A stretch of DNA of 64,000 bases, from assembly GCA_964574995.1 (NCBI GenBank), contig CAZNPF010000007.1, positions 3,689-67,688 on the forward strand, in the 5' to 3' direction. Position numbers and translations under genes: made by a program. This DNA comes from an uncultured Pseudomonadales bacterium. GTDB taxonomy: Bacteria; Pseudomonadota; Gammaproteobacteria; Pseudomonadales; JADFDG01. Under the pieces are notes generated by a model. That model did not search any database. It saw only the letters and a program-made list of their open reading frames with translations, and was not told the DNA's origin. Below are positions 1 to 64,000 of this stretch, one piece after another; position 1 is the first letter of the stretch; the number at the start of each line of letters is the position of its first letter.

Positions 1-25
1 ATCTGAAACCTCAACGAGACCTCTC

Positions 26-985
26 ATGTCGACAAGCTGGCAAGCACAAGCACTGGGATTCGCCGCTCGCACCTTCGTCAAACCGGTGGTGTCGCGGGTG
101 CGACTGACGCCACAACTGATGAAACTGTCGCAGTTGGGCTTTGACGCCATCACCACCATCCTGCCCGTCCCACGCAATGCGCGCGTGATCTCGGTGAATG
201 CCGACGATGTACCTTGCGAATGGGTGATGTGCGCCGATGGCATTCGTGAAGAACGTGTCTTTATTTACTTGCACGGTGGCGGATATTTTTTTGGTTCGGC
301 TCGTTCACATCGCGGACTGACTTGGCGCATCTCGCAAGCGGGCAACATGAAAGTGCTGGCGGTGGATTATCGCCAACCGCCGGATCATCAATACCCCACG
401 CCGATTTGGGATGTCGTGCGCGTGTACCGCTGGTTGCTCGCACGCGGTTATGACCCGAAAAACATCATCATTGGCGGCGACAGTGCCGGCGGAAATTTAT
501 CGCTGGTGTCGATGCTGAAATTCCGCGAACTGGGTTTGCCATTGCCCGCAGGTGCCGTACTGATTTCACCTTGGGCCGATCTCAGCGCCACCGGGGAATC
601 CCTACACGACAACGCCGACCACGACCCCTACATTCCGGTCAATCTGCTGAAATTCGTGTCACGCCTCTACGTGGGCGAATATTCACCACGCGATCCATTC
701 CTCTCGCCGATTTACGCCGATTTCACCGGCTTCCCGCCGATTCTGGTGCAAGTTGGCAGTGTCGAAGTGCTGTTGTCCGACGCCGAGCGCGTCGTCGACG
801 CTGCGCGTCGCGCCAACGTGCCCGTGCAGCTCACCGTCTATCGCGACATGATGCATGTGTTCCAAGCACTCGCGTATTTCATCCCCGAAGGCAAAGATGC
901 CATTCGTGAAATCGGTCGCTTTGTGCATCAGCAGCTGGGCCGTGAAGCGGGCAACACGGCCGATGTGATTCCGCTGCGCCGATAA
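26..985 (+). CDS. Alpha/beta hydrolase, hormone-sensitive-lipase (HSL) family esterase/lipase
   Basis: HGGG oxyanion motif (YLHGGGY), GDSAGG nucleophile elbow, late Asp (EVLLSD) and His (MMHVF). Confidence 0.9.
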   Translation: MSTSWQAQALGFAARTFVKPVVSRVRLTPQLMKLSQLGFDAITTILPVPRNARVISVNADDVPCEWVMCADGIREERVFIYLHGGGYFFGSARSHRGLTWRISQAGNMKVLAVDYRQPPDHQYPTPIWDVVRVYRWLLARGYDPKNIIIGGDSAGGNLSLVSMLKFRELGLPLPAGAVLISPWADLSATGESLHDNADHDPYIPVNLLKFVSRLYVGEYSPRDPFLSPIYADFTGFPPILVQVGSVEVLLSDAERVVDAARRANVPVQLTVYRDMMHVFQALAYFIPEGKDAIREIGRFVHQQLGREAGNTADVIPLRR

Positions 986-1007
986 ATCTCTGACTGGAAC
1001 ATTTCAC

Positions 1008-1979
1008 ATGCCCATTCCTGCCGTACTGACAGGCCGTCTCGCGCTGCCCGTTATCGCCTCACCGTTGTTCATCGTGTCGGGCCCGGAGCTGGTCATTGCT
1101 CAGTGCAAGGCTGGCATCGTGGGTTCTTTCCCATCACTGAATGCACGCCCCATCAGCCAGTTAGATGAATGGCTGACACGTATCAAACGCGAACTTGAGG
1201 AATATCAAGCGGAAAATCCGCAGATAAAAGTGGCGCCCTATGCGGTGAATCTGATCGCACATGTCAGCAACGGACGATTGGAAGAAGACATCGCCGTCTG
1301 CGCAAAACACAAAGTGCCCATCGTGATCACCAGTCTGCGCGCGCCCGCATCTGTTGTGAGCGCCGTACACGGCTGGGGCGGTATCGTGCTGCATGATGTC
1401 ATCAATATTCGTCACGCGAAAAAAGCCATCAGCGAAGGTGTCGACGGCTTGATTCTCGTTTGCGCCGGAGCCGGTGGCCACGCCGGCACCCTGAGCCCCT
1501 TCGCGCTGGTTTCAGAAGTGCGCGAATTCTGGAGCGGCACCATCGCGCTTTCAGGTGCTATTGCCACTGGCGATGGCATTCTCGCCGCACAAGCACTCGG
1601 TGCAGACTTTGCATACATCGGAACGCGTTTTATCGCCAGCACCGAAGCCAACGCCGTGGATGGTTACAAGCAAGCGTTGGTCGAATCCAGCGCAAAAGAC
1701 ATCGTTTACTCCTCACTGTTCACCGGTATTCACGGTAATTATCTCGCCCCCAGTATTCGCGCCGTTGGCATGGACCCAGACAACCTTCCGTCTGCCGACA
1801 AATCCACGATGAACTTCGGTAGCGGTGGCAACACGCAAGCCAAATCTTGGAAAGACATCTGGGGCGCTGGCCAAGGCACCGGCAGCATTCATGAAGTCAT
1901 GCCAACGGGAGACATCGTGGCGAAGTTGCAGCGGGAATATGACGCGGCAAAAGCGCGGCTGCAAAAAGCGATGGGTTGA
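1008..1979 (+). CDS. Nitronate monooxygenase family flavoprotein (FabK/NMO-like TIM barrel)
   Basis: GAGGHAG motif, LSGAIATG and AYIGTRFIAS FMN-binding motifs. Confidence 0.88.
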   Translation: MPIPAVLTGRLALPVIASPLFIVSGPELVIAQCKAGIVGSFPSLNARPISQLDEWLTRIKRELEEYQAENPQIKVAPYAVNLIAHVSNGRLEEDIAVCAKHKVPIVITSLRAPASVVSAVHGWGGIVLHDVINIRHAKKAISEGVDGLILVCAGAGGHAGTLSPFALVSEVREFWSGTIALSGAIATGDGILAAQALGADFAYIGTRFIASTEANAVDGYKQALVESSAKDIVYSSLFTGIHGNYLAPSIRAVGMDPDNLPSADKSTMNFGSGGNTQAKSWKDIWGAGQGTGSIHEVMPTGDIVAKLQREYDAAKARLQKAMG

Positions 1980-2012
1980 ATCGCTACATCTATATCTCTG
2001 AACGCTAGGCAG

Positions 2013-2049
2013 AAAAAACAAACCCCGCACTCGGCGGGGTTTGTTTTTT
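2013..2049. terminator. Bidirectional rho-independent terminator
   Basis: AAAAAACAAACCCCGC-actcg-GCGGGGTTTGTTTTTT perfect stem between convergent genes. Confidence 0.9.
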
Positions 2050-2093
2050 GGATCATCGGTTTGACTGGCTCAATGCCGCTGGCAAGCGCCCCA

Positions 2094-3929
2094 TCAATCT
2101 CGTGCCAATCGCCAACGTGCGATACCGAACACCATCAGCACCAGCAACAGCGGCATCAACACGATGTTGATGAACTTGAGCCACGCGCCGAGCGTGTCAA
2201 TGTCACTGCCAAGTTGGTGCTGGACTTCACGCAACTCTTTGCGTACGCGCAGCTTCTCGGCCATGAATTTTTCGAGTTCTGCGACCTGCGCCGCATCGAG
2301 CTCAAACGCTTTAGCGTCCTGCTGTTTCTTCGCCTGCAACGCCGTCAGTTTTTCTTCCGTCGCCGTCAACTGGTCTTCCAGCGTTTGCTGTTTGGCCTGC
2401 AGATTCATTGCAGCCGCACGCTCTAGCGCATTGACCTTATCGAACGGGCGCTCATAGCGGCCACGGCCACGGATATCCGCCAGATCCGAACTCCCCATCA
2501 GGCCATCAACGCTATTCGTGAGGAAATCACCGTTATCGGCAAAGGCCTGCGCCACTTGCTGCCCCATGAAATCCTGCACATTCACCCACAAGCGATCACT
2601 GAGCACGTCGCTGTCGGCCACAACAAGAATATTGGCTGATTTTTCTTCCACCACCGGCCCTACCGACGCACCACTCGCCGGCGCGGGGAAAGCACTGTTG
2701 ATCTTGCCGGTAATGCGCGCCGCCAACACATAACGTTCGCCGGTCGGCTTGAAGCCTTCATAGAGTTTGGTGTGATCTTGTGCGGCCGCAACGCGCGTGG
2801 CATCGAGCAACTCGGCTTGATCGCTGGACTCAATCAGTGGCGTAAACGTAGAAGCACTGTCCTTCGCGTGAGAAAGCGCACCCGGCGACGCCATCAGCAG
2901 GCGTTCCAGACGCGCCGTAACCGGATCTGCTGTCGGAAACTCACCTTGTCCAAATTGCAGAATCGTCAAATTCGGCACCGGTCGCCCATATTGTTCGCTG
3001 GCCACCGGCACCGCCAAGGACGCATCACCCACGACTTTCGTCGGGTCATATTGCACACCCCAGGCGGCAAATAACGGCGCAATATTCGACGATGGATCCG
3101 TCGCACCAAACATGCCGCCACCGGCGGCTTCTGCATTCGGATCGACAAAGACGAGCGTCGCGCCACCACCACGCACCCAACGATCAATCGCATGCAGCGA
3201 TTTTTCCTGGAGCTTGCCAGGGTGCGCGATGAGCAAGAGACGAACGTCATCGCCAATGCGCTCAAAATCCGGCGCTAACGCTTCTACGTTATACAGCTGC
3301 TGCAATTGCGCGAAGCTCGCCCAAGGCGGTGTTGGCTGACGCGTCATGAAATCAAAACCGCCCTGCAGATCCAGGCTGGTCGCCAGCGCGATTTTCGGCG
3401 CGACGTGACGCGACGCTTTCCACACCACTTGACTGAGGTCGTATTCCAGCGATTCCTCGTGATCCGGGCGGAAAAATGCGATGGTTTCTGGTTTGCCGCC
3501 TTCTCCCGTCACGGCCAACCCGAACCAGATGCCCGCGCCGCCCGGCGTCAGCGGCACACTGATGAGCCCCAGTTCGTTGGCACGGTCCTCGTCTTCGGAA
3601 AATGCATCCGGTGACGTGATTTTCAGTTTCAGTTTGCCGCCCGAGAGCCGCTCGTACTCATGCAGCAATTCCTGCACGCGCTGCGCGTAATTGGCGATCT
3701 GTGGCACTTCGCTGGTGGCATCCGCCGAGTAGAACAGCTCCGCCGTTACCGTCTTTTCCATGCTCTTGAGCATGTGTTTGGTGCCATCCGACAGCGTGTA
3801 CATATTGCCTTCGGTCAAATCCAACCGCAGAGCCGGCAACAGGTTCATCAGTTGAACCACGGCTACCACGATCACGGCAACGCCCAATAACGCCCAGCCT
3901 GCGTGGCGTTTGCTAAATAGTTTTTTCAT
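2094..3929 (-). CDS. GldG-family ABC transporter auxiliary/periplasmic component
   Basis: DLTEGNMYTLS motif after N-terminal TM, C-terminal coiled coil and TM (LKFINIVLMP); follows GldA/GldF-like genes. Confidence 0.85.
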   Translation of the reverse strand: MKKLFSKRHAGWALLGVAVIVVAVVQLMNLLPALRLDLTEGNMYTLSDGTKHMLKSMEKTVTAELFYSADATSEVPQIANYAQRVQELLHEYERLSGGKLKLKITSPDAFSEDEDRANELGLISVPLTPGGAGIWFGLAVTGEGGKPETIAFFRPDHEESLEYDLSQVVWKASRHVAPKIALATSLDLQGGFDFMTRQPTPPWASFAQLQQLYNVEALAPDFERIGDDVRLLLIAHPGKLQEKSLHAIDRWVRGGGATLVFVDPNAEAAGGGMFGATDPSSNIAPLFAAWGVQYDPTKVVGDASLAVPVASEQYGRPVPNLTILQFGQGEFPTADPVTARLERLLMASPGALSHAKDSASTFTPLIESSDQAELLDATRVAAAQDHTKLYEGFKPTGERYVLAARITGKINSAFPAPASGASVGPVVEEKSANILVVADSDVLSDRLWVNVQDFMGQQVAQAFADNGDFLTNSVDGLMGSSDLADIRGRGRYERPFDKVNALERAAAMNLQAKQQTLEDQLTATEEKLTALQAKKQQDAKAFELDAAQVAELEKFMAEKLRVRKELREVQHQLGSDIDTLGAWLKFINIVLMPLLLVLMVFGIARWRLARD

Positions 3930-3932
3930 GAT

Positions 3933-4670
3933 TCAGCCCGCCTTCTTGCGGTCGATGACGATGGCGGTGGCGCACAGCCAACCGGCGATCATCACCAAGA
4001 AAAATATAAAATCGCCCAGATCGATGACGCCTTTGCTCACCGCTTGAAAATGCGTGAGGAATGACAGATTCGATACCGTGGTAATCAACCAGCCCGGTGC
4101 CCAGCCCTCAAACGCATTGAGCACGACCGGAAAACCGCAAATCACCAGCAGGAAACACGTCACCACGGTGAGTACGAATGCAATCACTTGATTGGACGTG
4201 GTGGCCGATAAGCACGAACCCACCGCCAGATACGCACCGGCCATCAACCAACTGCCAAAGTACGCCGTGAAAATGGCGCCATTGTCGGGTTCGCCCAGCC
4301 ACGCGACAGTGATCCACATCGGAAATGTCATCACCAGCGCAAGGCCGGCAAACAACCAAGCGGCTAGGAATTTCCCGAGCACGGCATCGCGTAAGCGGAT
4401 TGGTAACGTCAGCAACAATTCCAACGTGCCGCTCTTGCGTTCTTCGGCCCATAGCCGCATGGCGAGTGCCGGCATCAGGAATAAATACAACCACGGGTGA
4501 AACGCAAAGAACGGCAGCAAATCGGCCTGACGGCGTTCAAATAAATTGCCGAGATAAAACGTGAGTACGCCACCCAGCACCAAAAAAATAGCGAGGAACA
4601 CATACGCCAGCGGTGTTGCAAAGCAGGCGTACAACTCGCGGCGGACGACAGCAACAAGGTTCTGATTCAT
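3933..4670 (-). CDS. ABC-2 type permease, GldF-like
   Basis: RRELYACFATPLAY, MRLWAEERKSGTLELLLTLP, VLGKF motifs; ~6 TM segments; start set at MNQ (4670). Confidence 0.88.
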   Translation of the reverse strand: MNQNLVAVVRRELYACFATPLAYVFLAIFLVLGGVLTFYLGNLFERRQADLLPFFAFHPWLYLFLMPALAMRLWAEERKSGTLELLLTLPIRLRDAVLGKFLAAWLFAGLALVMTFPMWITVAWLGEPDNGAIFTAYFGSWLMAGAYLAVGSCLSATTSNQVIAFVLTVVTCFLLVICGFPVVLNAFEGWAPGWLITTVSNLSFLTHFQAVSKGVIDLGDFIFFLVMIAGWLCATAIVIDRKKAG

Positions 4671-4684
4671 GAACAGCTCCAAAA

Positions 4685-5605
4685 TCAGGCGGCGCGATCG
4701 CGCGTGAGACGCCGGAAGACTTCATCCAAGCGGCCACGCTCGACCACCAGATCACTCACATTCCAGTTGCGCTCACGGCTGAGCGAGAGAAAGCCCGGCA
4801 GTAAATCGGCGCTGCCTTGTGCTACCAATGTGCGACGAGCGCCTAGGCCTTCCACCGCCAAAACGCCCGGCAGTTTGGCCAGCGCATCGTCAACTTCTGT
4901 GCCTTCGGGCAACGTGGCGCTGAGCGCGCCGTGATAACGCGATTGCGCTTCCAATTCCGCCGGCGTGCCATCGGCCACCACCGCACCGTCGGCAATCACT
5001 ACCGCGCGCGTGCACACCGCCGTCACTTCTTCGAGGATGTGCGTGGAAATGATGATGATGCGCCCTGGCGATAACCGCGTAATGAGTTCTCGCACCTGAT
5101 GTTTCTGATTGGGATCCAAACCGTCGGTAGGCTCATCCAGCACCAGCACCTGCGGATCATGCAGGATGGCCTGCGCCAGACCGACGCGACGCTTGAACCC
5201 TTTAGACAAGGTATCGATCACGCGACTGCGCACCGCATCCAGTTCCAGCTCGCGCAACACGCGCGCAACACGCTCATCCGCTTCAAGGCCGCGATAACCA
5301 CGAATCGACGCGATGAAGCGCAAAAACGCCGCCACCGTCATCTCACCCCAAGCAGGTGCGCCTTCCGGCAAATAGCCAATGCGTTTTTTGGCGGCATCCG
5401 GCGTGGCGATGACATCGTCGCCAAACACGCGGATTGCTCCACGATCAGGCGTGAGATAGCCGGTGATCATTTTCATGGTGGTGGATTTACCAGCGCCGTT
5501 GGGGCCGAGAAATCCGAGCACTTCGCCCGGATTTACCGTGAGCGAGATGCCGCGTACGGCCGCCACGTGCCCGAACGCCTTGTGCAGGTCATCGATGCGT
5601 ATCAT
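4685..5605 (-). CDS. ABC transporter ATP-binding protein, GldA-like
   Basis: Walker A GPNGAGKS, LSKGFKRR signature, LDEPT Walker B, ISTH; start set at MIRIDDL (5605). Confidence 0.92.
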   Translation of the reverse strand: MIRIDDLHKAFGHVAAVRGISLTVNPGEVLGFLGPNGAGKSTTMKMITGYLTPDRGAIRVFGDDVIATPDAAKKRIGYLPEGAPAWGEMTVAAFLRFIASIRGYRGLEADERVARVLRELELDAVRSRVIDTLSKGFKRRVGLAQAILHDPQVLVLDEPTDGLDPNQKHQVRELITRLSPGRIIIISTHILEEVTAVCTRAVVIADGAVVADGTPAELEAQSRYHGALSATLPEGTEVDDALAKLPGVLAVEGLGARRTLVAQGSADLLPGFLSLSRERNWNVSDLVVERGRLDEVFRRLTRDRAA

Positions 5606-5687
5606 CGGAAATTCATCCTCGTATGCTGAAACGGGTCGATAAACAGTGAAGTGGTCAGCCGGCAAAACAAACGCCAAGCCACGGCGC

Positions 5688-5715
5688 ACGGACCGGCAAA
5701 AATAGTAGAAGTTCC
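5688..5715 (-). promoter_or_regulatory. Candidate sigma-E/AlgU-type promoter for the GldAFG-like operon
   Basis: Minus strand GGAACTT-N16-TCCGT; -35 matches, -10 only partly matches TCNRA. Confidence 0.35.
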
Positions 5716-5760
5716 GATGTCATGCCACCCGCAAGGCCCAGCGAGCGCTGGGCCAGCGGC

Positions 5761-6246
5761 TCAGGCCTTGAGTAGCGCCTCGATATCCTTGATCAGGTCT
5801 TCCGGCTTATCCGTCGGCGCGTAACGCGTGACGCTCTTGCCGCTCTTGTCGACCAAGAATTTGGTGAAATTCCACTTGATGGCTTCACTGCCGAGAATGC
5901 CCGGCGCGGCACTCTTGAGGTGTTTGTAGAGCGGCGCTGCATCGCCGCCATTGACGTCGATTTTTCCGAACAACGGAAAATTAACGCCAAAATTCATCTC
6001 ACAAAACTGCTCGATCTGCGCGTTGGGTGCCGGCTCCTGATGACCAAACTGATTGCACGGGAAGCCCAGCACCACCAAACCCTTGCCCTGAAAACGCTCA
6101 TGCAGCATCTGCAAGCCTTTGTACTGCGGCGTGAAGCCGCATTTGCTGGCAGTGTTGACGATCAGCAATACCTTTCCGCGGTACTGGCCAAGATCCGTCG
6201 GTTTACCGTGAATATCGGTGACGGTGTAATCGAAAACAGTCGTCAT
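5761..6246 (-). CDS. Glutathione peroxidase (Cys-type, BtuE/Gpx family)
   Basis: VNTASKCGFT, LGFPCNQF, IKWNFTKFLV motifs. Confidence 0.95.
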   Translation of the reverse strand: MTTVFDYTVTDIHGKPTDLGQYRGKVLLIVNTASKCGFTPQYKGLQMLHERFQGKGLVVLGFPCNQFGHQEPAPNAQIEQFCEMNFGVNFPLFGKIDVNGGDAAPLYKHLKSAAPGILGSEAIKWNFTKFLVDKSGKSVTRYAPTDKPEDLIKDIEALLKA

Positions 6247-6354
6247 AAGCAGATTCTCCGTAGTTTTCCGTGCAGCAACGGGATTAAACCGTCACCGTAT
6301 TTTTTGAACGCATCGTTTTCTCAAGCGCAATACGCCGCATCACTATGAACAGCA

Positions 6355-7809
6355 TCAGCTATCGCGTGTCACCAGCATTCGTACTTCTGTCATATCGGCA
6401 ATGGCGCTCGAGATGCCTTCGCGGCCAATACCAGAATCTTTCACGCCGCCATAAGGCATGTGATCCATGCGGAAACTTGGGATATCACCCACTACCACAC
6501 CGCCCACATCCAATTCTTTCCACACTTGCGTGGCGCGCAAACGGTCACGGGTAAACACGCCCGCCTGTAAGCCGTAACGTGATGCGTTGACACGCGCAAT
6601 CGCGTCCTCGAACGAACGGAATTTCTCCAACACGCAAGCCGGCCCAAATACTTCGCCGTCACAAATCTGTTCGCCCTGCGGCACATTTTCCAGAATCGTC
6701 GGGGCGACCAGCAAGCCTTGTCGCTCACCGCCGCAGAGCACCGTCGCACCGTTGCTGCGCGCCGACTCAATCCACGATTGAATGCGCTGCGCTTCTTTTT
6801 CGCTAATCACCGGCCCGCAGAATGTTTTTTCATCACGCGGATCGCCGGTACGTAAGGTTTTGGTTTGCGCGACAAGACGGTCGCGGAATTCGTTGTAACG
6901 GCTTTCATGCACAAAGATTCGCTGCACGCTGATGCAGCTCTGTCCGCTCTGATAAAACGCGCCGAATACGCAACGATCCACGGCGAAGCCGATGTCGGCC
7001 GTCTCATCGACAATCACGGCGGCGTTGCCGCCCAATTCCAGCGTGACGCGTTTGCGGCCGGCACGCGCCTTCATGTCCCAGCCGACGGCATCAGAGCCGG
7101 TAAAACTGAGCAATTTCAGGCGATCGTCTGTGACCAGCACATCAGCTGCCGCGCGCTCGGACGGCAAAATGGAAAACGCGCCTTCCGGCAAACCCGTTTC
7201 AGCCAGTACTTCGCCAATGATCAGCGCACCCAACGGCGTCAACGAGGCCGGTTTCAAGACAAATGGGCAGCCCGCCGCGATTGCAGGTGCCACTTTATGC
7301 GCCACCAAATTGAGCGGAAAATTGAACGGCGTGATGAAACCGCAAGCACCGACCGGAACCCGCATCCACATCCCGCTGTAACCTTCGCCACGGGCGCTGA
7401 TATCCATGGGAATGATTTCACCCTTGATGCGGGTGGCTTCTTCTGCCGCAATGGCAAACGTCTCGATCAAGCGCGTCACTTCCACGCGTGAATCGCGGAT
7501 CGGTTTGCCGGCTTCCAGACACAGCGCCAGCGCCAATTCTTCGCGACGCTCCTCAAAACGCTGCACGCAATAACGCAATACATCACGACGACGCCAGGCC
7601 GGCAACTTGCGCATCGCTTCTTCGGCATGCACCGCAGCCGTCACAGCCTGCGTCACCAATGGTGCCGTCGCCACACAAACTTCGGCGCAAGATTCGCCAC
7701 GGTATTTGTCGATGACCGGCATCGTTTCGGCCGTCATCAACGGGCGATTGGCAAAAAATAAGGGCCGCGCCACAGAATTCATATCGTCCGTCATGAGGTT
7801 CCCGTTCAT
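6355..7809 (-). CDS. NAD(P)-dependent aldehyde dehydrogenase
   Basis: ITPFNFP, LKPAS, FTGS, LELGGN, GQSCIS (catalytic Cys), GEVFGP, YGGVKDSGIGREG. Confidence 0.95.
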   Translation of the reverse strand: MNGNLMTDDMNSVARPLFFANRPLMTAETMPVIDKYRGESCAEVCVATAPLVTQAVTAAVHAEEAMRKLPAWRRRDVLRYCVQRFEERREELALALCLEAGKPIRDSRVEVTRLIETFAIAAEEATRIKGEIIPMDISARGEGYSGMWMRVPVGACGFITPFNFPLNLVAHKVAPAIAAGCPFVLKPASLTPLGALIIGEVLAETGLPEGAFSILPSERAAADVLVTDDRLKLLSFTGSDAVGWDMKARAGRKRVTLELGGNAAVIVDETADIGFAVDRCVFGAFYQSGQSCISVQRIFVHESRYNEFRDRLVAQTKTLRTGDPRDEKTFCGPVISEKEAQRIQSWIESARSNGATVLCGGERQGLLVAPTILENVPQGEQICDGEVFGPACVLEKFRSFEDAIARVNASRYGLQAGVFTRDRLRATQVWKELDVGGVVVGDIPSFRMDHMPYGGVKDSGIGREGISSAIADMTEVRMLVTRDS

Positions 7810-7880
7810 GTCGATTTACGCGTCACGATGAATCGTCGATCCACCAAAAAACACAGTTAAAAAATTATTCACTCGATCAT

Positions 7881-9038
7881 TCATTTTCCATTCAATCGGC
7901 GTGCATAAATCGCACGCGCATCCGCCAGCGCAACCTCGCGCGGATTATTCACCAGCAAGCGTTGCTGGCGCAGCGCATCCTCGGCGAGACGATCTAGGTC
8001 TGCCTCGGTAATGCCGTAACTCGCCAGCCGGGTATCTACGCCCAGATCTGCGATCAGCGTATCCAGCCGCGCGATGAGGTAATCCGCCGCAGACGCATCA
8101 CTGCTGTTAGCCGGTGCGCCCAGCATACGTCCTAATTCAGCGTACTGAGTCAGTGCCGCATCTCGGTTGAAACGCAGCACTTCGGCCAGCACGATCGCAT
8201 TCGATAAACCATGCGGCAGGTGAAAAATTCCACCCAGCGGATACGCCAGTGCATGCACCGCCGCCACGGGTGCATTGGCAAATGCAATGCCGGCAAAACA
8301 CGCACCGAGCAGCATGTTTTGCCGCGCATCCAAGTTACGGCCATCGTTGAATGCCGTGCGGATATTGTTGTCGAGCAATTGCAGTGCGCGACGCGCGTAA
8401 TCGTCGGACAACACGTTTTTGCGAATCTTTGATGTGTACGCTTCGATGGCATGCACCATCGCATCGATGCCGGTATGCGCGGTGACTGTCGGCGGCAGAC
8501 TCAAGGTCAAACTAGCATCCAATAGCGCGAGATCTGGCATCAGCACGGTCGACACCACGCCACCTTTGGTTTCATCGGCGAGCGTCACAATGGCAATCGG
8601 CGTCACTTCCGAACCCGTGCCGGCCGTGGTCGGTATCAACACCAACGGCAAGCGACGACCTTTGGTTTGCTCCACGCCGATGATCTGCCGCAGCGTTTCC
8701 GACGAATCCGCGAAATACGCCGTGAGTTTTGCCACATCCATGGCGCTGCCGCCGCCGATGCCCACCACCATCTGCGCACCGAATTCGCGCGCACGTGTAT
8801 GCGCCGCCGCCACGATGTGTTCGCCGGGGTCCGGCGCAACGTCTGCAAATAAAGCATGTTCGAGTTTTGCGGCAGCCAGCGCATCCAACAGCGGTTGAAC
8901 AAGACCGGCAGCGACCACGCCTGGGTCTGCCACGATCAAGACACGCAGAATGCGACGACGCAGTGCAAATTCAGCCGCGCGTCCGGCAGCGCCCGGCGCA
9001 CAAATCAATTGCGGAACGGTGACAAACGAAAATTCCAT
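7881..9038 (-). CDS. Iron-containing alcohol dehydrogenase (type III ADH)
   Basis: GGGSAMD, IPTTAGTGSEVT, GIDAMVHAIE, HALAYPLG, PHG metal ligands; start MEFSF at 9038 (ORF-track extension to 9437 not credible). Confidence 0.92.
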   Translation of the reverse strand: MEFSFVTVPQLICAPGAAGRAAEFALRRRILRVLIVADPGVVAAGLVQPLLDALAAAKLEHALFADVAPDPGEHIVAAAHTRAREFGAQMVVGIGGGSAMDVAKLTAYFADSSETLRQIIGVEQTKGRRLPLVLIPTTAGTGSEVTPIAIVTLADETKGGVVSTVLMPDLALLDASLTLSLPPTVTAHTGIDAMVHAIEAYTSKIRKNVLSDDYARRALQLLDNNIRTAFNDGRNLDARQNMLLGACFAGIAFANAPVAAVHALAYPLGGIFHLPHGLSNAIVLAEVLRFNRDAALTQYAELGRMLGAPANSSDASAADYLIARLDTLIADLGVDTRLASYGITEADLDRLAEDALRQQRLLVNNPREVALADARAIYARRLNGK

Positions 9039-9257
9039 GACCACGGTATCCGGGAGCAGCCGCCGCACCCTGTGGTCGGACTGCCTTCTTGTTGTCGTTA
9101 TCCATTCGGACAGGCGGCGGGCCTCGCGAAAAAACCGCCGCAAACCAGCCCCGTCATCGTGAGGGCTGGCCAGCGGAACGGCAATGCCTCCGCGCGCCCT
9201 CACACGCCCTGCGCAGCCTCGGGCAGCCCGTCTTTTACCGGCCCCCTGCGCACACGC

Positions 9258-9289
9258 TTGACTCTGGAGTATGGTCCAGAGTGCAGAGT
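9258..9289 (+). promoter_or_regulatory. MerR-family metal-responsive promoter/operator (ZntR-type, 20-bp spacer)
   Basis: -35 TTGACT (9258-9263), dyad ACTCTGGA-N6-TCCAGAGT (9261-9282), candidate -10 CAGAGT after 20 bp, directly upstream of a MerR gene. Confidence 0.85.
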
Positions 9290-9325
9290 GGCCCCACATG
9301 AGATGAATGACCGTGATAAACGACC

Positions 9326-9793
9326 ATGAAGACGCATGAGCAACCCGTGACCATCGGCGTGGCAGCCAAAGCCGCCGGCGTGGCGATCGACACCGTACGT
9401 TATTACGAACGGCAAGGCCTGCTGGCGGATGCGCCACGCACGGAAGGCGGATTCCGCTTATTCAGCACCCGCGACATCGAGCGGCTGCAATTTATCCGCA
9501 AGGCCAAGGCACTCGGTTTCACTTTAGACGACATCGCCGAGCTGCTACGCCTGCAAGACGGCGGCGGCACGCGGGCACGCGTCCGGGAACGCGCTCAAGC
9601 GCGCATCGCCGAACTCGACCGAAAAATCCAGGCCTTCACCGCAATCCGTGATGCGCTCGCGACACTGGAGCACTGCTGCAGCGGCCAAGGGCCCGTCGCC
9701 GGCTGCCCCATCATGGAAGGCGTCCGTTCGCTCGATTTGGAAAACCCCGAATTGGAAAATGCGGCACCACCGCTGACACGGAGGGCTCGCTGA
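9326..9793 (+). CDS. Heavy-metal-responsive MerR-family transcriptional regulator
   Basis: TIGVAAKAAGVAIDTVRYYERQGLL wHTH, LQFIRKAKALGFTL, C-terminal CCSGQGPVAGCPI metal loop. Confidence 0.93.
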   Translation: MKTHEQPVTIGVAAKAAGVAIDTVRYYERQGLLADAPRTEGGFRLFSTRDIERLQFIRKAKALGFTLDDIAELLRLQDGGGTRARVRERAQARIAELDRKIQAFTAIRDALATLEHCCSGQGPVAGCPIMEGVRSLDLENPELENAAPPLTRRAR

Positions 9794-11163
9794 TGCGTGT
9801 TTCGTCTCGCCATTTTTTGTGGCGCACGTTTTCACTGCGCGTCGCTACACGGCCACGGGTGCTGCTGCCTCTGCTGCTGTCGCTGTTAGTGGCCGGCTGC
9901 GCCAGCCCCGGTCGTGAAAGCGCCGAACTGCGTCATGAAACCGCCGAGCGTTTGGCCGTCACCTTGCCGGCACATGCTGACGACGCAGCGGAAATTCGCG
10001 CGCGTGTCGACGAATTACTCGCCAATGAACTCGGCCGCGAACAAGCCGTGATCATCGCGCTGCTCGATAGCCCCTCCCTCGCCCGCCGTTACGCGCAGTT
10101 GGAAGTATCCGCCGCCGAACGCGTACGCGCCGCACGGCCCCCTAATCCGTCGTTGTCATTCGCACGGTTAAAACGCGGCAACGAAACCGAAACCGAGCGT
10201 GGGATCTCAATCGATCTGATCGGGCTGTTGGCCTGGCCACTCGAGCGTAGCGCCGCGAACCGTCAATTCACTGCGCAGCGTCAAGCCAGCTTGCGTGAAG
10301 CGCTGCAACTGGCGCGCGAAGTACGTCACGCGTGGACGGAAGCCGTCGCCGCCAGCATGGAAGCCGATCACGCGCAGCGCGTGTTGGCGTTAGTCGATAC
10401 GAACCGCGAATACGCACAGCGATTAGCCGCAGCGGGCAACACGCCCGCACTGGACGCCGACCGTGCCGAAAGCCAGCACGCGCAGGCAGAAAATGCGCGC
10501 ATGCAGGCGGAAGCAAACGCCGTCACCGCGCGGGAAAAACTTGCGCTGCTGTTGGGCGTTGCCGACAGCAGCCGGCTGCAGTTGCCCGTACATCTACCGG
10601 CGCTGCCGGAATCGCTGCCGTCCGCGCCCAGCTATGAACAGCAGGCCATCGATCAACGCATCGATGTACAAGCCGCGGTGCGACAGGCTGACGCCACCGC
10701 CAAGGCCTACAAACTGCAGCGCGTCACGCGTTTTGTGAACGTGTTGGATGTGGGCTATCAATCCAATTTATCCAACCAGCAAGCGACGCAAAGCGGTTTT
10801 GACGTGACGCTAGAACTGCCACTGTTTGATTTCGGCAGCGCCGCCAGTAACGAGGCGCGTGCGCGCTACGAGGAATCGCTGGCAGCGGTGCGCGAAGCGG
10901 CCACAAAGGCACGCAGCGAGACACGAGGCGCATGGGCCAGCACCAAAGCCGCTTGGGAAAATGCCGCGCGCTACCGCGACCGCGTGCTGCCGCTGCAGCA
11001 AAAAATCACCGAAGAAGTGCTGCTGCGATTCAACGGCATGTTGGTGGGCCCCGCCGAGGTGCTGGAACAAGCACAAGTGCAGGCAGACGCAGCACTGCAG
11101 GCGCAACAGGCGCTGCGGAATTTCTGGATCGCCGAGGCAGACCTCGCCTCGGTACTGCAATGA
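9793..11163 (+). CDS. TolC/outer-membrane-factor lipoprotein of a copper-resistance operon
   Basis: Lipobox LVAGC, PPNPSLSF and LELPLFDFG OMF motifs; TGATG coupling to MerR. Confidence 0.85.
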   Translation: MRVSSRHFLWRTFSLRVATRPRVLLPLLLSLLVAGCASPGRESAELRHETAERLAVTLPAHADDAAEIRARVDELLANELGREQAVIIALLDSPSLARRYAQLEVSAAERVRAARPPNPSLSFARLKRGNETETERGISIDLIGLLAWPLERSAANRQFTAQRQASLREALQLAREVRHAWTEAVAASMEADHAQRVLALVDTNREYAQRLAAAGNTPALDADRAESQHAQAENARMQAEANAVTAREKLALLLGVADSSRLQLPVHLPALPESLPSAPSYEQQAIDQRIDVQAAVRQADATAKAYKLQRVTRFVNVLDVGYQSNLSNQQATQSGFDVTLELPLFDFGSAASNEARARYEESLAAVREAATKARSETRGAWASTKAAWENAARYRDRVLPLQQKITEEVLLRFNGMLVGPAEVLEQAQVQADAALQAQQALRNFWIAEADLASVLQ

Positions 11164-11177
11164 CGGAGTCAAAAATC

Positions 11178-12600
11178 ATGACTGAACCTTCATCACCGTC
11201 ATCCGCAGACCGGCACAGCCGCTCGCACGGCCCTTCACACACTAACCGCAGTCGCCGTCAATTTCTCGGGGCTGCCGGCGCACTGGCGCTGGGTGCAGGT
11301 TTGGTGTCGCGAGCGGCAGCGGCGGCTATTCCGGAAGCAGCAGACGTGAGCGATGCGCGCACGCAAATCACGCCGCGTGATGGCCGCCCGTACAACCCGG
11401 TGGTCACACTCAACGGCTGGACATTGCCGCACCGCATGAAAAATGGCGTCAAAGAATTTCATCTGGTTGCTGAACCGGTGCGCCGCGAAATCGCGCCGGG
11501 CATGGTCGCCAATTTATGGGGTTACAACGGCCAGAGCCCGGGGCCGACAATCGAAGCGGTCGAAGGCGATCGCGTGCGTATTTTCGTCACCAATAAATTA
11601 CCCGAGCACACCGCCGTGCACTGGCACGGTTTGTTGCTACCCAACGGCATGGACGGCGTTGGCGGTTTGACGCAGCCGCAGATTCCCGTCGGTAAAACTT
11701 TTGTCTACGAATTCGTGCTGAAAAAATCCGGCACTTTTATGTATCACCCCCATGCCGACGAAATGGTGCAGATGGCGATGGGCATGATGGGTCTGTTCAT
11801 CGTGCATCCCAAAAACCCAAAGCTGATGCGCGTCGACCGCGATTACGCTTTTTTACTCAACGCGTTCGATATCGAGCCTGGTGCGGCCACGCCGCAGGTC
11901 AACACCATGACCGAATTCAATGTGTGGGCGTGGAACTCGCGGGTATTTCCCGGCATCGATCCGCTGGTGGCGCGCACCGGCGACAAAGTGCGCATTCGCG
12001 TCGGCAATCTCACCATGACCAATCACCCGATCCACCTGCACGGTCATGTGTTTGAAGTCACCGGCACCGACGGCGGCTGGGTACCCAAAAGCGCACGCTG
12101 GCCGGAGGTCACAACGGATATCGCCGTCGGCCAAATGCGCGCTGTCGAATTCATCGCCGACGCACCGGGCGACTGGGCATTCCACTGTCACAAGTCGCAT
12201 CACACCATGAACGCCATGGGGCATGGTGTGCCCAATTTGATTGGTGTCGAGCAACGCGACCTCGGCAAAAAAATGCGCGCGCTAATTCCGGGCTATCTCA
12301 TGCCGATGGGCAGCGACGGCATGGCAGAAATGGGCGAAATGCACATGCCATTGCCAGAAAATACTTTGCCGATGATGGCCGGCAGCGGCCCGTTCGGCCC
12401 GCTGGAAATGGGCGGCATGTTCAGCGTTCTCAAAGTGCGTAATGAGCAAAAACCCGGTGATTATTCTGACCCGGGCTGGTATCAACACCCGGCGGACAGC
12501 GTCGCCCAGGAATGGGATGGCGAAGCACCGGCACTTACCCGCGCCCCCAGTGCGCCGGCCAACGGGCATGAAGTCCAGGTCGTAAAACCCGGAGATCACG

Positions 12601-12614
<14 letters not shown>
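11178..12614 (+). CDS. Multicopper oxidase (Tat-exported)
   Basis: SRRQFL twin-arginine signal; [25 protein letters not shown] copper motifs; Met-rich tail; start at 11178. Confidence 0.93.
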
Positions 12615-14985
<2,371 letters not shown>

Positions 14986-15089
14986 GTACTAAAAGGGAAT
15001 CTCCCCGCATCTAAACGCAGGACCGGCTTGCGTACTGACTACACCGAGACACGAGATGAGCAAATCAGGAATTGCGCTCTAGCCGAAAC

Positions 15090-15527
15090 TCACGGTAGCA
15101 GCAGATTCCGGAATGGCTTGCGCGATTTCCAGCGATAGGTGCTGAAGTCGCGCTGATCGGTAGAAAGGATGTCGCCGCAACCTTGCGCTTCAGCGAGCAG
15201 AACCAGCGAGGCATCGGCGAGGTCCATCGGCAGCGCGCGGTATTTATGCATCAGCGCCTCGATATGCGCCACTTGCGGCATGTTGATATCGAACAGATCG
15301 AAATGTCCTTGGCGCCACTGCGCAATAAATGCCTGCTGCACGGCGGCACCACCGCGACGCAACAGAACGTGGCAAGTCTCGGTGAGCACCGGCCAAGTCG
15401 TGACCAGACGACGCTCTAGGGTTCCCAGCACATCCACGGCGCGCGCGTGGTGCGCGTCACCTCGATTGCACAGCGCAATCCAGAAACCGGTGTCAGCGAT
15501 GACCGGTAAGTTTGCGTTCGATGGCAT
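15090..15527 (-). CDS. vapC: PIN-domain toxin (VapC family), TA module 1
   Basis: VIADTGFW, VLTETCH, MDLADASLV, ILSTDQRDF acidic PIN residues; overlaps upstream small ORF. Confidence 0.9.
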   Translation of the reverse strand: MPSNANLPVIADTGFWIALCNRGDAHHARAVDVLGTLERRLVTTWPVLTETCHVLLRRGGAAVQQAFIAQWRQGHFDLFDINMPQVAHIEALMHKYRALPMDLADASLVLLAEAQGCGDILSTDQRDFSTYRWKSRKPFRNLLLP

Positions 15528-15756
15528 GGTCAAACTCGTCCTTATAGTTCGTCGAGATATCCGCCGGGCCATCAAACAGGCCGGACAGGGCCAGCAAGCG
15601 CCGGTTACCGTCGTTGGCTCGCGCCAATTGCTGCTCGTAATAGCAGGCCAGCGCGGCCGAAAGCACGTCGGTCATGTTCCGGCCGGTGATTTTCTGCAGA
15701 CTGAGGAGTTTCCCGCTACTGGCGTCATCCAACCGGGCGCTGATGCGAAGTCCCAT
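15493..15756 (-). CDS. Ribbon-helix-helix (CopG-like) antitoxin, TA module 1
   Basis: LRISARLDD beta strand plus helices; GLFDGPADISTNYK tail; GGAGG RBS before ATG 15756. Confidence 0.8.
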   Translation of the reverse strand: MGLRISARLDDASSGKLLSLQKITGRNMTDVLSAALACYYEQQLARANDGNRRLLALSGLFDGPADISTNYKDEFDHAIERKLTGHR

Positions 15757-15792
15757 GGGCAACCTCCGTGGGGTTGCAGTGTCATTGGGCAC

Positions 15793-15822
15793 AGCATACG
15801 ACTGTCAGACAGCGTCAGACAA
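15793..15822 (-). promoter_or_regulatory. TA1 promoter with overlapping operator repeats
   Basis: TTGTCT-N18-TATGCT; GTCAGACA direct repeat (15804-15811, 15814-15821); CTGTC-A-GACAG dyad. Confidence 0.6.
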
Positions 15823-15936
15823 GATCAAAAAAGACATGAGACGACTCCGGTCATCGACGGGTGTCCATTCCATGACAGCATCCATCCAGAGCGGTAGCGG
15901 CAAATAACCCGCCGGCTTGTACGCCGCCAGCGAAAC

Positions 15937-15966
15937 AAAAAAGGCCGGCATAACGCCGGCCTTTTT
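15937..15966 (-). terminator. Rho-independent terminator after thiolase
   Basis: AAAAAGGCCGGC-ataac-GCCGGCCTTTTT. Confidence 0.85.
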
Positions 15967-15986
15967 ATTCATTCTCTTCGCAACGA

Positions 15987-17174
15987 TTACAAACAGCTCT
16001 CGATGATCGTCGCGTTGGCCGTCCCCAAGCCTTCGCAAATCGACAGCAAACCGTATTTACCTTTGCGACGGCGCAATTCATACGCCAGCGTGCCGATCAA
16101 TTTGGCACCAGTTGCGCCCAGCGGATGGCCCAGCGCTTGCGCGCCGCCGTTCACGTTCAGCTTGCTCACGTCTGCACCCAGCGCTTTCGCCCACGCCAGC
16201 GGCACTGAGCCAAACGCTTCGTTCACCTCGTAAATTTCCATGTCAGAAATTTTGAGGCCGGCTTGCTTCAGAATTTTCTGCGTCGCCGGAATCGGACCTT
16301 CCAACACCATGGTGGGGTCCGAACCGACTACGCTCATGGCGTGAATGCGCGCCAGCGGTTTCAGGCCAGCAGCCTTCATCGCTTTTTCGCTCATCATCAG
16401 CACTGCCGCCGAGCCATCACAGATTTGCGAGGCCGTACCGGCCGTAATCACGCCGCCCGGCACCAGCGGTTGCAGCGCGGCGGTGGCTTCCAGCGTGGCA
16501 TTGAAACGCAAGCCTTCGTCCATTTCATGACGGACGATTTTTTTCACGCCGTCCAGCTCCAGTTCGACATCGAACTTGACCAACTCCTCATTGAAACGGC
16601 CTGCTTCATACGCGGCCTTGCCTTTCATGTGCGATTGCCAAGCAAAGTGATCCAACTCAGCGCGGCTAACGCCGTATTTCTTCGCCATTTTTTCGGCGCC
16701 GTCGAATTGGCTGAATTCGCAGCCCGGATAACGCTTGCGGATCTGCACGGAATCAAACGGGTTTCCCATGCCGGCTTTTTCTGCGACGTCTTTTGCCGAG
16801 AGGATCGGCACTTGGCTCATCACTTCGACGCCACCGGCGATGATCACGTCTTGAGTGCCGGACATGATCGCTTGCGCGGCAAAGTGCACCGATTGCTGTG
16901 AAGATCCGCACTGACGGTCGATCGACACACCCGGCACGGATTCCGGCAAACGCGACGCCAGAATCGACGTACGCGCAATATTGAACGTTTGCGGACCAAT
17001 CTGACTGACGCAACCGTAGATCACGTCATCCACGCTGGCCGGGTCGATTTTCGTACGCTCCAGCAGCGCATCGATCACCTTCGCACCCAGATCGGCCGGA
17101 TGGATTTTCGAAAGACGACCGTTACGGCGGCCACCCGGCGTGCGAACCGCGTCAACGATGTAGGCGTACGTCAT
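15987..17174 (-). CDS. Acetyl-CoA acyltransferase (thiolase)
   Basis: VDAVRTPGG, DRQCGSS, YEVNEAF, GHPLGATG, LSICEGLG; AAGGAG RBS. Confidence 0.95.
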   Translation of the reverse strand: MTYAYIVDAVRTPGGRRNGRLSKIHPADLGAKVIDALLERTKIDPASVDDVIYGCVSQIGPQTFNIARTSILASRLPESVPGVSIDRQCGSSQQSVHFAAQAIMSGTQDVIIAGGVEVMSQVPILSAKDVAEKAGMGNPFDSVQIRKRYPGCEFSQFDGAEKMAKKYGVSRAELDHFAWQSHMKGKAAYEAGRFNEELVKFDVELELDGVKKIVRHEMDEGLRFNATLEATAALQPLVPGGVITAGTASQICDGSAAVLMMSEKAMKAAGLKPLARIHAMSVVGSDPTMVLEGPIPATQKILKQAGLKISDMEIYEVNEAFGSVPLAWAKALGADVSKLNVNGGAQALGHPLGATGAKLIGTLAYELRRRKGKYGLLSICEGLGTANATIIESCL

Positions 17175-17216
17175 GACAAACACTCCTTTTGCTGAATCAC
17201 AAAATTAGTAAGACAT

Positions 17217-17343
17217 TGAGAAACGAAACGGGCGGATAGCCTGCAAGGCGGAGGCCGGCGAGCAATCGCAGCGTACTTTTACGTCCGCGAGGATTACATG
17301 CCGGCCGACAACGCCGCAGACCGCCACCCGGTGCGTTTCCTCA
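17217..17343. repeat. ~127-bp fold-back element with imperfect terminal inverted repeats (MITE-like)
   Basis: Ends TGAGAAACGAAACGGGCGG / revcomp TGAGGAAACGCACCGGGTGGCGG; nested arms CTGC/GCAG, GGCG/CGCC, GGCCGGC/GCCGGCC, AATC/GATT, CGTA/TACG; right end includes the upstream gene's stop codon; single copy in window. Confidence 0.45.
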
Positions 17344-18852
17344 CTCCTGCTTGATGCCGGCCAAGCGCTTGGCGTACCACTTCTTGCGCTCCACATCCAT
17401 TTGCCGCGCAATTTGAATACGTTGCGCTTGCGGTGAACCTGCGCCGTGCATGGATTCCGTCAAATAACCCACGGCATTGCGGCCCAGCGTCATATTTTCG
17501 ATCAAGCGCAACATGCGCACCCGCGTTTCGGTGGGAACGCTGCTCACCCCTTTCAGGTATTTTTCGAGAATCGGGCCGGTTTCGCCGTGCTTGAAATCTT
17601 GCTCGGACGGCAACGTCACCATGATGCCGCCGGCAATATCCTGCGCAAGACGCGCAATTTCATACGGGAAGCGCGTGACGTTGTGCTTGCAGACGTTGGC
17701 CAGCATCGCGTCGTTCATATAAATGCCAGAAGCCATTTTGGTGGCTGAATACGAGGAGGCAATCGATGACGAATAAATGGTTTCGTTGAGGTGCGTCATC
17801 TCCACCAATTTGTCTTTGATGTGCGAAACCTTTTCCACGCCGTTGTATTCGGCGACGGCAGCGGCCGCGCCAACCATCACGTCGCCCAAACCGGTTTTGC
17901 ACACATAAGACGCGCGGTGGTAGGCGGTGAAACGCGCCACCATTTCTTGCGCGAATTCGTATTCACCGTCCATGAACACGTGCTCATACGGAATAAATAC
18001 GTGATCGAACACGGTAAGCGTTTCCTGGCCGCCGTATTCGGCGTTGCCGACGTCGATGTTGCCGCCTTCTAGCGCACGCGTGTCGCAGCTCTGACGCCCA
18101 TAAATGTAGGTAATGCCTTCGGCATCAGCCGGCACGGCGCCCACCACGGCCCAGTCTTTGTCTTCTGCGCCGAGATTCATGGTCGGCATCACGAAGATCC
18201 AGTGCGAATTCAAGCCGCCGGTCATGTGCGCTTTGGCACCGGTGACGAAGATGCCTTTGTCATTGCGGCCAGTGATGTGCAAGAACAGATCCGGATCTGC
18301 CTGCTCGTGCGGGCGCTTGGAGCGATCCCCTTTCGGGTCGGTCATGCCAGCACCGATGATGATGTTGTTGGCTTGCGCTTTCTTCAGGAAGTCGATGAAA
18401 CGTGTGTGGTACGGCGTGCCATGTTTTTGATCGATGTCGTAGGTAATCGAATGCATCACGCTGATGGTGTCGAGGCCGGCGCAACGCTGAAAGCAGGTGC
18501 CAGTCAGTTGACCCATGCGGCGTTGCATCAAGTTTTTCTGCACCAGTTCTTGTGGCGATTCGACGATGTGCAGAAAACGGTTCACGCGCGCATTGATCAG
18601 CGGCGAATGGGCGGTGGCAAGTTCCGGATCTTCGATGGCGAGATCGTATGTTTGACGCAGCGCGTTCATCGATGGCCGAATCAGCGGGTTGTCGACCGGG
18701 TTCGGCTCTTCCTGACCAAACAAAAACAATTTCAGCGGCCGGCCACGCAACGAATTGAGATAGTCCTCACCGGTCTTGATCGGCTTGAAGCGCGACCAGC
18801 GCTCGGCGGCGGTTTCCAGTTTGCGGACGGGCAACGGTTGCTTGGCGTTCAT
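17341..18852 (-). CDS. 4-hydroxybutyryl-CoA dehydratase/vinylacetyl-CoA isomerase homolog (AbfD-like, HpaB superfamily; [4Fe-4S]+FAD)
   Basis: TCFQRCAGLD (two cluster Cys), YHRASYVCK (His/Cys ligands), MTDPKGDRS, ESMHGAGSPQAQR. Confidence 0.82.
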   Translation of the reverse strand: MNAKQPLPVRKLETAAERWSRFKPIKTGEDYLNSLRGRPLKLFLFGQEEPNPVDNPLIRPSMNALRQTYDLAIEDPELATAHSPLINARVNRFLHIVESPQELVQKNLMQRRMGQLTGTCFQRCAGLDTISVMHSITYDIDQKHGTPYHTRFIDFLKKAQANNIIIGAGMTDPKGDRSKRPHEQADPDLFLHITGRNDKGIFVTGAKAHMTGGLNSHWIFVMPTMNLGAEDKDWAVVGAVPADAEGITYIYGRQSCDTRALEGGNIDVGNAEYGGQETLTVFDHVFIPYEHVFMDGEYEFAQEMVARFTAYHRASYVCKTGLGDVMVGAAAAVAEYNGVEKVSHIKDKLVEMTHLNETIYSSSIASSYSATKMASGIYMNDAMLANVCKHNVTRFPYEIARLAQDIAGGIMVTLPSEQDFKHGETGPILEKYLKGVSSVPTETRVRMLRLIENMTLGRNAVGYLTESMHGAGSPQAQRIQIARQMDVERKKWYAKRLAGIKQE

Positions 18853-19035
18853 GGCAAAGCCCTCGGGTAGCACAGCAAGAAAATGGGGGCGTCACCTAGC
18901 GGGCGGGCCACCAAGTGACTGATAAGTCAGAGCGAGCATGCTAGTCGCTCGCCCCGGCCGGGCCAAGGATGAGCGGGCAGTAAACCCGGGGCCGAGATGA
19001 CTTACGTCAGCCCCAGCCCGGCCCGCAAAAAATCC

Positions 19036-20181
19036 TTACAACGCAGCGATCGCCCCGGCAGCAAGCAAGCGCTCCACGTCACCGGCGGCAAAGCCGTAAT
19101 CAGCCAGCACGGCGTGGGTGTCCGTGCCGACGCGGGTCATCGGTTTGACGGCATTGCTGTGGGTGGCCGTGCGCGAAAAACGCGGGGCCGGCGACGGATG
19201 CACCACCTTGCCCACTGTCTGGTATGCGCCGCGCGCCACCGCGTGTTCGTGCTGCGGCGCTTCATCGAGATCCAACACCGGTGCGAAACAAACATCGCTG
19301 CCTTCCATGATGTCGCACCACTCTTCGCGCGTTTTCGTTTTGAACACGCCAGCAATTTTTACTTTCAGTTCCGGCCAGCGGTTGATATCGAACTGATGAC
19401 CAAAATCCGCTTGCGACAAGCCAGCCAATTCCATCAGCAGCGCGTAGAACTGTGGTTCGATGGAACCAATCGAAATATATTTTCCGTCTTTCGTTTCATA
19501 GACGTCGTAAAAATGCGCGCCGGTATCCAGCAAATGCGTGCCGCGTTGATTGCCAAACAGGCCATTGGCTTTCAATCCGTAGAACATCGCCATCAGCGCC
19601 GACGCGCCGTCGACCATCGCCGCATCCACCACTTGGCCTTTGCCGCTCTTTTGCGCTTCCAGCAGCGCGCACACGATGCCAAAAGCCATCAACATACCAC
19701 CACCGCCAAAATCACCGACCAAATTAAGCGGCGGCATCGGTTTTTCACCACGACGACCAATGGCATGTAGCGCACCGGTGAGCGCGATGTAATTGATGTC
19801 GTGACCTGCTGCCAGCGCCATCGGCCCTTGTTGGCCCCAACCGGTCATGCGGCCATACACCAGCTTCGGATTTGCCGCCATGCACTGCTCGGGGCCCACG
19901 CCCAAGCGCTCGGCCACGCCGGGCCGATAGCCTTCAAAAATTGCGTCAGCTTTTTCGCAGAGTTTTAGTACCGTTTTTACGCCGTCCGGGTGCTTGAGAT
20001 TCACCGCGACCGCGCGACGGTTACGAAACAAAATGTCGTGGCCGCCTTCGCTCGACGGGTTGCCGCCGGGGCGATCGATGCGGATCACGTCGGCACCCAT
20101 ATCGCCCAGCATCATGCCGCAGAAGGGACCCGGGCCAATGCCCGAGAGTTCGATGATGCGGAATCCGGATAGCGGGCCCAT
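19036..20181 (-). CDS. CaiB/BaiF family protein, alpha-methylacyl-CoA racemase-like
   Basis: GIGPGPF, EGYRPGVAERLG, GHDINY and LNLVGDFGGG (racemase His/Asp pair); GGAGG RBS. Confidence 0.88.
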   Translation of the reverse strand: MGPLSGFRIIELSGIGPGPFCGMMLGDMGADVIRIDRPGGNPSSEGGHDILFRNRRAVAVNLKHPDGVKTVLKLCEKADAIFEGYRPGVAERLGVGPEQCMAANPKLVYGRMTGWGQQGPMALAAGHDINYIALTGALHAIGRRGEKPMPPLNLVGDFGGGGMLMAFGIVCALLEAQKSGKGQVVDAAMVDGASALMAMFYGLKANGLFGNQRGTHLLDTGAHFYDVYETKDGKYISIGSIEPQFYALLMELAGLSQADFGHQFDINRWPELKVKIAGVFKTKTREEWCDIMEGSDVCFAPVLDLDEAPQHEHAVARGAYQTVGKVVHPSPAPRFSRTATHSNAVKPMTRVGTDTHAVLADYGFAAGDVERLLAAGAIAAL

Positions 20182-20366
20182 GTATACCTCCACGATGCGA
20201 AATAACCGGCGCTATGCCGGCAACTGTGTCACGACTGAGAACCGAGGCACGCCGGTCATGACATGCGGATGACGGCGCGCAGCGAGGCCGTTACTGTAGT
20301 GCCCCTGACTGCCCGGCACTACTGCCTGCACGGGCGCCCACGCCTTCCCCAGCCCCGGTATCCGCC

Positions 20367-21071
20367 ATGAGCCAGCCCGCTATCACCCGCCAATCCACGC
20401 CCGCCGCCATCAGCTTGGAGCAGGCCATCCTCGAACGCCGCTCGGTGCGCGGCTTTCTGCCGGACCCGGTGCCGCAAGACGTGCTGGAAAAAGTGTTTAC
20501 GCTGGCGCAGCACGCGCCCAGCAATTGCAACATCCAGCCATGGTTTTCGTGGATTGCTTCCGGGGCCACACGTGATGAGATGCGCACACGCATGATGGAG
20601 CGCGTGACCAAGGGCGGAATGCCAACACCGGATTTCGATCACCTGCCAAATTTTCAAGGCGTATACCGCCAACGTCAGGTCGATTGTGCGGTAGAGCTGT
20701 ACAACCACATGGGCATCGCGCGCGACGACAAACTCGGCCGCATGAAAGCCACGCTGCGTAATTTCGAATTATTCGATGCGCCGCACGTCGTGTTCATCGG
20801 CATGCGTCGCGAATTCGGCGTCACGTTTGCGCTGGATGTCGGCATGTACATCCAAACCTTGATGCTCACCATGGCGGCACACGGAATCAGTTCCTGCGCA
20901 CAAGGCTCGATGCGTTACTACCCGGAAGACGTGCGCGAAGTCTTTGGCATCGATAAAGACATCGGCATCGTGCTGGGCATTTCCTTCGGCTACGAAGACA
21001 CCTCGGTCGCCGCCAATAAAACCCGCATCGGTCGCGCGCCGCTGAGCGAGAACGTCGTTTTCAAAAACTGA
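20367..21071 (+). CDS. Nitroreductase family flavoprotein
   Basis: RRSVRGF, APSNCNIQPW, FDAP, LDVGMYIQTLML, GISFGY. Confidence 0.9.
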   Translation: MSQPAITRQSTPAAISLEQAILERRSVRGFLPDPVPQDVLEKVFTLAQHAPSNCNIQPWFSWIASGATRDEMRTRMMERVTKGGMPTPDFDHLPNFQGVYRQRQVDCAVELYNHMGIARDDKLGRMKATLRNFELFDAPHVVFIGMRREFGVTFALDVGMYIQTLMLTMAAHGISSCAQGSMRYYPEDVREVFGIDKDIGIVLGISFGYEDTSVAANKTRIGRAPLSENVVFKN

Positions 21072-21177
21072 TGGCTCTTGTAGTGGGCGCTATTGCGCCG
21101 ACCGCCCCCACCCGGAATGGACGAAATCCGTACCACTCCTGCGTGGCGGGCTATTGCCCCTTCCTCGCCCTCAAGGC

Positions 21178-21199
21178 ACCATAATGGTTCCATTTTGGT
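21178..21199 (+). promoter_or_regulatory. Candidate antitoxin operator overlapping -10 (CATAAT), TA2
   Basis: Tandem 11-bp near-dyads ACCATAATGGT / TCCATTTTGGT 15 bp upstream of antitoxin ATG. Confidence 0.55.
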
Positions 21200-21214
21200 A
21201 TCTCGGAGTCATCC

Positions 21215-21460
21215 ATGGGCACGACCATCACCCTCAAGAACATCCCGGACGACATCTACGACAGCCTGAAGGCCTCCGCCGAGGCACACCATCGCAGCCT
21301 CAACAGCGAAGCGATTGCCTGCCTAGAGCGTGTGCTGATGCCTACCCGGATCAGCAACGAAGTCCACATGGCCCTAGCCGCCCAGATGCGCGACGAACTC
21401 AAGAGCAAGAAGTTCGACGTCGCTGAAATCAAGGCCGCCATCAGCGAAGGGCGACCATGA
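21215..21460 (+). CDS. FitA/Arc-like ribbon-helix-helix antitoxin, TA module 2
   Basis: TITLKNIPDDIYDSLKASAEAHHRSLNSE; ATGA overlap with toxin. Confidence 0.88.
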   Translation: MGTTITLKNIPDDIYDSLKASAEAHHRSLNSEAIACLERVLMPTRISNEVHMALAAQMRDELKSKKFDVAEIKAAISEGRP

Positions 21461-21858
21461 TCGTCGTCGACACCAACATCTTGGTGTATTTCTATCTGCC
21501 CACCGATCTAACCCCGCAAGTAGAAAAGTTGCGCGAATTACACCCGCGCTGGATCGCGCCTCGCTTGTGGAGAAGCGAGTTACGCAGCGTACTCACACTT
21601 TATATGCGCAAAGGGGCGCTCACACTTGAGCAAGCTTTACGACTCCAGTCGCACGCCGAAAATCTTATGGCTGATTGCGAGTTCGATCTGGCATCGCACG
21701 ATGTGTTAACGCTCGCAAAGGAAAGTCAGTGCTCCGCATACGACTGTGAATTTGTCGCCCTAGCAAAACATTTCAATGCGAAGCTAATTACCTCGGACAA
21801 GCAGGTGCTCAAGGCATTTCCGAACATTGCAATGACGACCGCGCAAGCACTGACCTGA
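21457..21858 (+). CDS. vapC: PIN-domain toxin (VapC/FitB family), TA module 2
   Basis: MIVVDTNIL, WRSE, SAYDCEFVALA, LITSDK. Confidence 0.9.
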   Translation: MIVVDTNILVYFYLPTDLTPQVEKLRELHPRWIAPRLWRSELRSVLTLYMRKGALTLEQALRLQSHAENLMADCEFDLASHDVLTLAKESQCSAYDCEFVALAKHFNAKLITSDKQVLKAFPNIAMTTAQALT

Positions 21859-21933
21859 GCTTGGCTGCTTTACGATTGTCATTTAACTTTCCTTATTCAT
21901 TATCAATATTTGGAAAAACTGATCCGACGAATA

Positions 21934-24642
21934 CTAGCCCGTATTGCGCATACCGGCCGCTATGCCGGCGATGGTGACTTTCAACGCCTGCGCAATGGCC
22001 GGATCGACTTCACCGCCTTGCGCCAGCGCCGCGCGGTGTCGCCGGATCAATTCCGCCTGCAGCAAATGCAAAGGATCCGTGTAGGGATTGCGCACAGCAA
22101 TCGACCACTGCATTACCGGATTGCCCGCCAACAAGGACGGCTTGCCGGTGAGTGCGAGCAAATCTTCCACCGTGGACAGCAAATTGGTGCGCAACACGCG
22201 GCCCAACGGCTTGAGTGATTCATCGGCCAGTTGTTGTTCGTAATGTGCGGCGATGCGTTCATCCGCTTTGGCGAGCACCATCTCCAGCATGTCGATCACC
22301 GCTTGAAAATACGGCCAGCGCGTCAACATGGCATCGAATTCCGCGCGACGTTCCGGATGCTCACGTAACCAATGCAACGCCTGACCGGTGCCCAGCCACG
22401 CGGTCAACATCAAGCGAATCTGCGTCCACGCAAACACCCAGGGAATCGCGCGCAAACTGTCCAGCCCGCCTTCGGCGCGACGCTTGGCTGGGCGCGAACC
22501 CAGCGCCAATGTCGCCAATTCCTGCTCGGGCGTTACCGTGCGCAAGTAATCGACAAAACGCGGCTCGCCGCGCACCACATCGCGATAACTGTTGACGGCC
22601 AAGCGGGACAGGTGGTCCATCAATGCTCGCCAAGCCGCTTCCGGCGCGGGCGGCGGCAGCAACGTGGCTTCCAGTGTCGACGCGACATACACCTCGAGAT
22701 TTTCCAGCGCGACGCCTTCGAGGTCAAACTTGAAGCGAATCATTTCGCCTTGCTCGGTGACACGAATACGGCCTTGCACCGAACCGGGCGGCTGCGACAA
22801 CAACGCCTGCCGTGTCGGCGTGCCACCACGGCTCACCGAGCCGCCACGCCCGTGAAAAAGCTCGAGTTGTACGCCGTGTTTGACGCACACCGCAGTCAAC
22901 GCTTCCTGCGCACGATACTGCGCCCAACTGGCGGCGAGATAGCCCGCATCTTTGGCGGAATCGGAATAACCGATCATTACCTGCTGATAATTTCCGGTGC
23001 GCTGGCGATACAGCGGCAACGACAGCAGCGCATCGATGCTGGCGGCTGCGTGTTCTAAGTCATCCAACGTTTCAAACAACGGCACCACCGGCAGCGGTGT
23101 GCTCACGCCAGCAATTTTCTGCAGCAACGTAACCGCCAACACATCCGAAGGCGCATGCGCCATGGAAATCACGTAAACGCCAAACGCACTGCGCGGTTGC
23201 GTGGAAATCATGGCAAACGTGTCCAGCACTTCGCGCACTGCCGTGTCGCACACATCGGAGCTGCGGAATCCCGCGTCCACCAAAGGACGACGTGATCCCA
23301 ATTCATTTAACAGAAATTTCTGGCGTTCTGATTCATCCCATTGGGCGTAATCGCCCAGATTCAACCACCGCGTGATGGCTGACAACGCCGCCGTGTGTTG
23401 CGTCGATTCTTGACGAATATCCAGCCGCACCAACCCCAAGCCAAATGCCGACACCCGGCGCAGCGTATCGGTGAGCAAGCCATCCGCAATCCTAGCCATA
23501 CCGCAGGCGACGAGTGAGCGATGTGCCAATGCCAGCGGTGCGCGCAATGATTCGTCGTCCTGTAACACAGAACCCGCTGCCACCTCGCGGCCCACCAACA
23601 ACGCTTCGATGCCCTCACGCGTGGCACGTAAGCGATCGCGTAACTCTTTCATGAGCACGCGATACGGTTCCGGTGCGTCACCCACGTGCGCACGTAATTC
23701 ATTGCTGGCCTCGCGCATGGACAGTTCGCCCTGCAACTGTTCGACATCGCGCAAGAACAAATCCACGGCTTGCCAACGCGCCAACAAAATCACTTCACGC
23801 GTCACCGTGTGAGTGACGAACGGGTTACCGTCGCGATCGCCGCCCATCCAACTGCCAAACCGTACCGGCGCACACTCCAACGGCAACGGCTGCCCGGTCT
23901 GCACCAGCAGCCAGCGATCCAGTTCGCGCAAAAATTTCGGCACCGCCTGCCACAGTGTTTGTTCGAGAGTGGCAAAGCCCCACTTGGCCTCGTCCACGGG
24001 CGAAGGTCGGGTGTGGCGAATTTCATCGGTGTGCCACGCGGCAGACACGGTCCGCAACAACGCCGCCTGCATGTCGGCGCGCTCAGTCGGCGTGAGATCC
24101 CCTCGATCCAGTGCCGCCAAACGACGGGCGATGTCATCGTATTTGTGCATCAACGTCCGACGCGTCACTTCCGTGGGATGCGCCGTCAACACCAATTCCA
24201 CCGAGAGCGTACGCACCACGGCTGCCAGCTCATCGGCCGAAATGCCTTGCTGCGACAACGCCTGCGCCAATGCCGGAAAAGTGCCCAACTCCGGGGTGGC
24301 ACCGCGTTGCGTTTGCCGACGCATTCGTACCCGGTGGTGCTGTTCGGCAATGTTGGCCAAATTGAGAAATTGATTGAACGCACGCACAACGTGCAACAAA
24401 GCATCGCCATCCAACGCGGCCAGCGCCGGCAACAACGCGGACGCGGCGGAAACGTCGGTACGCCCAGCACGCGCATCCACCGACAAGCGCCGAATATGTT
24501 CGATACGGTCGAACAAGGCATCGCCGCCCTGCTCGCGCAACGTTTCGCCGAGCATTTCGCCCAACATACGCACGTTGTCACGCAACGGCGCATGGTCAGC
24601 AAGAACACTTTGGCTGGTCGAACGATCGCGGGACGCCGTCAT
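21934..24642 (-). CDS. ppc: Phosphoenolpyruvate carboxylase
   Basis: VLTAHPTEV, WMGGDRDGNP, VMIGYSDSAKD, FHGRGGSVSRGG, LRAIPWVFAW, C-terminal RNTG. Confidence 0.98.
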   Translation of the reverse strand: MTASRDRSTSQSVLADHAPLRDNVRMLGEMLGETLREQGGDALFDRIEHIRRLSVDARAGRTDVSAASALLPALAALDGDALLHVVRAFNQFLNLANIAEQHHRVRMRRQTQRGATPELGTFPALAQALSQQGISADELAAVVRTLSVELVLTAHPTEVTRRTLMHKYDDIARRLAALDRGDLTPTERADMQAALLRTVSAAWHTDEIRHTRPSPVDEAKWGFATLEQTLWQAVPKFLRELDRWLLVQTGQPLPLECAPVRFGSWMGGDRDGNPFVTHTVTREVILLARWQAVDLFLRDVEQLQGELSMREASNELRAHVGDAPEPYRVLMKELRDRLRATREGIEALLVGREVAAGSVLQDDESLRAPLALAHRSLVACGMARIADGLLTDTLRRVSAFGLGLVRLDIRQESTQHTAALSAITRWLNLGDYAQWDESERQKFLLNELGSRRPLVDAGFRSSDVCDTAVREVLDTFAMISTQPRSAFGVYVISMAHAPSDVLAVTLLQKIAGVSTPLPVVPLFETLDDLEHAAASIDALLSLPLYRQRTGNYQQVMIGYSDSAKDAGYLAASWAQYRAQEALTAVCVKHGVQLELFHGRGGSVSRGGTPTRQALLSQPPGSVQGRIRVTEQGEMIRFKFDLEGVALENLEVYVASTLEATLLPPPAPEAAWRALMDHLSRLAVNSYRDVVRGEPRFVDYLRTVTPEQELATLALGSRPAKRRAEGGLDSLRAIPWVFAWTQIRLMLTAWLGTGQALHWLREHPERRAEFDAMLTRWPYFQAVIDMLEMVLAKADERIAAHYEQQLADESLKPLGRVLRTNLLSTVEDLLALTGKPSLLAGNPVMQWSIAVRNPYTDPLHLLQAELIRRHRAALAQGGEVDPAIAQALKVTIAGIAAGMRNTG

Positions 24643-24782
24643 GTGCGTTCACCCCTCGCGAAGACAACGCGAGCTGCAAAATTGCCACTTTTATTGCTGC
24701 TGCCGGACTGTGCCAAGCGCAGCACCGTCTCTATCATAGGCCGCGTCCGAGCCCTGCCCACCACTGTCTTGCACACACCCGC

Positions 24783-25817
24783 ATGAATCCCATCATCCGC
24801 GACCGTTTTACGCTCAGCTGCGAACTGGGCGCGCGCCTGCTGTTCGCCATTGCCACCTTCCTGTATTTCATCGATCTGCCGCTGTCAGGCTGGACCGGTC
24901 ATCTGCCGCTGATGGTGGCGGCGCTGGTTGGCTACGTGATGCTGCAATCACTGCTGTTTGCCCGTGCGCTTTACGACAGCACGCTCAATGGCCGCGAATC
25001 GTGGTGGGTGCCGGGGCTGGCCGCCGTCGTCGACGGCGCGCTGGTTTTTGGCGCACTGGTGTCCGATCCCTACGACTTGCCACCCACGTTGCTGCTGGCG
25101 TTGCTCGCGGCGCTGAACCTCGGTATGCGGCACGGTATCCCGGGTTTTCTCGCGGCCATGCTGGGCGCAGGCACTGTCATCGCCGGGGCGATGTCGGTAC
25201 GCGGCTGGCACGTGGACATTGCTGTCGCCCATGCGCTGGATTATTCGCTGGTGTTCATGGCGCTGGGGCTGGGCTGGTTTGCGCTGCTGGCACGTCGCCG
25301 ACAAATTCTCGCCGAGGACGCCGCGCGTCACGCGGATATCGATACCGACACGCAACTGCTCAACCGTCACGGTTTCGACATGGCGATGCGTCACCTAGCG
25401 CCTCTGCAACACCGCACCAAAATGTCGGCCGTGATCATGGTGGCGAGCTTGGATCTGCGCGGCGGCGCAGCACTGGATCGCAAGCAACGCTTGGCCGCCG
25501 TAAAGCAATTCGGTCACACGGTACGTCAACGCGCACGACGCAGCGATGTCGTGGCACGCATTGCCGATGATGAATTCGTGTTCATGCTGTTCGATACACC
25601 GCCAGCCGGTGCCGAAACGTTGGCCCGCGCCATGGTGGGTTTGTTCGACGGCTGGGCCAGCTCGCAACAGCCCGCGCCGCGCTTGACCTTCGGATTGATC
25701 GCCATGCCAGAAGAACCGGCCGCGATCGATCAACTCATTGCCCGCGTCAAAAGCTCGGTGCTGCGCGCACAAAAACATCCATCCTCGCCGTCGGTGGTCT
25801 CCGCGCCGCCGCTTTGA
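24783..25817 (+). CDS. Multi-pass membrane protein with degenerate GGDEF domain
   Basis: ~6 hydrophobic segments then DTDTQLLNR...RRSDVVARIADDEF; GGDEF replaced by ADDEF. Confidence 0.75.
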   Translation: MNPIIRDRFTLSCELGARLLFAIATFLYFIDLPLSGWTGHLPLMVAALVGYVMLQSLLFARALYDSTLNGRESWWVPGLAAVVDGALVFGALVSDPYDLPPTLLLALLAALNLGMRHGIPGFLAAMLGAGTVIAGAMSVRGWHVDIAVAHALDYSLVFMALGLGWFALLARRRQILAEDAARHADIDTDTQLLNRHGFDMAMRHLAPLQHRTKMSAVIMVASLDLRGGAALDRKQRLAAVKQFGHTVRQRARRSDVVARIADDEFVFMLFDTPPAGAETLARAMVGLFDGWASSQQPAPRLTFGLIAMPEEPAAIDQLIARVKSSVLRAQKHPSSPSVVSAPPL

Positions 25818-25941
25818 GTTCGGCTGCCGATTGATCGGCGGGACGTGTGCAATTTCATGTTCCGCCGCTTAACGTCCGCCATCGAGCGGCCCATCAGCAC
25901 GCTGTGCTGTGCTGTGGTGCGTAGCAGCAACTCGCTACATT

Positions 25942-26742
25942 TCACAGCGGCAGCGTCTCGATTAAATACACATCGAAGCGGCTGGCACGGCCTTCCAGCG
26001 CATAACTGGGATGAATGTGCGCCAACCCGGATGCCGATAACGCCTCGGCACGCAGTGGGCGTTTGACCACGACGCGACGTGTGGCGGCGCGCAACGCAGC
26101 AGCCAACAAGTCGCTCGCATCGGGCGTATCACCCACCAACTTGTGCAACACCTGCATGTCGCCGCCCACCGCAGCGGTTTTTTCGCGCGGCGGAAACATC
26201 GGGTCGCAATAAACAACCTGCGGACGTTCGGCTTTTTCCTGCGCACGGCAGGCCTCGAGATACGGCAGCGATTCGCCCTGCACCAACGTCAACCGTGCAT
26301 GCACTTCAGCATTGGCCAATTGCAGCGCCGTGAGCGCGTCGTCGATCAGCAACGCCAATACCGGTTGGCGCTCCACCAGCGTCACTGTCGCGCCGCACAC
26401 CGCCAATAAATAACCGTCGCGTGCGAGGCCTGCCGTGGCATCGACGACACGCCATGCGCTGCCATCGTTGGGCACACCGCAGGCGCGCACCAGCATCTCC
26501 GAACGTGCCTGATTGATCTTGGCGCGATGGCGCAGATCGGCAAAATCTACCGCGAGCTTGGTGCGCTTACTGCCGTCGCGCAGTTCCAGATGCACGCCGC
26601 GTCCATCGCACACCAGCACAAGACCATCGTGTTGATGACGACGGTTATCAAGACCCGGCTCGAGCAACGGCAAACCCAGCGCAAGCACCGCCGCCGGCGG
26701 TTCGACTTGCGCCTCCAGATAAGCGGGCAATTCAAAATTCAT
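25942..26742 (-). CDS. rsmJ: 16S rRNA m2G1516 methyltransferase (RsmJ/YhiQ family)
   Basis: VVDATAGLARDG, VYCDPMFP, RRVVVKRP, RFDVY. Confidence 0.85.
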   Translation of the reverse strand: MNFELPAYLEAQVEPPAAVLALGLPLLEPGLDNRRHQHDGLVLVCDGRGVHLELRDGSKRTKLAVDFADLRHRAKINQARSEMLVRACGVPNDGSAWRVVDATAGLARDGYLLAVCGATVTLVERQPVLALLIDDALTALQLANAEVHARLTLVQGESLPYLEACRAQEKAERPQVVYCDPMFPPREKTAAVGGDMQVLHKLVGDTPDASDLLAAALRAATRRVVVKRPLRAEALSASGLAHIHPSYALEGRASRFDVYLIETLPL

Positions 26743-26749
26743 CGCGGAC

Positions 26750-27577
26750 TCAACCGCCCCAGCCGCCCAGCACGCCTTGCGAGGCTAGCACCAGCACCAC
26801 GCCACCAAACACGATGCGATACCACGCAAAACCGGTGAAATCGTGGCGCGACACAAAACGGATCAGCCAGCGCACCACCAACAAGGAACTGATGAACGAC
26901 GCCACCGAGCCCACCAGCAAAATGCCGATGTCGTCGGCGCTGAACAGTGCACGGTGTTTGTACACGTCGTAGGTAGTTGCGGCGAACATCACCGGGATCG
27001 CCAGAAAAAATGAAAATTCCGTGGCTGCCTTACGGCTAAGACCAAACAACAAACCACCGATGATGGTGGCACCGGAGCGCGACGTCCCCGGAATCAGCGC
27101 CAGACACTGCGCACAACCGATTTTAAGTGCGTCCAGCGGCGTCATGTCTTCGACTTCTTGCACGCGCACCGAATGCTGGCGCTTTTCGGCCCACAGGATC
27201 ACCACGCCACCGACGATCAGTGCCACAGCAACGGATTGCGCGTTGAACAAATACACTTTGATTTCGTGCAAGAACAAAAACCCGAGAATGGCTGCCGGCA
27301 AAAATGCAATCAGCAGGTTACCCACGAAACGCTGCGCCGGCTTTTCGGTGAGCACACCACGCGCCACGCCATAAAGACGCACCCGATATTCCCAGCACAC
27401 CGCCAGAATGGCGGCGAGCTGAATGGCGACCTCAAAGACATCCCGCCGATTTTTGTCGAGAAAGCCCAGCAGATCGCCTGCAATGATCAGGTGGCCGGTA
27501 GACGACACCGGAATGAACTCGGTGAGCCCTTCCACCACGCCCATGACAACGGTTTTGAGAAACAACACGGGATCCAC
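26750..27577 (-). CDS. uppP: Undecaprenyl-diphosphate phosphatase (BacA)
   Basis: [36 protein letters not shown]. Confidence 0.97.
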
Positions 27578-27640
27578 GGTTCAGCGTCCTTTAATGGATA
27601 AATCGATATCGACTGGCAATTGCGCGTTCGGTTAATACAG

Positions 27641-27710
27641 TCACTGCGATAGCTTCACTGCGATAGCTTCACTGCGATAGCTTCACTGCGATAGCTTCAC
27701 TGCGATAGTT
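27641..27710. repeat. 14-bp tandem repeat, 5 copies (TCACTGCGATAGCT x4 + TCACTGCGATAGTT)
   Basis: Read directly; last copy contains the final codons and stop of the thioesterase. Confidence 0.97.
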
Positions 27711-28185
27711 GCGCCGTCACGCGATAACCGTCGACAAATTCCGGCGGCATGCGTTTGAGCGCACCCGTGCTGATGGCGACGCAAACCCATTGGGTTTTGC
27801 CACGCAGCAGCGTCTTGCCATCACGCGGGCGCACAAGCTGATACTGTCGCGTAATCGATATTCGCTGATCGTTTTCGACAATCCAGGTCGCCAACAGCAA
27901 TTCATCGTTTTCGAATGCCGGCAGCAGGTATTCCATTTCTGTGCGCCGCGCGACCATGGCGCGATCCAGCCGTTGGTACGCCGCCCAATCCAGGCCCAAC
28001 ACGTTGGAATGATCCCACGCGATTTTTTCCAGCCAGCGCAGATATTCGACGTTATTGGCATGACCCATGACGTCGATGCTCTCGGCACCGACGACATGCA
28101 CCAGCAAATGCGGCGACGGAAAATCCCAGCCGTCAAAAGCCGCAGCAGCCTGCGTCATCGACAAGGGCAACACGGTATTTGTCAT
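27697..28185 (-). CDS. Acyl-CoA thioesterase (hotdog fold, YbgC/4HBT family)
   Basis: DVMGHANNVEYLRW motif; ATGA overlap with tsaB stop. Confidence 0.88.
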   Translation of the reverse strand: MTNTVLPLSMTQAAAAFDGWDFPSPHLLVHVVGAESIDVMGHANNVEYLRWLEKIAWDHSNVLGLDWAAYQRLDRAMVARRTEMEYLLPAFENDELLLATWIVENDQRISITRQYQLVRPRDGKTLLRGKTQWVCVAISTGALKRMPPEFVDGYRVTAQLSQ

Positions 28186-28889
28186 TTCTTCCCCTGCTCG
28201 CCGATTTTTTTCCACGCCACCGTGTCACGCAGATAAAGCGGAAGCAACTGTTCCGGCGACACCGCTTCACCACGCGTCAGCGCACGCGCGGCCAGCGTCA
28301 ACACATCCAGCGCATCCGGCTCCGCCTCGATGATCCGTGCCGGCACGATGCCCAGCGTGGCTGTATCGTACGCACGCCAGCCACTACCAATGGCAATCAC
28401 CGCACGCTCTGCTGGCACACCGGATACAAATTCTTCCGGACGGCACAAACGATCCGCCGCCACCGCCAGCACACTGTCATCGTCAGCGCGCGCGTAAACG
28501 CCGGTGTAGAGCTCGCCCATGCGCGCATCCAGCGCCGGTAGCAACAACGTATTTGTCGGCACAGGCGTTTCCGTCGTCCGCACGATCTGCTGCGCTAACG
28601 CCGCCAACGTGGAAATCCCGATCGCCGGCACACCCGCACCAAATGCCAAACCTTGCGCCACGCTCACCGCCACGCGCACCCCGGTAAACGCGCCCGGACC
28701 GTGCGCGCAGGCCACGGCATCCAAATCGCGCAGCGCGACGCCCGCTTCGGCCAGCAGCGCTTCGACCAACGGCAAGACATGCGCCGTCTGTTCACGCGCA
28801 CCCGCATGGCGACGCACCCACACAGCATCGTCCGCGCGCAAAGCCACGGAGCAACATTCGGTGGACGTATCGATGGCCAACAATTTCAT
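28182..28889 (-). CDS. tsaB: tRNA t6A biosynthesis protein TsaB (YeaZ)
   Basis: MKLLAIDTS, GPGAFTGVRV, LDARMGELY, LPLYLRD; start 28889 overlaps yoaA stop. Confidence 0.95.
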   Translation of the reverse strand: MKLLAIDTSTECCSVALRADDAVWVRRHAGAREQTAHVLPLVEALLAEAGVALRDLDAVACAHGPGAFTGVRVAVSVAQGLAFGAGVPAIGISTLAALAQQIVRTTETPVPTNTLLLPALDARMGELYTGVYARADDDSVLAVAADRLCRPEEFVSGVPAERAVIAIGSGWRAYDTATLGIVPARIIEAEPDALDVLTLAARALTRGEAVSPEQLLPLYLRDTVAWKKIGEQGKK

Positions 28890-30823
28890 TCGGCAAGGGC
28901 ATCCAGTGCGGCAAAGAAATTCTGCACCACGTCTAATTTTCGCGTGCGACGCATCGACGGCAGGCTGTCGAGGAACAAACGACCATAGCCTTTGGACAGC
29001 AAGCGCGGATCGCACAACATCAGTACGCCGGTGTCGGTGACATCGCGTATCAATCGGCCCGCACCCTGCTTGAGCGTAATCACCGCCTGCGGAATCTGGT
29101 ATTCAGTAAATGCGTTGCGGCCTTGCCGCTTGAGCGCATCCATCCGTGCCGACAACAGCGGATCGCCCGGCGACGCAAACGGCAATTTGTCGATCACCAC
29201 CAGCGACAACGCTTCACCGCGCACGTCGATACCTTCCCAAAACGAACCGGTGCCCAGCAGGATGGCATTGCCGTGCTGACGGAACGCGTCGAGCAATTCA
29301 TTACGCCCAGCCGTGCCCTGCACGTAGAGCGGATACGGCAAGCGGCCTTCCAACAAACGCGCCGCTTCTTGCAACGCACGGTGCGAGGTAAACAACAAAA
29401 ACGCGCGGCCACGGCTGGCTTCCAACGCCGGGATTGCCGCCTCCACCACCGCCTGCGTGTAATGCGGTGCCGAGGGGTCCGGCATGTTTTCCGGCACATA
29501 CAGCGCCGCCTGCCGCGAGAAATCAAACGGGCTGGCCAATTTGAGCGTACGCGCGTCGTCTAAACCCAGTTCATCGACGAGGTGATCAAATTTTTCGCCG
29601 ACCGCCAACGTCGCCGACGTAAATATCCACGCTGCCTGCTTGCCATAGACCAGCGCATGCAGCGGCTCAGCCACCGTCAGCGGCGTCATACGGATGAGAA
29701 ATGCGCGCTGGAAGGTTTCAAACCAATGCACTTGATCGGCCGGTGCCTCACCGGTCAACTGCGCAAATTCGGCCAACAAACCACTGCAACGCTCCCAGGC
29801 TTTCGCCAGCCCGGTGCTGCGCGGCGCGGCCAGTTCCAACTGCGCACCCAGCGACTGCAACGCCTCGTTCAGTTGCTTGATCGCCTGCTGCACCGCGCGC
29901 TGTGTCGATACCTCGGCCCACGCCGCGCGACGCGCGCCTTCACCCAGCGCCAAGCGCAAATCCAGCACGCCCTTCTCGACAGCATCGGCAGCGGTGAAAA
30001 GTTCTTTCTGATCGCCCGCACCACGGCCACCTTCCAGCCGCGCATCGCGCGCCAGTTCACTCAACTGCCGGCTGGACACTTGGCTACCAAAAAACTGCGA
30101 CGCCACCTCGCCCACCTGATGCGCTTCATCGATCACGATGGCATTGGCGGTCGGCAGAATTTCACCAAACCCGCCGTCCTTGAGCGCCGCGTCGGCAAAT
30201 AGCAGGTGATGGTTCACCACCACCAGATCGGCCTCCTGCGCGTGCTTGCGCGCACGCAGCACCGGGCATTGATCCGCCTTCGGGCATTCCGCGCCCAAAC
30301 AGTTTTCGGTGGTGCTGGTGACAAACGGCCAAACACCCGCCCCTTCCGGGATGCGTGACAATTCAGCGATATCACCGTCGACCGTCGTCGCCGCCCAACG
30401 CGCCACCACTTGCAGATCGTTGACGATTTCGCGGCTGGCGAAACGACCATCTTCCAAACTCGTTTCCAACCGGTACGGGCACAAATAATTGCTGCGTCCC
30501 TTGAGCAGAGCCACGCGCACGGCCCCACCGAGCGACGGACCGAGCGCTTTCAGCACGCGCGGGATATCACGATGGAACAATTGATCCTGCAGGCTGCGTG
30601 TGCCGGTGGACACAATCACCTTGCGACCAGACAGCAAAGCCGGCACCAGATACGCAAACGTTTTGCCGGTGCCGGTGCCCGCTTCAACCACTAAACGCGC
30701 ATCGTCGGCGATGGCGGACTCCACCGCAGACGCCATTTCGCGCTGCACATCACGTGGCGCAAAACCGTCGATGACGCGCTGGAAGGGGCCGGAGGGGCCG
30801 AGAATGTCACTGGCTCGTTGCAT
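28886..30823 (-). CDS. yoaA: ATP-dependent DNA helicase, DinG/YoaA (XPD) family with Fe-S cluster
   Basis: EAGTGTGKT, LKGRSNYLC, cluster Cys residues, DEAH, QGAGRLIR; adjacent to tsaB as in E. coli. Confidence 0.9.
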   Translation of the reverse strand: MQRASDILGPSGPFQRVIDGFAPRDVQREMASAVESAIADDARLVVEAGTGTGKTFAYLVPALLSGRKVIVSTGTRSLQDQLFHRDIPRVLKALGPSLGGAVRVALLKGRSNYLCPYRLETSLEDGRFASREIVNDLQVVARWAATTVDGDIAELSRIPEGAGVWPFVTSTTENCLGAECPKADQCPVLRARKHAQEADLVVVNHHLLFADAALKDGGFGEILPTANAIVIDEAHQVGEVASQFFGSQVSSRQLSELARDARLEGGRGAGDQKELFTAADAVEKGVLDLRLALGEGARRAAWAEVSTQRAVQQAIKQLNEALQSLGAQLELAAPRSTGLAKAWERCSGLLAEFAQLTGEAPADQVHWFETFQRAFLIRMTPLTVAEPLHALVYGKQAAWIFTSATLAVGEKFDHLVDELGLDDARTLKLASPFDFSRQAALYVPENMPDPSAPHYTQAVVEAAIPALEASRGRAFLLFTSHRALQEAARLLEGRLPYPLYVQGTAGRNELLDAFRQHGNAILLGTGSFWEGIDVRGEALSLVVIDKLPFASPGDPLLSARMDALKRQGRNAFTEYQIPQAVITLKQGAGRLIRDVTDTGVLMLCDPRLLSKGYGRLFLDSLPSMRRTRKLDVVQNFFAALDALAE

Positions 30824-30907
30824 GGCCGGCATTCTAGCCAGCGGCGCGCGCTATGCGTCGGATCCCAAACAAATCACGACGACGAATCGGCGCGGAGCCC
30901 AGAAACA

Positions 30908-30933
30908 AGAAGCCCCGGCGAACCGGGGCTTCT
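30908..30933 (-). terminator. Terminator downstream of H1-like gene
   Basis: Minus strand AGAAGCCCCGG-ttcg-CCGGGGCTTCT followed by TGTTT. Confidence 0.75.
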
Positions 30934-30977
30934 ACTGCACAAGGTGCTAGGTACAAGACGCCAGAGGCGTCGGCGAA

Positions 30978-31574
30978 TTACTTCTTCTTCGCCTTCTTGG
31001 CCTTGCGAGCCTTTTTAGCCTTCGGCTTCTTAACCTTGGCTACTTTGGCTTTCTTAGCTTTCTTGGCTTTCTTAGCGCCTTTCTTAGCAGCTTTCTTGGC
31101 TTTTTTAGCAGCCTTGGCAGCGGCTTTCTTGGCTTTAGCAGCAGCGCGCTTGTCGGCTTTCGCCTTCTTCGCAGCAGCTTTCTTAGCAGCCTTAGCAGCA
31201 GCCTTGGCTTTCTTAGCAGCCGCTTTCTTCGCCTTAGCAGCAGCGCGCTTCTGGGCCTTCTTGGCCTTGGCGGCGTCGCGACGGGCTTTCTTAGCTGCGG
31301 CTTTCTTCGCCTTGGCAGCGGCTTTGCGGGCCTTTACGGCAGCGCGCTTGGCAGCGGTCTTGGCTTTTTTAGCAGCGGCTTTTGCTGCTTTCTTCGCCTT
31401 GGCAACTGCGGCCTTGGCTTCTTTCACGCCTTTCTTGGCGGCTTTGGCGGCTTTCAGGGCAGCTTGCGCGGCCTTGAGTTTAGCTGCTGCGTCCTTAGCA
31501 GCGGCGCCACTGACTTTTACTGCGTCGACTTTCGGTTTAGCGGCCTTGCGGGCCTTTTTCTTGGCTTTAGCCAT
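30978..31574 (-). CDS. Histone H1-like Lys/Ala-rich basic protein (~198 aa)
   Basis: AGGAG RBS 8 nt before ATG, own promoter and terminator; ~78 Lys and ~87 Ala by hand count; no aromatic, Cys or His residues. Confidence 0.85.
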   Translation of the reverse strand: MAKAKKKARKAAKPKVDAVKVSGAAAKDAAAKLKAAQAALKAAKAAKKGVKEAKAAVAKAKKAAKAAAKKAKTAAKRAAVKARKAAAKAKKAAAKKARRDAAKAKKAQKRAAAKAKKAAAKKAKAAAKAAKKAAAKKAKADKRAAAKAKKAAAKAAKKAKKAAKKGAKKAKKAKKAKVAKVKKPKAKKARKAKKAKKK

Positions 31575-31635
31575 TTTCATTTCTCCTAAGCTACCGCGGT
31601 TTTTTTTGACACCCATTGGCGAGGTGTCGAGGCGG

Positions 31636-31663
31636 AAAATAGCACAAAAAAAAACCAGTGCAA
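31636..31663 (-). promoter_or_regulatory. Candidate sigma-70 promoter for H1-like gene with T9 tract in spacer
   Basis: TTGCAC-N16 (TGG-T9-GTGC)-TATTTT, extended -10 TGn. Confidence 0.55.
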
Positions 31664-31853
31664 ATTATTTCAATGGGTTAGACATGCTGCGCCCCTTTTC
31701 AGAGGCGCGATTCAGCCTCTGAAATGCTTTTTCAAAACCGTTTGAAGCGCCTTGCGAGCACGCCGCTGAAAGGTCGTCACGGATTCTGCATCGGCAGGTG
31801 ACAAAAAACGGCAGCAAATAAAATTTCCCGGTTTTTACGGGATGAAATGAAAT

Positions 31854-32852
31854 TTAACGTGCACTCAACCACGCATCTGCATGCTCGTTGATGAGCACCT
31901 TGAGCAGTTCCGCATGAGCCGTTGAGTCGTTCAGTGCAGGGATGTAGGTATACCGTTCACCGCCGGCATGAAAAAAGGCGTCACGGTTCTGCTGCGCGAC
32001 CTCTTCAAGGGTCTCCAGACAGTCCACCGCGAACCCTGGACAGACGATTTGAACTGTTTTCACACCCTGCTGCGGCCACGTTTTGAGGGTCTGATCGGTG
32101 TGTGGCGCAAGCCACTCAGCGGCACCGAAACGCGATTGATACGCCAACATCCAGCGGTCTGTCGGTAGATCGAGTTGCGCCGCAACGGCCCGCGCTGTCG
32201 CTTCACAACAACCTGCGTACGGGTCGCCACGCTCGATGCATGCGCGCGGAATGCCATGAAAAGAGAACAGCAACTGCTGCGCATCGCCCTCTTTGGCGCG
32301 AACAGCACGGATGCTGTCGGCGACGGCGGCCACATATGCCGGGTGCTCACTGTATTCGCGCACGATGCGTAACTCGGGCGGATTGCGCGTCGTCAGCAAG
32401 TAGCGCGCGACGATATCCACAACCGCGCCACTGCTGGTTGCCGAAAACTGTGGATAAAGCGGCAGGATCAGCACGCGCTTCACCTGCTCTGCCTCCAATT
32501 TCCACAGCAACGCGGCCAACGAGGGCTCGCCATAACTCATAGCGGTGTGCACGCGAACGGTCGGCGCATCACCCAACACCTGCTGCAAGCGATCTGCCAA
32601 AGCGCGGGTGTGCACCAGTAACGGAGAACCGTCAGGCTGCCAAATGCTGGCGTACAAGCGGGCGACGCGCCGCGCACGCAACGGCAGTACCAACAAGTTA
32701 AGCAGCGGCCGCCACAACCAACGCGGCAACTCCACCACGCGTGGGTCGGACAAAAACTCGCGCAGATAGCGGCGGACTGCTGACGGCGTTGGCGCAGTGG
32801 GTGTGCCGAGATTGACCAGCACGACGGCGATCTCAGATGAACTCCGGGTCAT
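31854..32852 (-). CDS. hemH: Ferrochelatase
   Basis: LVNLGTP, LPLYPQFS, LFSFHGIP, YQSRFG, FAVDCLETLEE. Confidence 0.96.
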   Translation of the reverse strand: MTRSSSEIAVVLVNLGTPTAPTPSAVRRYLREFLSDPRVVELPRWLWRPLLNLLVLPLRARRVARLYASIWQPDGSPLLVHTRALADRLQQVLGDAPTVRVHTAMSYGEPSLAALLWKLEAEQVKRVLILPLYPQFSATSSGAVVDIVARYLLTTRNPPELRIVREYSEHPAYVAAVADSIRAVRAKEGDAQQLLFSFHGIPRACIERGDPYAGCCEATARAVAAQLDLPTDRWMLAYQSRFGAAEWLAPHTDQTLKTWPQQGVKTVQIVCPGFAVDCLETLEEVAQQNRDAFFHAGGERYTYIPALNDSTAHAELLKVLINEHADAWLSAR

Positions 32853-32895
32853 GCACGCTCCAGCGATCGACAGAAAACAGGCCGGGGAATTATTC

Positions 32896-32923
32896 ACAAA
32901 AAAGGGAGGCCGAAGCCTCCCTT
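32896..32923 (-). terminator. Terminator after adk
   Basis: Minus strand AAGGGAGGC-ttcg-GCCTCCCTT followed by T-tract. Confidence 0.85.
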
Positions 32924-32943
32924 GGGTTCAGGGTGTTCGCATT

Positions 32944-33711
<768 letters not shown>

Positions 33712-33724
33712 CTAAAACCCCGGC

Positions 33725-34960
33725 TCAGGGCACCCGCTGATCAATAACCAGCCGCAACGGACGCTGCTTCAACGGCAGCGTCACCTGTGCCCCGGCGCTT
33801 TCGAGGTCACCACTGGCCGGCATCGGCATGCCGGACTGCGACAAACGCGCACGCACTTCCAACGGGCCACGTTCGCGCAGCGGCGCACCGGGAACCATTT
33901 GATCGGCATCGGTGATGAGCACGGTTGCCGGCAAGGTCGATGGCAATTTTTTGGCGGCGATCGGCATCGGCGGGCCTCCCGCTGCACGCACGATCACGAA
34001 CAACGTGGCATTCGGCGGCGGTGTGCCCATCGTCGGCGACAACTCCACGCGCACCGCAAGGCCCGCTGCAGGATCCGCAGCCGCTTTTTGCTGCGCACGA
34101 GCGCGCGCAATGCCGTCTTTCAGCGAAGGCACCGCCTGATTCGTGGCGGGCAGTTTTGCCAGCAATGCTTCCCAGTGCTGAATGGCGGCCGCGTAATCGC
34201 CACTTTCATAGGCCGCCATACCGTAAACCAACAACACTTGTTCGTTGTCGGGTTGTGCCGCGAGCATCGCATCCAGTTGCGCGCGTATCGCCGGTGACAA
34301 TTTGCTGCCCATCGCCAGATCGATGCGGATCACGGCCAACGCAATATCACTGCGCGACGGTTCAAGCCGCTGCGCATTTTGAAGAGCCTGTTGCGCAAGA
34401 ATCGGAATGCCCGCATCCAGCCAACTCGCACCGAGACCAAACCATTCATCACCGCCGGCATCGTGATCCAGTTGTGATTGCCGCAGCCGCACCGCATCAC
34501 GCAAGCTAAGGCCGGCGCGCTGCGCCGCCGCTTCGTCGATATAAATCGGCAACACGGCAACGCGATCACCGCTGGCTTGCAACGTCAGCCAATCGCGTGA
34601 ATCGCGGTTGAACCCGCTGACCAGCATGAGCCCTACCGCCAGCAAAGGCACCAACAACGACAGACCGAAAGCCACCGCGCGCGGCGAACCGGATCGCATC
34701 GCAACAGCGCTCGTAGCATCGGCCTCCACATCATCGACCAGCAACAATTCCAGTTCAGCCAAGAGCGCCGCATGCTGCGCATCGGGAATACGGCCAGCGG
34801 CATGTTCCGCATCCAGTTCGGCGCGGCGTTCGCGAAAAATCTCGACATTCATCCGCTGGCGGTCCACCACCTCGGGCTGACGCGCACGACGCAAGGCAAC
34901 GACCAGCACCAGCAGCACGACACTCAACAGCAGCAACGCCAAGGCAACAAACGCAATCAC
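33725..34960 (-). CDS. ccmI: Cytochrome c biogenesis protein CcmI/CycH
   Basis: N-terminal TM, NVEIFRER, TPR region (YGMAAYESGDYAAAIQHW), C-terminal PMPIAAKK / ARLSQSG domain. Confidence 0.85.
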   Translation of the reverse strand: MIAFVALALLLLSVVLLVLVVALRRARQPEVVDRQRMNVEIFRERRAELDAEHAAGRIPDAQHAALLAELELLLVDDVEADATSAVAMRSGSPRAVAFGLSLLVPLLAVGLMLVSGFNRDSRDWLTLQASGDRVAVLPIYIDEAAAQRAGLSLRDAVRLRQSQLDHDAGGDEWFGLGASWLDAGIPILAQQALQNAQRLEPSRSDIALAVIRIDLAMGSKLSPAIRAQLDAMLAAQPDNEQVLLVYGMAAYESGDYAAAIQHWEALLAKLPATNQAVPSLKDGIARARAQQKAAADPAAGLAVRVELSPTMGTPPPNATLFVIVRAAGGPPMPIAAKKLPSTLPATVLITDADQMVPGAPLRERGPLEVRARLSQSGMPMPASGDLESAGAQVTLPLKQRPLRLVIDQRVP

Positions 34961-35475
34961 TGGCGATCCTCCCGTGAGGCGTCATCAAACTGCGACAGAA
35001 TCGCGCGCACCCGTTCCGGGTCGGGTTGTTTCACCGCCGTAGCGCGACGACGTAGCCGCCATATCAACACACTGCCCGCACCCAGCAACAGCAAGAGCGG
35101 GCCGGCCCACAACAATGACGTGACGCCATTGAACGGCGGCTTGTACGAAATGAAATCGCCATAACGCGCTTTCAGGTAATCGATGATTTCCTGGTCGCTG
35201 CGGCCTTCGCGTAACAACTCATAGGTACGCTGACGCAAGTCCCGTGCGATCGGCGCATTGGAATCCGCCAAATTGTTGTTCTGACATTTTGGGCAACGCA
35301 ACTCGTCGATCAAATGATCGAAACGTGCTTCCTGCTCTGGCGTATCGAATTGATAGATATCGAAACTCTCAGCCCGCGCCCAACCCGACAGCAAGACGCC
35401 CACCAGCAACGCAACCGCCAACAACGCCACCACCCGCAACGACGCCGGCCAGCGCAACATCATCTGCCGGGTCAT
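34957..35475 (-). CDS. ccmH: Cytochrome c biogenesis protein CcmH
   Basis: LRCPKCQNNNLADSNAPIARDLR, RYGDFISYKPP. Confidence 0.95.
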   Translation of the reverse strand: MTRQMMLRWPASLRVVALLAVALLVGVLLSGWARAESFDIYQFDTPEQEARFDHLIDELRCPKCQNNNLADSNAPIARDLRQRTYELLREGRSDQEIIDYLKARYGDFISYKPPFNGVTSLLWAGPLLLLLGAGSVLIWRLRRRATAVKQPDPERVRAILSQFDDASREDRQ

Positions 35476-36035
35476 GGCGCGGCCTCACCGGAAGCAGACG
35501 CAGAAGAAACAGTCACGGGTGCCGCCACACGCAGAAACGGAGCAATTTCTTTCGCAAAATTTTCTGGCGTCAGCACACCGGCAATCCGATGGCGAATATG
35601 GCCTTGCGCATCCACCACGAACGTTTCTGGTGCCCCGTAAACGCCCAAATCCATTCCCAGCCGGCCATCGATATCGAGTATCACCGTGCGGTACGGCGAA
35701 CCACGTTCTGCGAGATATTTCCGCGCGGCGGCAGGGTCATCTTTGTAATTGACACCGATGAGGGTGACGCCTTGCTGGGCCAACTGCAGCAAATACGGAT
35801 GCTCTTCGTAACAGGACGGGCACCACGTTGCCCAGACGTTGATCAACAACGGGCCTTTGAGTTGCGATTGATCCGCCGTGCCACCATCCAGCGTCGGCAA
35901 CGAAAACACCGGTAAAGGCTGGCCTGCCAGCGCTGTGGGCAATTCTTCGGAATTTTTGCCGATACGCGACCCAAACAACAACGCCAGCAATAAAAAAGCC
36001 AGCAGCGGTACCGCGAAAAAGAGAATGCGCTTCAT
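35472..36035 (-). CDS. dsbE: Thiol:disulfide interchange protein DsbE/CcmG
   Basis: NVWATWCPSCYEEHP, GVNYKD, LGVYGAPETF. Confidence 0.95.
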   Translation of the reverse strand: MKRILFFAVPLLAFLLLALLFGSRIGKNSEELPTALAGQPLPVFSLPTLDGGTADQSQLKGPLLINVWATWCPSCYEEHPYLLQLAQQGVTLIGVNYKDDPAAARKYLAERGSPYRTVILDIDGRLGMDLGVYGAPETFVVDAQGHIRHRIAGVLTPENFAKEIAPFLRVAAPVTVSSASASGEAAP

Positions 36036-38053
36036 CGGGTTGCTCCACCGGTTAGGCGCGGTACTTCCGGCCGCGATGCAAGACGATGTGATGAATGGTG
36101 ATCTGATGAAAGACGACGCGATGCCAACCGATAACGGCGATCACACACTGCCCACAAACCGCCGAGCGCCATGAGCAACGCACCGCCCCACACCCAGCGC
36201 ATGAAGGGTTTTTGTTGCACACGCAGCGACCAAAAATCTCCGCCCAGATCTTCACCCAGCGAGACGTAATGATCGCGCAGCAAACCGGGATCGATGCCTG
36301 CTTCGGTCATGACGTTGTTGCGCACGGGATAAAGACGTTTTTCTGGATGCAGCGTACGCATCAGATCATCACCGTGGTAAATCGCCACGTGACCGCGGGT
36401 GCCTTCGTAATTTGGCCCCCGAACTTTTTCCAAACCCGTCAATTGATAACGGAATTCGCCCAGCGTCACGCTATCGCCCACCGCCATGCGTACCGTGCGC
36501 GCTTCTTCACCACCGGCCACGAGTGCAATACCAATCGCCGTCGCCGCAATACCGACATGCGCCAGCCACATGCCTTTGTAACTGCGCGACAACCGACCAA
36601 AACCAGCCATAAGGCCTGCACGCGCGCTGCGCAATTTGCGCAACAAATCCATCACATGCGTACCGAGCAGCGCACCCGCGCCTGCTAGCGCCAGCAACGA
36701 CCACGCATGGCCAGCACCCAGATGCCACGCACCCAGCGCCAACAGCAAACCACTGCCGGCCAAAGCGCCGGTCATGTGCTCACGCAACAAAGGCAGCAGC
36801 GGTTGTGATTTCCAACGTGCATGCGCACCAAACGCCATCATCATCAGCAACAGCAAACCCAGCGGCGCAAACAACAAATTGAAATACGGCGGGCCGACTG
36901 AAATGCGGCCGAGATCCAGCGCTTCAGTCACCAGCGGGAACAACGTGCCCAGAAAGACCATCGCCAGCAGCGCCATCAACAGCAGGTTGTTGCCGAGTAA
37001 AAAAGTTTCGCGGGACACACCGTCGAAACGGCCTTCTGCTTTCAGTGCATGAGCGCGCCACGCAAAAACCGCCAACGCGCCACCCACCAGCGCCACCAGC
37101 ACGCCCAACACGAAAACGCCACGCGCCGGATCACTGGCAAACGCATGCACGCTGGTGAGTACGCCCGAACGCACCAAGAAGGTCCCCAGCAAACTCAAGC
37201 CGAAAGCAAAGATGGCCAACAACACCGTCCACGCACGAAACACGCCACGTTTTTCCGTCACCGCCAACGAATGAATCAGCGCAGTGCCGGTGATCCACGG
37301 CATCAACGATGCGTTTTCCACCGGATCCCAAAACCACCAACCGCCCCAACCCAGTTCGTAGTAGGCCCACCAACTCCCGAGTGCGATGCCCAGCGTGAGA
37401 AAAATCCACGCCACGGTCGTCCACGGGCGCGACCAACGCGCCCACGCGCTGTCGAGCCGGCCTTCCAACAGGCCGGCAATCGCAAACGCAAACGCCACCG
37501 AGAAACCGACGTAGCCCATGTAGAGCATCGGCGGATGCACGATGAGCCCGAAATCCTGCAACAGCGGATTGAGATCGTCGCCATCGACCGGAAACAGCGG
37601 CAACTCACGGGCAAACGGATTGGACGTGAACAACGTGAACGACAGGAAGCCAACCGCAATCAAACCCATCACGCCCAGCACGCGGGCAACCACCGTCATC
37701 GGCAACGCGCGCGACACCAGTGCCACCGCCGCCGTCCAGCCGGACAAGATCAGCGCCCACAACAACAGCGAACCTTCGTGCCCGCCCCAGGTGGCAGACA
37801 CGCGGTAATACCAAGGCAACAACGAATTGGAATTACCGGCCACGTATTGCACGGTGAAATCGTTGCCGACAAATGCCGCCACGAGGCAGCCGAAAGCCAA
37901 CGCGAGGCACACAAACTCCAGCAGGGCCAGCGGCCGTGCCAGTGACATCAACGCGGTATCGCGTCGGGCCGCACCAATCAGCGGCAAAGTACCCAGCGCC
38001 AGTGCCAGCACCAACGCCAGCGCCAACGCAAAATGTCCAAGTTCAGGAAGCAC
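36032..38053 (-). CDS. ccmF: Heme lyase subunit CcmF
   Basis: PELGHF, WGGHEGSLLLW, HPPMLY, WGGWWFWDPVENAS WWD motif; GTG start inferred at 38053. Confidence 0.96.
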   Translation of the reverse strand: MLPELGHFALALALVLALALGTLPLIGAARRDTALMSLARPLALLEFVCLALAFGCLVAAFVGNDFTVQYVAGNSNSLLPWYYRVSATWGGHEGSLLLWALILSGWTAAVALVSRALPMTVVARVLGVMGLIAVGFLSFTLFTSNPFARELPLFPVDGDDLNPLLQDFGLIVHPPMLYMGYVGFSVAFAFAIAGLLEGRLDSAWARWSRPWTTVAWIFLTLGIALGSWWAYYELGWGGWWFWDPVENASLMPWITGTALIHSLAVTEKRGVFRAWTVLLAIFAFGLSLLGTFLVRSGVLTSVHAFASDPARGVFVLGVLVALVGGALAVFAWRAHALKAEGRFDGVSRETFLLGNNLLLMALLAMVFLGTLFPLVTEALDLGRISVGPPYFNLLFAPLGLLLLMMMAFGAHARWKSQPLLPLLREHMTGALAGSGLLLALGAWHLGAGHAWSLLALAGAGALLGTHVMDLLRKLRSARAGLMAGFGRLSRSYKGMWLAHVGIAATAIGIALVAGGEEARTVRMAVGDSVTLGEFRYQLTGLEKVRGPNYEGTRGHVAIYHGDDLMRTLHPEKRLYPVRNNVMTEAGIDPGLLRDHYVSLGEDLGGDFWSLRVQQKPFMRWVWGGALLMALGGLWAVCDRRYRLASRRLSSDHHSSHRLASRPEVPRLTGGATR

Positions 38054-38342
38054 GATGCGTATCCACTCTGATATGGAAATGTCACCCGTCAATGAACGGG
38101 GTTCAGCAAGACGTGACAGTGCAACATAAAACGCGGCGGATCATACACATTTGCTAACCCTTACAGCCCGTGCCAACGGCAAAGGCCCGGAAGCGCCTTG
38201 ATAGAATCCGCCCGCACTTCGTCGGCACATGCCGCATACGTTGTCTGCGCACACTTTGTCCCTGCAACGCCTCGTCAGTTCCCGCCCGCGGGCCCGACGG
38301 CCTCGCAGGCCCTGCCTATGTACGACAGGACCTAAAGACCTG

Positions 38343-38858
38343 ATGGAACGCAAGCACAGCTTTACCTACGAAGAATTACTCGCCTGTGGCCGTGGCGAGA
38401 TGTTCGGCCCCGGCAACGCACAACTGCCGCTGCCGCCGATGTTGATGGTGGATCGCATCACACAGATCAACACCACAGGCGGCAAACACGGCAAAGGCGA
38501 AATCATTGCCGAGTTCGACATCAAGCCGGACCTCTGGTTTTTCAAATGCCACTTCGAAGGCGACCCGGTGATGCCCGGCTGCCTCGGTTTGGATGCCATG
38601 TGGCAGTTGGTGGGCTTTCATCTGGGCTGGTTGGGCAGCCCCGGCCGCGGCCGGGCCTTGGGTGCCGGTGAAATCAAGTTTTTCGGGCAAGTGCTACCGA
38701 AAGCCAAAACCGTCACCTATCACCTGCACTTGAGCCGGGTCATCCAGCGCAAGTTGGTCATGGGCGTTGCCGATGGCCATATGTATGTCGATGGCCGCGA
38801 AATCTACACCGCCAACAACCTCAAAGTCGGCCTCTTCACTTCCACCGATAATTTCTGA
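38343..38858 (+). CDS. fabA: 3-hydroxyacyl-ACP dehydratase/isomerase FabA
   Basis: [38 protein letters not shown]. Confidence 0.97.
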
Positions 38859-38884
38859 CACTGCACATAACCGGAGATTTTTCT

Positions 38885-40102
38885 ATGCGTCGCGTCGTCG
38901 TTACCGGCATGGGCATCGTCTGCAGCCTCGGCAACAATCCGGCTGAAGTGCTCGCTTCCCTGCGTGCCGGCAAAAGCGGTATCCGCTTTATCGAGCAGTA
39001 CAAAGAAATCGGCATGCGTTCGCATGTCGCCGGCCAAGTGAAAGATTTGGACGTGGATGCGCTCATCGACCGTAAGCAACGCCGCTTCATGGGAGATGCC
39101 GCCGCCTACGCGCACATCGCCATGCAGCAGGCCATCACGATGTCCGGGCTGACACCGGAGCAGATCTCGCATGACCGCACCGGTTTGATCGCCGGTTCCG
39201 GTGGCGCGTCCAGTTCCAACCAAGTCGAATCCGCCGAAGTGATGCGCACCAAAGGCGTACGTCGCGTCGGCCCGTATCAAGTCACCCGCGTGATGGGCTC
39301 CACGGTCTCGGCGTGTTTGGCCACCGGTTTTCAGATCCGTGGCGTGAACTATTCGATCTCCTCCGCCTGCGCCACCAGCGCGCACTGCATCGGCAACGCG
39401 ATGGAAGCCATTCAGTTGGGCAAGCAAGACATCGTGTTTGCCGGCGGTGCCGAAGAAGAACACTGGACGATGTCCTGTCTGTTCGACGCCATGGGCGCAC
39501 TCTCGGCCGGCTACAACGACACGCCGGAAAAAGCGTCGCGTGCTTACGACGCCAACCGTGACGGTTTCGTCATCGCTGGCGGCGGCGGCATGTTAGTGCT
39601 GGAGGAATACGAGCACGCGAAAAAACGCGGCGCAAAAATTCTGGCGGAGATCGTCGGTTACGGTGCCACCAGCGACGGGGCCGACATGGTGGCCCCCAGT
39701 GGCGAAGGCGCAAAGCGCTGCATGCAGATGGCGATGGCCACCGTCGACACACCGATCGACTACATCAACGCGCACGGCACCTCGACGCCGGTGGGCGATG
39801 TCGCCGAGCTGGGCGCGGTGCGCGAAGCATTCGCTGGCAAGGCCGTGCCGCCGATCAGTTCCACCAAATCGCTTTCCGGCCACTCGTTGGGCGCTGCCGG
39901 CGTCCATGAGGCCGTTTACTCGTTGCTGATGCTGCAAAACGATTTCATCGCCGCCTCCGCCAACGTGGAAACGCTGGACGAAAAAGCCAACGGCCTGCCG
40001 ATCGTCACGCAGCGCGTGGACAACGCGAAACTCACCACCGTGATGTCCAACAGTTTTGGCTTTGGTGGCACCAACGCCACGCTGGTGTTCCGCAAGGTGT
40101 GA
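38885..40102 (+). CDS. fabB: Beta-ketoacyl-ACP synthase I
   Basis: [36 protein letters not shown]; follows fabA. Confidence 0.97.
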
Positions 40103-40125
40103 ACGAAACCTTCATTCACCCTGTA

Positions 40126-40157
40126 ATAAAAAACCCGCCAGCCGGCGGGTTTTTTAT
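40126..40157 (+). terminator. Terminator after fabAB
   Basis: ATAAAAAACCCGCC-agcc-GGCGGGTTTTTTAT. Confidence 0.92.
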
Positions 40158-40171
40158 GGGCGCAACGTGTT

Positions 40172-40234
40172 TGCAAACGTTTGATCTCAGGGCGCGGCGC
40201 GTCAGCACCGTCGCGCCTTCGACGGTGGTTAGGG
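40172..40234 (+). mobile_element. Solitary attC-like integron recombination site
   Basis: AAC (40176-78) ... GTT (40228-30) ends, imperfect palindrome TCTCAGGGCGCG...CGCGCCTTCGA, ends in GTTAGGG; 63 bp; first box TGCAAAC deviates from RYYYAAC. Confidence 0.55.
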
Positions 40235-40247
40235 CCGCCGGTCCAGT

Positions 40248-40290
40248 TTGACAGGCGCATCCAACAGACATAGTCTTACCTTTGTCTTAC
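40248..40290 (+). promoter_or_regulatory. TA3 sigma-70 promoter and operator repeats
   Basis: TTGACA-N17-TAGTCT; GTCTTAC direct repeat at 40273 and 40284 (11-bp period). Confidence 0.75.
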
Positions 40291-40304
40291 TTTTGGAGCG
40301 CTCC

Positions 40305-40568
40305 ATGGAAACCACTAAGCTCTCCAGCAAAGGCCAAGTGATCATACCCAAGGCCTTTCGGAGCACCCATCACTGGGAGCCAGGTCTTGAACTCATGGTG
40401 ATCGACACCGGAGAAGGCCTGCTGTTGAAGCCTAAAGCCCCCTTTGCCCCCTCCGAGCTCTCGGAGGTTTTTGGCATGTTCAGAGGTAGGGTGTTGGCCA
40501 AGACTGACGAAGAGATTGAGGCCTCACTGACCCAAGACATGCGGAGAAAGTGGCGTGATAGCAATTGA
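40305..40568 (+). CDS. AbrB/MazE/SpoVT-family antitoxin, TA module 3
   Basis: METTKLSSKGQVIIPKAFR...PGLEL...LLLKP; GGAG RBS. Confidence 0.9.
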   Translation: METTKLSSKGQVIIPKAFRSTHHWEPGLELMVIDTGEGLLLKPKAPFAPSELSEVFGMFRGRVLAKTDEEIEASLTQDMRRKWRDSN

Positions 40569-40944
40569 TACCAATGTGCTGGTGCGCCTGCTGGTGAACG
40601 ACAACCCGACACAGGGCAAGGCCAGCCAGAAGCTATTCGCTTCCGAAGACATATTCGTACCGGACACGGTGCTGCTGGAAACCGAGTGGGTGTTGCGTGC
40701 CGCCTTTGACTTAAGCCCAGATGAAATCTGCACTGCCTTCCGGCGGATCTGCGGCTTGCCCAATGTAAACGTCAGCGACGGCCAACTGATTGCGCAAGTG
40801 ATCGATTGGCATGAGGCCGGTTTTGACTTTGCCGACGCGTTTCATCTCGCCTTGAGCAAAGAGCAAGACGCTCTCAAAACTTTCGACGCCAACTTCATCA
40901 AGAACGCCAAGAAGCATACCGACCGACGCGTGGAGCGGCCCTAG
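40555..40944 (+). CDS. vapC: PIN-domain toxin (VapC family), TA module 3
   Basis: MIAIDTNVLVR, LLETEWVL, DFADAFH, KTFD. Confidence 0.9.
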   Translation: MIAIDTNVLVRLLVNDNPTQGKASQKLFASEDIFVPDTVLLETEWVLRAAFDLSPDEICTAFRRICGLPNVNVSDGQLIAQVIDWHEAGFDFADAFHLALSKEQDALKTFDANFIKNAKKHTDRRVERP

Positions 40945-40954
40945 CGGGAGGCGC

Positions 40955-40987
40955 AAAAAAAACCGGGTGGCTTGCGCCACCCGGTTT
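40955..40987. terminator. Terminator between TA3 and porin (U-tract on minus strand)
   Basis: A8 then CCGGGTGGC-ttgc-GCCACCCGG-TTT. Confidence 0.85.
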
Positions 40988-41010
40988 CCTGTCTTCCCCG
41001 GTAAACCGGA

Positions 41011-42054
41011 TCAGAACTGTTGACGCAGGCCCAGACCAAAGGTGCCGTAGGTGTTGGTCGTGCCAGCACCGTTGTCGTTCTCCGATTGGCCCGCCAGAGC
41101 ATAGACCGTGGTGGACTTGCCGAGTGCGTAATCCGCACCCACGGCAATGGTCTGCACCGACGGATCATTACCGGTGGTATCGCCATCGACTTGGACGAAC
41201 TGGGCTTTGAATTTCCAGTCGCCGGCCGTCAGCGCACCGCTCAGCAGCATGGTGGTGTCTTCATCATGAAAACCTGGGCCCGTGAAAGATTCCTCGGCGG
41301 TCTGGTACAGGAAACCCACTTCCAGCGCGTCGGCTTTGTAGCCCACGACCGCACGCAGGGTGTCGACTTCGATGGTAGAGCCAATGGTCAAGCCACCGTT
41401 GGTGTTGTCGTTGACATTAGAATCCATCGCCAATGCCAGCGAGAGGCCGCCGGTCTGGTAGGTCACCGACGTGGACATCGACGGTTCCGTACCGCTGGAC
41501 TCCGAGTACGTGGTAGCAGCGACGTTGACGCGCAGGGCGTCGAGCAGCAGCGGCGAGGAGTACTGGATCACGTCAGCCAAGCGGTTCTCGGCGACAACGC
41601 CCGATTTCGTCATATCCAGCGAGGTGTCGTTGAATTGATCCACCGAGCCTTGGGCGGCTTTCAGCGGCGAATCGAACATACCGATTTTGACGGTACCGAA
41701 ATCACCGGCAACGCCGACAAAGACATCGCGCGAGGTGAATGGCAGCACACCAGGGTTACCCCAGTTATTGTTTGCATCGCCGTCATCCGCATCCACGCCG
41801 AACTCGGCTTGGTAAATACCCTTGAGGCCGGAGACGCTGGTGTCCACTTCACCGCGAACGCCCAAACGCGAGGCGTTGCTGCGAATGACCCACTGGTCTT
41901 CACTATTAGAAACGTCGTTGTCGTTACCGATGTTGTCGTTCACGTACTCTGCCGACAGATCGATTTGACCGTACAGCGTCGGGCCAGCAGCCAGAACGGT
42001 GGCAGGCATCGCCACTGCGGCGCCGATAGCAAGAGCAAGCAGCTTCTTATTCAT
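41011..42054 (-). CDS. Gram-negative trimeric porin
   Basis: Signal peptide, TLYGQID, NASRLGVRG, SRDVFVG, GADYALGKSTTVY, terminal Phe; AGGAG RBS. Confidence 0.92.
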   Translation of the reverse strand: MNKKLLALAIGAAVAMPATVLAAGPTLYGQIDLSAEYVNDNIGNDNDVSNSEDQWVIRSNASRLGVRGEVDTSVSGLKGIYQAEFGVDADDGDANNNWGNPGVLPFTSRDVFVGVAGDFGTVKIGMFDSPLKAAQGSVDQFNDTSLDMTKSGVVAENRLADVIQYSSPLLLDALRVNVAATTYSESSGTEPSMSTSVTYQTGGLSLALAMDSNVNDNTNGGLTIGSTIEVDTLRAVVGYKADALEVGFLYQTAEESFTGPGFHDEDTTMLLSGALTAGDWKFKAQFVQVDGDTTGNDPSVQTIAVGADYALGKSTTVYALAGQSENDNGAGTTNTYGTFGLGLRQQF

Positions 42055-42305
42055 GTAGAAACACTCTCCTTGATCAAGGGAAAAACGCTACAGGAAGTTC
42101 ATCTTCGCAGCACACCGTAACGGTGAAACCGCGTAACGATGGATCCCTGGGAGGCACCGCGAATATTCGATTTCAGTGCCTGCCGAGCCGGACGATAATC
42201 CAAAAATCCGCGTTTTGCACCGTGTTGACGCAAAATAAACGCTGGTTTTGCACAAAAAACGAGCACGCAAAATCAGGCGTCTAGGCTAGGCGTCAGCGGC
42301 AAGAA

Positions 42306-43622
42306 TCAGCCTAAAAGCCCGGTAAAAGGCAGGAATTCCAATAAATCACCTGCGGCCACCGTGCGGTTTGCCGGCACCCGCACCAACCCTTCCGACCACG
42401 CCACCGACGTCAGCACCCCCGAGCCTTGGTGGGGGTGCTTCTCCAGTTGCATGCCTTGCGGGCTCGCCACCACCCGTGCCCGCAGGTATTCCTCGCGGCT
42501 GATGGCTTTTTTCACGGTAAAACCGGCCGGCAGTTGGTAGGCCGGTGATTGCCAGGACGGCTGCCCCTGCATGGCGCGCAAAAAGGGCACGGCCAGCACC
42601 AGAAACGTCACCGCCACCGAGACCGGGTTACCCGGTAAACCCAGCATCGGCACCGTGGCATGCTCCTTCTGCGTGGCATTCGCCGCATTCGCCGTTGGCG
42701 TGGCATTCGCCGTATTCGCGCTTTGCGCGGTGTGTAACTGCCCGAACAGCACCGGCTTGCCGGGCTTGATGGCCACTTTCCACAGATCGACGCGGCCGCA
42801 TTCCATCATCGCCGCTTTCAAATGATCTTCCTCGCCCACCGACGCACCGCCGGTGGTGATCACGAGATCGGCTTGTGCCGCCGCCGCACACAAAGCCGCG
42901 ACGGTGGCCGCACGATCATCGCGCACCACGCCCATGTCGATAGCGTGGCAACCCAACTGTTCGAGATAGGCACGTAGCGCGTAACGGTTCGAGTTGTAAA
43001 TGCGGCCCGGTTGCGGCGCTTCACCCGGCTCCAGCAATTCATCGCCAGTAGAAAAAAACGCCACGCGCAAACGCGGATACACCGGCACATCGGCGTGGCC
43101 CGCAGCGGCCAGCACGCCCAACTGCGGCGGCCCCAACCGTGTGCCTGCCGGCAACACGGCACTGCCGGCTTGCATGTCTTCGCCCCGGCGACGGATGTGC
43201 ACGCCGGGTTTCAGGGTCGCAAGGGCATCCGGCCGCACCTGCAGCACGCCATTTTTTTCTTCCGTGTCTTCCTGCATCACCACGCAATCGGCCTGTGCAG
43301 GCACATCCGCACCGGTAAAAATTCGCGCGGCGGTTTTTGCGGTCAACGGCTGCGGTACGGTGCCCGCCGGAATGCGCTGACTCACCGGCAGCGCGCCGTT
43401 TGCCGCGCGCAAATCATCGAGCCGGAAGGCATAGCCATCCATGGCGGCATTGTCGGCCGGTGGCACATCGACGCGCGCCTGCTGCGCCATGGCCAATACG
43501 CGATTCAGTGCTTCCGTGAGCGATACGGTTTCTGTCGCCGTGGGTAACACCGCTGCACGCCGCAGACGCTCCTGCATCTCGGCAACGCTGAGCAGCCCAG
43601 GCGTGTTGCAGCAATCAGCCAC
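42306..43622 (-). CDS. moeA: Molybdopterin molybdotransferase MoeA
   Basis: AAMDGYA, IFTGA, STGDEL, TTGGASVG, IKPGKP, GLPGNP, QGSG; GTG start inferred overlapping moaB stop. Confidence 0.95.
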   Translation of the reverse strand: MADCCNTPGLLSVAEMQERLRRAAVLPTATETVSLTEALNRVLAMAQQARVDVPPADNAAMDGYAFRLDDLRAANGALPVSQRIPAGTVPQPLTAKTAARIFTGADVPAQADCVVMQEDTEEKNGVLQVRPDALATLKPGVHIRRRGEDMQAGSAVLPAGTRLGPPQLGVLAAAGHADVPVYPRLRVAFFSTGDELLEPGEAPQPGRIYNSNRYALRAYLEQLGCHAIDMGVVRDDRAATVAALCAAAAQADLVITTGGASVGEEDHLKAAMMECGRVDLWKVAIKPGKPVLFGQLHTAQSANTANATPTANAANATQKEHATVPMLGLPGNPVSVAVTFLVLAVPFLRAMQGQPSWQSPAYQLPAGFTVKKAISREEYLRARVVASPQGMQLEKHPHQGSGVLTSVAWSEGLVRVPANRTVAAGDLLEFLPFTGLLG

Positions 43623-44154
43623 GTGGTGCGCAGCCGGGTTTATGCAGCAGATGCCCCACGAAATTGCACGGCCCGCAGCAGGCATCGAGTTGATCGCGAA
43701 TGATTTTTTCCCAGCCGGTACGGCAGGCATTGGTGGAACCCGGCAAACAAAAAATCACGGTGTTGTTCGCCAAACCGCCAAGCGCGCGCGATTGAATCGT
43801 CGACGTGCCGATTTCCGCATGGGAAATCTGGCGGAACAATTCGCCAAACCCTTCGATGACTTTGTCGAGCAGCGGCGTTACGGCTTCTGGTGTTGAATCG
43901 CGCCCGGAAAACCCGGTGCCGCCCGTCACCAGTATCGCGTTGACCGCACCGTCCGCGATCCAGCGCGACAGCACCGCACGAATCGCATAGATATCGTCTT
44001 TCACGATCTGGCGTTCATGCAGGCCGTGGCCGCTGGCGGCGAGTTGCGCGGCCAAAAAAGCGCCGGAGGTATCGGTTTCTTTTGTGCGGGTATCAGACAC
44101 CGTCAATACCGCAATGGACAGTGCAACAAACTCTTGGGCGGCGGGCATGCTCAA
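43615..44154 (-). CDS. moaB: Molybdenum cofactor biosynthesis protein MoaB
   Basis: [42 protein letters not shown]. Confidence 0.95.
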
Positions 44155-45155
44155 CCTCCACTCATGTTCATGAAACGCACGATTTGCGGTTCATCGTTCA
44201 AATTGAAATGGTGCTTTTCCGGCTTGAGATCCATCCCCGCCATGATAGCCGCCTGCAATTTCGCTGCGTCATCCGGAAACTCACGCAGCACCTGACGCAG
44301 ATCAAGCGAATGCTCGTTGCCCAGGCACAGCAGCAAACGGCCTTCGGCGGTCACCCGCACCCGGTTACACAGGTGGCAGAAGTTGTGGCTGTGCGGCGAG
44401 ATGAAGCCCACACGGGTTTCGCTATCGGCCATGCGCCAGTTTTGCGACGGGCCGGCCGCTACGCGTGCTTCTTGCGTGGGTACCGGTGTGAGCGGCCAGC
44501 GCGCGTTGATGACATCACGAATGTCATCGGAAGACATAAACGACAGCGCCCGGTTGTGCTCATCGATCAAGCCCAGCGGCATTTCTTCAATGAAGGTAAT
44601 GTGCAATGCGTGCGTGCGGGCAAAATCCACGAGATCAAGAATCTCATCGTCATTGCGCCCACGCAGGATGACGCTGTTGAGTTTGGTGTGGGTAAAGCCG
44701 GCTTCGCGGGCGGCCTCGATGCCGGCCAATACATCCGCGAGATTGCCGGTGCGCGTCAAGGCATGAAATCGATCTGCGTGCAGGCTATCCAAACTGATAT
44801 TCAAACGCGCTAAGCCGGCGCGTTTCAGGGCCGGTGCCAATTTAGGTAACTGCGAGCCGTTGGTGGTCAACACCAGTTCATCCAATCCCGGCAACGCTGC
44901 CATCTGTTCTACCAGCCAGACGATGTCTTTGCGTACCAGCGGCTCGCCACCGGTCAGCCGAATTTTGCGTACGCCCAACGCAACAAACGCACGACCCACC
45001 GCCAGCAATTCTTCCAGCGTCAGCACTTGGCTGCGCGGGACGAACGTCATCTCTTCCGCCATGCAATACACGCAACGGAAATCACAACGATCCGTGACCG
45101 ATAGCCGCAGATAATCCACCTGCCGGCCAAAGCGATCCACCAAATGGGTGCTCAT
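44151..45155 (-). CDS. moaA: GTP 3',8-cyclase MoaA (radical SAM)
   Basis: [31 protein letters not shown]...LCL, C-terminal GG. Confidence 0.97.
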
Positions 45156-46108
45156 GGCTCACCCGTGTGTGTACGCACAACGCCTTGCGTATTGGTCGAT
45201 GCGATTGAACCGGCGGCGACGCCCGCTACATTTTTTATCTGTTCTCTTTGTTTTCTTTGTTCTTTTTGTTCTTTTTGCGCGGTTTTCACGCGTTTTTTGG
45301 CTTCGTTCCACGCCGCGTCCAGCGTGGCCGCACCCGTTTCGCCGAGGATATTGCCGCGTTCGCTCAGCACCTGCTCCATCACCCGGAAGCGTGTTTCAAA
45401 CTTGATGGCGGCATCGCGCGCCAAGGATTCGGCATCAAAGCCTTCTTTGCGCGACAGATTCACCAGCGTAAACAACAGGTCGCCGATTTCTTCTGCCACA
45501 TGCGCACGGTCACCGCTGCGCAAGGCATCTGCCAGCTCCAGCGTTTCTTCACGCACTTTGTCGATCACGCCGGCACTGTCCGGCCAATCAAAACCGACTC
45601 GCGCTGCTTTCTTTTGTAATTTTTGTGCGCGCACCAACGCCGGGAACCCGGCGGGAACGCCATCGACCACGCTGGCCACGCTCTCGCCGGCCGCCATTTT
45701 CTCGGCTTTCTTAGTGGTTTCCCAATTACCTTTGATGTCTTCCATGCGGTGAGCATCACGCGCACGACGCTCACCATCGACTCGGCCGTCGGGAAACACA
45801 TGCGGATGCCGGCGAAGCATTTTTTCTACCAAGCCATGTATCACGTCATCGACAGCGAACAAATTTTTCTCGTTCGCCATTTGCGAATGAAAAATCACTT
45901 GGAACAACAAATCACCCAGCTCGCCACGCAGGCCGTTCATGTCACCACGAGAAATCGCATCGGCCACTTCATGCGCCTCTTCCACCGTGTACGGCGCGAT
46001 GCTGGAAAAATCTTGCTCCAGATCCCACGGGCAGCCATATACCGGGTCTCGCAGCCGCGCCATCAGTGCGGTCAGATCGACGAGCGTATAGCGGGCTGGC
46101 GTGCTCAT
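45152..46108 (-). CDS. mazG: Nucleoside triphosphate pyrophosphohydrolase MazG with C-terminal extension
   Basis: [41 protein letters not shown]. Confidence 0.95.
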
Positions 46109-46115
46109 GAGGGGG

Positions 46116-48350
46116 TCACTTTTTGTATCGCTGCACTTCGAGAACGCTGGGTAACTGCTCGATACGTGCCAATAATTTTCCCAGCATATCCAACGTGCTG
46201 ATTTCGATGGTGAACAACATGGTGGCCGTGTTGTCGTTGCGGCTGGATTGAGTGTGCGCTGCCGTAATATTTACCTTTTCTGCGGCCAGCAAGAACATGA
46301 TGTCGCGCAATAAACCGGTGCGATCCCATGCCTTGACAAAAATATCCACCGGATAAGCCACATCCTCGGCCATGCCCCAGCTCACTTCGACGATGCGTGC
46401 CGGATCATTGCGCTGCATATGTTGCAGGTTTTCACAATCCATACGATGCACGGTAACGCCACGGCCAACGCTGACATAGCCCAGAATGGCATCGCCCGGC
46501 ACCGGCTGACAGCAACCGGCCATGTGCGTCATCAGGTTGTCCACGCCTTCGACCAGTACGCCGTGCCCGTCGCGAGTCGCCGTTGCCGCACGTGGCAACA
46601 ATTCTTGTTGTTCGCCTTGTGTGCGCTCAGCGCGTGCATCGTGCAGTTGCTGCACGACTTGCGACATTTTCAGATCACCCGCGCCCAACAACGCATACAT
46701 ATCATCGGGTTGCTTCTGCCCAAGCCGCGCCGCCAATTCACGATGATTCACATCATCCAGCGCCAAGCGACGGAGCTCGCGCTCTAGCATTTCGCGGCCA
46801 CCCGCGACGTTTTCATCGCGGTCACGCAAACGGAACCAGTGCTGAATTTTTGCGCGCGCACTGGATGTTTTGATGAAACCCAACGCCGGGTTCAGCCAGT
46901 CGCGGCTCGGGCCGCCTTCTTTGACGGTGATGATTTCCACTTGCTCGCCGGTGTGCAGCTCGGTGTTCAGTGACACGATGCGGCCATTGATCTTGGCCCC
47001 ACGGCAACGATGGCCCACTTCGGTGTGCACGCTGTAGGCAAAATCCACGGGCGTTGCGCCAGCCGCCAGATCCACGACGTGACCGTCCGGCGTGAACACG
47101 TACACACGATCCAGCCCGACTTCCTGACGCAACACATCGGCAATGCCGGCTTCGCCCAACTGATCGTGCCACTCGAGCACCTGCCGCAACCACGCGATGC
47201 GATGCTCGTAACCCGACACCTTGGCGTTACGACCGCCTTCTTTGTAGCGCCAGTGCGCGGCGATGCCGAGCTCGGCGGCTTCGTGCATCGCCACCGTGCG
47301 GATCTGCACTTCCAACACTTTGCGCTCCGGACCAATCACCGCCGTGTGCAATGACTGATAGCCATTCGGCTTCGGTGTGGCGATGTAATCGTCGAACTCA
47401 CGCGGTACGTGTTGCCACAGCGAATGCACGATACCCAGCACGGCGTAACAATCGCGGATCTCCGGCACGAGGATGCGCACGGCACGGACGTCGTACACCT
47501 CATAGAAGTCGATCTGCTTCTTCTGCATTTTTCGCCAAATGCTATAGATGTGTTTGGCGCGGCCAAACACTTCGCCCTGAATGCCGGCACGCTCCAGTTG
47601 CCGCTTCAGCTCATCCACCACATTGACGATGTATTGCTCGCGTGCGCCGCGTTTTTCATCCAGCAAGGTCGCAATTTTTTTGTACGCGCCAGGCTGAAGA
47701 TAACGGAACGCCAGATCTTCCAGCTCCCACTTGATATGGCCGATACCCAAACGATGGGCCAGCGGCGCGTAGATATCGAACACTTCACGGGCGACTTTGC
47801 GCTGACGTTCCTCGTCGGCATCTTTGACGCTACGAATGACGCACGTGCGCTCAGCCAGTTTGATCAGCGCGACGCGCACGTCGTCGATCATCGCCACCAG
47901 CATTTTGCGGAGATTGTCGAGCTGGCCTTGTTGTTGGCCAAGCACTGACTTGCGGGTGGGATTGCTCAATGCACCAATCGCTGCCATGCGCAGCACGCCT
48001 TCAATCAGCCGCGCGACTTCTTCACCAAATTCTTCCGCGACGTGTCGCAACGGCATCCGGCCTTCGCGCACCGTCCGGTAAAGCACGGCGGCCACCAGCG
48101 TGTCTTGATCCGCGCGCAACGTGGCGAGGATCTGGGCCATCTCCAAACCTGTGCGGTAGGAGCCCAATCCACTGCCCCACACTTCGTCGGCGGCGATGGC
48201 TTCGCGTTCGCCCTGTTCGGCCACCAAACAGGCGCGGCGTAACTCGGCGTGATCGAATCGCTCGGTCTGGGCCTGAATGGATTCCAGCCAACGATCGAGA
48301 TCGACCGTGCCATCGTCACGGATCGGGTGGTCAGCGCGAACTTTGACCAT
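46116..48350 (-). CDS. relA: GTP pyrophosphokinase RelA
   Basis: Degenerate HD (LYR), RAKHIYSIWRKM, EFDD, GYQSLH, TGS and ACT domains. Confidence 0.97.
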   Translation of the reverse strand: MVKVRADHPIRDDGTVDLDRWLESIQAQTERFDHAELRRACLVAEQGEREAIAADEVWGSGLGSYRTGLEMAQILATLRADQDTLVAAVLYRTVREGRMPLRHVAEEFGEEVARLIEGVLRMAAIGALSNPTRKSVLGQQQGQLDNLRKMLVAMIDDVRVALIKLAERTCVIRSVKDADEERQRKVAREVFDIYAPLAHRLGIGHIKWELEDLAFRYLQPGAYKKIATLLDEKRGAREQYIVNVVDELKRQLERAGIQGEVFGRAKHIYSIWRKMQKKQIDFYEVYDVRAVRILVPEIRDCYAVLGIVHSLWQHVPREFDDYIATPKPNGYQSLHTAVIGPERKVLEVQIRTVAMHEAAELGIAAHWRYKEGGRNAKVSGYEHRIAWLRQVLEWHDQLGEAGIADVLRQEVGLDRVYVFTPDGHVVDLAAGATPVDFAYSVHTEVGHRCRGAKINGRIVSLNTELHTGEQVEIITVKEGGPSRDWLNPALGFIKTSSARAKIQHWFRLRDRDENVAGGREMLERELRRLALDDVNHRELAARLGQKQPDDMYALLGAGDLKMSQVVQQLHDARAERTQGEQQELLPRAATATRDGHGVLVEGVDNLMTHMAGCCQPVPGDAILGYVSVGRGVTVHRMDCENLQHMQRNDPARIVEVSWGMAEDVAYPVDIFVKAWDRTGLLRDIMFLLAAEKVNITAAHTQSSRNDNTATMLFTIEISTLDMLGKLLARIEQLPSVLEVQRYKK

Positions 48351-48394
48351 GGCGGAAGAAACCGGAAAGAAACGGGGACGACGCTGATTTTAAG

Positions 48395-49789
48395 TCAGCG
48401 GCGACGAAACAGGGCGATCGACTCGACGTGCGTGGTGTGAGGGAACATGTCCATCACGCCGGCCTTTTCCAGCGTGTAGCCCGCGTCGACGAGGATGCGA
48501 GCGTCCCGAGCCAGCGTCGCCGGGTTGCAGGAGACATAGACCAACGGTCCGGCACAAAAGCGCTCGGCCCTCTCAGCCCTCGCAGCAATGAACCGACACA
48601 CCGCCTCCGCGCCACTACGCGGCGGGTCCAGCAGCACCCGGTCGTAACGCTCACGCGCCCACGTACTGCCGGTGAAATCGCCGTCCAGATTCGCGGCAAA
48701 GAAACGGGTATCGCCCAGCGCGACACCACGCGCACGATTGCGTGCGACATTTTCGTTGCCGCGTTCGACCATCGCCTGGCTGCCTTCCACGCCGGTCACA
48801 CGCGCCGCACGTGTTGCGAGCGGCAGCGTGAAATTACCCAGCCCACAAAACAGATCCAGCACCGAGTCTGTGGCTTGTGGGTCTAGCAAGTCCAACGCCA
48901 GCTTGACCATGCTTCGATTGATCGACGGATTTACTTGCGTGAAGTCGTTGGGATGAAAACCCAGCTCCACACCAAAATCATTCAAGCGATAAATCAATCG
49001 CTCCGGCCCCGGTACAGCCGTGGATTCCGATGGTGGAAACGCGCGATACATGCTGGTCTCGCTGCTCGGTTGCAACCAGCACTCAAAACCGCGCTCGCGG
49101 CAAAAGTTTTCCAACAACTGCCGATCGCTTTCCGGCAACGGTAGTAAATGGCGAAACACCAACGCTACCGTATCGTCACCGGCTGCCACTTCCACCTGTG
49201 GCATTTTGTCGCGCATGGCCGGCGTCAACGCCGTCAGCAACGCACGCAATTCATGAATGCGAGTGCCCACTTGTGGCATCAGCACGGCACAGGCATTGAT
49301 ATCCGCCACTTTGGCACCGCGCTTCTCGCGAAAGCCCACCAACACGCCGCCCTTGCCTTCCACGTAACGCACCGCCAAACGCGCCTTACGGCGATAACCG
49401 AGGCGATCACCCACCAGTGGCGGTAGCACCTCGCGCGGCTGCACATTGCCAAAATGCTGCAATTGCTCCAGCAACACGCGCTGCTTGAGCGCCAACTGCG
49501 CTTCCGGGTCCAGATGCTGCAGGCTGCAGCCGCCACACATCGCGGCATGCACGCAAGGCGGCTCGACGCGATCTGCTGCCGGGTTAGCCTCCACACGCAC
49601 CGCAACCGCTTCGTCGAACGTTTTGCGCTGGAACACGTATTTGAACGCCACGGTTTCACCGGGCAGCCCGCCTTCGACAAAAATGGCTTTGCCATCGACG
49701 GCGGCGATACCGCGCCCGTCGTGTGCAAGGCGATGAATCTCAGCGACCACCTCACCGGCAGGCAGGCGGGGCTTCTTGTGTCTGCTCAT
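48395..49789 (-). CDS. rlmD: 23S rRNA m5U1939 methyltransferase
   Basis: TRAM domain, C..CGGC Fe-S motif, FTQVN, DLFCGLGNF, DPPRSG, YVSCNP, HVE. Confidence 0.95.
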   Translation of the reverse strand: MSRHKKPRLPAGEVVAEIHRLAHDGRGIAAVDGKAIFVEGGLPGETVAFKYVFQRKTFDEAVAVRVEANPAADRVEPPCVHAAMCGGCSLQHLDPEAQLALKQRVLLEQLQHFGNVQPREVLPPLVGDRLGYRRKARLAVRYVEGKGGVLVGFREKRGAKVADINACAVLMPQVGTRIHELRALLTALTPAMRDKMPQVEVAAGDDTVALVFRHLLPLPESDRQLLENFCRERGFECWLQPSSETSMYRAFPPSESTAVPGPERLIYRLNDFGVELGFHPNDFTQVNPSINRSMVKLALDLLDPQATDSVLDLFCGLGNFTLPLATRAARVTGVEGSQAMVERGNENVARNRARGVALGDTRFFAANLDGDFTGSTWARERYDRVLLDPPRSGAEAVCRFIAARAERAERFCAGPLVYVSCNPATLARDARILVDAGYTLEKAGVMDMFPHTTHVESIALFRRR

Positions 49790-49822
49790 GAAAGAAAAAC
49801 CAGAAATAAAAAAATCAGGAGA

Positions 49823-50599
49823 TTACGGAAGGGAGTGCCAGCGTTTTTCGAATTCCACCAGATGTGGCAGGCCGCTACTCGCTAAGTATTCGCGTACACG
49901 CAAACATTCGGCGTCATACGCAGCTGGCGTGAGATTGCCGCGCATCAGCTCGAAGCGCAGGTAGACCAAGAACGTGTTGAGCACATCGGTTTCGCAATAG
50001 TTGCGAATACCGCGAATATCGCCCGCCTGAAAAGCCTCGTACACCTTGCTGCCGTGCATACCCATTTTCCCCGGGAAACCCAGCAGCGACGCAATCTGAT
50101 CCAGCGGAACCGTCGCCCGTGCCTGATACATCGACAGCACATCCATGAGATCGGTATGGCGGGGGTGGTAGCGTGAAATGTAATTGTTGTATTTGAACTC
50201 GCGGTCGTTATCGCCCTGCTCCCAATAACGAGCCGCCGTAACGCCATGCAACATGGCGCGGTAATGCAGCACCGGTAAATCAAAACCACCACCGTTCCAG
50301 CTCACGAGCGTCGGCGTGTACTTTTCGATCCCGGCAAAGAAACGCTCGATGAGTTCTTTCTCGCTGCTGTTTTCCTCGCCCAGTGACCACACCTTGAAGG
50401 TGTTGCCCGTGCGCAGTACGGCGGAGATCGCCACAATGCGTTGCAAGTTCAGCCGCAGAAATGTCGTGCCGTTTTCCTGCATACGCAGGTTTTCCAGCGC
50501 GGTGACGGTGTCTTTATCCGACAAGCCTTCCAACCCGTGCACCCGCTGGCCACCAGCAACATCCGGGATGGTTTCGATATCAAACACAAAGACATTCAT
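49823..50599 (-). CDS. Predicted 3'-5' exonuclease (DnaQ/PolB-related DEDD)
   Basis: FDIET, WNGGGFD, YCETD Exo I/II/III motifs. Confidence 0.85.
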   Translation of the reverse strand: MNVFVFDIETIPDVAGGQRVHGLEGLSDKDTVTALENLRMQENGTTFLRLNLQRIVAISAVLRTGNTFKVWSLGEENSSEKELIERFFAGIEKYTPTLVSWNGGGFDLPVLHYRAMLHGVTAARYWEQGDNDREFKYNNYISRYHPRHTDLMDVLSMYQARATVPLDQIASLLGFPGKMGMHGSKVYEAFQAGDIRGIRNYCETDVLNTFLVYLRFELMRGNLTPAAYDAECLRVREYLASSGLPHLVEFEKRWHSLP

Positions 50600-50677
50600 C
50601 GCGGCACCTGCACAGATCAGACACAGATCAGATCGAGAGAATTCAGTAGTTAATCACGCGTAAACGAAGACTGCCGA

Positions 50678-51610
50678 TCAATTCGATGCGAACACGCCCG
50701 TCGACAAATAACGATCGCCACGGTCGCAAATAATCGCGACGACCACCGCATTGCGCAGGTCTGCCGCCACCCGTAAGGCACCCGCGACGGCACCACCAGA
50801 AGACACACCACAGAAAATGCCTTCCTCACGCGCCAATCGCCGCATCATCGCTTCGGCGGCGTCTTGCGACACATCCAGCACCTGATCAACTCGCGAGGCG
50901 TCATAAATCAACGGCAAGTATTCCGGCTGCCAGCGACGAATACCCGGAATCGACGAGCCACCCGCCGGTTGCAGGCCGATCACCTGAATCGCCGGATTTT
51001 TTTCTTTGAGAAATCGCGACACACCCATGATGGTGCCGGTGGTGCCCATGCTGCTGACAAAGTGCGTGACTTCGCCGTGCGTGTCGCGCCAAATTTCCGG
51101 GCCGGTCGTTAGATAGTGCGCGCCGGGATTATCCGGGTTGGCGAACTGATCAAGCACCTTGCCGTGGCCTTCGCGCTCCATTTGCTTGGCAAGATCACGC
51201 GCACCTTCCATACCTTGCTGCGACGTGACGCTGATAATTTCTGCGCCATAAGCACTCATCGCTTGTCGGCGTTCTTCGCTCTGGTTGCTGGGCATGATGA
51301 GCACCATGCGATAACCGCGCATGGCAGCCGCCATGGCCAGCGCAATGCCGGTATTACCGCTGGTGGCTTCGATCAAGGTATCGCCCGGACGAATCTCACC
51401 GCGTTCTTCGGCGCGCAGAATCATGTTCAACGCCGGGCGATCCTTCACCGAACCCGCCGGGTTATTGCCTTCCAGCTTGACCAGAATGCGATTGGACGCA
51501 TGGACGATGCCGGCCGGAATGCGTTGCAAGCGCACCAACGGCGTGTTGCCGACGAACTCGTCGACGGTGCGATCGCCCCCGTGTTTTTGATGCTGGCCGA
51601 TGTCTGTCAT
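50678..51610 (-). CDS. cysM: Cysteine synthase B
   Basis: [45 protein letters not shown]. Confidence 0.95.
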
Positions 51611-51715
51611 GGGGCCGGGATTCTACCCGGTTGCAGGCCGCTGCCGCGCGGGGGATCATCCGGCGCATCCCTTCCCTGCTGCACCGGAAATACCACCGGA
51701 ACGGTGATCCGAGCG

Positions 51716-54487
51716 ATGCCTCGCCTCTCGATCCGCCTTCGATTGATCCTGCTCGTGCTGGCACCCACGCTGCTGGCCGGTTCGCTGTTGGCTGCTTGGA
51801 CGCTGCAACAGAACACGCAGGCGCTGGAAACCACTCTGGTGGCACGCGGCTGGCTCGTGGTGCAGGAACTAGCCGGTGAAATGCGGGAAACACTAACGCA
51901 ACCGCACAAGGCAGCGCTTGAGTCGCGATTGCCGCCTTTTCTTGAACACGCCGATGTGCGCTCCGTAACGGTATACGACGCGCAGCAGGCTGTTCTTGCT
52001 CATAGCGGGCCACTGGCAAGGTCTCCTTCTAACGGCAGCCTGCGCACCCTGTTCTCGCGCGAAGCCACTGCCGTGCGCACCGACACCGGTTGGCGATTGC
52101 TGCTGCCCTTGTCGGTGGGTTTGGCAAACACCCATGCCGGCACGTCCGGCATGCTGGGCTGGATCGAAGTCGAACTCGACGGCGCGCGCGTACAAACCGA
52201 ACGCTACCGTGCGCTGGCAATCGCCTTGGCGCTGCTGTTGGGATTGATGGCATTGCAGACTGCCATCGCCTACGCCGCCAGTGCACAACTGCTGCAGCGG
52301 CTGTCTTTGCTGCGCAGCGGCATTCAGCGCGTGACCCATCACCAGCTGAATGCCCGGCTGAATCACGATGCGCCCGGCGAACTCGGACAATTGCAAGAAG
52401 ATTTCAATGCCATGTGCGTGTCGCTGCAAAAGGCCCAAGAAGAATTGCAGCACAGTGTCACCCAAGCCTCTGATGACCTGCGTGAAACTCTCGAAACGAT
52501 CGAAGTTCAAAACATCGAACTCGATATGGCGCGCAAGGAAGCCGTGCAGGCAGCGCGACTCAAGAGCGAATTTCTCGCCAACATGAGTCACGAAATTCGC
52601 ACGCCACTCAACGGCATCATCGGTTTCACCCGTCTGCTGCTCAAAAGCGACTTGTCACCACGACAGCTCGAATATCTGACCACGATACGCAAGTCCTCGG
52701 ATGCGCTGCTCACCATCATCAACGACATTTTGGACTTCTCAAAAATTGAAGCCGGCAAACTAACGCTGGACCGCAGCCCGGTAGATATTCGCGAGATCAT
52801 TGACGATGTGTTGTCCCTGCTGGCTCCGATGGCGTCAGAAAAGCGGCTGGAACAAGTGGCGATGATTTACCAGGACACGCCTCGCCGCGTCATCACGGAC
52901 CCGATTCGCTTGCGGCAGGTGCTCACGAATCTGCTCAACAACGCCATCAAGTTCACCGAACGCGGCATGATCGTGGTGCGGGTGATGCTAGAAAGCGAAG
53001 ATGAGAATTCGGTGATGCTGCGTTTTGCCGTCACCGACACCGGCATTGGCTTGAGTAAAGAGCAACAGGCCTCGCTATTCACCGCGTTCACGCAAGCCGA
53101 TTCGAGCATCTCGCGGCAAGCCGGCGGCACCGGGCTGGGCTTGGCCATTTCCAAGCATCTGGTCAGCCTCATGGGCGGCGAAGTGGGGCTAGAAAGTGCG
53201 CTCGGCGAAGGCTCCACCTTTTGGTTCACGTTGCGCGCCGACATTGATCGTCAACCCATCGCTAGCAACCACACGGCACTGAACGGCAAGCATTTTTTGG
53301 TGCACGACAGCAACGATTCTGCACGTTTGGCAGTGAGTCATTTGCTACAAAGTTGGGGCGCGCAAATTATCGAGGCAGAAAAAATCGCCGACATTTCAGC
53401 ACTGCTTGCCGCTCACCGTGGCCCGCCGATTGCCGGCGTGTTGTTGGGCAGCGGCCCGCACCCCGGCGACGGCCATGCCGCCGCTGCACTGTGTGCTCAA
53501 CTGCAAAACCTCGGCCTCACCACATGGCTGCTGCCCGGTGCCATCGATGACAGCACAAACATCGGTTCGCCCGGCAACGTGCTTTCCAAACCCGTCACGG
53601 CGTCTCGCCTTTACGATGCACTGATCAGCAGTCTGGGTGGCACCGTGCGCGGCACGCGCACACAACTGTTGGCACAACACAGTGCGACGCGCCTGCATGT
53701 GCTGGCCGTCGATGACAACGAAGCCAATCTGCGCTTGCTGTGCACGTTGATCGGCGATTTTGGTGTCGACGTCAAAGGCGTCTCCAGCGGCGCTGCCGCA
53801 CTGGACGCCATGCGCAAAACTCACTTCGATCTGGTGCTCATGGATATCCAGATGCCCGGCATGGACGGCATTGAAACCACGCGCCAAATACGTGCGCTGG
53901 GGCCTGCATTTCACGGCATACCCGTCATTGCCGTGACCGCGCACGCGCTCTCCACGGAGCGCGAGCAACTACTGACTGCCGGTCTCGACGATTACCTCAC
54001 CAAGCCCGTCGGCGAACAACAATTGCGTTACGTGCTGGAACGTTGGGGCGGCGTACGATTTGCAGAAATTCGCAGCACCTCGGCTCACAACACGCTTCTG
54101 GAAAACACCGGAGAAACCATCAGTCTGGCGTCATCCGTCGCGTTAGCCGGTGGCAAACCAGCACTAGCACGCGACATGTTGCGTTTACTCGCCGTCAGTC
54201 TCGCGTCGGATCGCGTGGATATTCCGGCATTAGCCGCTGCGCGTGATGGCGATAATCTGCTCGCGCGTGTGCATAAATTGCATGGTGCCACGCGTTACGT
54301 TGACACGCCGCGTTTGCGGCAAGCCGCCCACGATCTTGAAGTCGCTCTCAAGCAAGGCCTCGCGCAAGAAACATTGGACTGGTCTGCTCTGGCAGCGCCT
54401 GTCGCGCAACTCGAAGCCGCCATGTCCGAAGTAGACACGTGGCTGGCCGACAATCTCAGTGACATTGAGCAGTTACTGCCTGATTGA
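51716..54487 (+). CDS. gacS: Tripartite sensor histidine kinase GacS/BarA
   Basis: [19 protein letters not shown]-box, G boxes, pseudo-REC, REC ([10 protein letters not shown]), Hpt (HKLHG); conserved position between cysM and pdxJ. Confidence 0.92.
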
Positions 54488-54525
54488 CGCATCGATCCAT
54501 TTCGATGCGAATCGATCAAACGTTT

Positions 54526-54939
54526 TCAGCCTTCCAGCACCACGAAGGCTAAAGCAGCATCGCGCTCATCGCTGAGCGAAAGATGCAGATGGCGCACACC
54601 ACGCAACTGCGCCAATGACTGCCCCTTACCGCGCAATGCCAGCGTGGGCCGGCCAGACGCTTCACGACCGATCACGATGTCCTGGAACGAAAGTTCGCGA
54701 CCGATACCCGTACCAAACGCCTTGGCCACTGCCTCCTTGGCTGCCCAGCGTTTAGCCAGCCAGCGCACTTCAGCTTCGGTATCGGCAAAGCGCACGTTTG
54801 ACATCTGTTGCCATTCTTCTTCACACAACACACGCTGGCGAAAACGATCGCCATGCTCCGCAAGCGCCGCAGCAATGCGCGCCACCGTCACGATGTCGGT
54901 GCCAATGCCGCGTATGTGGGGGCTATCAAACTCGCTCAT
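54526..54939 (-). CDS. acpS: Holo-ACP synthase
   Basis: GIGTDIV, KRWAAKEAVAKAFGTG, LSLSDE. Confidence 0.95.
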   Translation of the reverse strand: MSEFDSPHIRGIGTDIVTVARIAAALAEHGDRFRQRVLCEEEWQQMSNVRFADTEAEVRWLAKRWAAKEAVAKAFGTGIGRELSFQDIVIGREASGRPTLALRGKGQSLAQLRGVRHLHLSLSDERDAALAFVVLEG

Positions 54940-55030
54940 GACAATATCGCCTGCCATCTCTGCATGCCGCCGGACTATGCAATGGTGAACGGTATGGCAT
55001 TACGCAGCATGATGTGACGCGGCGTCACAC

Positions 55031-55783
55031 TCATGTGGCAGCACGTATCATCAAACGCTTCATTTCCCGAACCGCTTCCGCAAAACCGGTAACGAGTGCG
55101 CGCGCCACGATGGCATGACCAATGTTCAGCTCATTGATGCCCGGAATCGCCGCCACCGGTTCCACGTTGAAATAGTGCAAGCCATGACCCGCGTTGACCG
55201 TGAGCCCGGCCGCCACACCGTGTGCCACTGCACGCTCGATACGTGCCAGCTCTTTGGCGCGGGCGTGATCATCGTCTGCATCCGCGTAAGCACCCGTATG
55301 CAATTCGATCACCGGCGCACCGCAACGCACCGCCGCATCGATCTGCGCTGTTTCCGGATCGATAAATAACGAAACCTCGATACCGGCTCGCGCCAAACGC
55401 TCACAAGCCGCTTTTACTTCTTTCTCATGCGCGATCACGTCGAGCCCACCCTCGGTGGTGATCTCCGTGCGCTTTTCTGGCACCAGACACGCGTGCTGCG
55501 GCTTGATACGTTCGGCGAATGCAATCATTTCCGCCGTCACCGCCATTTCTAAATTCATGCGCGTCTTTAATACCTGACGCAAAATTTCAACATCACGATC
55601 CTGAATATGTCGACGATCTTCACGCAGATGCACCGTGATGCCATCAGCACCGGCGGTTTCAGCGATCAGCGCCGCCTCCACCGGGTCCGGATACGGTGTG
55701 CCGCGCGCCTGACGCACCGTGGCCACATGGTCAATGTTCACGCCCAACAACGGACGACGGAACGGGTTCACCGGCAAAGACAT
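55031..55783 (-). CDS. pdxJ: Pyridoxine 5'-phosphate synthase
   Basis: [33 protein letters not shown]. Confidence 0.98.
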
Positions 55784-55785
55784 GG

Positions 55786-56517
55786 TCAGGATTCTCCGGA
55801 ATGTTCGTCAGAAGCAGAACGCGTACGGCGAAATAGCGCACGGCTCTGCAACGGTTTATTGCCCAAGTGAGGCGCCAGCGCCGCACGCATCACACGTTTG
55901 GCATCGTTTAACACGACAGCATCCAAGGCCGCGTAATCATCCGTATCCAGCGCCAACAACGCTCGACCTTCGTGACACTGTTCCGTCGGAAGGCCCGGTG
56001 CCGCTTCTCGCACGCCATAGCCTGGCTCGAAAGTATAGCGCTGCCCTGCGCGCACCAACTGGCCTTCCACGGTTTCACCGTAACGATGGCCATAACCCAG
56101 TTCGTCGAGCAAATGTTTCTCAAAGAGACGCAACACGGGTTCCAACGCGGCGCCGGTGCTCAACCGCGTCAACGTCAGCGCGTAAAGCTCCACCACATCC
56201 GGTACGGGAACGTCGCGGTGCAGCAAACGCACCAGCAATTCATTGAGATACAACGCGGCAAAAAGTGCATGACCAGACAGCAATTGCGGCGAACCCACGG
56301 CTTCGCCGGTGCCCGCACGTCGCAACTCACCGCGGCCAGTCAAGGGAATTCGATAGCGCCGAAAAGGCTGCAGCGGTGAACTGCGTTTGCCGCCTCGGTT
56401 GCCGCGCGTTAGCACACCGATCCGGCCATGCTCAACGCTGAGCAATTCCACCAGCTGGCTGCTCTCGCGGTATGCACGCGCATGCAGCACAAAGGCTTCC
56501 ACGCTGTCGGCGGCCAT
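55786..56517 (-). CDS. recO: DNA repair protein RecO
   Basis: [41 protein letters not shown]. Confidence 0.95.
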
Positions 56518-56526
56518 GCCTACGAC

Positions 56527-57435
56527 TCAGTCGTAACCGAGGCTCTTCAATGCGCGATCATCATCGGCCCAACCGCCGCGCACTTTGACCCAGATTTCCA
56601 GCATCACCTTGCAGCCAAACAGTTTCTCCATGTCGAGCCTAGCCTGCGTGGCAATTTTTTTCATACGCTCGCCGCCGGCACCGATCACGATGGCTTTCTG
56701 CCCTTCTTTCTCGACCAGAATCGCCGCATGAATGCGGTACAAATTGCCCTCTTCCTCGAATTTCTCGATCTCTACCGCCAACTGATACGGAATTTCATCG
56801 CCTAACTGACGCATCACTTTTTCGCGAATCAATTCTGCCGCCAGAAAACGAGGGGTCCGATCCGTGAGCTCATCCGGCTCAAAAATATGTGGCTGTTCCG
56901 GCAAATAATTGGCGACCAATTGCGCCAGCGTATCGAGATTGTGACCACCCTGCGCGGAGATCGGCACGATTTCGGCAAACGTACGTTGCTCCGATAACCA
57001 TTTCAGATGCGGCAACAGTCGCGCCTTGTCTGCCAGCTCATCAATCTTATTGATTGCCAGAATCACCGGGCATTCCACGCCCGCGAGCTTCTCCAGCACC
57101 AGCGCGTCGTCGTCGGTCCACTTCAGACCTTCAACCACAAAAATCACCAGATCGACATCACCCACCACCGACACAGCGGCGCGATTCATGTACCGATTGA
57201 TGGCACGCGTTGCCGCCCGGTGTATGCCCGGCGTATCGACATAAATGGCCTGCACCGGGCCATCGGTTGCGATGCCCAGCACTTGCTGACGCGTAGTTTG
57301 TGGGCGACGCGACGTAATCGATAATTTTTGACCGATCAACCGATTGAGTAACGTCGATTTGCCGACATTGGGCCGCCCCACGATGGCGACATGCCCGCAA
57401 CGTGGTGCAGTCTGCGCAGCAATTTCACTGCTCAT
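56527..57435 (-). CDS. era: GTPase Era
   Basis: [22 protein letters not shown] domain (VIGAGG). Confidence 0.98.
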
Positions 57436-58124
57436 GACGCTTGCTCTCCTCGGCTCGTCAACTGCCGCAACACTTCAGCAGCTGCAATCTGTTCGGCCAC
57501 GCGACGGCTATCGCCCCACGCATTGATCGGTGACGACAACCCATCCGCCATACAAGACACATGAAAACGCTGTTCATGGGCTGGGCCAATCGTCTCCAGA
57601 ACGTCATACCGCGGCAATGGCAAGCCGCGCCCCTGCAACCATTCCTGCAATTGCGTTTTGGGATCTTTGTGCACGTCATCGAGGCGAAAGTCGGCAAACG
57701 ATGGGGCATACCATGCCAGCACACAGGCCGTTGCTTGCGGCAATCCTGCATCCAAATAAATAGCGCCAATCAGCGCTTCTAGGCTATCGGCCAAAATCGA
57801 CGCCCGTCGATGACCGCCGCTGCGCAACTCCCCAGGGCCCAATCGCAGATGACTACCGAGATCAAAGGCATTGGCCATACGCGCCAGCGTTGTGCCGTTG
57901 ACCAGACGCGCGCGCGCACGGGTAAGTTCACCTTCATCAGCACGCGGAAAACGCGCAAATAACTCAGCGGCGATGATGACGCCAAGCACGGCGTCGCCGA
58001 GAAACTCTAATCGTTCATTGTTACGCGATGCGCTGACGCTGCGATGCGTCAGCGCCAACTGCAGCAGATCACGGTTGGCAAACGAATGCCCAAGTGCTCG
58101 TTCCAGCGTCGACGTATCACTCAC
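57432..58124 (-). CDS. rnc: Ribonuclease III
   Basis: [10 protein letters not shown] signature, DSLEALIGA, ds[12 protein letters not shown]; GTG start inferred. Confidence 0.97.
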
Positions 58125-58506
58125 CGCCGATGTCGACCTCGTGGGTCTTATTGAAATGCAAATTGAGCGCGATCTGGAACTCTTCACTGTCAAAAACAGG
58201 CTGCACAATATTGTAGTCGATCACTGCGCTCAACGCCCCATCTTCGCGAGAAAGCGTCAGCGCGTCTTCTTGGAAATCTCGCAGATGCAAATTGTTGATA
58301 CTCAACTGCGTATCAATGCGAGAGCGAATGACGTCGTTGGTCTGTAGGCCCATCCGCGGCTGCTTGAGCGTTTCCAGCGTAGCGCCGCTGAAGGTCAGGA
58401 AATCCATGTAGGGCGGAATGATCTTCAGCGCGAGTGTCACTGCGCCGCCGATCAAAGCCAGAAAGAACGCGAGAGCAAAGAACGAAAAACCTTGCTGACG
58501 ACGCAT
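58117..58506 (-). CDS. DUF4845 family protein
   Basis: Pilin-like RRQQGFS N-terminus with TM; conserved position between lepB and rnc. Confidence 0.8.
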   Translation of the reverse strand: MRRQQGFSFFALAFFLALIGGAVTLALKIIPPYMDFLTFSGATLETLKQPRMGLQTNDVIRSRIDTQLSINNLHLRDFQEDALTLSREDGALSAVIDYNIVQPVFDSEEFQIALNLHFNKTHEVDIGGE

Positions 58507-58547
58507 CGTGCTGTTCTCCAGTGGTGCCCGAGAATCGAGAATGGCAG

Positions 58548-59330
58548 TTACTGTTGACGGGTATCCAGCGGATACACCGTGCCGTTACGCGCGAAACCTG
58601 GCAGATGTAGCCCCGGTTCCTTGTGCATCCAGATATAAACCGCCTTGCCGACAATAAGCCGATCCGGGACAAAACCCCAGCCACGGCTGTCGTAACTATT
58701 ATCACGGTTATCGCCCATCACAAAGAAATGCCCGGGCGGCACCTGCACTTCCGTTGCTTCCGTGAAGGCCGGCCGACCTTCTTCGTAACGAATGACAAAT
58801 CGGTGATCGCCCAATGACTGGTGATACGTCAGTTCTGCACCGCCCCGAATTTCCACCTCGCGCGCCACCGGCTCCAGCGGCAACTCCACACCGTTGAGCC
58901 ATACACGGTGGCCTTCAAAACGAATGATGTCGCCAGGCAGGCCCACGATTCGCTTGATGAAACTTGTGCTGGGTTTCTGTGGGAAGCGGAACACGAGAAT
59001 ATCGCCACGCTGCGGCTCACTCACCGGCAAGATTTTGGTTCCAATCACCGGCAACCGCAGGCCATAGGCGTATTTGTTGACCACGATGTAATCGCCCACC
59101 TGCAACGTCGGCAGCATGGAGCCAGAAGGAATCGTGAACGGCTCGGCAAGAAAACTGCGCAGCACCAGCACCACCGCCAGTACCGGAAAAAAAGAACGCG
59201 ACCAGTCCACCGGCCAAGGCTCAACAGCACCTTCAACGCGCTGTTTACGAAACCATAATTTATCCAGCAACACGACAGTGCCGGTCACGCCCGTCAGTAC
59301 GACCAGCCAGAATGCAAAATCGATATCCAT
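58548..59330 (-). CDS. lepB: Signal peptidase I
   Basis: PSGSM.PTL (Ser), FIKRIVG (Lys), GDNRDNS.DSR. Confidence 0.97.
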   Translation of the reverse strand: MDIDFAFWLVVLTGVTGTVVLLDKLWFRKQRVEGAVEPWPVDWSRSFFPVLAVVLVLRSFLAEPFTIPSGSMLPTLQVGDYIVVNKYAYGLRLPVIGTKILPVSEPQRGDILVFRFPQKPSTSFIKRIVGLPGDIIRFEGHRVWLNGVELPLEPVAREVEIRGGAELTYHQSLGDHRFVIRYEEGRPAFTEATEVQVPPGHFFVMGDNRDNSYDSRGWGFVPDRLIVGKAVYIWMHKEPGLHLPGFARNGTVYPLDTRQQ

Positions 59331-59375
59331 CGACAGGTTTTCCTCAGTAGCTCGCTACACGCAGCGAGCAGAAAT

Positions 59376-61178
59376 TCACTTATCTACTTTAAGAACGGCA
59401 AGGAACGCTTCCTGCGGCACTTCGACACGGCCCAGTTGCTTCATGCGCTTCTTGCCTTCTTTCTGCTTCTCGAGCAGTTTCTTTTTGCGCGACACGTCAC
59501 CGCCATAGCACTTGGCCAACACGTTCTTGCGTAAGGCTTTAACGGTGGTACGTGCAATGACATGCGCACCGATGGCCGCCTGAATGGCAATGTCGAACAT
59601 CTGGCGAGGAATCAATTCCTGCATTTTTTCGATCAAAGCCCGGCTACGCTGCGGCGCGTTGTCGGCATGCGTAATGATCGATAGTGCATCGACTTTGTCG
59701 CCATTGATCAGCACATCGACTTTCACCAGCTTGCTGGTTTCAAAGCGCAGGAAGTTGTAATCCAGAGAAGCAAAACCACGGCTGACCGACTTCAGACGGT
59801 CAAAGAAATCCATGACGACTTCTGCCATCGGGATTTCATACGTGAGCTGCACCTGATTGCCGTGGAACACCATATTCTTCTGCGCACCGCGACGCTCTAC
59901 GCACAGCGTGATCACGTTGCCCAGATGTTCCTGCGGCACGAGAATGTGAACTTCCGCGATTGGTTCGCGCACCTCTTCAATGCGCGACACGTCCGGCAAC
60001 TTAGACGGACTGTCCACGTAGATCAGCTCGTTTTTCTTAGTCAACACTTCGTAAACGACGGTCGGTGCCGTGGTGATCAGGTCCAGATCGTATTCGCGCT
60101 CCAAACGCTCCTGGATGATCTCCATGTGCAAGAGGCCGAGAAACCCGATGCGAAAACCAAAGCCCAACGCATCGGAAGATTCCGGCTCATAGAACAGCGA
60201 CGCATCGTTGAGCGACAACTTGGCGAGCGCCTCACGGAAATCTTCGTACTCATCAGAGTTCACCGGGAACAGCCCGGCGTACACCTGCGGCTTCACTTTC
60301 TTGAAGCCCGGCAGCGCCGCGACATCCGGCGTTTTTGCCAGCGTGAGCGTGTCGCCTACTGGCGCACCGTGAATGTCCTTGATACCTGCAACGACATATC
60401 CGACTTCGCCCGCTTCCAGCACACCGGTTTCTTTGCGCTTGGGGGTGTGGATACCGACGATGCCGATTTCGTGATTCTGCCCGGTCGATTTGACGTGAAT
60501 CTTGTCGCCTTTGCGCAGCACGCCATTGACCACGCGCACCAACGACACAACGCCGAGATAATTATCGAACCAAGAATCGATGATCAACGCTTGTAGCGCA
60601 GCGTTACGATCGCCCTTCGGCGCCGGAATACGCAGCACCAACTCTTCCAGCAGATCGTCCACACCCAAACCGGTCTTGGCACTGACCAAACACGCATCAG
60701 ACGCATCGACGCCGATGATGTCGGCAATTTCTTGCTTCACGCGTTCCGGTTCGGCTTGCGGTAAATCGATTTTATTGAGTACCGGCATGACCTCCAGATT
60801 GAGGTCCATGGCCGTGTAGCAGTTGGCGACCGATTGCGCTTCCACACCTTGACCGGCATCGACCACCAACAAGGCACCTTCACAGGCAGACAGCGAACGC
60901 GAAACTTCATAAGAGAAGTCGACGTGACCCGGCGTGTCGATGAAATTGAGTTGATACGTGCGGCCATCACGCTTTGACGTGAACGGCAAGGTCACGCTTT
61001 GCGCCTTGATGGTGATGCCGCGCTCGCGCTCGATATCCATCGAGTCGAGCACTTGCGCACTCATTTCGCGTTCGGTCAGGCCGCCGCAAATCTGAATGAA
61101 ACGGTCGGCGAGCGTCGACTTGCCATGATCGATGTGGGCAATGATCGAAAAATTACGGATGTTCGCGATATCAGTCAC
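59376..61178 (-). CDS. lepA: Elongation factor 4
   Basis: [30 protein letters not shown]-terminal [13 protein letters not shown]. Confidence 0.99.
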
Positions 61179-61283
61179 GGAAGCACTGCAGGGGCGGGAG
61201 CAAGGGCCGGCATTCTATCGGCCGGCCCTCCGGCTGGGTAGGCGCGTCTGCCGGACGCATCGCGTCCGGCTGCCCCGATACGC

Positions 61284-62756
61284 TTATTTGACTTGAATGG
61301 GGATGTAGCGGGCCTCATCACCACGCGCCACCAGCAACGGCACCATGCGACCCACCGGCAACTTGGCAACCGCCGCATTGAACGCTTGGACCGTATTCAC
61401 CGGCATGCCGCCCACTTGCAGCACCAGATCCCCCGGACGCACACCGGCATTGGCGGCCGCGCCGTCGCTCACTCGCGTCACGACCACACCGCCATCGATA
61501 CCCAACTGCTTCAGTTTTGCCGGGGGAATGCTTTCGACCACCAGACCCAGCCGGTCGCCGGCGCTGGCTGTCGCAGGTGCCTCAGGCTCGTCGCCGTCCA
61601 TGTCGCCATTGGCGAGGCTCTCTTCCGACGGCAATGTCCCGACCGTGACTTTCAAGCTGCGCGACTTGCCGTCACGCATCACCGTCATCGTGGCCTGACT
61701 GCCCGGTTTAACCCGGCCAACCAGGTGCGGCAGATCCGCCGACAGCACCACCGGCTTGTCGTTGAACGCCGTAATGATGTCCCCCTGCTTCAGGCCTGCG
61801 GCGGCGGCCGGCGTATCCGGGAAAACCTTGGCCACCAATGCACCTTCGGCTTTCTTGAGACCAAACGACTCGGCGAGATCACGATCCACATCCTGAATGC
61901 TCACGCCCAGCCAGCCACGCGACACTTTGCCGCCGCCTTTGAGCTGATCCGCCACTTCCATCGCGATATCCATCGGAATGGCAAACGACAGCCCCATATA
62001 GCCACCGCTGCCAGAAAAGATTTGCGAGTTGATGCCCACGACTTCGCCACGCAAATTAAACAAGGGGCCGCCAGAATTACCCGGATTGATCGCCACGTCG
62101 GTCTGAATGAACGGCACGTAATTTTCGCGCGGCAGGCCACGGCCCAGTGCGCTGACGATGCCCGCCGTCACCGAATAATCAAAACCAAAGGGAGCGCCGA
62201 TGGCGAATACCCATTCGCCAACTTTTAAATGATCGGAATCACCGATTTTTACCGCCGGCAAATCTTTGGCATCCACTTTCAGCAGGGCAATATCACTGCG
62301 CTTGTCGGTGCCAATCACTTTCGCCAGCAACTCGCGGCGATCCAGCAGACGCACCGTCACTTTGTCGGCGCCATCCACCACATGATTGTTAGAAAGGATG
62401 TAACCGTCGGTCGAGATAATGAACCCGGAGCCTAGCGATTCGCGATCACGCTGTGGTTGTGGCGGCATCTGCGGGAATGCGAACTGATCTCCAAAAAAAC
62501 GACGGAAGATTTCCGGCACTTGGCCTTGCATCTGACCATTCATTCTTACGTCTTCGGCGCTTGCCGTCGCGCTGATGCTCACCACGCTGGCTTTGTTCTG
62601 CTCAATCAGTGTCGTGAAATCCGGTAAGCCCGTAACAACTGACGCAGAGCTAGACGCGGGTGCCGCATTTGCTTGATTACCGGCAACGCCACAACCCACA
62701 CCAAATGCCACCACGGCGATCAACACCGGCACAATAAAACGTCGAGAATTTGACAT
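61284..62756 (-). CDS. mucD: DegP/MucD-family periplasmic serine protease with two PDZ domains
   Basis: GSGFII, NNHV, DIALL, INPGNSGGPL; position after mucB. Confidence 0.93.
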   Translation of the reverse strand: MSNSRRFIVPVLIAVVAFGVGCGVAGNQANAAPASSSASVVTGLPDFTTLIEQNKASVVSISATASAEDVRMNGQMQGQVPEIFRRFFGDQFAFPQMPPQPQRDRESLGSGFIISTDGYILSNNHVVDGADKVTVRLLDRRELLAKVIGTDKRSDIALLKVDAKDLPAVKIGDSDHLKVGEWVFAIGAPFGFDYSVTAGIVSALGRGLPRENYVPFIQTDVAINPGNSGGPLFNLRGEVVGINSQIFSGSGGYMGLSFAIPMDIAMEVADQLKGGGKVSRGWLGVSIQDVDRDLAESFGLKKAEGALVAKVFPDTPAAAAGLKQGDIITAFNDKPVVLSADLPHLVGRVKPGSQATMTVMRDGKSRSLKVTVGTLPSEESLANGDMDGDEPEAPATASAGDRLGLVVESIPPAKLKQLGIDGGVVVTRVSDGAAANAGVRPGDLVLQVGGMPVNTVQAFNAAVAKLPVGRMVPLLVARGDEARYIPIQVK

Positions 62757-62759
62757 GTC

Positions 62760-63929
62760 TCACTCCTCGTGATGCTTGACAGGAATATCGCCGGCAGATT
62801 TATCCGGCCCCTGTTGCGGCGCGCGATATCGCGCGCTTTCAACCACCTTGACCGCTGCGCTGGCAGGTATCTCACCCACCAACGTCACACGGAATTTCCC
62901 GGCACTGGCGGCATCGAGCACACCACTGACAGCTACCGTAGGACCAATTTGACGGCCCATGGGTTTCGCATCAGTGCCAACTTTTTCAACAAAAAATGAA
63001 AATGCTGCCAAGCCATCGGAATAAGTAATCGCCGCCGATTCATGTTCCTTTTCGCCCTGCATTTGGCTATCGGTCATGCTGAAGCCGGGGGGCAGCCAAG
63101 AGGGCGTGACGGCGGGCATGGGCGCATCAGTGGAGCGCAACGACGTCGACGCCACCTCATGGCCATCCGTGCTCGCGGGGGGCGTAAATAATTCGCGGGG
63201 AACTTGAATGCCTGTTTCTACGTCGATGAATTCCACAGATTCCAGCGCAACGCCTTTGCGACTCACCACTTCGTAACGCAGCGGCAAACGCGACTCGCGA
63301 TCCACCCATAACCGATAACCATATCGGTAGGCATCACGCGGACCCACCGACACAAAATCGGCACTACGGCCCGCCACGCGCGACGGCGCTGCGCGACGCA
63401 CTTGATAATGCTGGGCGACGCTGTCGGCCATCGCAGTAAACGTACGGAATGGCCCCCCGTTGGCGGCTACATCAAAACGTGTCACCCGCGCATTGGGATG
63501 AATGTTGATGGTTTCGTCGCCACGACGAATGATCTCGGCCGTGCTGTCATCCAGATGCGATAACCGCTCATGCTCGACGCCATCAATGACCGCATGCACC
63601 ACCTGCATGGATTCCATGCGGTTGCCACGCACATAAATAAAACGACCGCGAAAATTTCCGGCGCGCCACGCGGCACTGGCTTGCCGCAAAAGATCCAAGC
63701 CAGCGACATCCTCGGCTGTATGCCCAGCCTGACGATCGGCATGATTGGCATGGTCGGCATGATTGGCCGCGCGATCAACCGGCGCATCGCCGGATGTTGT
63801 TGCTTTGCCAGCGTGTGCCGATTCAGCCGCCTGTGAAGGCGCGATGAACGCAACCGACAAAAAACAAAAAAGAACGAAGGACAAACAGGCAGCGATCCGC
63901 GGTGCCTGAAAAAAGAAGGGCTTCCGCAT
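62760..63929 (-). CDS. mucB: Anti-sigma-E regulatory protein MucB/RseB with N-terminal His/Asn-rich insert
   Basis: HERLSHLD, RYGYRLWVD..S.LPL, WLPPGF, YSDGLAAFSFFVE, LVGEIP. Confidence 0.92.
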   Translation of the reverse strand: MRKPFFFQAPRIAACLSFVLFCFLSVAFIAPSQAAESAHAGKATTSGDAPVDRAANHADHANHADRQAGHTAEDVAGLDLLRQASAAWRAGNFRGRFIYVRGNRMESMQVVHAVIDGVEHERLSHLDDSTAEIIRRGDETINIHPNARVTRFDVAANGGPFRTFTAMADSVAQHYQVRRAAPSRVAGRSADFVSVGPRDAYRYGYRLWVDRESRLPLRYEVVSRKGVALESVEFIDVETGIQVPRELFTPPASTDGHEVASTSLRSTDAPMPAVTPSWLPPGFSMTDSQMQGEKEHESAAITYSDGLAAFSFFVEKVGTDAKPMGRQIGPTVAVSGVLDAASAGKFRVTLVGEIPASAAVKVVESARYRAPQQGPDKSAGDIPVKHHEE

Positions 63930-63935
63930 CAGAAA

Positions 63936-64000
63936 TCAGCGTCCTTGTTCGCCTTCGAAACTCACCACGCGCGCGTAAGGGGAAACACCCGTACTGCCGT
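63936..64000 (-). CDS. mucA: C-terminal end of anti-sigma factor MucA/RseA (partial, runs off window)
   Basis: Hand translation GSTGVSPYARVVSFEGEQGR*; PYAR resembles MucA C-termini; 6 nt upstream of mucB. Confidence 0.75.
   Translation of the reverse strand, partial: GSTGVSPYARVVSFEGEQGR

Follow-up and report, generated by a model that had tools for sequence, protein, structure and literature searches.

Organization of the locus

The window analysed here, a stretch of 64,000 nucleotides from an uncultured Pseudomonadales bacterium, carries three co-oriented minus-strand genes encoding an AMACR-type racemase, a protein of the 4-hydroxybutyryl-CoA dehydratase (4HBD) type and a thiolase (Table 1). 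The original prediction, made from the letters of this DNA, had placed three co-oriented genes at 15987–20181. The open reading frames confirmed both the arrangement and these limits, which run exactly from the thiolase stop codon to the racemase ATG, and the translations contain every motif that had been quoted (GHDINY, NLVGD, CFQRC, HRASYVC and ESMHGAGSP). The racemase frame (19036–20193) opens upstream of the likely start, at GTG 20193, and AAGGAG precedes the thiolase ATG.

Table 1. Coordinates of the three genes and of associated structural elements (positions in the window).
Feature	Position	Strand	Remarks
AMACR-type 2-methylacyl-CoA racemase, family III CoA-transferase fold	19036..20181	-	381 aa from likely ATG 20181
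Racemase/dehydratase spacer	18874..19035	-	162 nt, strongly structured; MFE -75.9 kcal/mol, z -3.8
[4Fe-4S]/FAD 4-hydroxybutyryl-CoA dehydratase (4HBD)	17341..18852	-	likely ATG 18852, 503 aa; ORF 17341-18873
Dehydratase/thiolase spacer	17184..17340	-	long imperfect hairpin from dehydratase stop codon; MFE -69.6 kcal/mol, z -5.9
Degradative-type 3-ketoacyl-CoA thiolase	15987..17174	-	likely ATG 17174, 395 aa; ORF 15987-17183
Hairpin resembling a bidirectional intrinsic terminator; closes the three-gene unit	15938..15966	.	12-bp stem, 7 GC pairs, flanking A and T runs

Both spacers occur once in the genome; the one between racemase and dehydratase contains no terminator-like site and the one between dehydratase and thiolase no T-tract terminator. 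In the congeners G075 and L001 an opposite-strand EAL gene occupies the position of the former. The block as a whole is flanked by a copper-resistance island and two toxin–antitoxin modules. Elsewhere, the genome encodes FadA–FadB, seven FA_desaturase/AlkB-family proteins, two P450s and one AcetylCoA_hydro-family protein that matched no NCBIfam model. It also holds two heme-copper oxidase genes, in agreement with the facultative or aerobic gene set previously proposed, and the host is an aerobic, lipid-degrading bacterium.

Identity of the dehydratase

The middle gene product matched the Pfam families HpaB_N and HpaB (5.8e-82 and 3.7e-72). Its matches among solved structures are the 4HBD of Nitrosopumilus maritimus (Nmar_0207, PDB 6VJR; E 5e-225, 66% identity) and AbfD of Clostridium aminobutyricum (1U8V; E 5.5e-167, 53% identity), with identity to HpaB monooxygenases of about 20%. 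The comparison gave a TM of 0.78; the structure model of the protein is of moderate quality (pLDDT 78). Alignment to the solved structures showed that the cluster ligands, C-x3-C and H-x5-C, are preserved, as are the catalytic Thr (MTDPKGDR), Glu (GGQE), Tyr (YHRASY) and Glu (TESMHGAGSP), residues and cofactor sites that are also those of AbfD. The H-X5-C spacing had earlier been set against the H-X6-C of the clostridial enzyme; that contrast is correct, but the spacing is the ordinary one of the N. maritimus type and no peculiarity of this gene.

4HBD works by a ketyl-radical mechanism and is bifunctional, a dehydratase/vinylacetyl-CoA isomerase, as the names of both solved structures also state. 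The partner of AbfD in the anaerobic fermentation of GABA is the CoA-transferase AbfT.

We took residue roles from a preprint on 4HBD (bioRxiv 10.1101/2020.02.05.935528), in which oxygen tolerance of the N. maritimus enzyme is proposed to rest on four tunnel-closing residues, T102, L77, R441 and N442. All four are found in the window dehydratase, which thus shares length, fold, ligands, catalytic residues and tunnel residues with the N. maritimus enzyme, and they are nearly universal across its subfamily. Oxygen-sensitive AbfD has open tunnels, with S98, A73, A447 and S448 at positions where the dehydratase differs. Judged by sequence, the window enzyme is an oxygen-tolerant-type 4HBD, and the earlier picture of AbfD as solely an oxygen-sensitive enzyme is outdated, the N. 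maritimus 4HBD being oxygen-tolerant. The two differ in setting: the N. maritimus gene serves autotrophic CO2 fixation and lies beside an ADP-forming 4-hydroxybutyrate-CoA synthetase, whereas the window gene belongs to a heterotroph and lies beside a racemase and a thiolase.

Phylogeny, which the original prediction had proposed as a check, placed the dehydratase in a monophyletic subfamily (SH-aLRT 100) that is sister to the canonical oxygen-tolerant type and whose members, from Alcanivoracaceae, sphingomonads, Halieaceae and others, are all proteobacterial. The residues that adjoin the cluster and flavin sites carry a subfamily signature (CFQRC[A/T]GLD and AKAHMTGG). Beside the second Cys ligand V is changed to A/T, M to L and N to S; ahead of the FAD-contacting Thr GA becomes AG, and behind AKAH Q becomes M. 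Thus C[A/T]GLD..S, AGMTD and AKAHM stand where N. maritimus 4HBD has CVGMD..N, GAMTD and AKAHQ, positions that are identical among the Nitrosopumilus and Clostridium enzymes and the nearest representatives. Signature and tree together set the protein apart from the canonical 4HBD sequence type, as had been anticipated, and place it by sequence criteria in a separate, uncharacterised proteobacterial subfamily of 4HBD, which is new.

Racemase and thiolase

The racemase matched CoA_transf_3 (7.9e-81) and, among solved structures, Mycobacterium tuberculosis MCR (1X74; E 7e-121) and Far (2G04; E 2e-109). It shares with both the family III CoA-transferase fold and the catalytic His and Asp in identical motifs, the His of GHDINY and the Asp of NLVGD aligning with those of MCR. 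No dehydratase partner has been described for MCR, whereas the cluster racemase adjoins one. The genome has no further AMACR-type gene; its remaining family III paralogues are 39% and 32% identical. Racemases from those Pseudomonadales that have the dehydratase group in a supported clade of their own (SH-aLRT 95).

The thiolase has the Thiolase_N and Thiolase_C domains of degradative thiolases (1ULQ, FadA5, FadA) and the catalytic Cys (DRQCGSS), His (GHPLGATG) and Cys (ICEG). Its best solved relatives are Thermus thermophilus 1ulq and M. tuberculosis FadA5, and its matches to degradative thiolases, FadA5 among them, have E values of about 1e-80. No equivalog model reached its cut-off, NF005077 falling slightly below (569.5 bits against 590). 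Pfam and structure matches bear out all three gene identities first assigned from the sequence alone. Where the cluster thiolase departs from 1ULQ, FadA5 and FadA is in the narrow distribution of its orthologues, which tracks the dehydratase subfamily.

Linkage and co-occurrence across genomes

In 33 of the 69 loci that could be scored, the dehydratase has an AMACR gene no more than 8 kb away. Mapped on the dehydratase tree, this adjacency changes 12 times, at least six of the changes being forced by well-supported branches; it spans gamma-, beta- and alphaproteobacteria, and GHDINY and NLVGD are present every time. Within a 151-genome sample of the order, all seven subfamily-positive genomes have an AMACR gene, against 67 of 151 overall, and close thiolase orthologues (E <= 1e-150) occur in six of the seven and in none of the other 144. 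The thiolase co-occurrence holds also where the three genes are dispersed, as with the unlinked, 73% identical orthologue of Alcanivorax profundi; physical proximity of thiolase to dehydratase was seen in just 12 of 64 scorable loci. The juxtaposition of racemase, dehydratase and thiolase is far beyond chance.

The partnership is nonetheless not fixed. AMACR without dehydratase is common in the order, and genomes that are related do not count as independent observations. Among 27 further subfamily-positive genomes without an adjacent copy, 22 have AMACR elsewhere. The other five, two of which are isolates (Sphingobium sp. Sx8-8 and Sphingomonas sp. YR710), gave no AMACR hit at E <= 1e-80, so that the racemase is not an obligatory partner. 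Nor is co-transcription of racemase and dehydratase general, since the opposite-strand EAL gene separates them in the closest congeners; in Alcanivorax msrA–msrB lies between them. Co-conservation of the neighbourhood, as first proposed, thus stands for AMACR linkage and thiolase co-occurrence but not for an obligatory racemase or a general co-transcript.

The commonest neighbour of the dehydratase overall is an AraC regulator, many loci showing nothing else. Fuller operons in beta- and gammaproteobacteria also include genes for a transporter, a CoA ligase, a hydratase and F420: in Caenimonas and on a JGI contig the set comprises AraC, AMACR, a LivK-type ABC transporter, dehydratase, CoA ligase, a luciferase-like oxidoreductase, thiolase and enoyl-CoA hydratase, and in Panacagrimonas an equivalent core lies within an F420 biosynthesis cluster. 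The thiolases of these operons are just 37–39% identical to that of the window and were therefore recruited independently.

Proposed function

These data partly support the interpretation first offered, in which pairing with a racemase pointed to methyl-branched or gamma-hydroxy acyl-CoAs, substrates that we infer. We propose, with a probability of roughly 45%, that the trio is a functional module for aerobic catabolism of gamma-hydroxy, probably alpha-methyl, acyl-CoAs, its substrate, direction and partner roles being deduced from gene content. The dehydratase would stand in for acyl-CoA dehydrogenase on chains bearing a gamma-hydroxyl group, converting 4-hydroxyacyl-CoA to 2-enoyl-CoA by the ketyl-radical mechanism. 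It would act on 4-hydroxybutyryl-CoA or on an alpha-methyl derivative, for example 4-hydroxy-2-methylbutyryl-CoA; the partner genes make the latter more probable, and the racemase would interchange its C2 epimers so that both could be used. Housekeeping FadB would then hydrate and oxidize the enoyl-CoA, and the dedicated thiolase would cleave 3-keto(-2-methyl)acyl-CoA to acetyl-CoA and acetyl- or propionyl-CoA. Gamma-hydroxy stubs of this kind are left over once beta-oxidation has shortened omega-hydroxylated straight or isoprenoid chains; beta-oxidation of omega-hydroxyacyl-CoA down to 4-hydroxybutyryl-CoA is documented (PMC7795663).

Given its 66% identity to a characterised 4HBD and the retention of every catalytic residue, the enzyme may act on plain 4-hydroxybutyryl-CoA. 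A canonical route would then lead through crotonyl-CoA to two acetyl-CoA, with the thiolase acting on acetoacetyl-CoA and the racemase a general beta-oxidation helper merely sharing a lipid regulon. Free 4-hydroxybutyrate, GABA, 1,4-butanediol or even-chain omega-hydroxy fatty acids could feed it, the last being consistent with the documented shortening and with the FA_desaturase/AlkB-family and P450 genes. AMACR is, moreover, widespread without the dehydratase and missing in some positive genomes, and the genome encodes one AcetylCoA_hydro-family protein away from the locus. We nevertheless regard this reading as somewhat unlikely: the subfamily substitutions fall by the cluster and flavin sites, where both characterised 4HBDs agree, and AMACR adjacency recurs on at least six independent branches. 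Among 80 loci, no conserved 4-hydroxybutyrate CoA-transferase, gabT or gabD was found beside the dehydratase, and the AcetylCoA_hydro-family protein lacks an NCBIfam match.

It is improbable that the physiological role is that of an oxygen-insensitive Delta3-Delta2 isomerase, converting vinylacetyl-CoA or 2-methyl-3-enoyl-CoA to 2-enoyl-CoA in the breakdown of terminal alkenes or unsaturated isoprenoids. Bifunctionality of 4HBD, surroundings of beta-oxidation genes of hydrocarbon degraders and a chiral 2-methyl-3-enoyl-CoA, which would account for the racemase, all fit such a role, but ordinary enoyl-CoA isomerases are available, and subfamily-wide conservation of the dehydration residues, full cluster site and tunnel closure is unexpected if isomerization alone mattered.

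The genes might instead be unrelated neighbours moving as an indel block, as their position between the copper-resistance island and toxin–antitoxin modules, their interruption by the EAL gene in congeners and their variable context elsewhere could suggest. Congener G028 lacks all three without remnants, yet its Cu-ATPase, EAL and nitroreductase genes are still in place, so that what is missing lies at either side of the retained EAL gene. This, together with co-occurrence of thiolase and racemase with the dehydratase even when unlinked, and recruitment of non-orthologous thiolases beside it in other classes, makes a chance block very unlikely.

There is little to recommend a reading in which the racemase-like protein works as a family III CoA-transferase, activating free gamma-hydroxy acid in place of clostridial AbfT. 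It has the CoA_transf_3 fold and keeps the Asp aligned with the catalytic Asp of MCR, and no other activating enzyme adjoins the dehydratase in the window; against this, it resembles true racemases very strongly (E about 1e-121) and retains the racemase-specific His, every CoA-transferase equivalog model scores far under its cut-off, and the fuller operons hold separate AMP-forming ligases alongside this protein. Finally, Pfam and NCBI name the fold of the middle gene HpaB, and relatives are annotated accordingly, but its low identity to HpaB-family enzymes, a TIGR02309 score (145 bits) below the cut-off of 480 and the presence of all four cluster ligands make a two-component flavin monooxygenase, the outcome the original prediction had named as contrary to its own, negligible at the level of sequence.

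The proposed module for gamma-hydroxy acyl-CoAs would address a problem solved otherwise by bacterial LvaABC (levulinate) and mammalian ACAD10/ACAD11, namely turning 4-hydroxyacyl-CoA into an intermediate fit for beta-oxidation. These systems phosphorylate 4-hydroxyacyl-CoA and then eliminate, using a kinase and an ACAD-like eliminase, in contrast to the [4Fe-4S]/FAD radical dehydratase of the cluster; no LvaABC- or ACAD10/ACAD11-like genes were seen beside it. We found no published description of such a racemase–dehydratase–thiolase route in the literature, and the recurrence of the trio in other genomes suggests a side branch of fatty-acid degradation that has yet to be described.

Results

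Architecture of the racemase, dehydratase and thiolase locus

Open reading frames and their translations bore out the original prediction of three co-oriented genes, for a racemase, a [4Fe-4S] dehydratase homologue and a thiolase, together with its coordinates (15987-20181) and all of the motifs it had quoted. Start codons were placed by alignment with relatives and by the position of the ribosome-binding site.

Coordinates of the three genes and of the features on either side of them
Feature	Position	Strand	Remark
Racemase ORF, CoA_transf_3	19036-20193	-	start placed at 20181
Dehydratase ORF, HpaB_N + HpaB	17341-18873	-	start placed at 18852
Thiolase ORF	15987-17183	-	start placed at 17174
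Copper-resistance island with PIN toxin-antitoxin pair	9793-15822		flank of the triad
Nitroreductase-family gene	20367-21071		other flank of the triad; divergent

No terminator-like hairpins were found between the triad genes, and a strong bidirectional one lies 3' of the thiolase (15938-15966). The two internal spacers of about 160 nt each, 17184-17340 and 18874-19035, fold far beyond shuffled sequences (z -5.9 and -3.8, respectively); as each occurs in one copy in the genome, we rejected dispersed MITE or REP elements as their identity here. The triad is flanked by two genes for PIN-domain (VapC-like) toxins, with small partner ORFs upstream of them, at 15090-15792 on the minus strand and 21215-21858 on the plus strand. 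A plus-strand ORF of 242 aa (15169-15897) was rejected as a gene, since it has no Pfam match and the PIN toxin and small antitoxin ORFs on the minus strand are the better fit; it probably just shadows the first toxin/partner pair. The copper island stands between the triad and the Fe-ADH and aldehyde dehydrogenase genes (6355-9437), whose NCBIfam matches are generic and sub-threshold, and we therefore did not retain these as 4-hydroxybutyrate and succinic semialdehyde dehydrogenases. Just before the window begins, the contig carries a gene for a cytochrome P450 (C7:2181-3590); next come the genes for an esterase of the hormone-sensitive lipase family and for a flavoprotein of NMO/FabK-like type (window 2-985 and 1008-1979).

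Comparison with congeners showed how variable this region is. The order in G075 and G118 is nitroreductase, racemase, an EAL gene on the opposite strand, dehydratase and thiolase; the EAL gene, which occupies the site of spacer 18874-19035, is absent from the window locus. A third congener, G028, keeps the Cu-ATPase, the nitroreductase and the orthologous EAL gene (74% nucleotide identity), and no racemase, dehydratase, thiolase or remnant of them was found anywhere in its genome, so that triad genes are absent to either side of a gene that G028 does have. The nitroreductase conservedly adjoins the racemase in the window's clade, but was rejected as a member of the module because G028 keeps it without the triad. 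Set against window 12000-21500, the corresponding loci L081 (G028), L082 (G075) and L083 (G118) mark an indel hotspot within one genus, the EAL gene, toxin-antitoxin modules and the three catabolic genes all varying between Cu-ATPase and nitroreductase.

The host genome (2.7 Mb, completeness score 100%) is that of an aerobe and contains two COX1-family genes. Its seven FA_desaturase/AlkB-family genes suggest a lipid or hydrocarbon specialist; two P450 genes are also present, and NCBIfam gave no informative type for the P450 and AlkB-like genes. A search for a 4-hydroxybutyrate CoA-transferase away from the triad turned up a single AcetylCoA_hydro-family gene, which matches no NCBIfam model.

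The dehydratase belongs to a separate subfamily

The dehydratase has the HpaB_N and HpaB fold (acyl-CoA dehydrogenase-like, about 500 aa by Pfam), and its structure model (pLDDT 78) gave Foldseek TM scores of 0.78 against the 4-hydroxybutyryl-CoA dehydratase (4HBD) of N. maritimus (PDB 6vjr) and 0.77 against AbfD, the C. aminobutyricum enzyme (PDB 1u8v). Identity is 66% to the former (E 5e-225) and 53% to the latter (E 5.5e-167). The [4Fe-4S] ligands, C-x3-C (CFQRC) and His/Cys (HRASYVC), align with those of both enzymes and their motifs are invariant in 24 relatives; the H-x5-C spacing is the N. maritimus form, whereas clostridial AbfD has H-x6-C. MTDPKGDR, GGQE, YHRASY and TESMHGAGSP align with the catalytic residues T190, E257, Y296 and E455 of C. 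aminobutyricum. Roles of the clostridial residues are listed in bioRxiv 10.1101/2020.02.05.935528, which also ascribes O2 tolerance to T102, R441 and N442, closing tunnel 1, and to L77, closing tunnel 2. All four tunnel-closing residues are kept in the window dehydratase (GTC, LGRNAVGY, NRFLHI) and in nearly all relatives, and on these N. maritimus residues we predict it to be of the oxygen-tolerant type. An identity as an HpaB flavin monooxygenase was rejected, given 145 bits to TIGR02309 (cut-off 480), identity of about 20% and the presence of the Fe-S ligands.

The active-site flanks of the window dehydratase (CAGLDTISV, AGMTD and AKAHMTGG) differ from both characterised enzymes, which instead have CFQRCVGMDA..N, GAMTD and AKAHQTG. 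This canonical set is also found in a homologue from the same order (G008, 60% identical) and in the nearest 50%-identity cluster representatives. In a scan with a single genome for each species we recovered 371 relatives, of which the best 80, 69-95% identical, are distributed over Alcanivoracaceae, Sphingomonadales, Halieaceae, Moraxellaceae-like MAGs, Ketobacteraceae, Nevskiaceae, Alcaligenaceae and other hosts; all 80 have CFQRC[A/T]GLD[T/A/S]xSV, AKAHMTGG and YHRASYVCK, and many have GAGMTDPKGDR. In the tree this 'AGLD' subfamily is monophyletic (SH-aLRT 100) and sister (99) to the canonical H-x5-C group, its relation to Thaumarchaeota resting on the PDB alignments and one cluster representative. 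Since the difference in flanking motifs is consistent across the subfamily, the window enzyme is a member of the 4HBD family, yet of a separate subfamily, and the family reaction, conversion of 4-hydroxybutyryl-CoA to crotonyl-CoA, is one putative activity for it.

A wider protein search returned at least 7998 clusters (90% identity) at E <= 1e-100, whose members carry one of two annotations, '4-hydroxyphenylacetate 3-hydroxylase family' or 4HBD. The neighbourhoods of canonical-type bacterial 4HBDs (G008, locus L109, and representative P0124, locus L121) gave no pathway clue. A 3.8-kb contig binned to a Pedobacter MAG (L003; Bacteroidota) carries a dehydratase 92% identical to that of the window and nearly identical to that of a Moraxellaceae MAG (L009); because of the latter match, its placement in Bacteroidota is probably a binning error.

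Racemase and thiolase

Compared with CoA-transferases, the racemase is nearer to racemases by sequence: the match to the alpha-methylacyl-CoA racemase (AMACR) of Mycobacterium tuberculosis, MCR, has E 7e-121, against only 4e-43 for the best true CoA-transferase, and all CoA-transferase equivalog models fell far under cut-off. The catalytic His126/Asp156 pair is aligned as GHDINY and NLVGD on the family III CoA-transferase fold, and the product is predicted to be an AMACR-type 2-methylacyl-CoA racemase, the only AMACR-type gene in the genome. Racemases from the window's family and from Alcanivoracaceae group together with support (SH-aLRT 95); the clade has 23 members, and every one of them, the two unlinked ones included, is from a dehydratase-positive genome.

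The thiolase contains Thiolase_N and Thiolase_C, with Cys-His-Cys catalytic residues readable in the translation. None of the named equivalogs (acetoacetyl-CoA thiolase, FadA, FadA5, PcaF) was reached; the best model, NF005077, scored 569.5 bits against a cut-off of 590, with all others well below. Thiolases of the beta- and gammaproteobacterial operons are just 37-39% identical to it, which argues that the thiolase function was recruited more than once.

Linkage and co-occurrence of the three genes

Of the 69 loci with enough flank, 33 have an AMACR homologue no more than 8 kb from the dehydratase; identity is at least 45%, and GHDINY and NLVGD are kept wherever this was checked. This adjacency requires 12 changes on the dehydratase tree, at least six of them forced by well-supported branches, and by our own estimate would arise by chance in about 1% of cases, assuming 1-3 AMACR genes per 3-5 Mb genome. 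AMACR at E <= 1e-80 is missing from 5 of 27 subfamily-positive genomes without an adjacent copy, two of the five being isolates; leaving out the unpublished genome G166 (locus L040), on which none of our claims depends by itself, it is found in 21 of 26.

Seven of 151 same-order genomes have the subfamily dehydratase (G000, G075, G118, G056, G077, G119 and G093), and AMACR is present in 67, all seven included. Close thiolase orthologues (E <= 1e-150, 61-95% identity) occur in six of these seven genomes and in none of the other 144. The triad genes are unlinked in G077, G119 and G056, and the thiolase pattern is thus a phyletic signal rather than synteny. Counted by family, about 53 in all, the three thiolase-positive families fall within the four dehydratase-positive ones, kinship inflating any test. 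An unlinked orthologue of the thiolase, 73% identical, is also found in Alcanivorax profundi, and a thiolase adjoining the dehydratase is the minority state (12 of 64 scorable loci).

The commonest dehydratase neighbour is an AraC-family regulator. Directly preceding the unlinked racemase of G077 (L123:5900-8107) is an AraC gene with Arabinose_bd and HTH_18, the same domains as in the regulators adjoining the dehydratase elsewhere, which hints at a shared regulon.

Gene orders in other lineages

The operon of Caenimonas sp. SL110 and a JGI contig runs AraC, CofC, AMACR, LivK-type ABC transporter, dehydratase, PaaK-like CoA ligase, luciferase-like oxidoreductase, thiolase, enoyl-CoA hydratase, FO synthase and Fno. 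In Panacagrimonas perspica this core is surrounded by a full set of F420 biosynthesis genes (CofC, CofGH, Fno, CofE, CofD). At this locus (L107:4378-17533) and at L104 and L106, the dehydratase, luciferase-like oxidoreductase, thiolase and enoyl-CoA hydratase genes lie within a complete F420 cluster, with AMACR and AraC genes next to them. The arrangement may represent an F420-dependent acyl-CoA pathway in Proteobacteria. Neither CofE nor CofH was found in the window's genome, so F420 dependence was rejected there and the link is confined to other lineages.

A Xanthobacteraceae genome has dehydratase, AMACR, ABC transporter and ligase, and Parapedomonas has ligase, two acyl-CoA dehydrogenases, thiolase, AraC and dehydratase. 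The Alcanivorax order is ceramidase-like gene, unknown gene, racemase, msrA, msrB and dehydratase (L026:4692-9521, L029-L037, L043 and L048). Here the methionine sulfoxide reductase genes msrA and msrB lie on the same strand between racemase and dehydratase, and the racemase is preceded by a neutral-ceramidase-like gene and one for a 200-aa protein without family match. In the subfamily, Gln is replaced by Met in AKAHMTGG; that Msr acts in repair at these loci is only a guess.

Discussion

The prevailing view assigns 4HBD to strict anaerobes and to CO2 fixation by archaea. Our data describe a large monophyletic 4HBD subfamily of oxygen-tolerant type in strictly aerobic hydrocarbon and lipid degraders. 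All three proteins of the triad belong to known families, and the dehydratase subfamily is uncharacterised: literature searches found no paper with both '4-hydroxybutyryl-CoA dehydratase' and 'methylacyl-CoA racemase', no functional treatment of the proteobacterial subfamily genes, and nothing relevant on Alcanivorax, F420 or pristane links.

The fullest operons would encode uptake, ligase, racemase, dehydratase, hydratase, a possible F420-dependent dehydrogenase and thiolase, that is, a turn of beta-oxidation without an acyl-CoA dehydrogenase. Because the conserved partners make up such a turn, we take the dehydratase to form the enoyl-CoA where a chain bears a gamma-hydroxyl. Beta-oxidation of omega-hydroxyacyl-CoAs ends at 4-hydroxybutyryl-CoA (PMC7795663), and this plain compound is a serious alternative as the substrate. 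We nevertheless infer a gamma-hydroxy, probably alpha-methyl, acyl-CoA. The 4HBD mechanism takes a specific C2 proton, and one C2 epimer alone could react, which would explain the racemase partner. By our own bookkeeping, 16-hydroxy-2,6,10,14-tetramethylhexadecanoyl-CoA, from phytol or phytane oxidised at both ends, would yield 4-hydroxy-2-methylbutyryl-CoA.

We put at about one in five the probability that the 'AGLD' subfamily is a radical dehydratase specialised for alpha-methyl-gamma-hydroxyacyl-CoAs such as 4-hydroxy-2-methylbutyryl-CoA, the AMACR giving the usable C2 epimer, tiglyl-CoA being formed, and a dedicated thiolase yielding propionyl-CoA and acetyl-CoA. The stub would be the four-carbon remnant of isoprenoids of the phytol or phytane type after oxidation of both ends and shortening by beta-oxidation. 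Cleavage of the tiglyl-CoA product would require a thiolase accepting 2-methyl-3-ketoacyl-CoA, and in the window's genome the hydratase and dehydrogenase steps could fall to the FadA-FadB genes, which are present away from the triad.

The abfD gene (K14534) is widely used as a metagenome marker of the archaeal hydroxypropionate/hydroxybutyrate cycle (e.g. PMC8139981, PMC5780414), and thousands of proteobacterial homologues, annotated abfD or '4-hydroxyphenylacetate 3-hydroxylase family', can mislead such inferences. Oxygen-tolerant 4HBDs are wanted in the engineering of polymers from 4-hydroxybutyrate and of synthetic routes for CO2 fixation, for which the bacterial subfamily is an untapped source of predicted candidates. 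The racemase partnership and the co-distributed thiolase provide a testable hypothesis for the aerobic disposal of gamma-hydroxy (and branched) acyl-CoA stubs. Were specialisation of the subfamily for alpha-methyl-gamma-hydroxyacyl-CoAs to hold, it would place an unrecognised oxygen-tolerant Fe-S radical step within aerobic beta-oxidation, coupled in some lineages to an F420-dependent dehydrogenase.

Follow-up and report, generated by a model that had tools for sequence, protein, structure and literature searches.

An AbrB–VapC module of integron cassette ancestry between fabB and a porin gene of an uncultured Pseudomonadales bacterium

In a 64,000-nt stretch of DNA from an uncultured Pseudomonadales bacterium (hereafter, the window), an intact gene pair encoding an AbrB/MazE antitoxin and a PIN/VapC toxin lies between fabB and a porin gene. 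How did this pair come to occupy such a site? A preliminary description had interpreted it as a forward-facing integron gene cassette that landed, together with the attC site of the previous cassette, at a housekeeping locus. Our homology comparisons show that the module descends from an integron gene cassette and no longer belongs to an integron. We further consider it probable that positions 40178–40944 (767 bp) constitute a single complete cassette in which the AbrB–VapC genes are inverted, for which insertion by an integrase would be the simplest explanation. The features of the locus are listed in Table 1.

Table 1. Features between fabB and the porin gene (window coordinates)
Feature	Position	Strand	Basis or remark
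fabB intrinsic terminator, host left flank	40126..40157	+	Perfect 14-bp inverted repeat, then T run
Host spacer ending in palindrome GTTTGCAAAC (40169–40178)	40158..40177	.	Alignment of relatives
The cassette's own attC, decayed	40172..40234	– (top strand)	Homology to attC sites of L184 and L178/L181
Local perfect hairpin CACCGTCG-CGCCTT-CGACGGTG, 8 bp	40206..40227	.	Absorbs spacer and L'' portion of attC
GTTAGGGCCGC, reverse complement of R'' GCGGCCCTAAC; left edge of conserved 717-nt module	40228..40238	–	
The cassette's own predicted promoter and operator	40248..40290	+	Conserved across homologues; putative function
AbrB/MazE/SpoVT-type antitoxin, 87 aa	40305..40568	+	PF04014 E 7e-8; TIGR01439 E 4e-10
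PIN-domain VapC toxin, 129 aa	40555..40944	+	PF01850 E 4e-12
Inactivated cassette start CCCTAGC, reverse complement of GCTAGGG	40939..40945	–	Orthologue comparison
Host right flank: spacer CGGGAGGCGC and porin terminator (40960–40987)	40945..41010	–	Inverted repeat; L083 alignment
Porin gene, orthologue of the relatives' second (moeA-proximal) porin	41011..42054	–	Identity and synteny

The gene pair and its host surroundings

The pair has the organization of a type II VapBC system, namely, a PIN toxin with conserved acidic residues and an overlapping upstream gene for a DNA-binding antitoxin. The toxin gene starts with GTG, overlaps the antitoxin gene by 14 nt and encodes a C-terminus reading ...VERP*. 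We retrieved 3,050 toxin homologues, and residues D5, E42, D94 and D111 were invariant in the alignment of the toxin family. PLSDB plasmids contained no close homologue, the best being at most 47% identical.

Upstream of the genes lie a –35 box TTGACA (40248–40253), a 17-nt spacer and a –10 box TAGTCT (40271–40276), together with a direct repeat GTCTTAC-N4-GTCTTAC (40273–40279 and 40284–40290). The –35 box, a TAGTCT or TAATCT –10 box and the GTCTTAC repeat are kept in dozens of homologues. A generic promoter scan made no call at TTGACA-N17-TAGTCT because the –10 hexamer matches at only 3/6 positions. The hexamers and spacer of this promoter, proposed in the preliminary description, were present; its start, however, lies 17 nt past the GTT of the left module edge and not 20 nt, as had been stated. 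The toxin–antitoxin pair appears intact and self-regulated, and both promoter and toxin are presumably active.

Four relatives, distant from the window at approximately 13–15% FabB divergence (FabB 85–87% identical), showed the gene order ccmF-fabA-fabB-porin-porin-moeA with no toxin–antitoxin module. An equivalent hairpin follows fabB in the relatives, which carry an additional porin gene exactly at the position of the module. The porin gene of the window is 46–51% identical to their porin 2, compared with 42–43% for porin 1, and their fabB-proximal porin is absent from the window. We had considered the gap between fabB and the porin gene in relatives as the empty site, and rejected it because the window porin corresponds to their second porin. 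The two host flanks of the window were separated by a porin gene in every relative found and were never adjacent, so that these comparisons do not establish insertion in one simple step. The earlier statement of a landing at a housekeeping locus oversimplifies the position of a cassette that sits where relatives have a second porin gene. Contigs from four metagenome runs included none that showed the locus without the cassette, a result of little weight given that such contigs show presence only.

As had been noted earlier, no integrase gene lies nearby: a tblastn search of the 64 kb detected no IntI-like protein, using a probe validated at 799 bits against NF011946. The two attC covariance models described below called no other attC site in the 64 kb. 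Within this range the cassette is thus accompanied by neither an integrase gene nor further attC sites, and the setting is that of a single isolated cassette whose own attC these models do not call.

Homologues in cassette arrays and the orientation of the module

We searched for attC sites with two covariance models. The first (R1), trained on 10 real class 1 attC sites, recovered 14/14 attC sites in their native plasmid context with scores of 39–62 bits, one of them held out; the second (R2) was broader and included the nearest relatives of the element downstream of fabB. Both models were trained on few sites, mainly of class 1, and their E-values are rough. A hand-written finder requiring R''/R' complementarity was abandoned: R' is part of the following cassette, and genuine attC sites were missed for that reason. 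Full-length MAFFT alignments of attC sites misaligned the L' boxes and gave way to alignments with a trimmed variable centre, and thermodynamic folding alone did not separate real attC sites from background.

Cassette arrays contained both the closest homologues of the module (toxin 90–91% identical) and distant ones (57%), and the attC sites beside them scored about 20–48 bits. These sites lay on the strand opposite the toxin–antitoxin genes in L099 (four sites, 40–48 bits), L040 (three sites, 20–30 bits), L008 (31 bits) and L178–L183, where an attC of 22–29 bits (28.8 in L181) directly adjoins the toxin stop. Sites detected with R2, three in L177 (22–27 bits) and one in L011 (19.8 bits), also lay on the opposite strand. 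All remaining cassette ORFs of L099 share the top strand of its attC sites. Measured from GTTAGG to its stop codon, the module spans exactly 717 nt, with 83–85% identity among the window, L177, L178, L181 and L184. Cargo, both boundaries and attC of the window module are thus homologous to those of cassettes in confirmed arrays, which bears out the integron cassette ancestry suggested by the preliminary description. Most family members had no attC detectable nearby.

Because every confident attC beside family members opposes the toxin–antitoxin genes, the cassette is inverted, and the forward orientation assumed earlier has to be given up. It follows that the 63-bp element downstream of fabB is the cassette's own attC and not that of a previous cassette; the element and the module have been inherited together in L184 (identity at 37/41 positions), so the cassette's own attC has not been lost, as had been supposed, but is present in a decayed state. 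We called the orientation from neighbours and relatives; the element's own signals are ambiguous: its 5- and 6-nt spacers fit the minus strand, and its bulge side does not.

The forward reading holds that the cassette starts at the GTTAGGG upstream of the antitoxin gene, behind the attC of the previous cassette, and that its own attC at GCGGCCCTAAC was lost, the change of AAC to AGC locking it in place. Since attC sites are nearly palindromic, GTTAGGG or CCCTAAC can be read as either R' or R'', and in L178–L184 and L087 attC-like sequence occurs past the toxin stop in several upstream contexts. Model scores nevertheless separate the two directions: R1 gave 29–48 bits on the opposite strand and less than about 9 bits in the same sense in every case, and 5-nt-then-6-nt spacers with an L'' bulge match class 1 top strands only in the inverted orientation. 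The strand of the other L099 cassette ORFs and the co-inheritance of the upstream attC in the window and L184 also speak against a forward cassette, which would require two ad hoc breakpoints, both on R-box edges. The divergence between L180 and L181, which begins exactly past the outer R box of the post-stop attC and would suit the forward reading, is explained by the occurrence of identical attC sites on different cassettes in one array (L099 sites 3 and 4). We accordingly regard the forward reading as very unlikely and retain the inverted one.

Decay of the attC site and of the cassette start

The 63-bp element begins about 15 nt past the fabB terminator and reads TGCAAAC-GTTTGA-...-CGGTG-GTTAGGG. 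On the minus strand, its boxes are R'' CCCTAAC, spacer CACCG, L'' TCGAAGGC, a variable centre, L' CCTGAGA, spacer TCAAAC and R' GTTTGCA, and within 40172–40234 only 40178–40234 is cassette DNA. The element had been described as an imperfect palindrome; its AAC and GTT ends after the fabB terminator are indeed present, but it is a poor palindrome from end to end. The hairpin at 40206–40227 dominates the minimum-free-energy fold of both strands, computed as single-stranded DNA (z = –1.9 on the plus strand and –0.9 on the minus strand). The structure of the element alone is within chance, and its significance rests on homology.

This homology is close. Positions 40178–40218 match the attC that lies upstream of the module in L184 at 37/41 sites (90%; blastn-short E 1e-7) and the model-positive attC sites of L178 and L181 at 34–35/41, showing that the element is derived from an attC. 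Homology to L181 and L184 also ruled out an alternative delimitation in which the element starts at 40164 and consists of two or three unrelated hairpins. The 10 nt adjoining R'' are wholly unlike the L184 attC, though the remaining attC is 90% identical, and may have changed by a cause other than point-by-point drift. Compared with the L184 type, 3/7 L-box pairs are broken, as read from the alignments.

With filters off, neither R1 nor R2 gave a hit at 40100–41000, even though R2 includes the nearest relatives of the element; the best hits of both models anywhere in the window were 11–12 bits, which is chance level. A functional cassette would have an attC with paired R''/R' and L''/L' boxes and extrahelical bases that a covariance model detects; the element instead folds as the local hairpin. 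Structurally it is unrecognizable as an attC today, and the case for it rests on homology. Rfam gave no match in the window. An 8-nt match between the window and L008 past the stop (CGGGAGGC), considered as an attC remnant, proved to be host porin-terminator sequence matching by chance. In the sludge metagenome that holds the window locus, a second contig carries the same attC type with an intact end, ...GCAGCGAATTGTTGGGC. The attC type that would mark a donor integron is AACGTTTGAGCTCAGG...GAATTGTT.

At the module ends, GTTAGGGCCGC (40228–40238) and GCGGCCCTAGC (40935–40945) are complementary at 10/11 positions, including a perfect 9-nt inverted repeat, exactly as the preliminary description had it. 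In dinucleotide-shuffled versions of the upstream 150 nt, this 11-mer was matched at 10/11 positions or better in 50 of 20,000 cases, and any 11-mer of the 41-nt tail in 192 of 3,000. Taken alone, the inverted repeat is therefore of only marginal significance. The motif GTTAGGG occurs once in the 64 kb. At the module edge, the window, L177 and L184 share an identical GTTAGGGCCGCC, with contexts that diverge beyond it; its counterpart is GTTAGGTCCGAC in L178–L183 and, in L099, GTTAGGGC, which is the R'' of a 47.8-bit attC.

The toxin end reads CCCTAAC in orthologues L177, L178–L184, L003, L099 and L040. The ancestral cassette start G|TTAGGG is thus the reverse complement of a Pro codon, a TAA stop and C, and alignment to the covariance model sets R' GUUAGGG exactly on the toxin's Pro-stop-C in both L099 and L181. 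In the window, GTT at this site is GCT: the stop changed silently from TAA to TAG, and GCTAGGG replaces the GTTRRRY core at whose G|TT a functional cassette starts. The 11-nt complementarity is perfect in the TAA-ending orthologues L177 and L184. It was therefore rightly taken as a cassette feature, being a conserved R''/R' stem whose sole mismatch in the window lies in the crossover triplet, as the earlier proposal of a core mutation had implied. Of the three observations that the preliminary description had set against its own reading, the failure of attC models to score the element did occur; homologues were found in cassette arrays, however, and orthologous modules share the complementarity.

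Could the module be an ordinary VapBC pair acquired by generic horizontal transfer, its attC likeness arising from chance and from coding constraint on the toxin C-terminus? Neither attC model scored the element, the inverted repeat alone is marginal (P = 0.0025 to 0.064), GAGCGGCCCTRR is constrained by the conserved ...VERP* terminus, and attC sites went undetected near most family members. Such an origin would leave unexplained the 37/41 identity to a real attC context, the exact conservation of GTTAGGGCCGCC at the module edge in orthologues within attC arrays, and the complementary copy upstream of the promoter, which coding constraint does not account for. We consider an origin with no integron link extremely improbable.

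We tentatively propose that throughout the AbrB–VapC family the crossover site lies inside the Pro-stop-C of the toxin gene, where a single stop switch would leave the protein unchanged but make a mobile cassette a fixed chromosomal gene. TAA is kept in copies beside an attC, and TGA or TAG is found in most stranded copies; a test of this association would be circular, however, because an attC adjoining the stop must contain GTTA. That the switch from TAA to TAG or TGA represents a selected, recurrent one-step domestication, and that the porin was lost by an integrase-mediated attC × GTT deletion, is a doubtful extension of these data. If the switch were selected, the reason would be cell death on excision of a toxin–antitoxin cassette.

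Junctions, arrival of the cassette and known systems

The cassette DNA is sharply delimited. On the left, AACGTGTTTGCA--AAC aligns with AAGCTGCTTGCACTGAAC past the fabB terminator of L085 and L086, and at about 40178 similarity to relatives ends and similarity to attC sites starts. Host homology returns at about 40945: from there the right flank can be aligned to sequence around the terminator of L083's second porin gene (CGGGGACAGGCACAAAAAAACCGGGCGGCTTGCGCCGCCCGG). Both junctions fall on G|TT; the host side reads CCCG|TTTGCA on the minus strand, and the palindrome GTTTGCAAAC, read on that strand, contributes TT to the presumed target G|TT.

Read on the minus strand, the cassette would start at the toxin stop with the ancestral G|TTAGGG and end in its own attC, whose R'' CCCTAAC follows the –35 box at a distance of about 13 nt and whose other end reads ...TCAAAC-G. 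Both ends would then abut host DNA at G|TT crossover positions, beside the host GTT in the palindrome. Our proposal is that the cassette was inserted between the fabB and porin terminators, at a genomic GWT ('attG') site, by an integron integrase of outside origin. The predicted empty host junction is ...GTGTTTGCAAA|CGGGAGGCGC..., also given as ...TTTGCAAA|CGGGAGG.... A deletion of about 1.35 kb may have preceded the insertion or come later, possibly by recombination between the cassette attC and a nearby GTT. The cassette would now be immobile because GTT has become GCT, the L''/L' pairing has been destroyed and no integrase is present in the 64 kb.

The same inverted cassette could instead have been placed imprecisely without an integrase, as the remnant of an array (CALIN), with an IS1111-type element or by a rearrangement that also removed the porin gene; an array remnant would have arrived by transformation and illegitimate or homologous recombination, or on an IS1111-type element. 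The cassette does replace a porin gene at a site that is not contiguous in relatives, IS110/IS1111-type elements and end remnants accompany it in L184 and L177, the attC half adjoining R'' is rearranged, and homologues occur in short integrase-free arrays. Against this, both ends of the foreign DNA fall within 1–2 nt of the two G|TT crossovers of a single cassette, which is unexpected of random breakpoints; the 64 kb showed no additional attC site or cassette DNA, and the junctions no IS sequence. These points make placement without an integrase unlikely, though it deserves more weight than the readings rejected above, and we prefer integrase-mediated insertion.

As a VapBC system with an AbrB/SpoVT-type antitoxin, the pair is conventional: it combines a PIN toxin with four conserved acidic residues, an overlapping upstream gene for an AbrB-domain antitoxin and a direct repeat that resembles an operator and overlaps the –10 box, and the genes themselves appear unremarkable. 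Resistance cassettes are known from secondary sites in plasmids, such as aadB in RSF1010-type plasmids and dfrA14 within strA, where a complete cassette occupies a simple GTT-type site outside an integron and is thereby hard to excise. Those cassettes are promoterless and plasmid-borne, whereas the window holds a chromosomal toxin–antitoxin cassette with decayed sites.

Toxin–antitoxin cassettes carry their own promoters (PMC11023631), and the superintegron of Vibrio cholerae includes one (parDE3) with an opposite-facing promoter (10.1101/2023.11.21.568050). The window family resembles the cassettes of such sedentary chromosomal integrons: these include type II pairs served by a promoter of their own, some of them facing against the array, and members of the family are likewise found in arrays (L099, L040, L177 and L178–L183). 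Unlike those of V. cholerae, the window copy lies outside any array and thus has no array to stabilize; it belongs to an AbrB–VapC family from uncultured wastewater and environmental Gammaproteobacteria, in which the R' core coincides with the last Pro and stop codons of the toxin. A widespread environmental VapBC lineage is thereby documented as an inverted cassette whose recombination core overlaps the toxin stop.

Isolated cassettes (SALINs) and the insertion of cassettes into the genome at GWT 'attG' sites have already been described (Loot et al., bioRxiv 10.1101/2022.09.11.507474), so the route to fixed loci raised in the preliminary description is not a new one. The same paper predicts decaying attC sites in 'domesticated' cassettes. 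The window shares with a SALIN a lone cassette bearing one attC, the absence of an integrase and of further attC sites in the vicinity, and G|TT junctions beside a host GTT; an inserted cassette is expressed on its own, which the promoter suggests for the window as well, and the attC is decaying as predicted. The window differs in that its insertion is deduced from natural sequence rather than observed, its cargo is a self-promoted, inverted toxin–antitoxin pair, and it sits at the porin position of relatives in association with a deletion. In addition, its attC fails the attC models, so standard detection would probably miss it; such fossils can drop below model detection, and counts of isolated cassettes are likely underestimates. 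With its two junctions still readable, along with its decaying attC and inactivated core, the locus is a natural, well-delimited case of a cassette leaving an integron and being absorbed into the chromosome. It lends environmental sequence support to the attG/SALIN route, of which it would be a clean natural example.

The fabB-porin locus in the window and its relatives

The antitoxin and toxin genes are placed between fabB and a convergent porin gene, and the three features named in the preliminary description (the AAC...GTT element, the 11-mer pair and TTGACA-N17-TAGTCT) were found in the window sequence.

Coordinates of the features at the fabB-porin locus
Feature	Position	Strand	Remark
fabB	38885-40102	+	fabA upstream (fabA-fabB)
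fabB terminator	40126-40157		
AAC...GTT element, 63-bp	40172-40234		
Perfect 8-bp hairpin CACCGTCG/CGACGGTG	40206-40227		replaces spacer and L'' part of attC
GTTAGGGCCGC	40228-40238		10/11 pairing with GCGGCCCTAGC
TTGACA-N17-TAGTCT promoter-like site	40248-40276		
AbrB/MazE-type antitoxin, 87 aa	40305-40568		
PIN/VapC toxin, 129 aa	40555-40944		
GCGGCCCTAGC	40935-40945		10/11 pairing with GTTAGGGCCGC
Porin terminator	40960-40987		
Porin gene	41011-42054	-	convergent with fabB

By themselves, these signals are weak evidence for a cassette. Folding of the 63-bp element gives a local hairpin (z-scores -1.9 and -0.9), and the 11-mer match has P = 0.0025 for that 11-mer alone and 0.064 when all 11-mers of the tail are admitted. 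Because toxins in the entire family end in ...VERP*, GAGCGGCCCTRR is partly set by coding. A generic promoter scan made no call at the promoter-like site.

By its FabB homologues, the source is an uncultured gammaproteobacterium of wastewater or sludge. We compared the locus with those of four relatives (L083-L086), whose FabB proteins are 85-87% identical to that of the window. All four share the gene order ccmF-fabA-fabB-porin-porin-moeA, and none carries the toxin-antitoxin module at this locus. The window porin is 46-51% identical to the relatives' porin 2 versus 42-43% to porin 1, and is the orthologue of their second, moeA-proximal porin. The fabB-moeA interval holds one porin in the window (41011-42305), versus a tandem pair in L083 (6375-8708) and in L084-L086. 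On the left flank, similarity to the host relatives extends to ~40178 (window AACGTGTTTGCA--AAC against L085 AAGCTGCTTGCACTGAAC); on the right, the window aligns from ~40945 with the second-porin terminator region of L083 (CGGGAGGCGCAAAAAAAACCGGG... against CGGGGACAGGCACAAAAAAACCGGG...). Since the host flanks stop and resume at these points, 40178-40944 is foreign DNA; its place in the relatives is taken by the first (fabB-proximal) porin gene with its terminator and promoter, ~1.35 kb.

The mechanical fabA ORF of the window (38229-38858) encodes 209 aa, compared with 171 aa for FabA in relatives, and its FabA domain begins at residue 66; the real start probably lies ~38 codons after position 38229. 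A homologous module (82% identical) lies at another genomic place in L006 (MAG JADFDG01, the same MAG as L084), flanked by several ~65-nt palindromic repeats GTAGCGAGGG...CCCTCGCTAC (9850-10000, 10391-10560); they have no AAC/GTT ends and look like a REP-type element rather than attC.

Family members in cassette arrays and their orientation

Real attC sites from plasmid-borne class 1 integron arrays, aligned after trimming of the variable centre, served as the training set. The R1 covariance model, with canonical R and L pairings and the L'' bulge, recovered 14/14 full-length sites in native contexts, including one absent from training, with scores of 39-62 bits; the broader R2 model was trained anew on 22 hits, environmental sites among them. 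With filters off, R1 gave no match at 40100-41000 and only two chance-level matches (10-11 bits) elsewhere in the 64 kb, and R2 was likewise negative on the window, so that the covariance check of 40160-41000 suggested in the preliminary description found nothing with either self-built model. The IntI1 probe scored 799 bits against NCBIfam NF011946 in validation and found no integrase-like sequence anywhere in the 64-kb window, in agreement with the earlier statement that no integrase is nearby.

We scanned ~170 loci encoding family members with both models and found attC sites beside several of them. The expected homologues within cassette arrays were thereby obtained in L099, L040, L177 and L178-L183. 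A metagenome contig (L099; toxin 57% identical) has four canonical attC sites (40-48 bits), two of which flank the toxin-antitoxin pair. In the closest homologues (L178-L183; toxin 91% identical), an attC of 22-29 bits directly adjoins the toxin stop and a weaker one follows the next ORF; small ORFs precede the three sites (22-27 bits) of L177 (toxin 90% identical). Sites of 20-30 bits were found in L040 and one of 31 bits in L008. In Thiobaca trueperi (L011, NZ_SMAO01000006), a 19.8-bit attC adjoins the toxin stop, and an integron-type integrase is represented 1.4 kb off by a 62-aa N-terminal fragment (50% identical to IntI1); the locus looks like a decayed two-cassette integron. In this region of L011 (9576-12044), the module lies between Na+/H+ exchanger and hydrolase genes, along with an AT-rich 346-aa ORF without a Pfam match, and a (CGACAA)n hexamer run is immediately upstream (9576-9619).

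The preliminary description had assumed a forward cassette, and this orientation has to be reversed: in every family locus with attC, the attC top strand is opposite to the toxin-antitoxin genes, and the remaining cassette ORFs of L099 are all on that strand. In the model alignments, the R' box (GUUAGGG) falls exactly over the last Pro codon of the toxin, its TAA stop and the next C, and R'' of L099 (GCCCUAAC) lies 11 nt past the -35 box. The family therefore moves as an inverted cassette that starts at the toxin stop and ends with an attC just upstream of the toxin-antitoxin promoter. The conserved module, measured from GTTAGG to the stop, is exactly 717 nt, over which the window is 83-85% identical to L177, L178, L181 and L184. 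GTTAGGGCCGCC, the reverse complement of R'', is the same in the window, L177 and L184, and contexts part beyond it.

The 11-nt complementarity and its single mismatch, both pointed out earlier, proved to be real cassette features. The pair is the R''/R' stem expected in a circularised cassette, and it is perfect in L177 and L184 because these orthologues end in GCGGCCCTAAC; the sole difference in the window is TAA to TAG, by which the crossover triplet GTT becomes GCT. We regard cassette ancestry with inverted orientation as highly probable. Where attC adjoins the toxin stop, family members have a CCCTAAC end. Many copies without detectable attC have TGA or TAG, then C; each is one transition from TAA, and the GTT triplet is lost with the protein unchanged.

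The decayed attC of the window

The 63-bp element lies where the inverted cassette has its own attC. Over 40178-40218, it shares 37/41 nt with the attC found upstream of the module in L184 (blastn-short E 1e-7) and 34-35/41 nt with that of L178/L181, which is model-positive. The element is thus a cassette feature, as first described, but it is the cassette's own decayed attC and not that of a previous cassette. Relative to the L184 type, substitutions disrupt 3/7 L-box pairs and the 10 nt adjoining R'' differ, which explains why R1 and R2 miss the site. Together with a portion of the variable centre, the changed 10 nt make up a perfect 8-bp hairpin that is new. The differences from the L184 attC cluster in this 10-nt block and at two positions of the opposite arm; speculatively, a template switch (quasi-palindrome mutation) would account for such clustering better than substitutions arising independently.

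An insertion sequence of the IS110/IS1111 type with a DEDD transposase (L184 1-1500) splits the L184 attC: it lies between L'' and the spacer on the R'' side, and its subterminal inverted repeats are GGACTCCTCCC / GGGAGGAGTCC. In L177, such an element survives only as end remnants (GAGTCYRYATACGAAT) on either side of the module (4340-4365, 5085-5115). An attC-targeting IS1111 group is known, and both cases are consistent with it.

A sludge metagenome (X4) with the window locus has a different contig carrying the same attC type with an intact ...GCAGCGAATTGTTGGGC end, so that community probably includes an integron with attC sites of this family. Over window 40176-40218, the contig is 41/43 identical, with unrelated flanks.

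Proposed insertion route and known systems

On the minus strand, host ...CCTCCCG is joined to cTAGGG at the toxin end, followed by toxin, antitoxin, promoter, GGCGGCCCTAAC, CACCG and, after an interval, TCAAAC G joined to host TTTGCAAAC... The boundaries of the foreign segment are within 1-2 nt of both crossover points (between G and TT) of one cassette, and the GTT at the junction is contributed by the host side. Integrase-catalysed recombination between the attC of a circular cassette and a genomic 5'-GWT-3' site would yield this junction product, and we lean slightly towards precise placement by integrase at a genomic GTT. Loss of the missing porin may have preceded the insertion, may be a later deletion between the cassette attC and a nearby GTT, or may reflect a different rearrangement; deletions by attC x nearby GTT-type events have been reported around inserted cassettes (10.1101/2022.09.11.507474).

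The core of the preliminary description, a stranded integron toxin-antitoxin cassette, was right, as cassette-array homologues and attC homology indicate. Its route is already known rather than new: integrase recombination of cassette attC with genomic GWT, the abundance of isolated cassettes outside integrons (SALINs) and their possible domestication as attC sites are lost have been described (10.1101/2022.09.11.507474). Every defining test of a functional integron cassette was negative for the window module, and the test for descent from one was positive. Its boundaries match the product expected from attC x GWT recombination (10.1101/2022.09.11.507474). Toxin-antitoxin cassettes with their own promoters (PMC11023631) and one oriented against its array (10.1101/2023.11.21.568050) are on record, and the inverted cassette of the window family resembles them in these respects.
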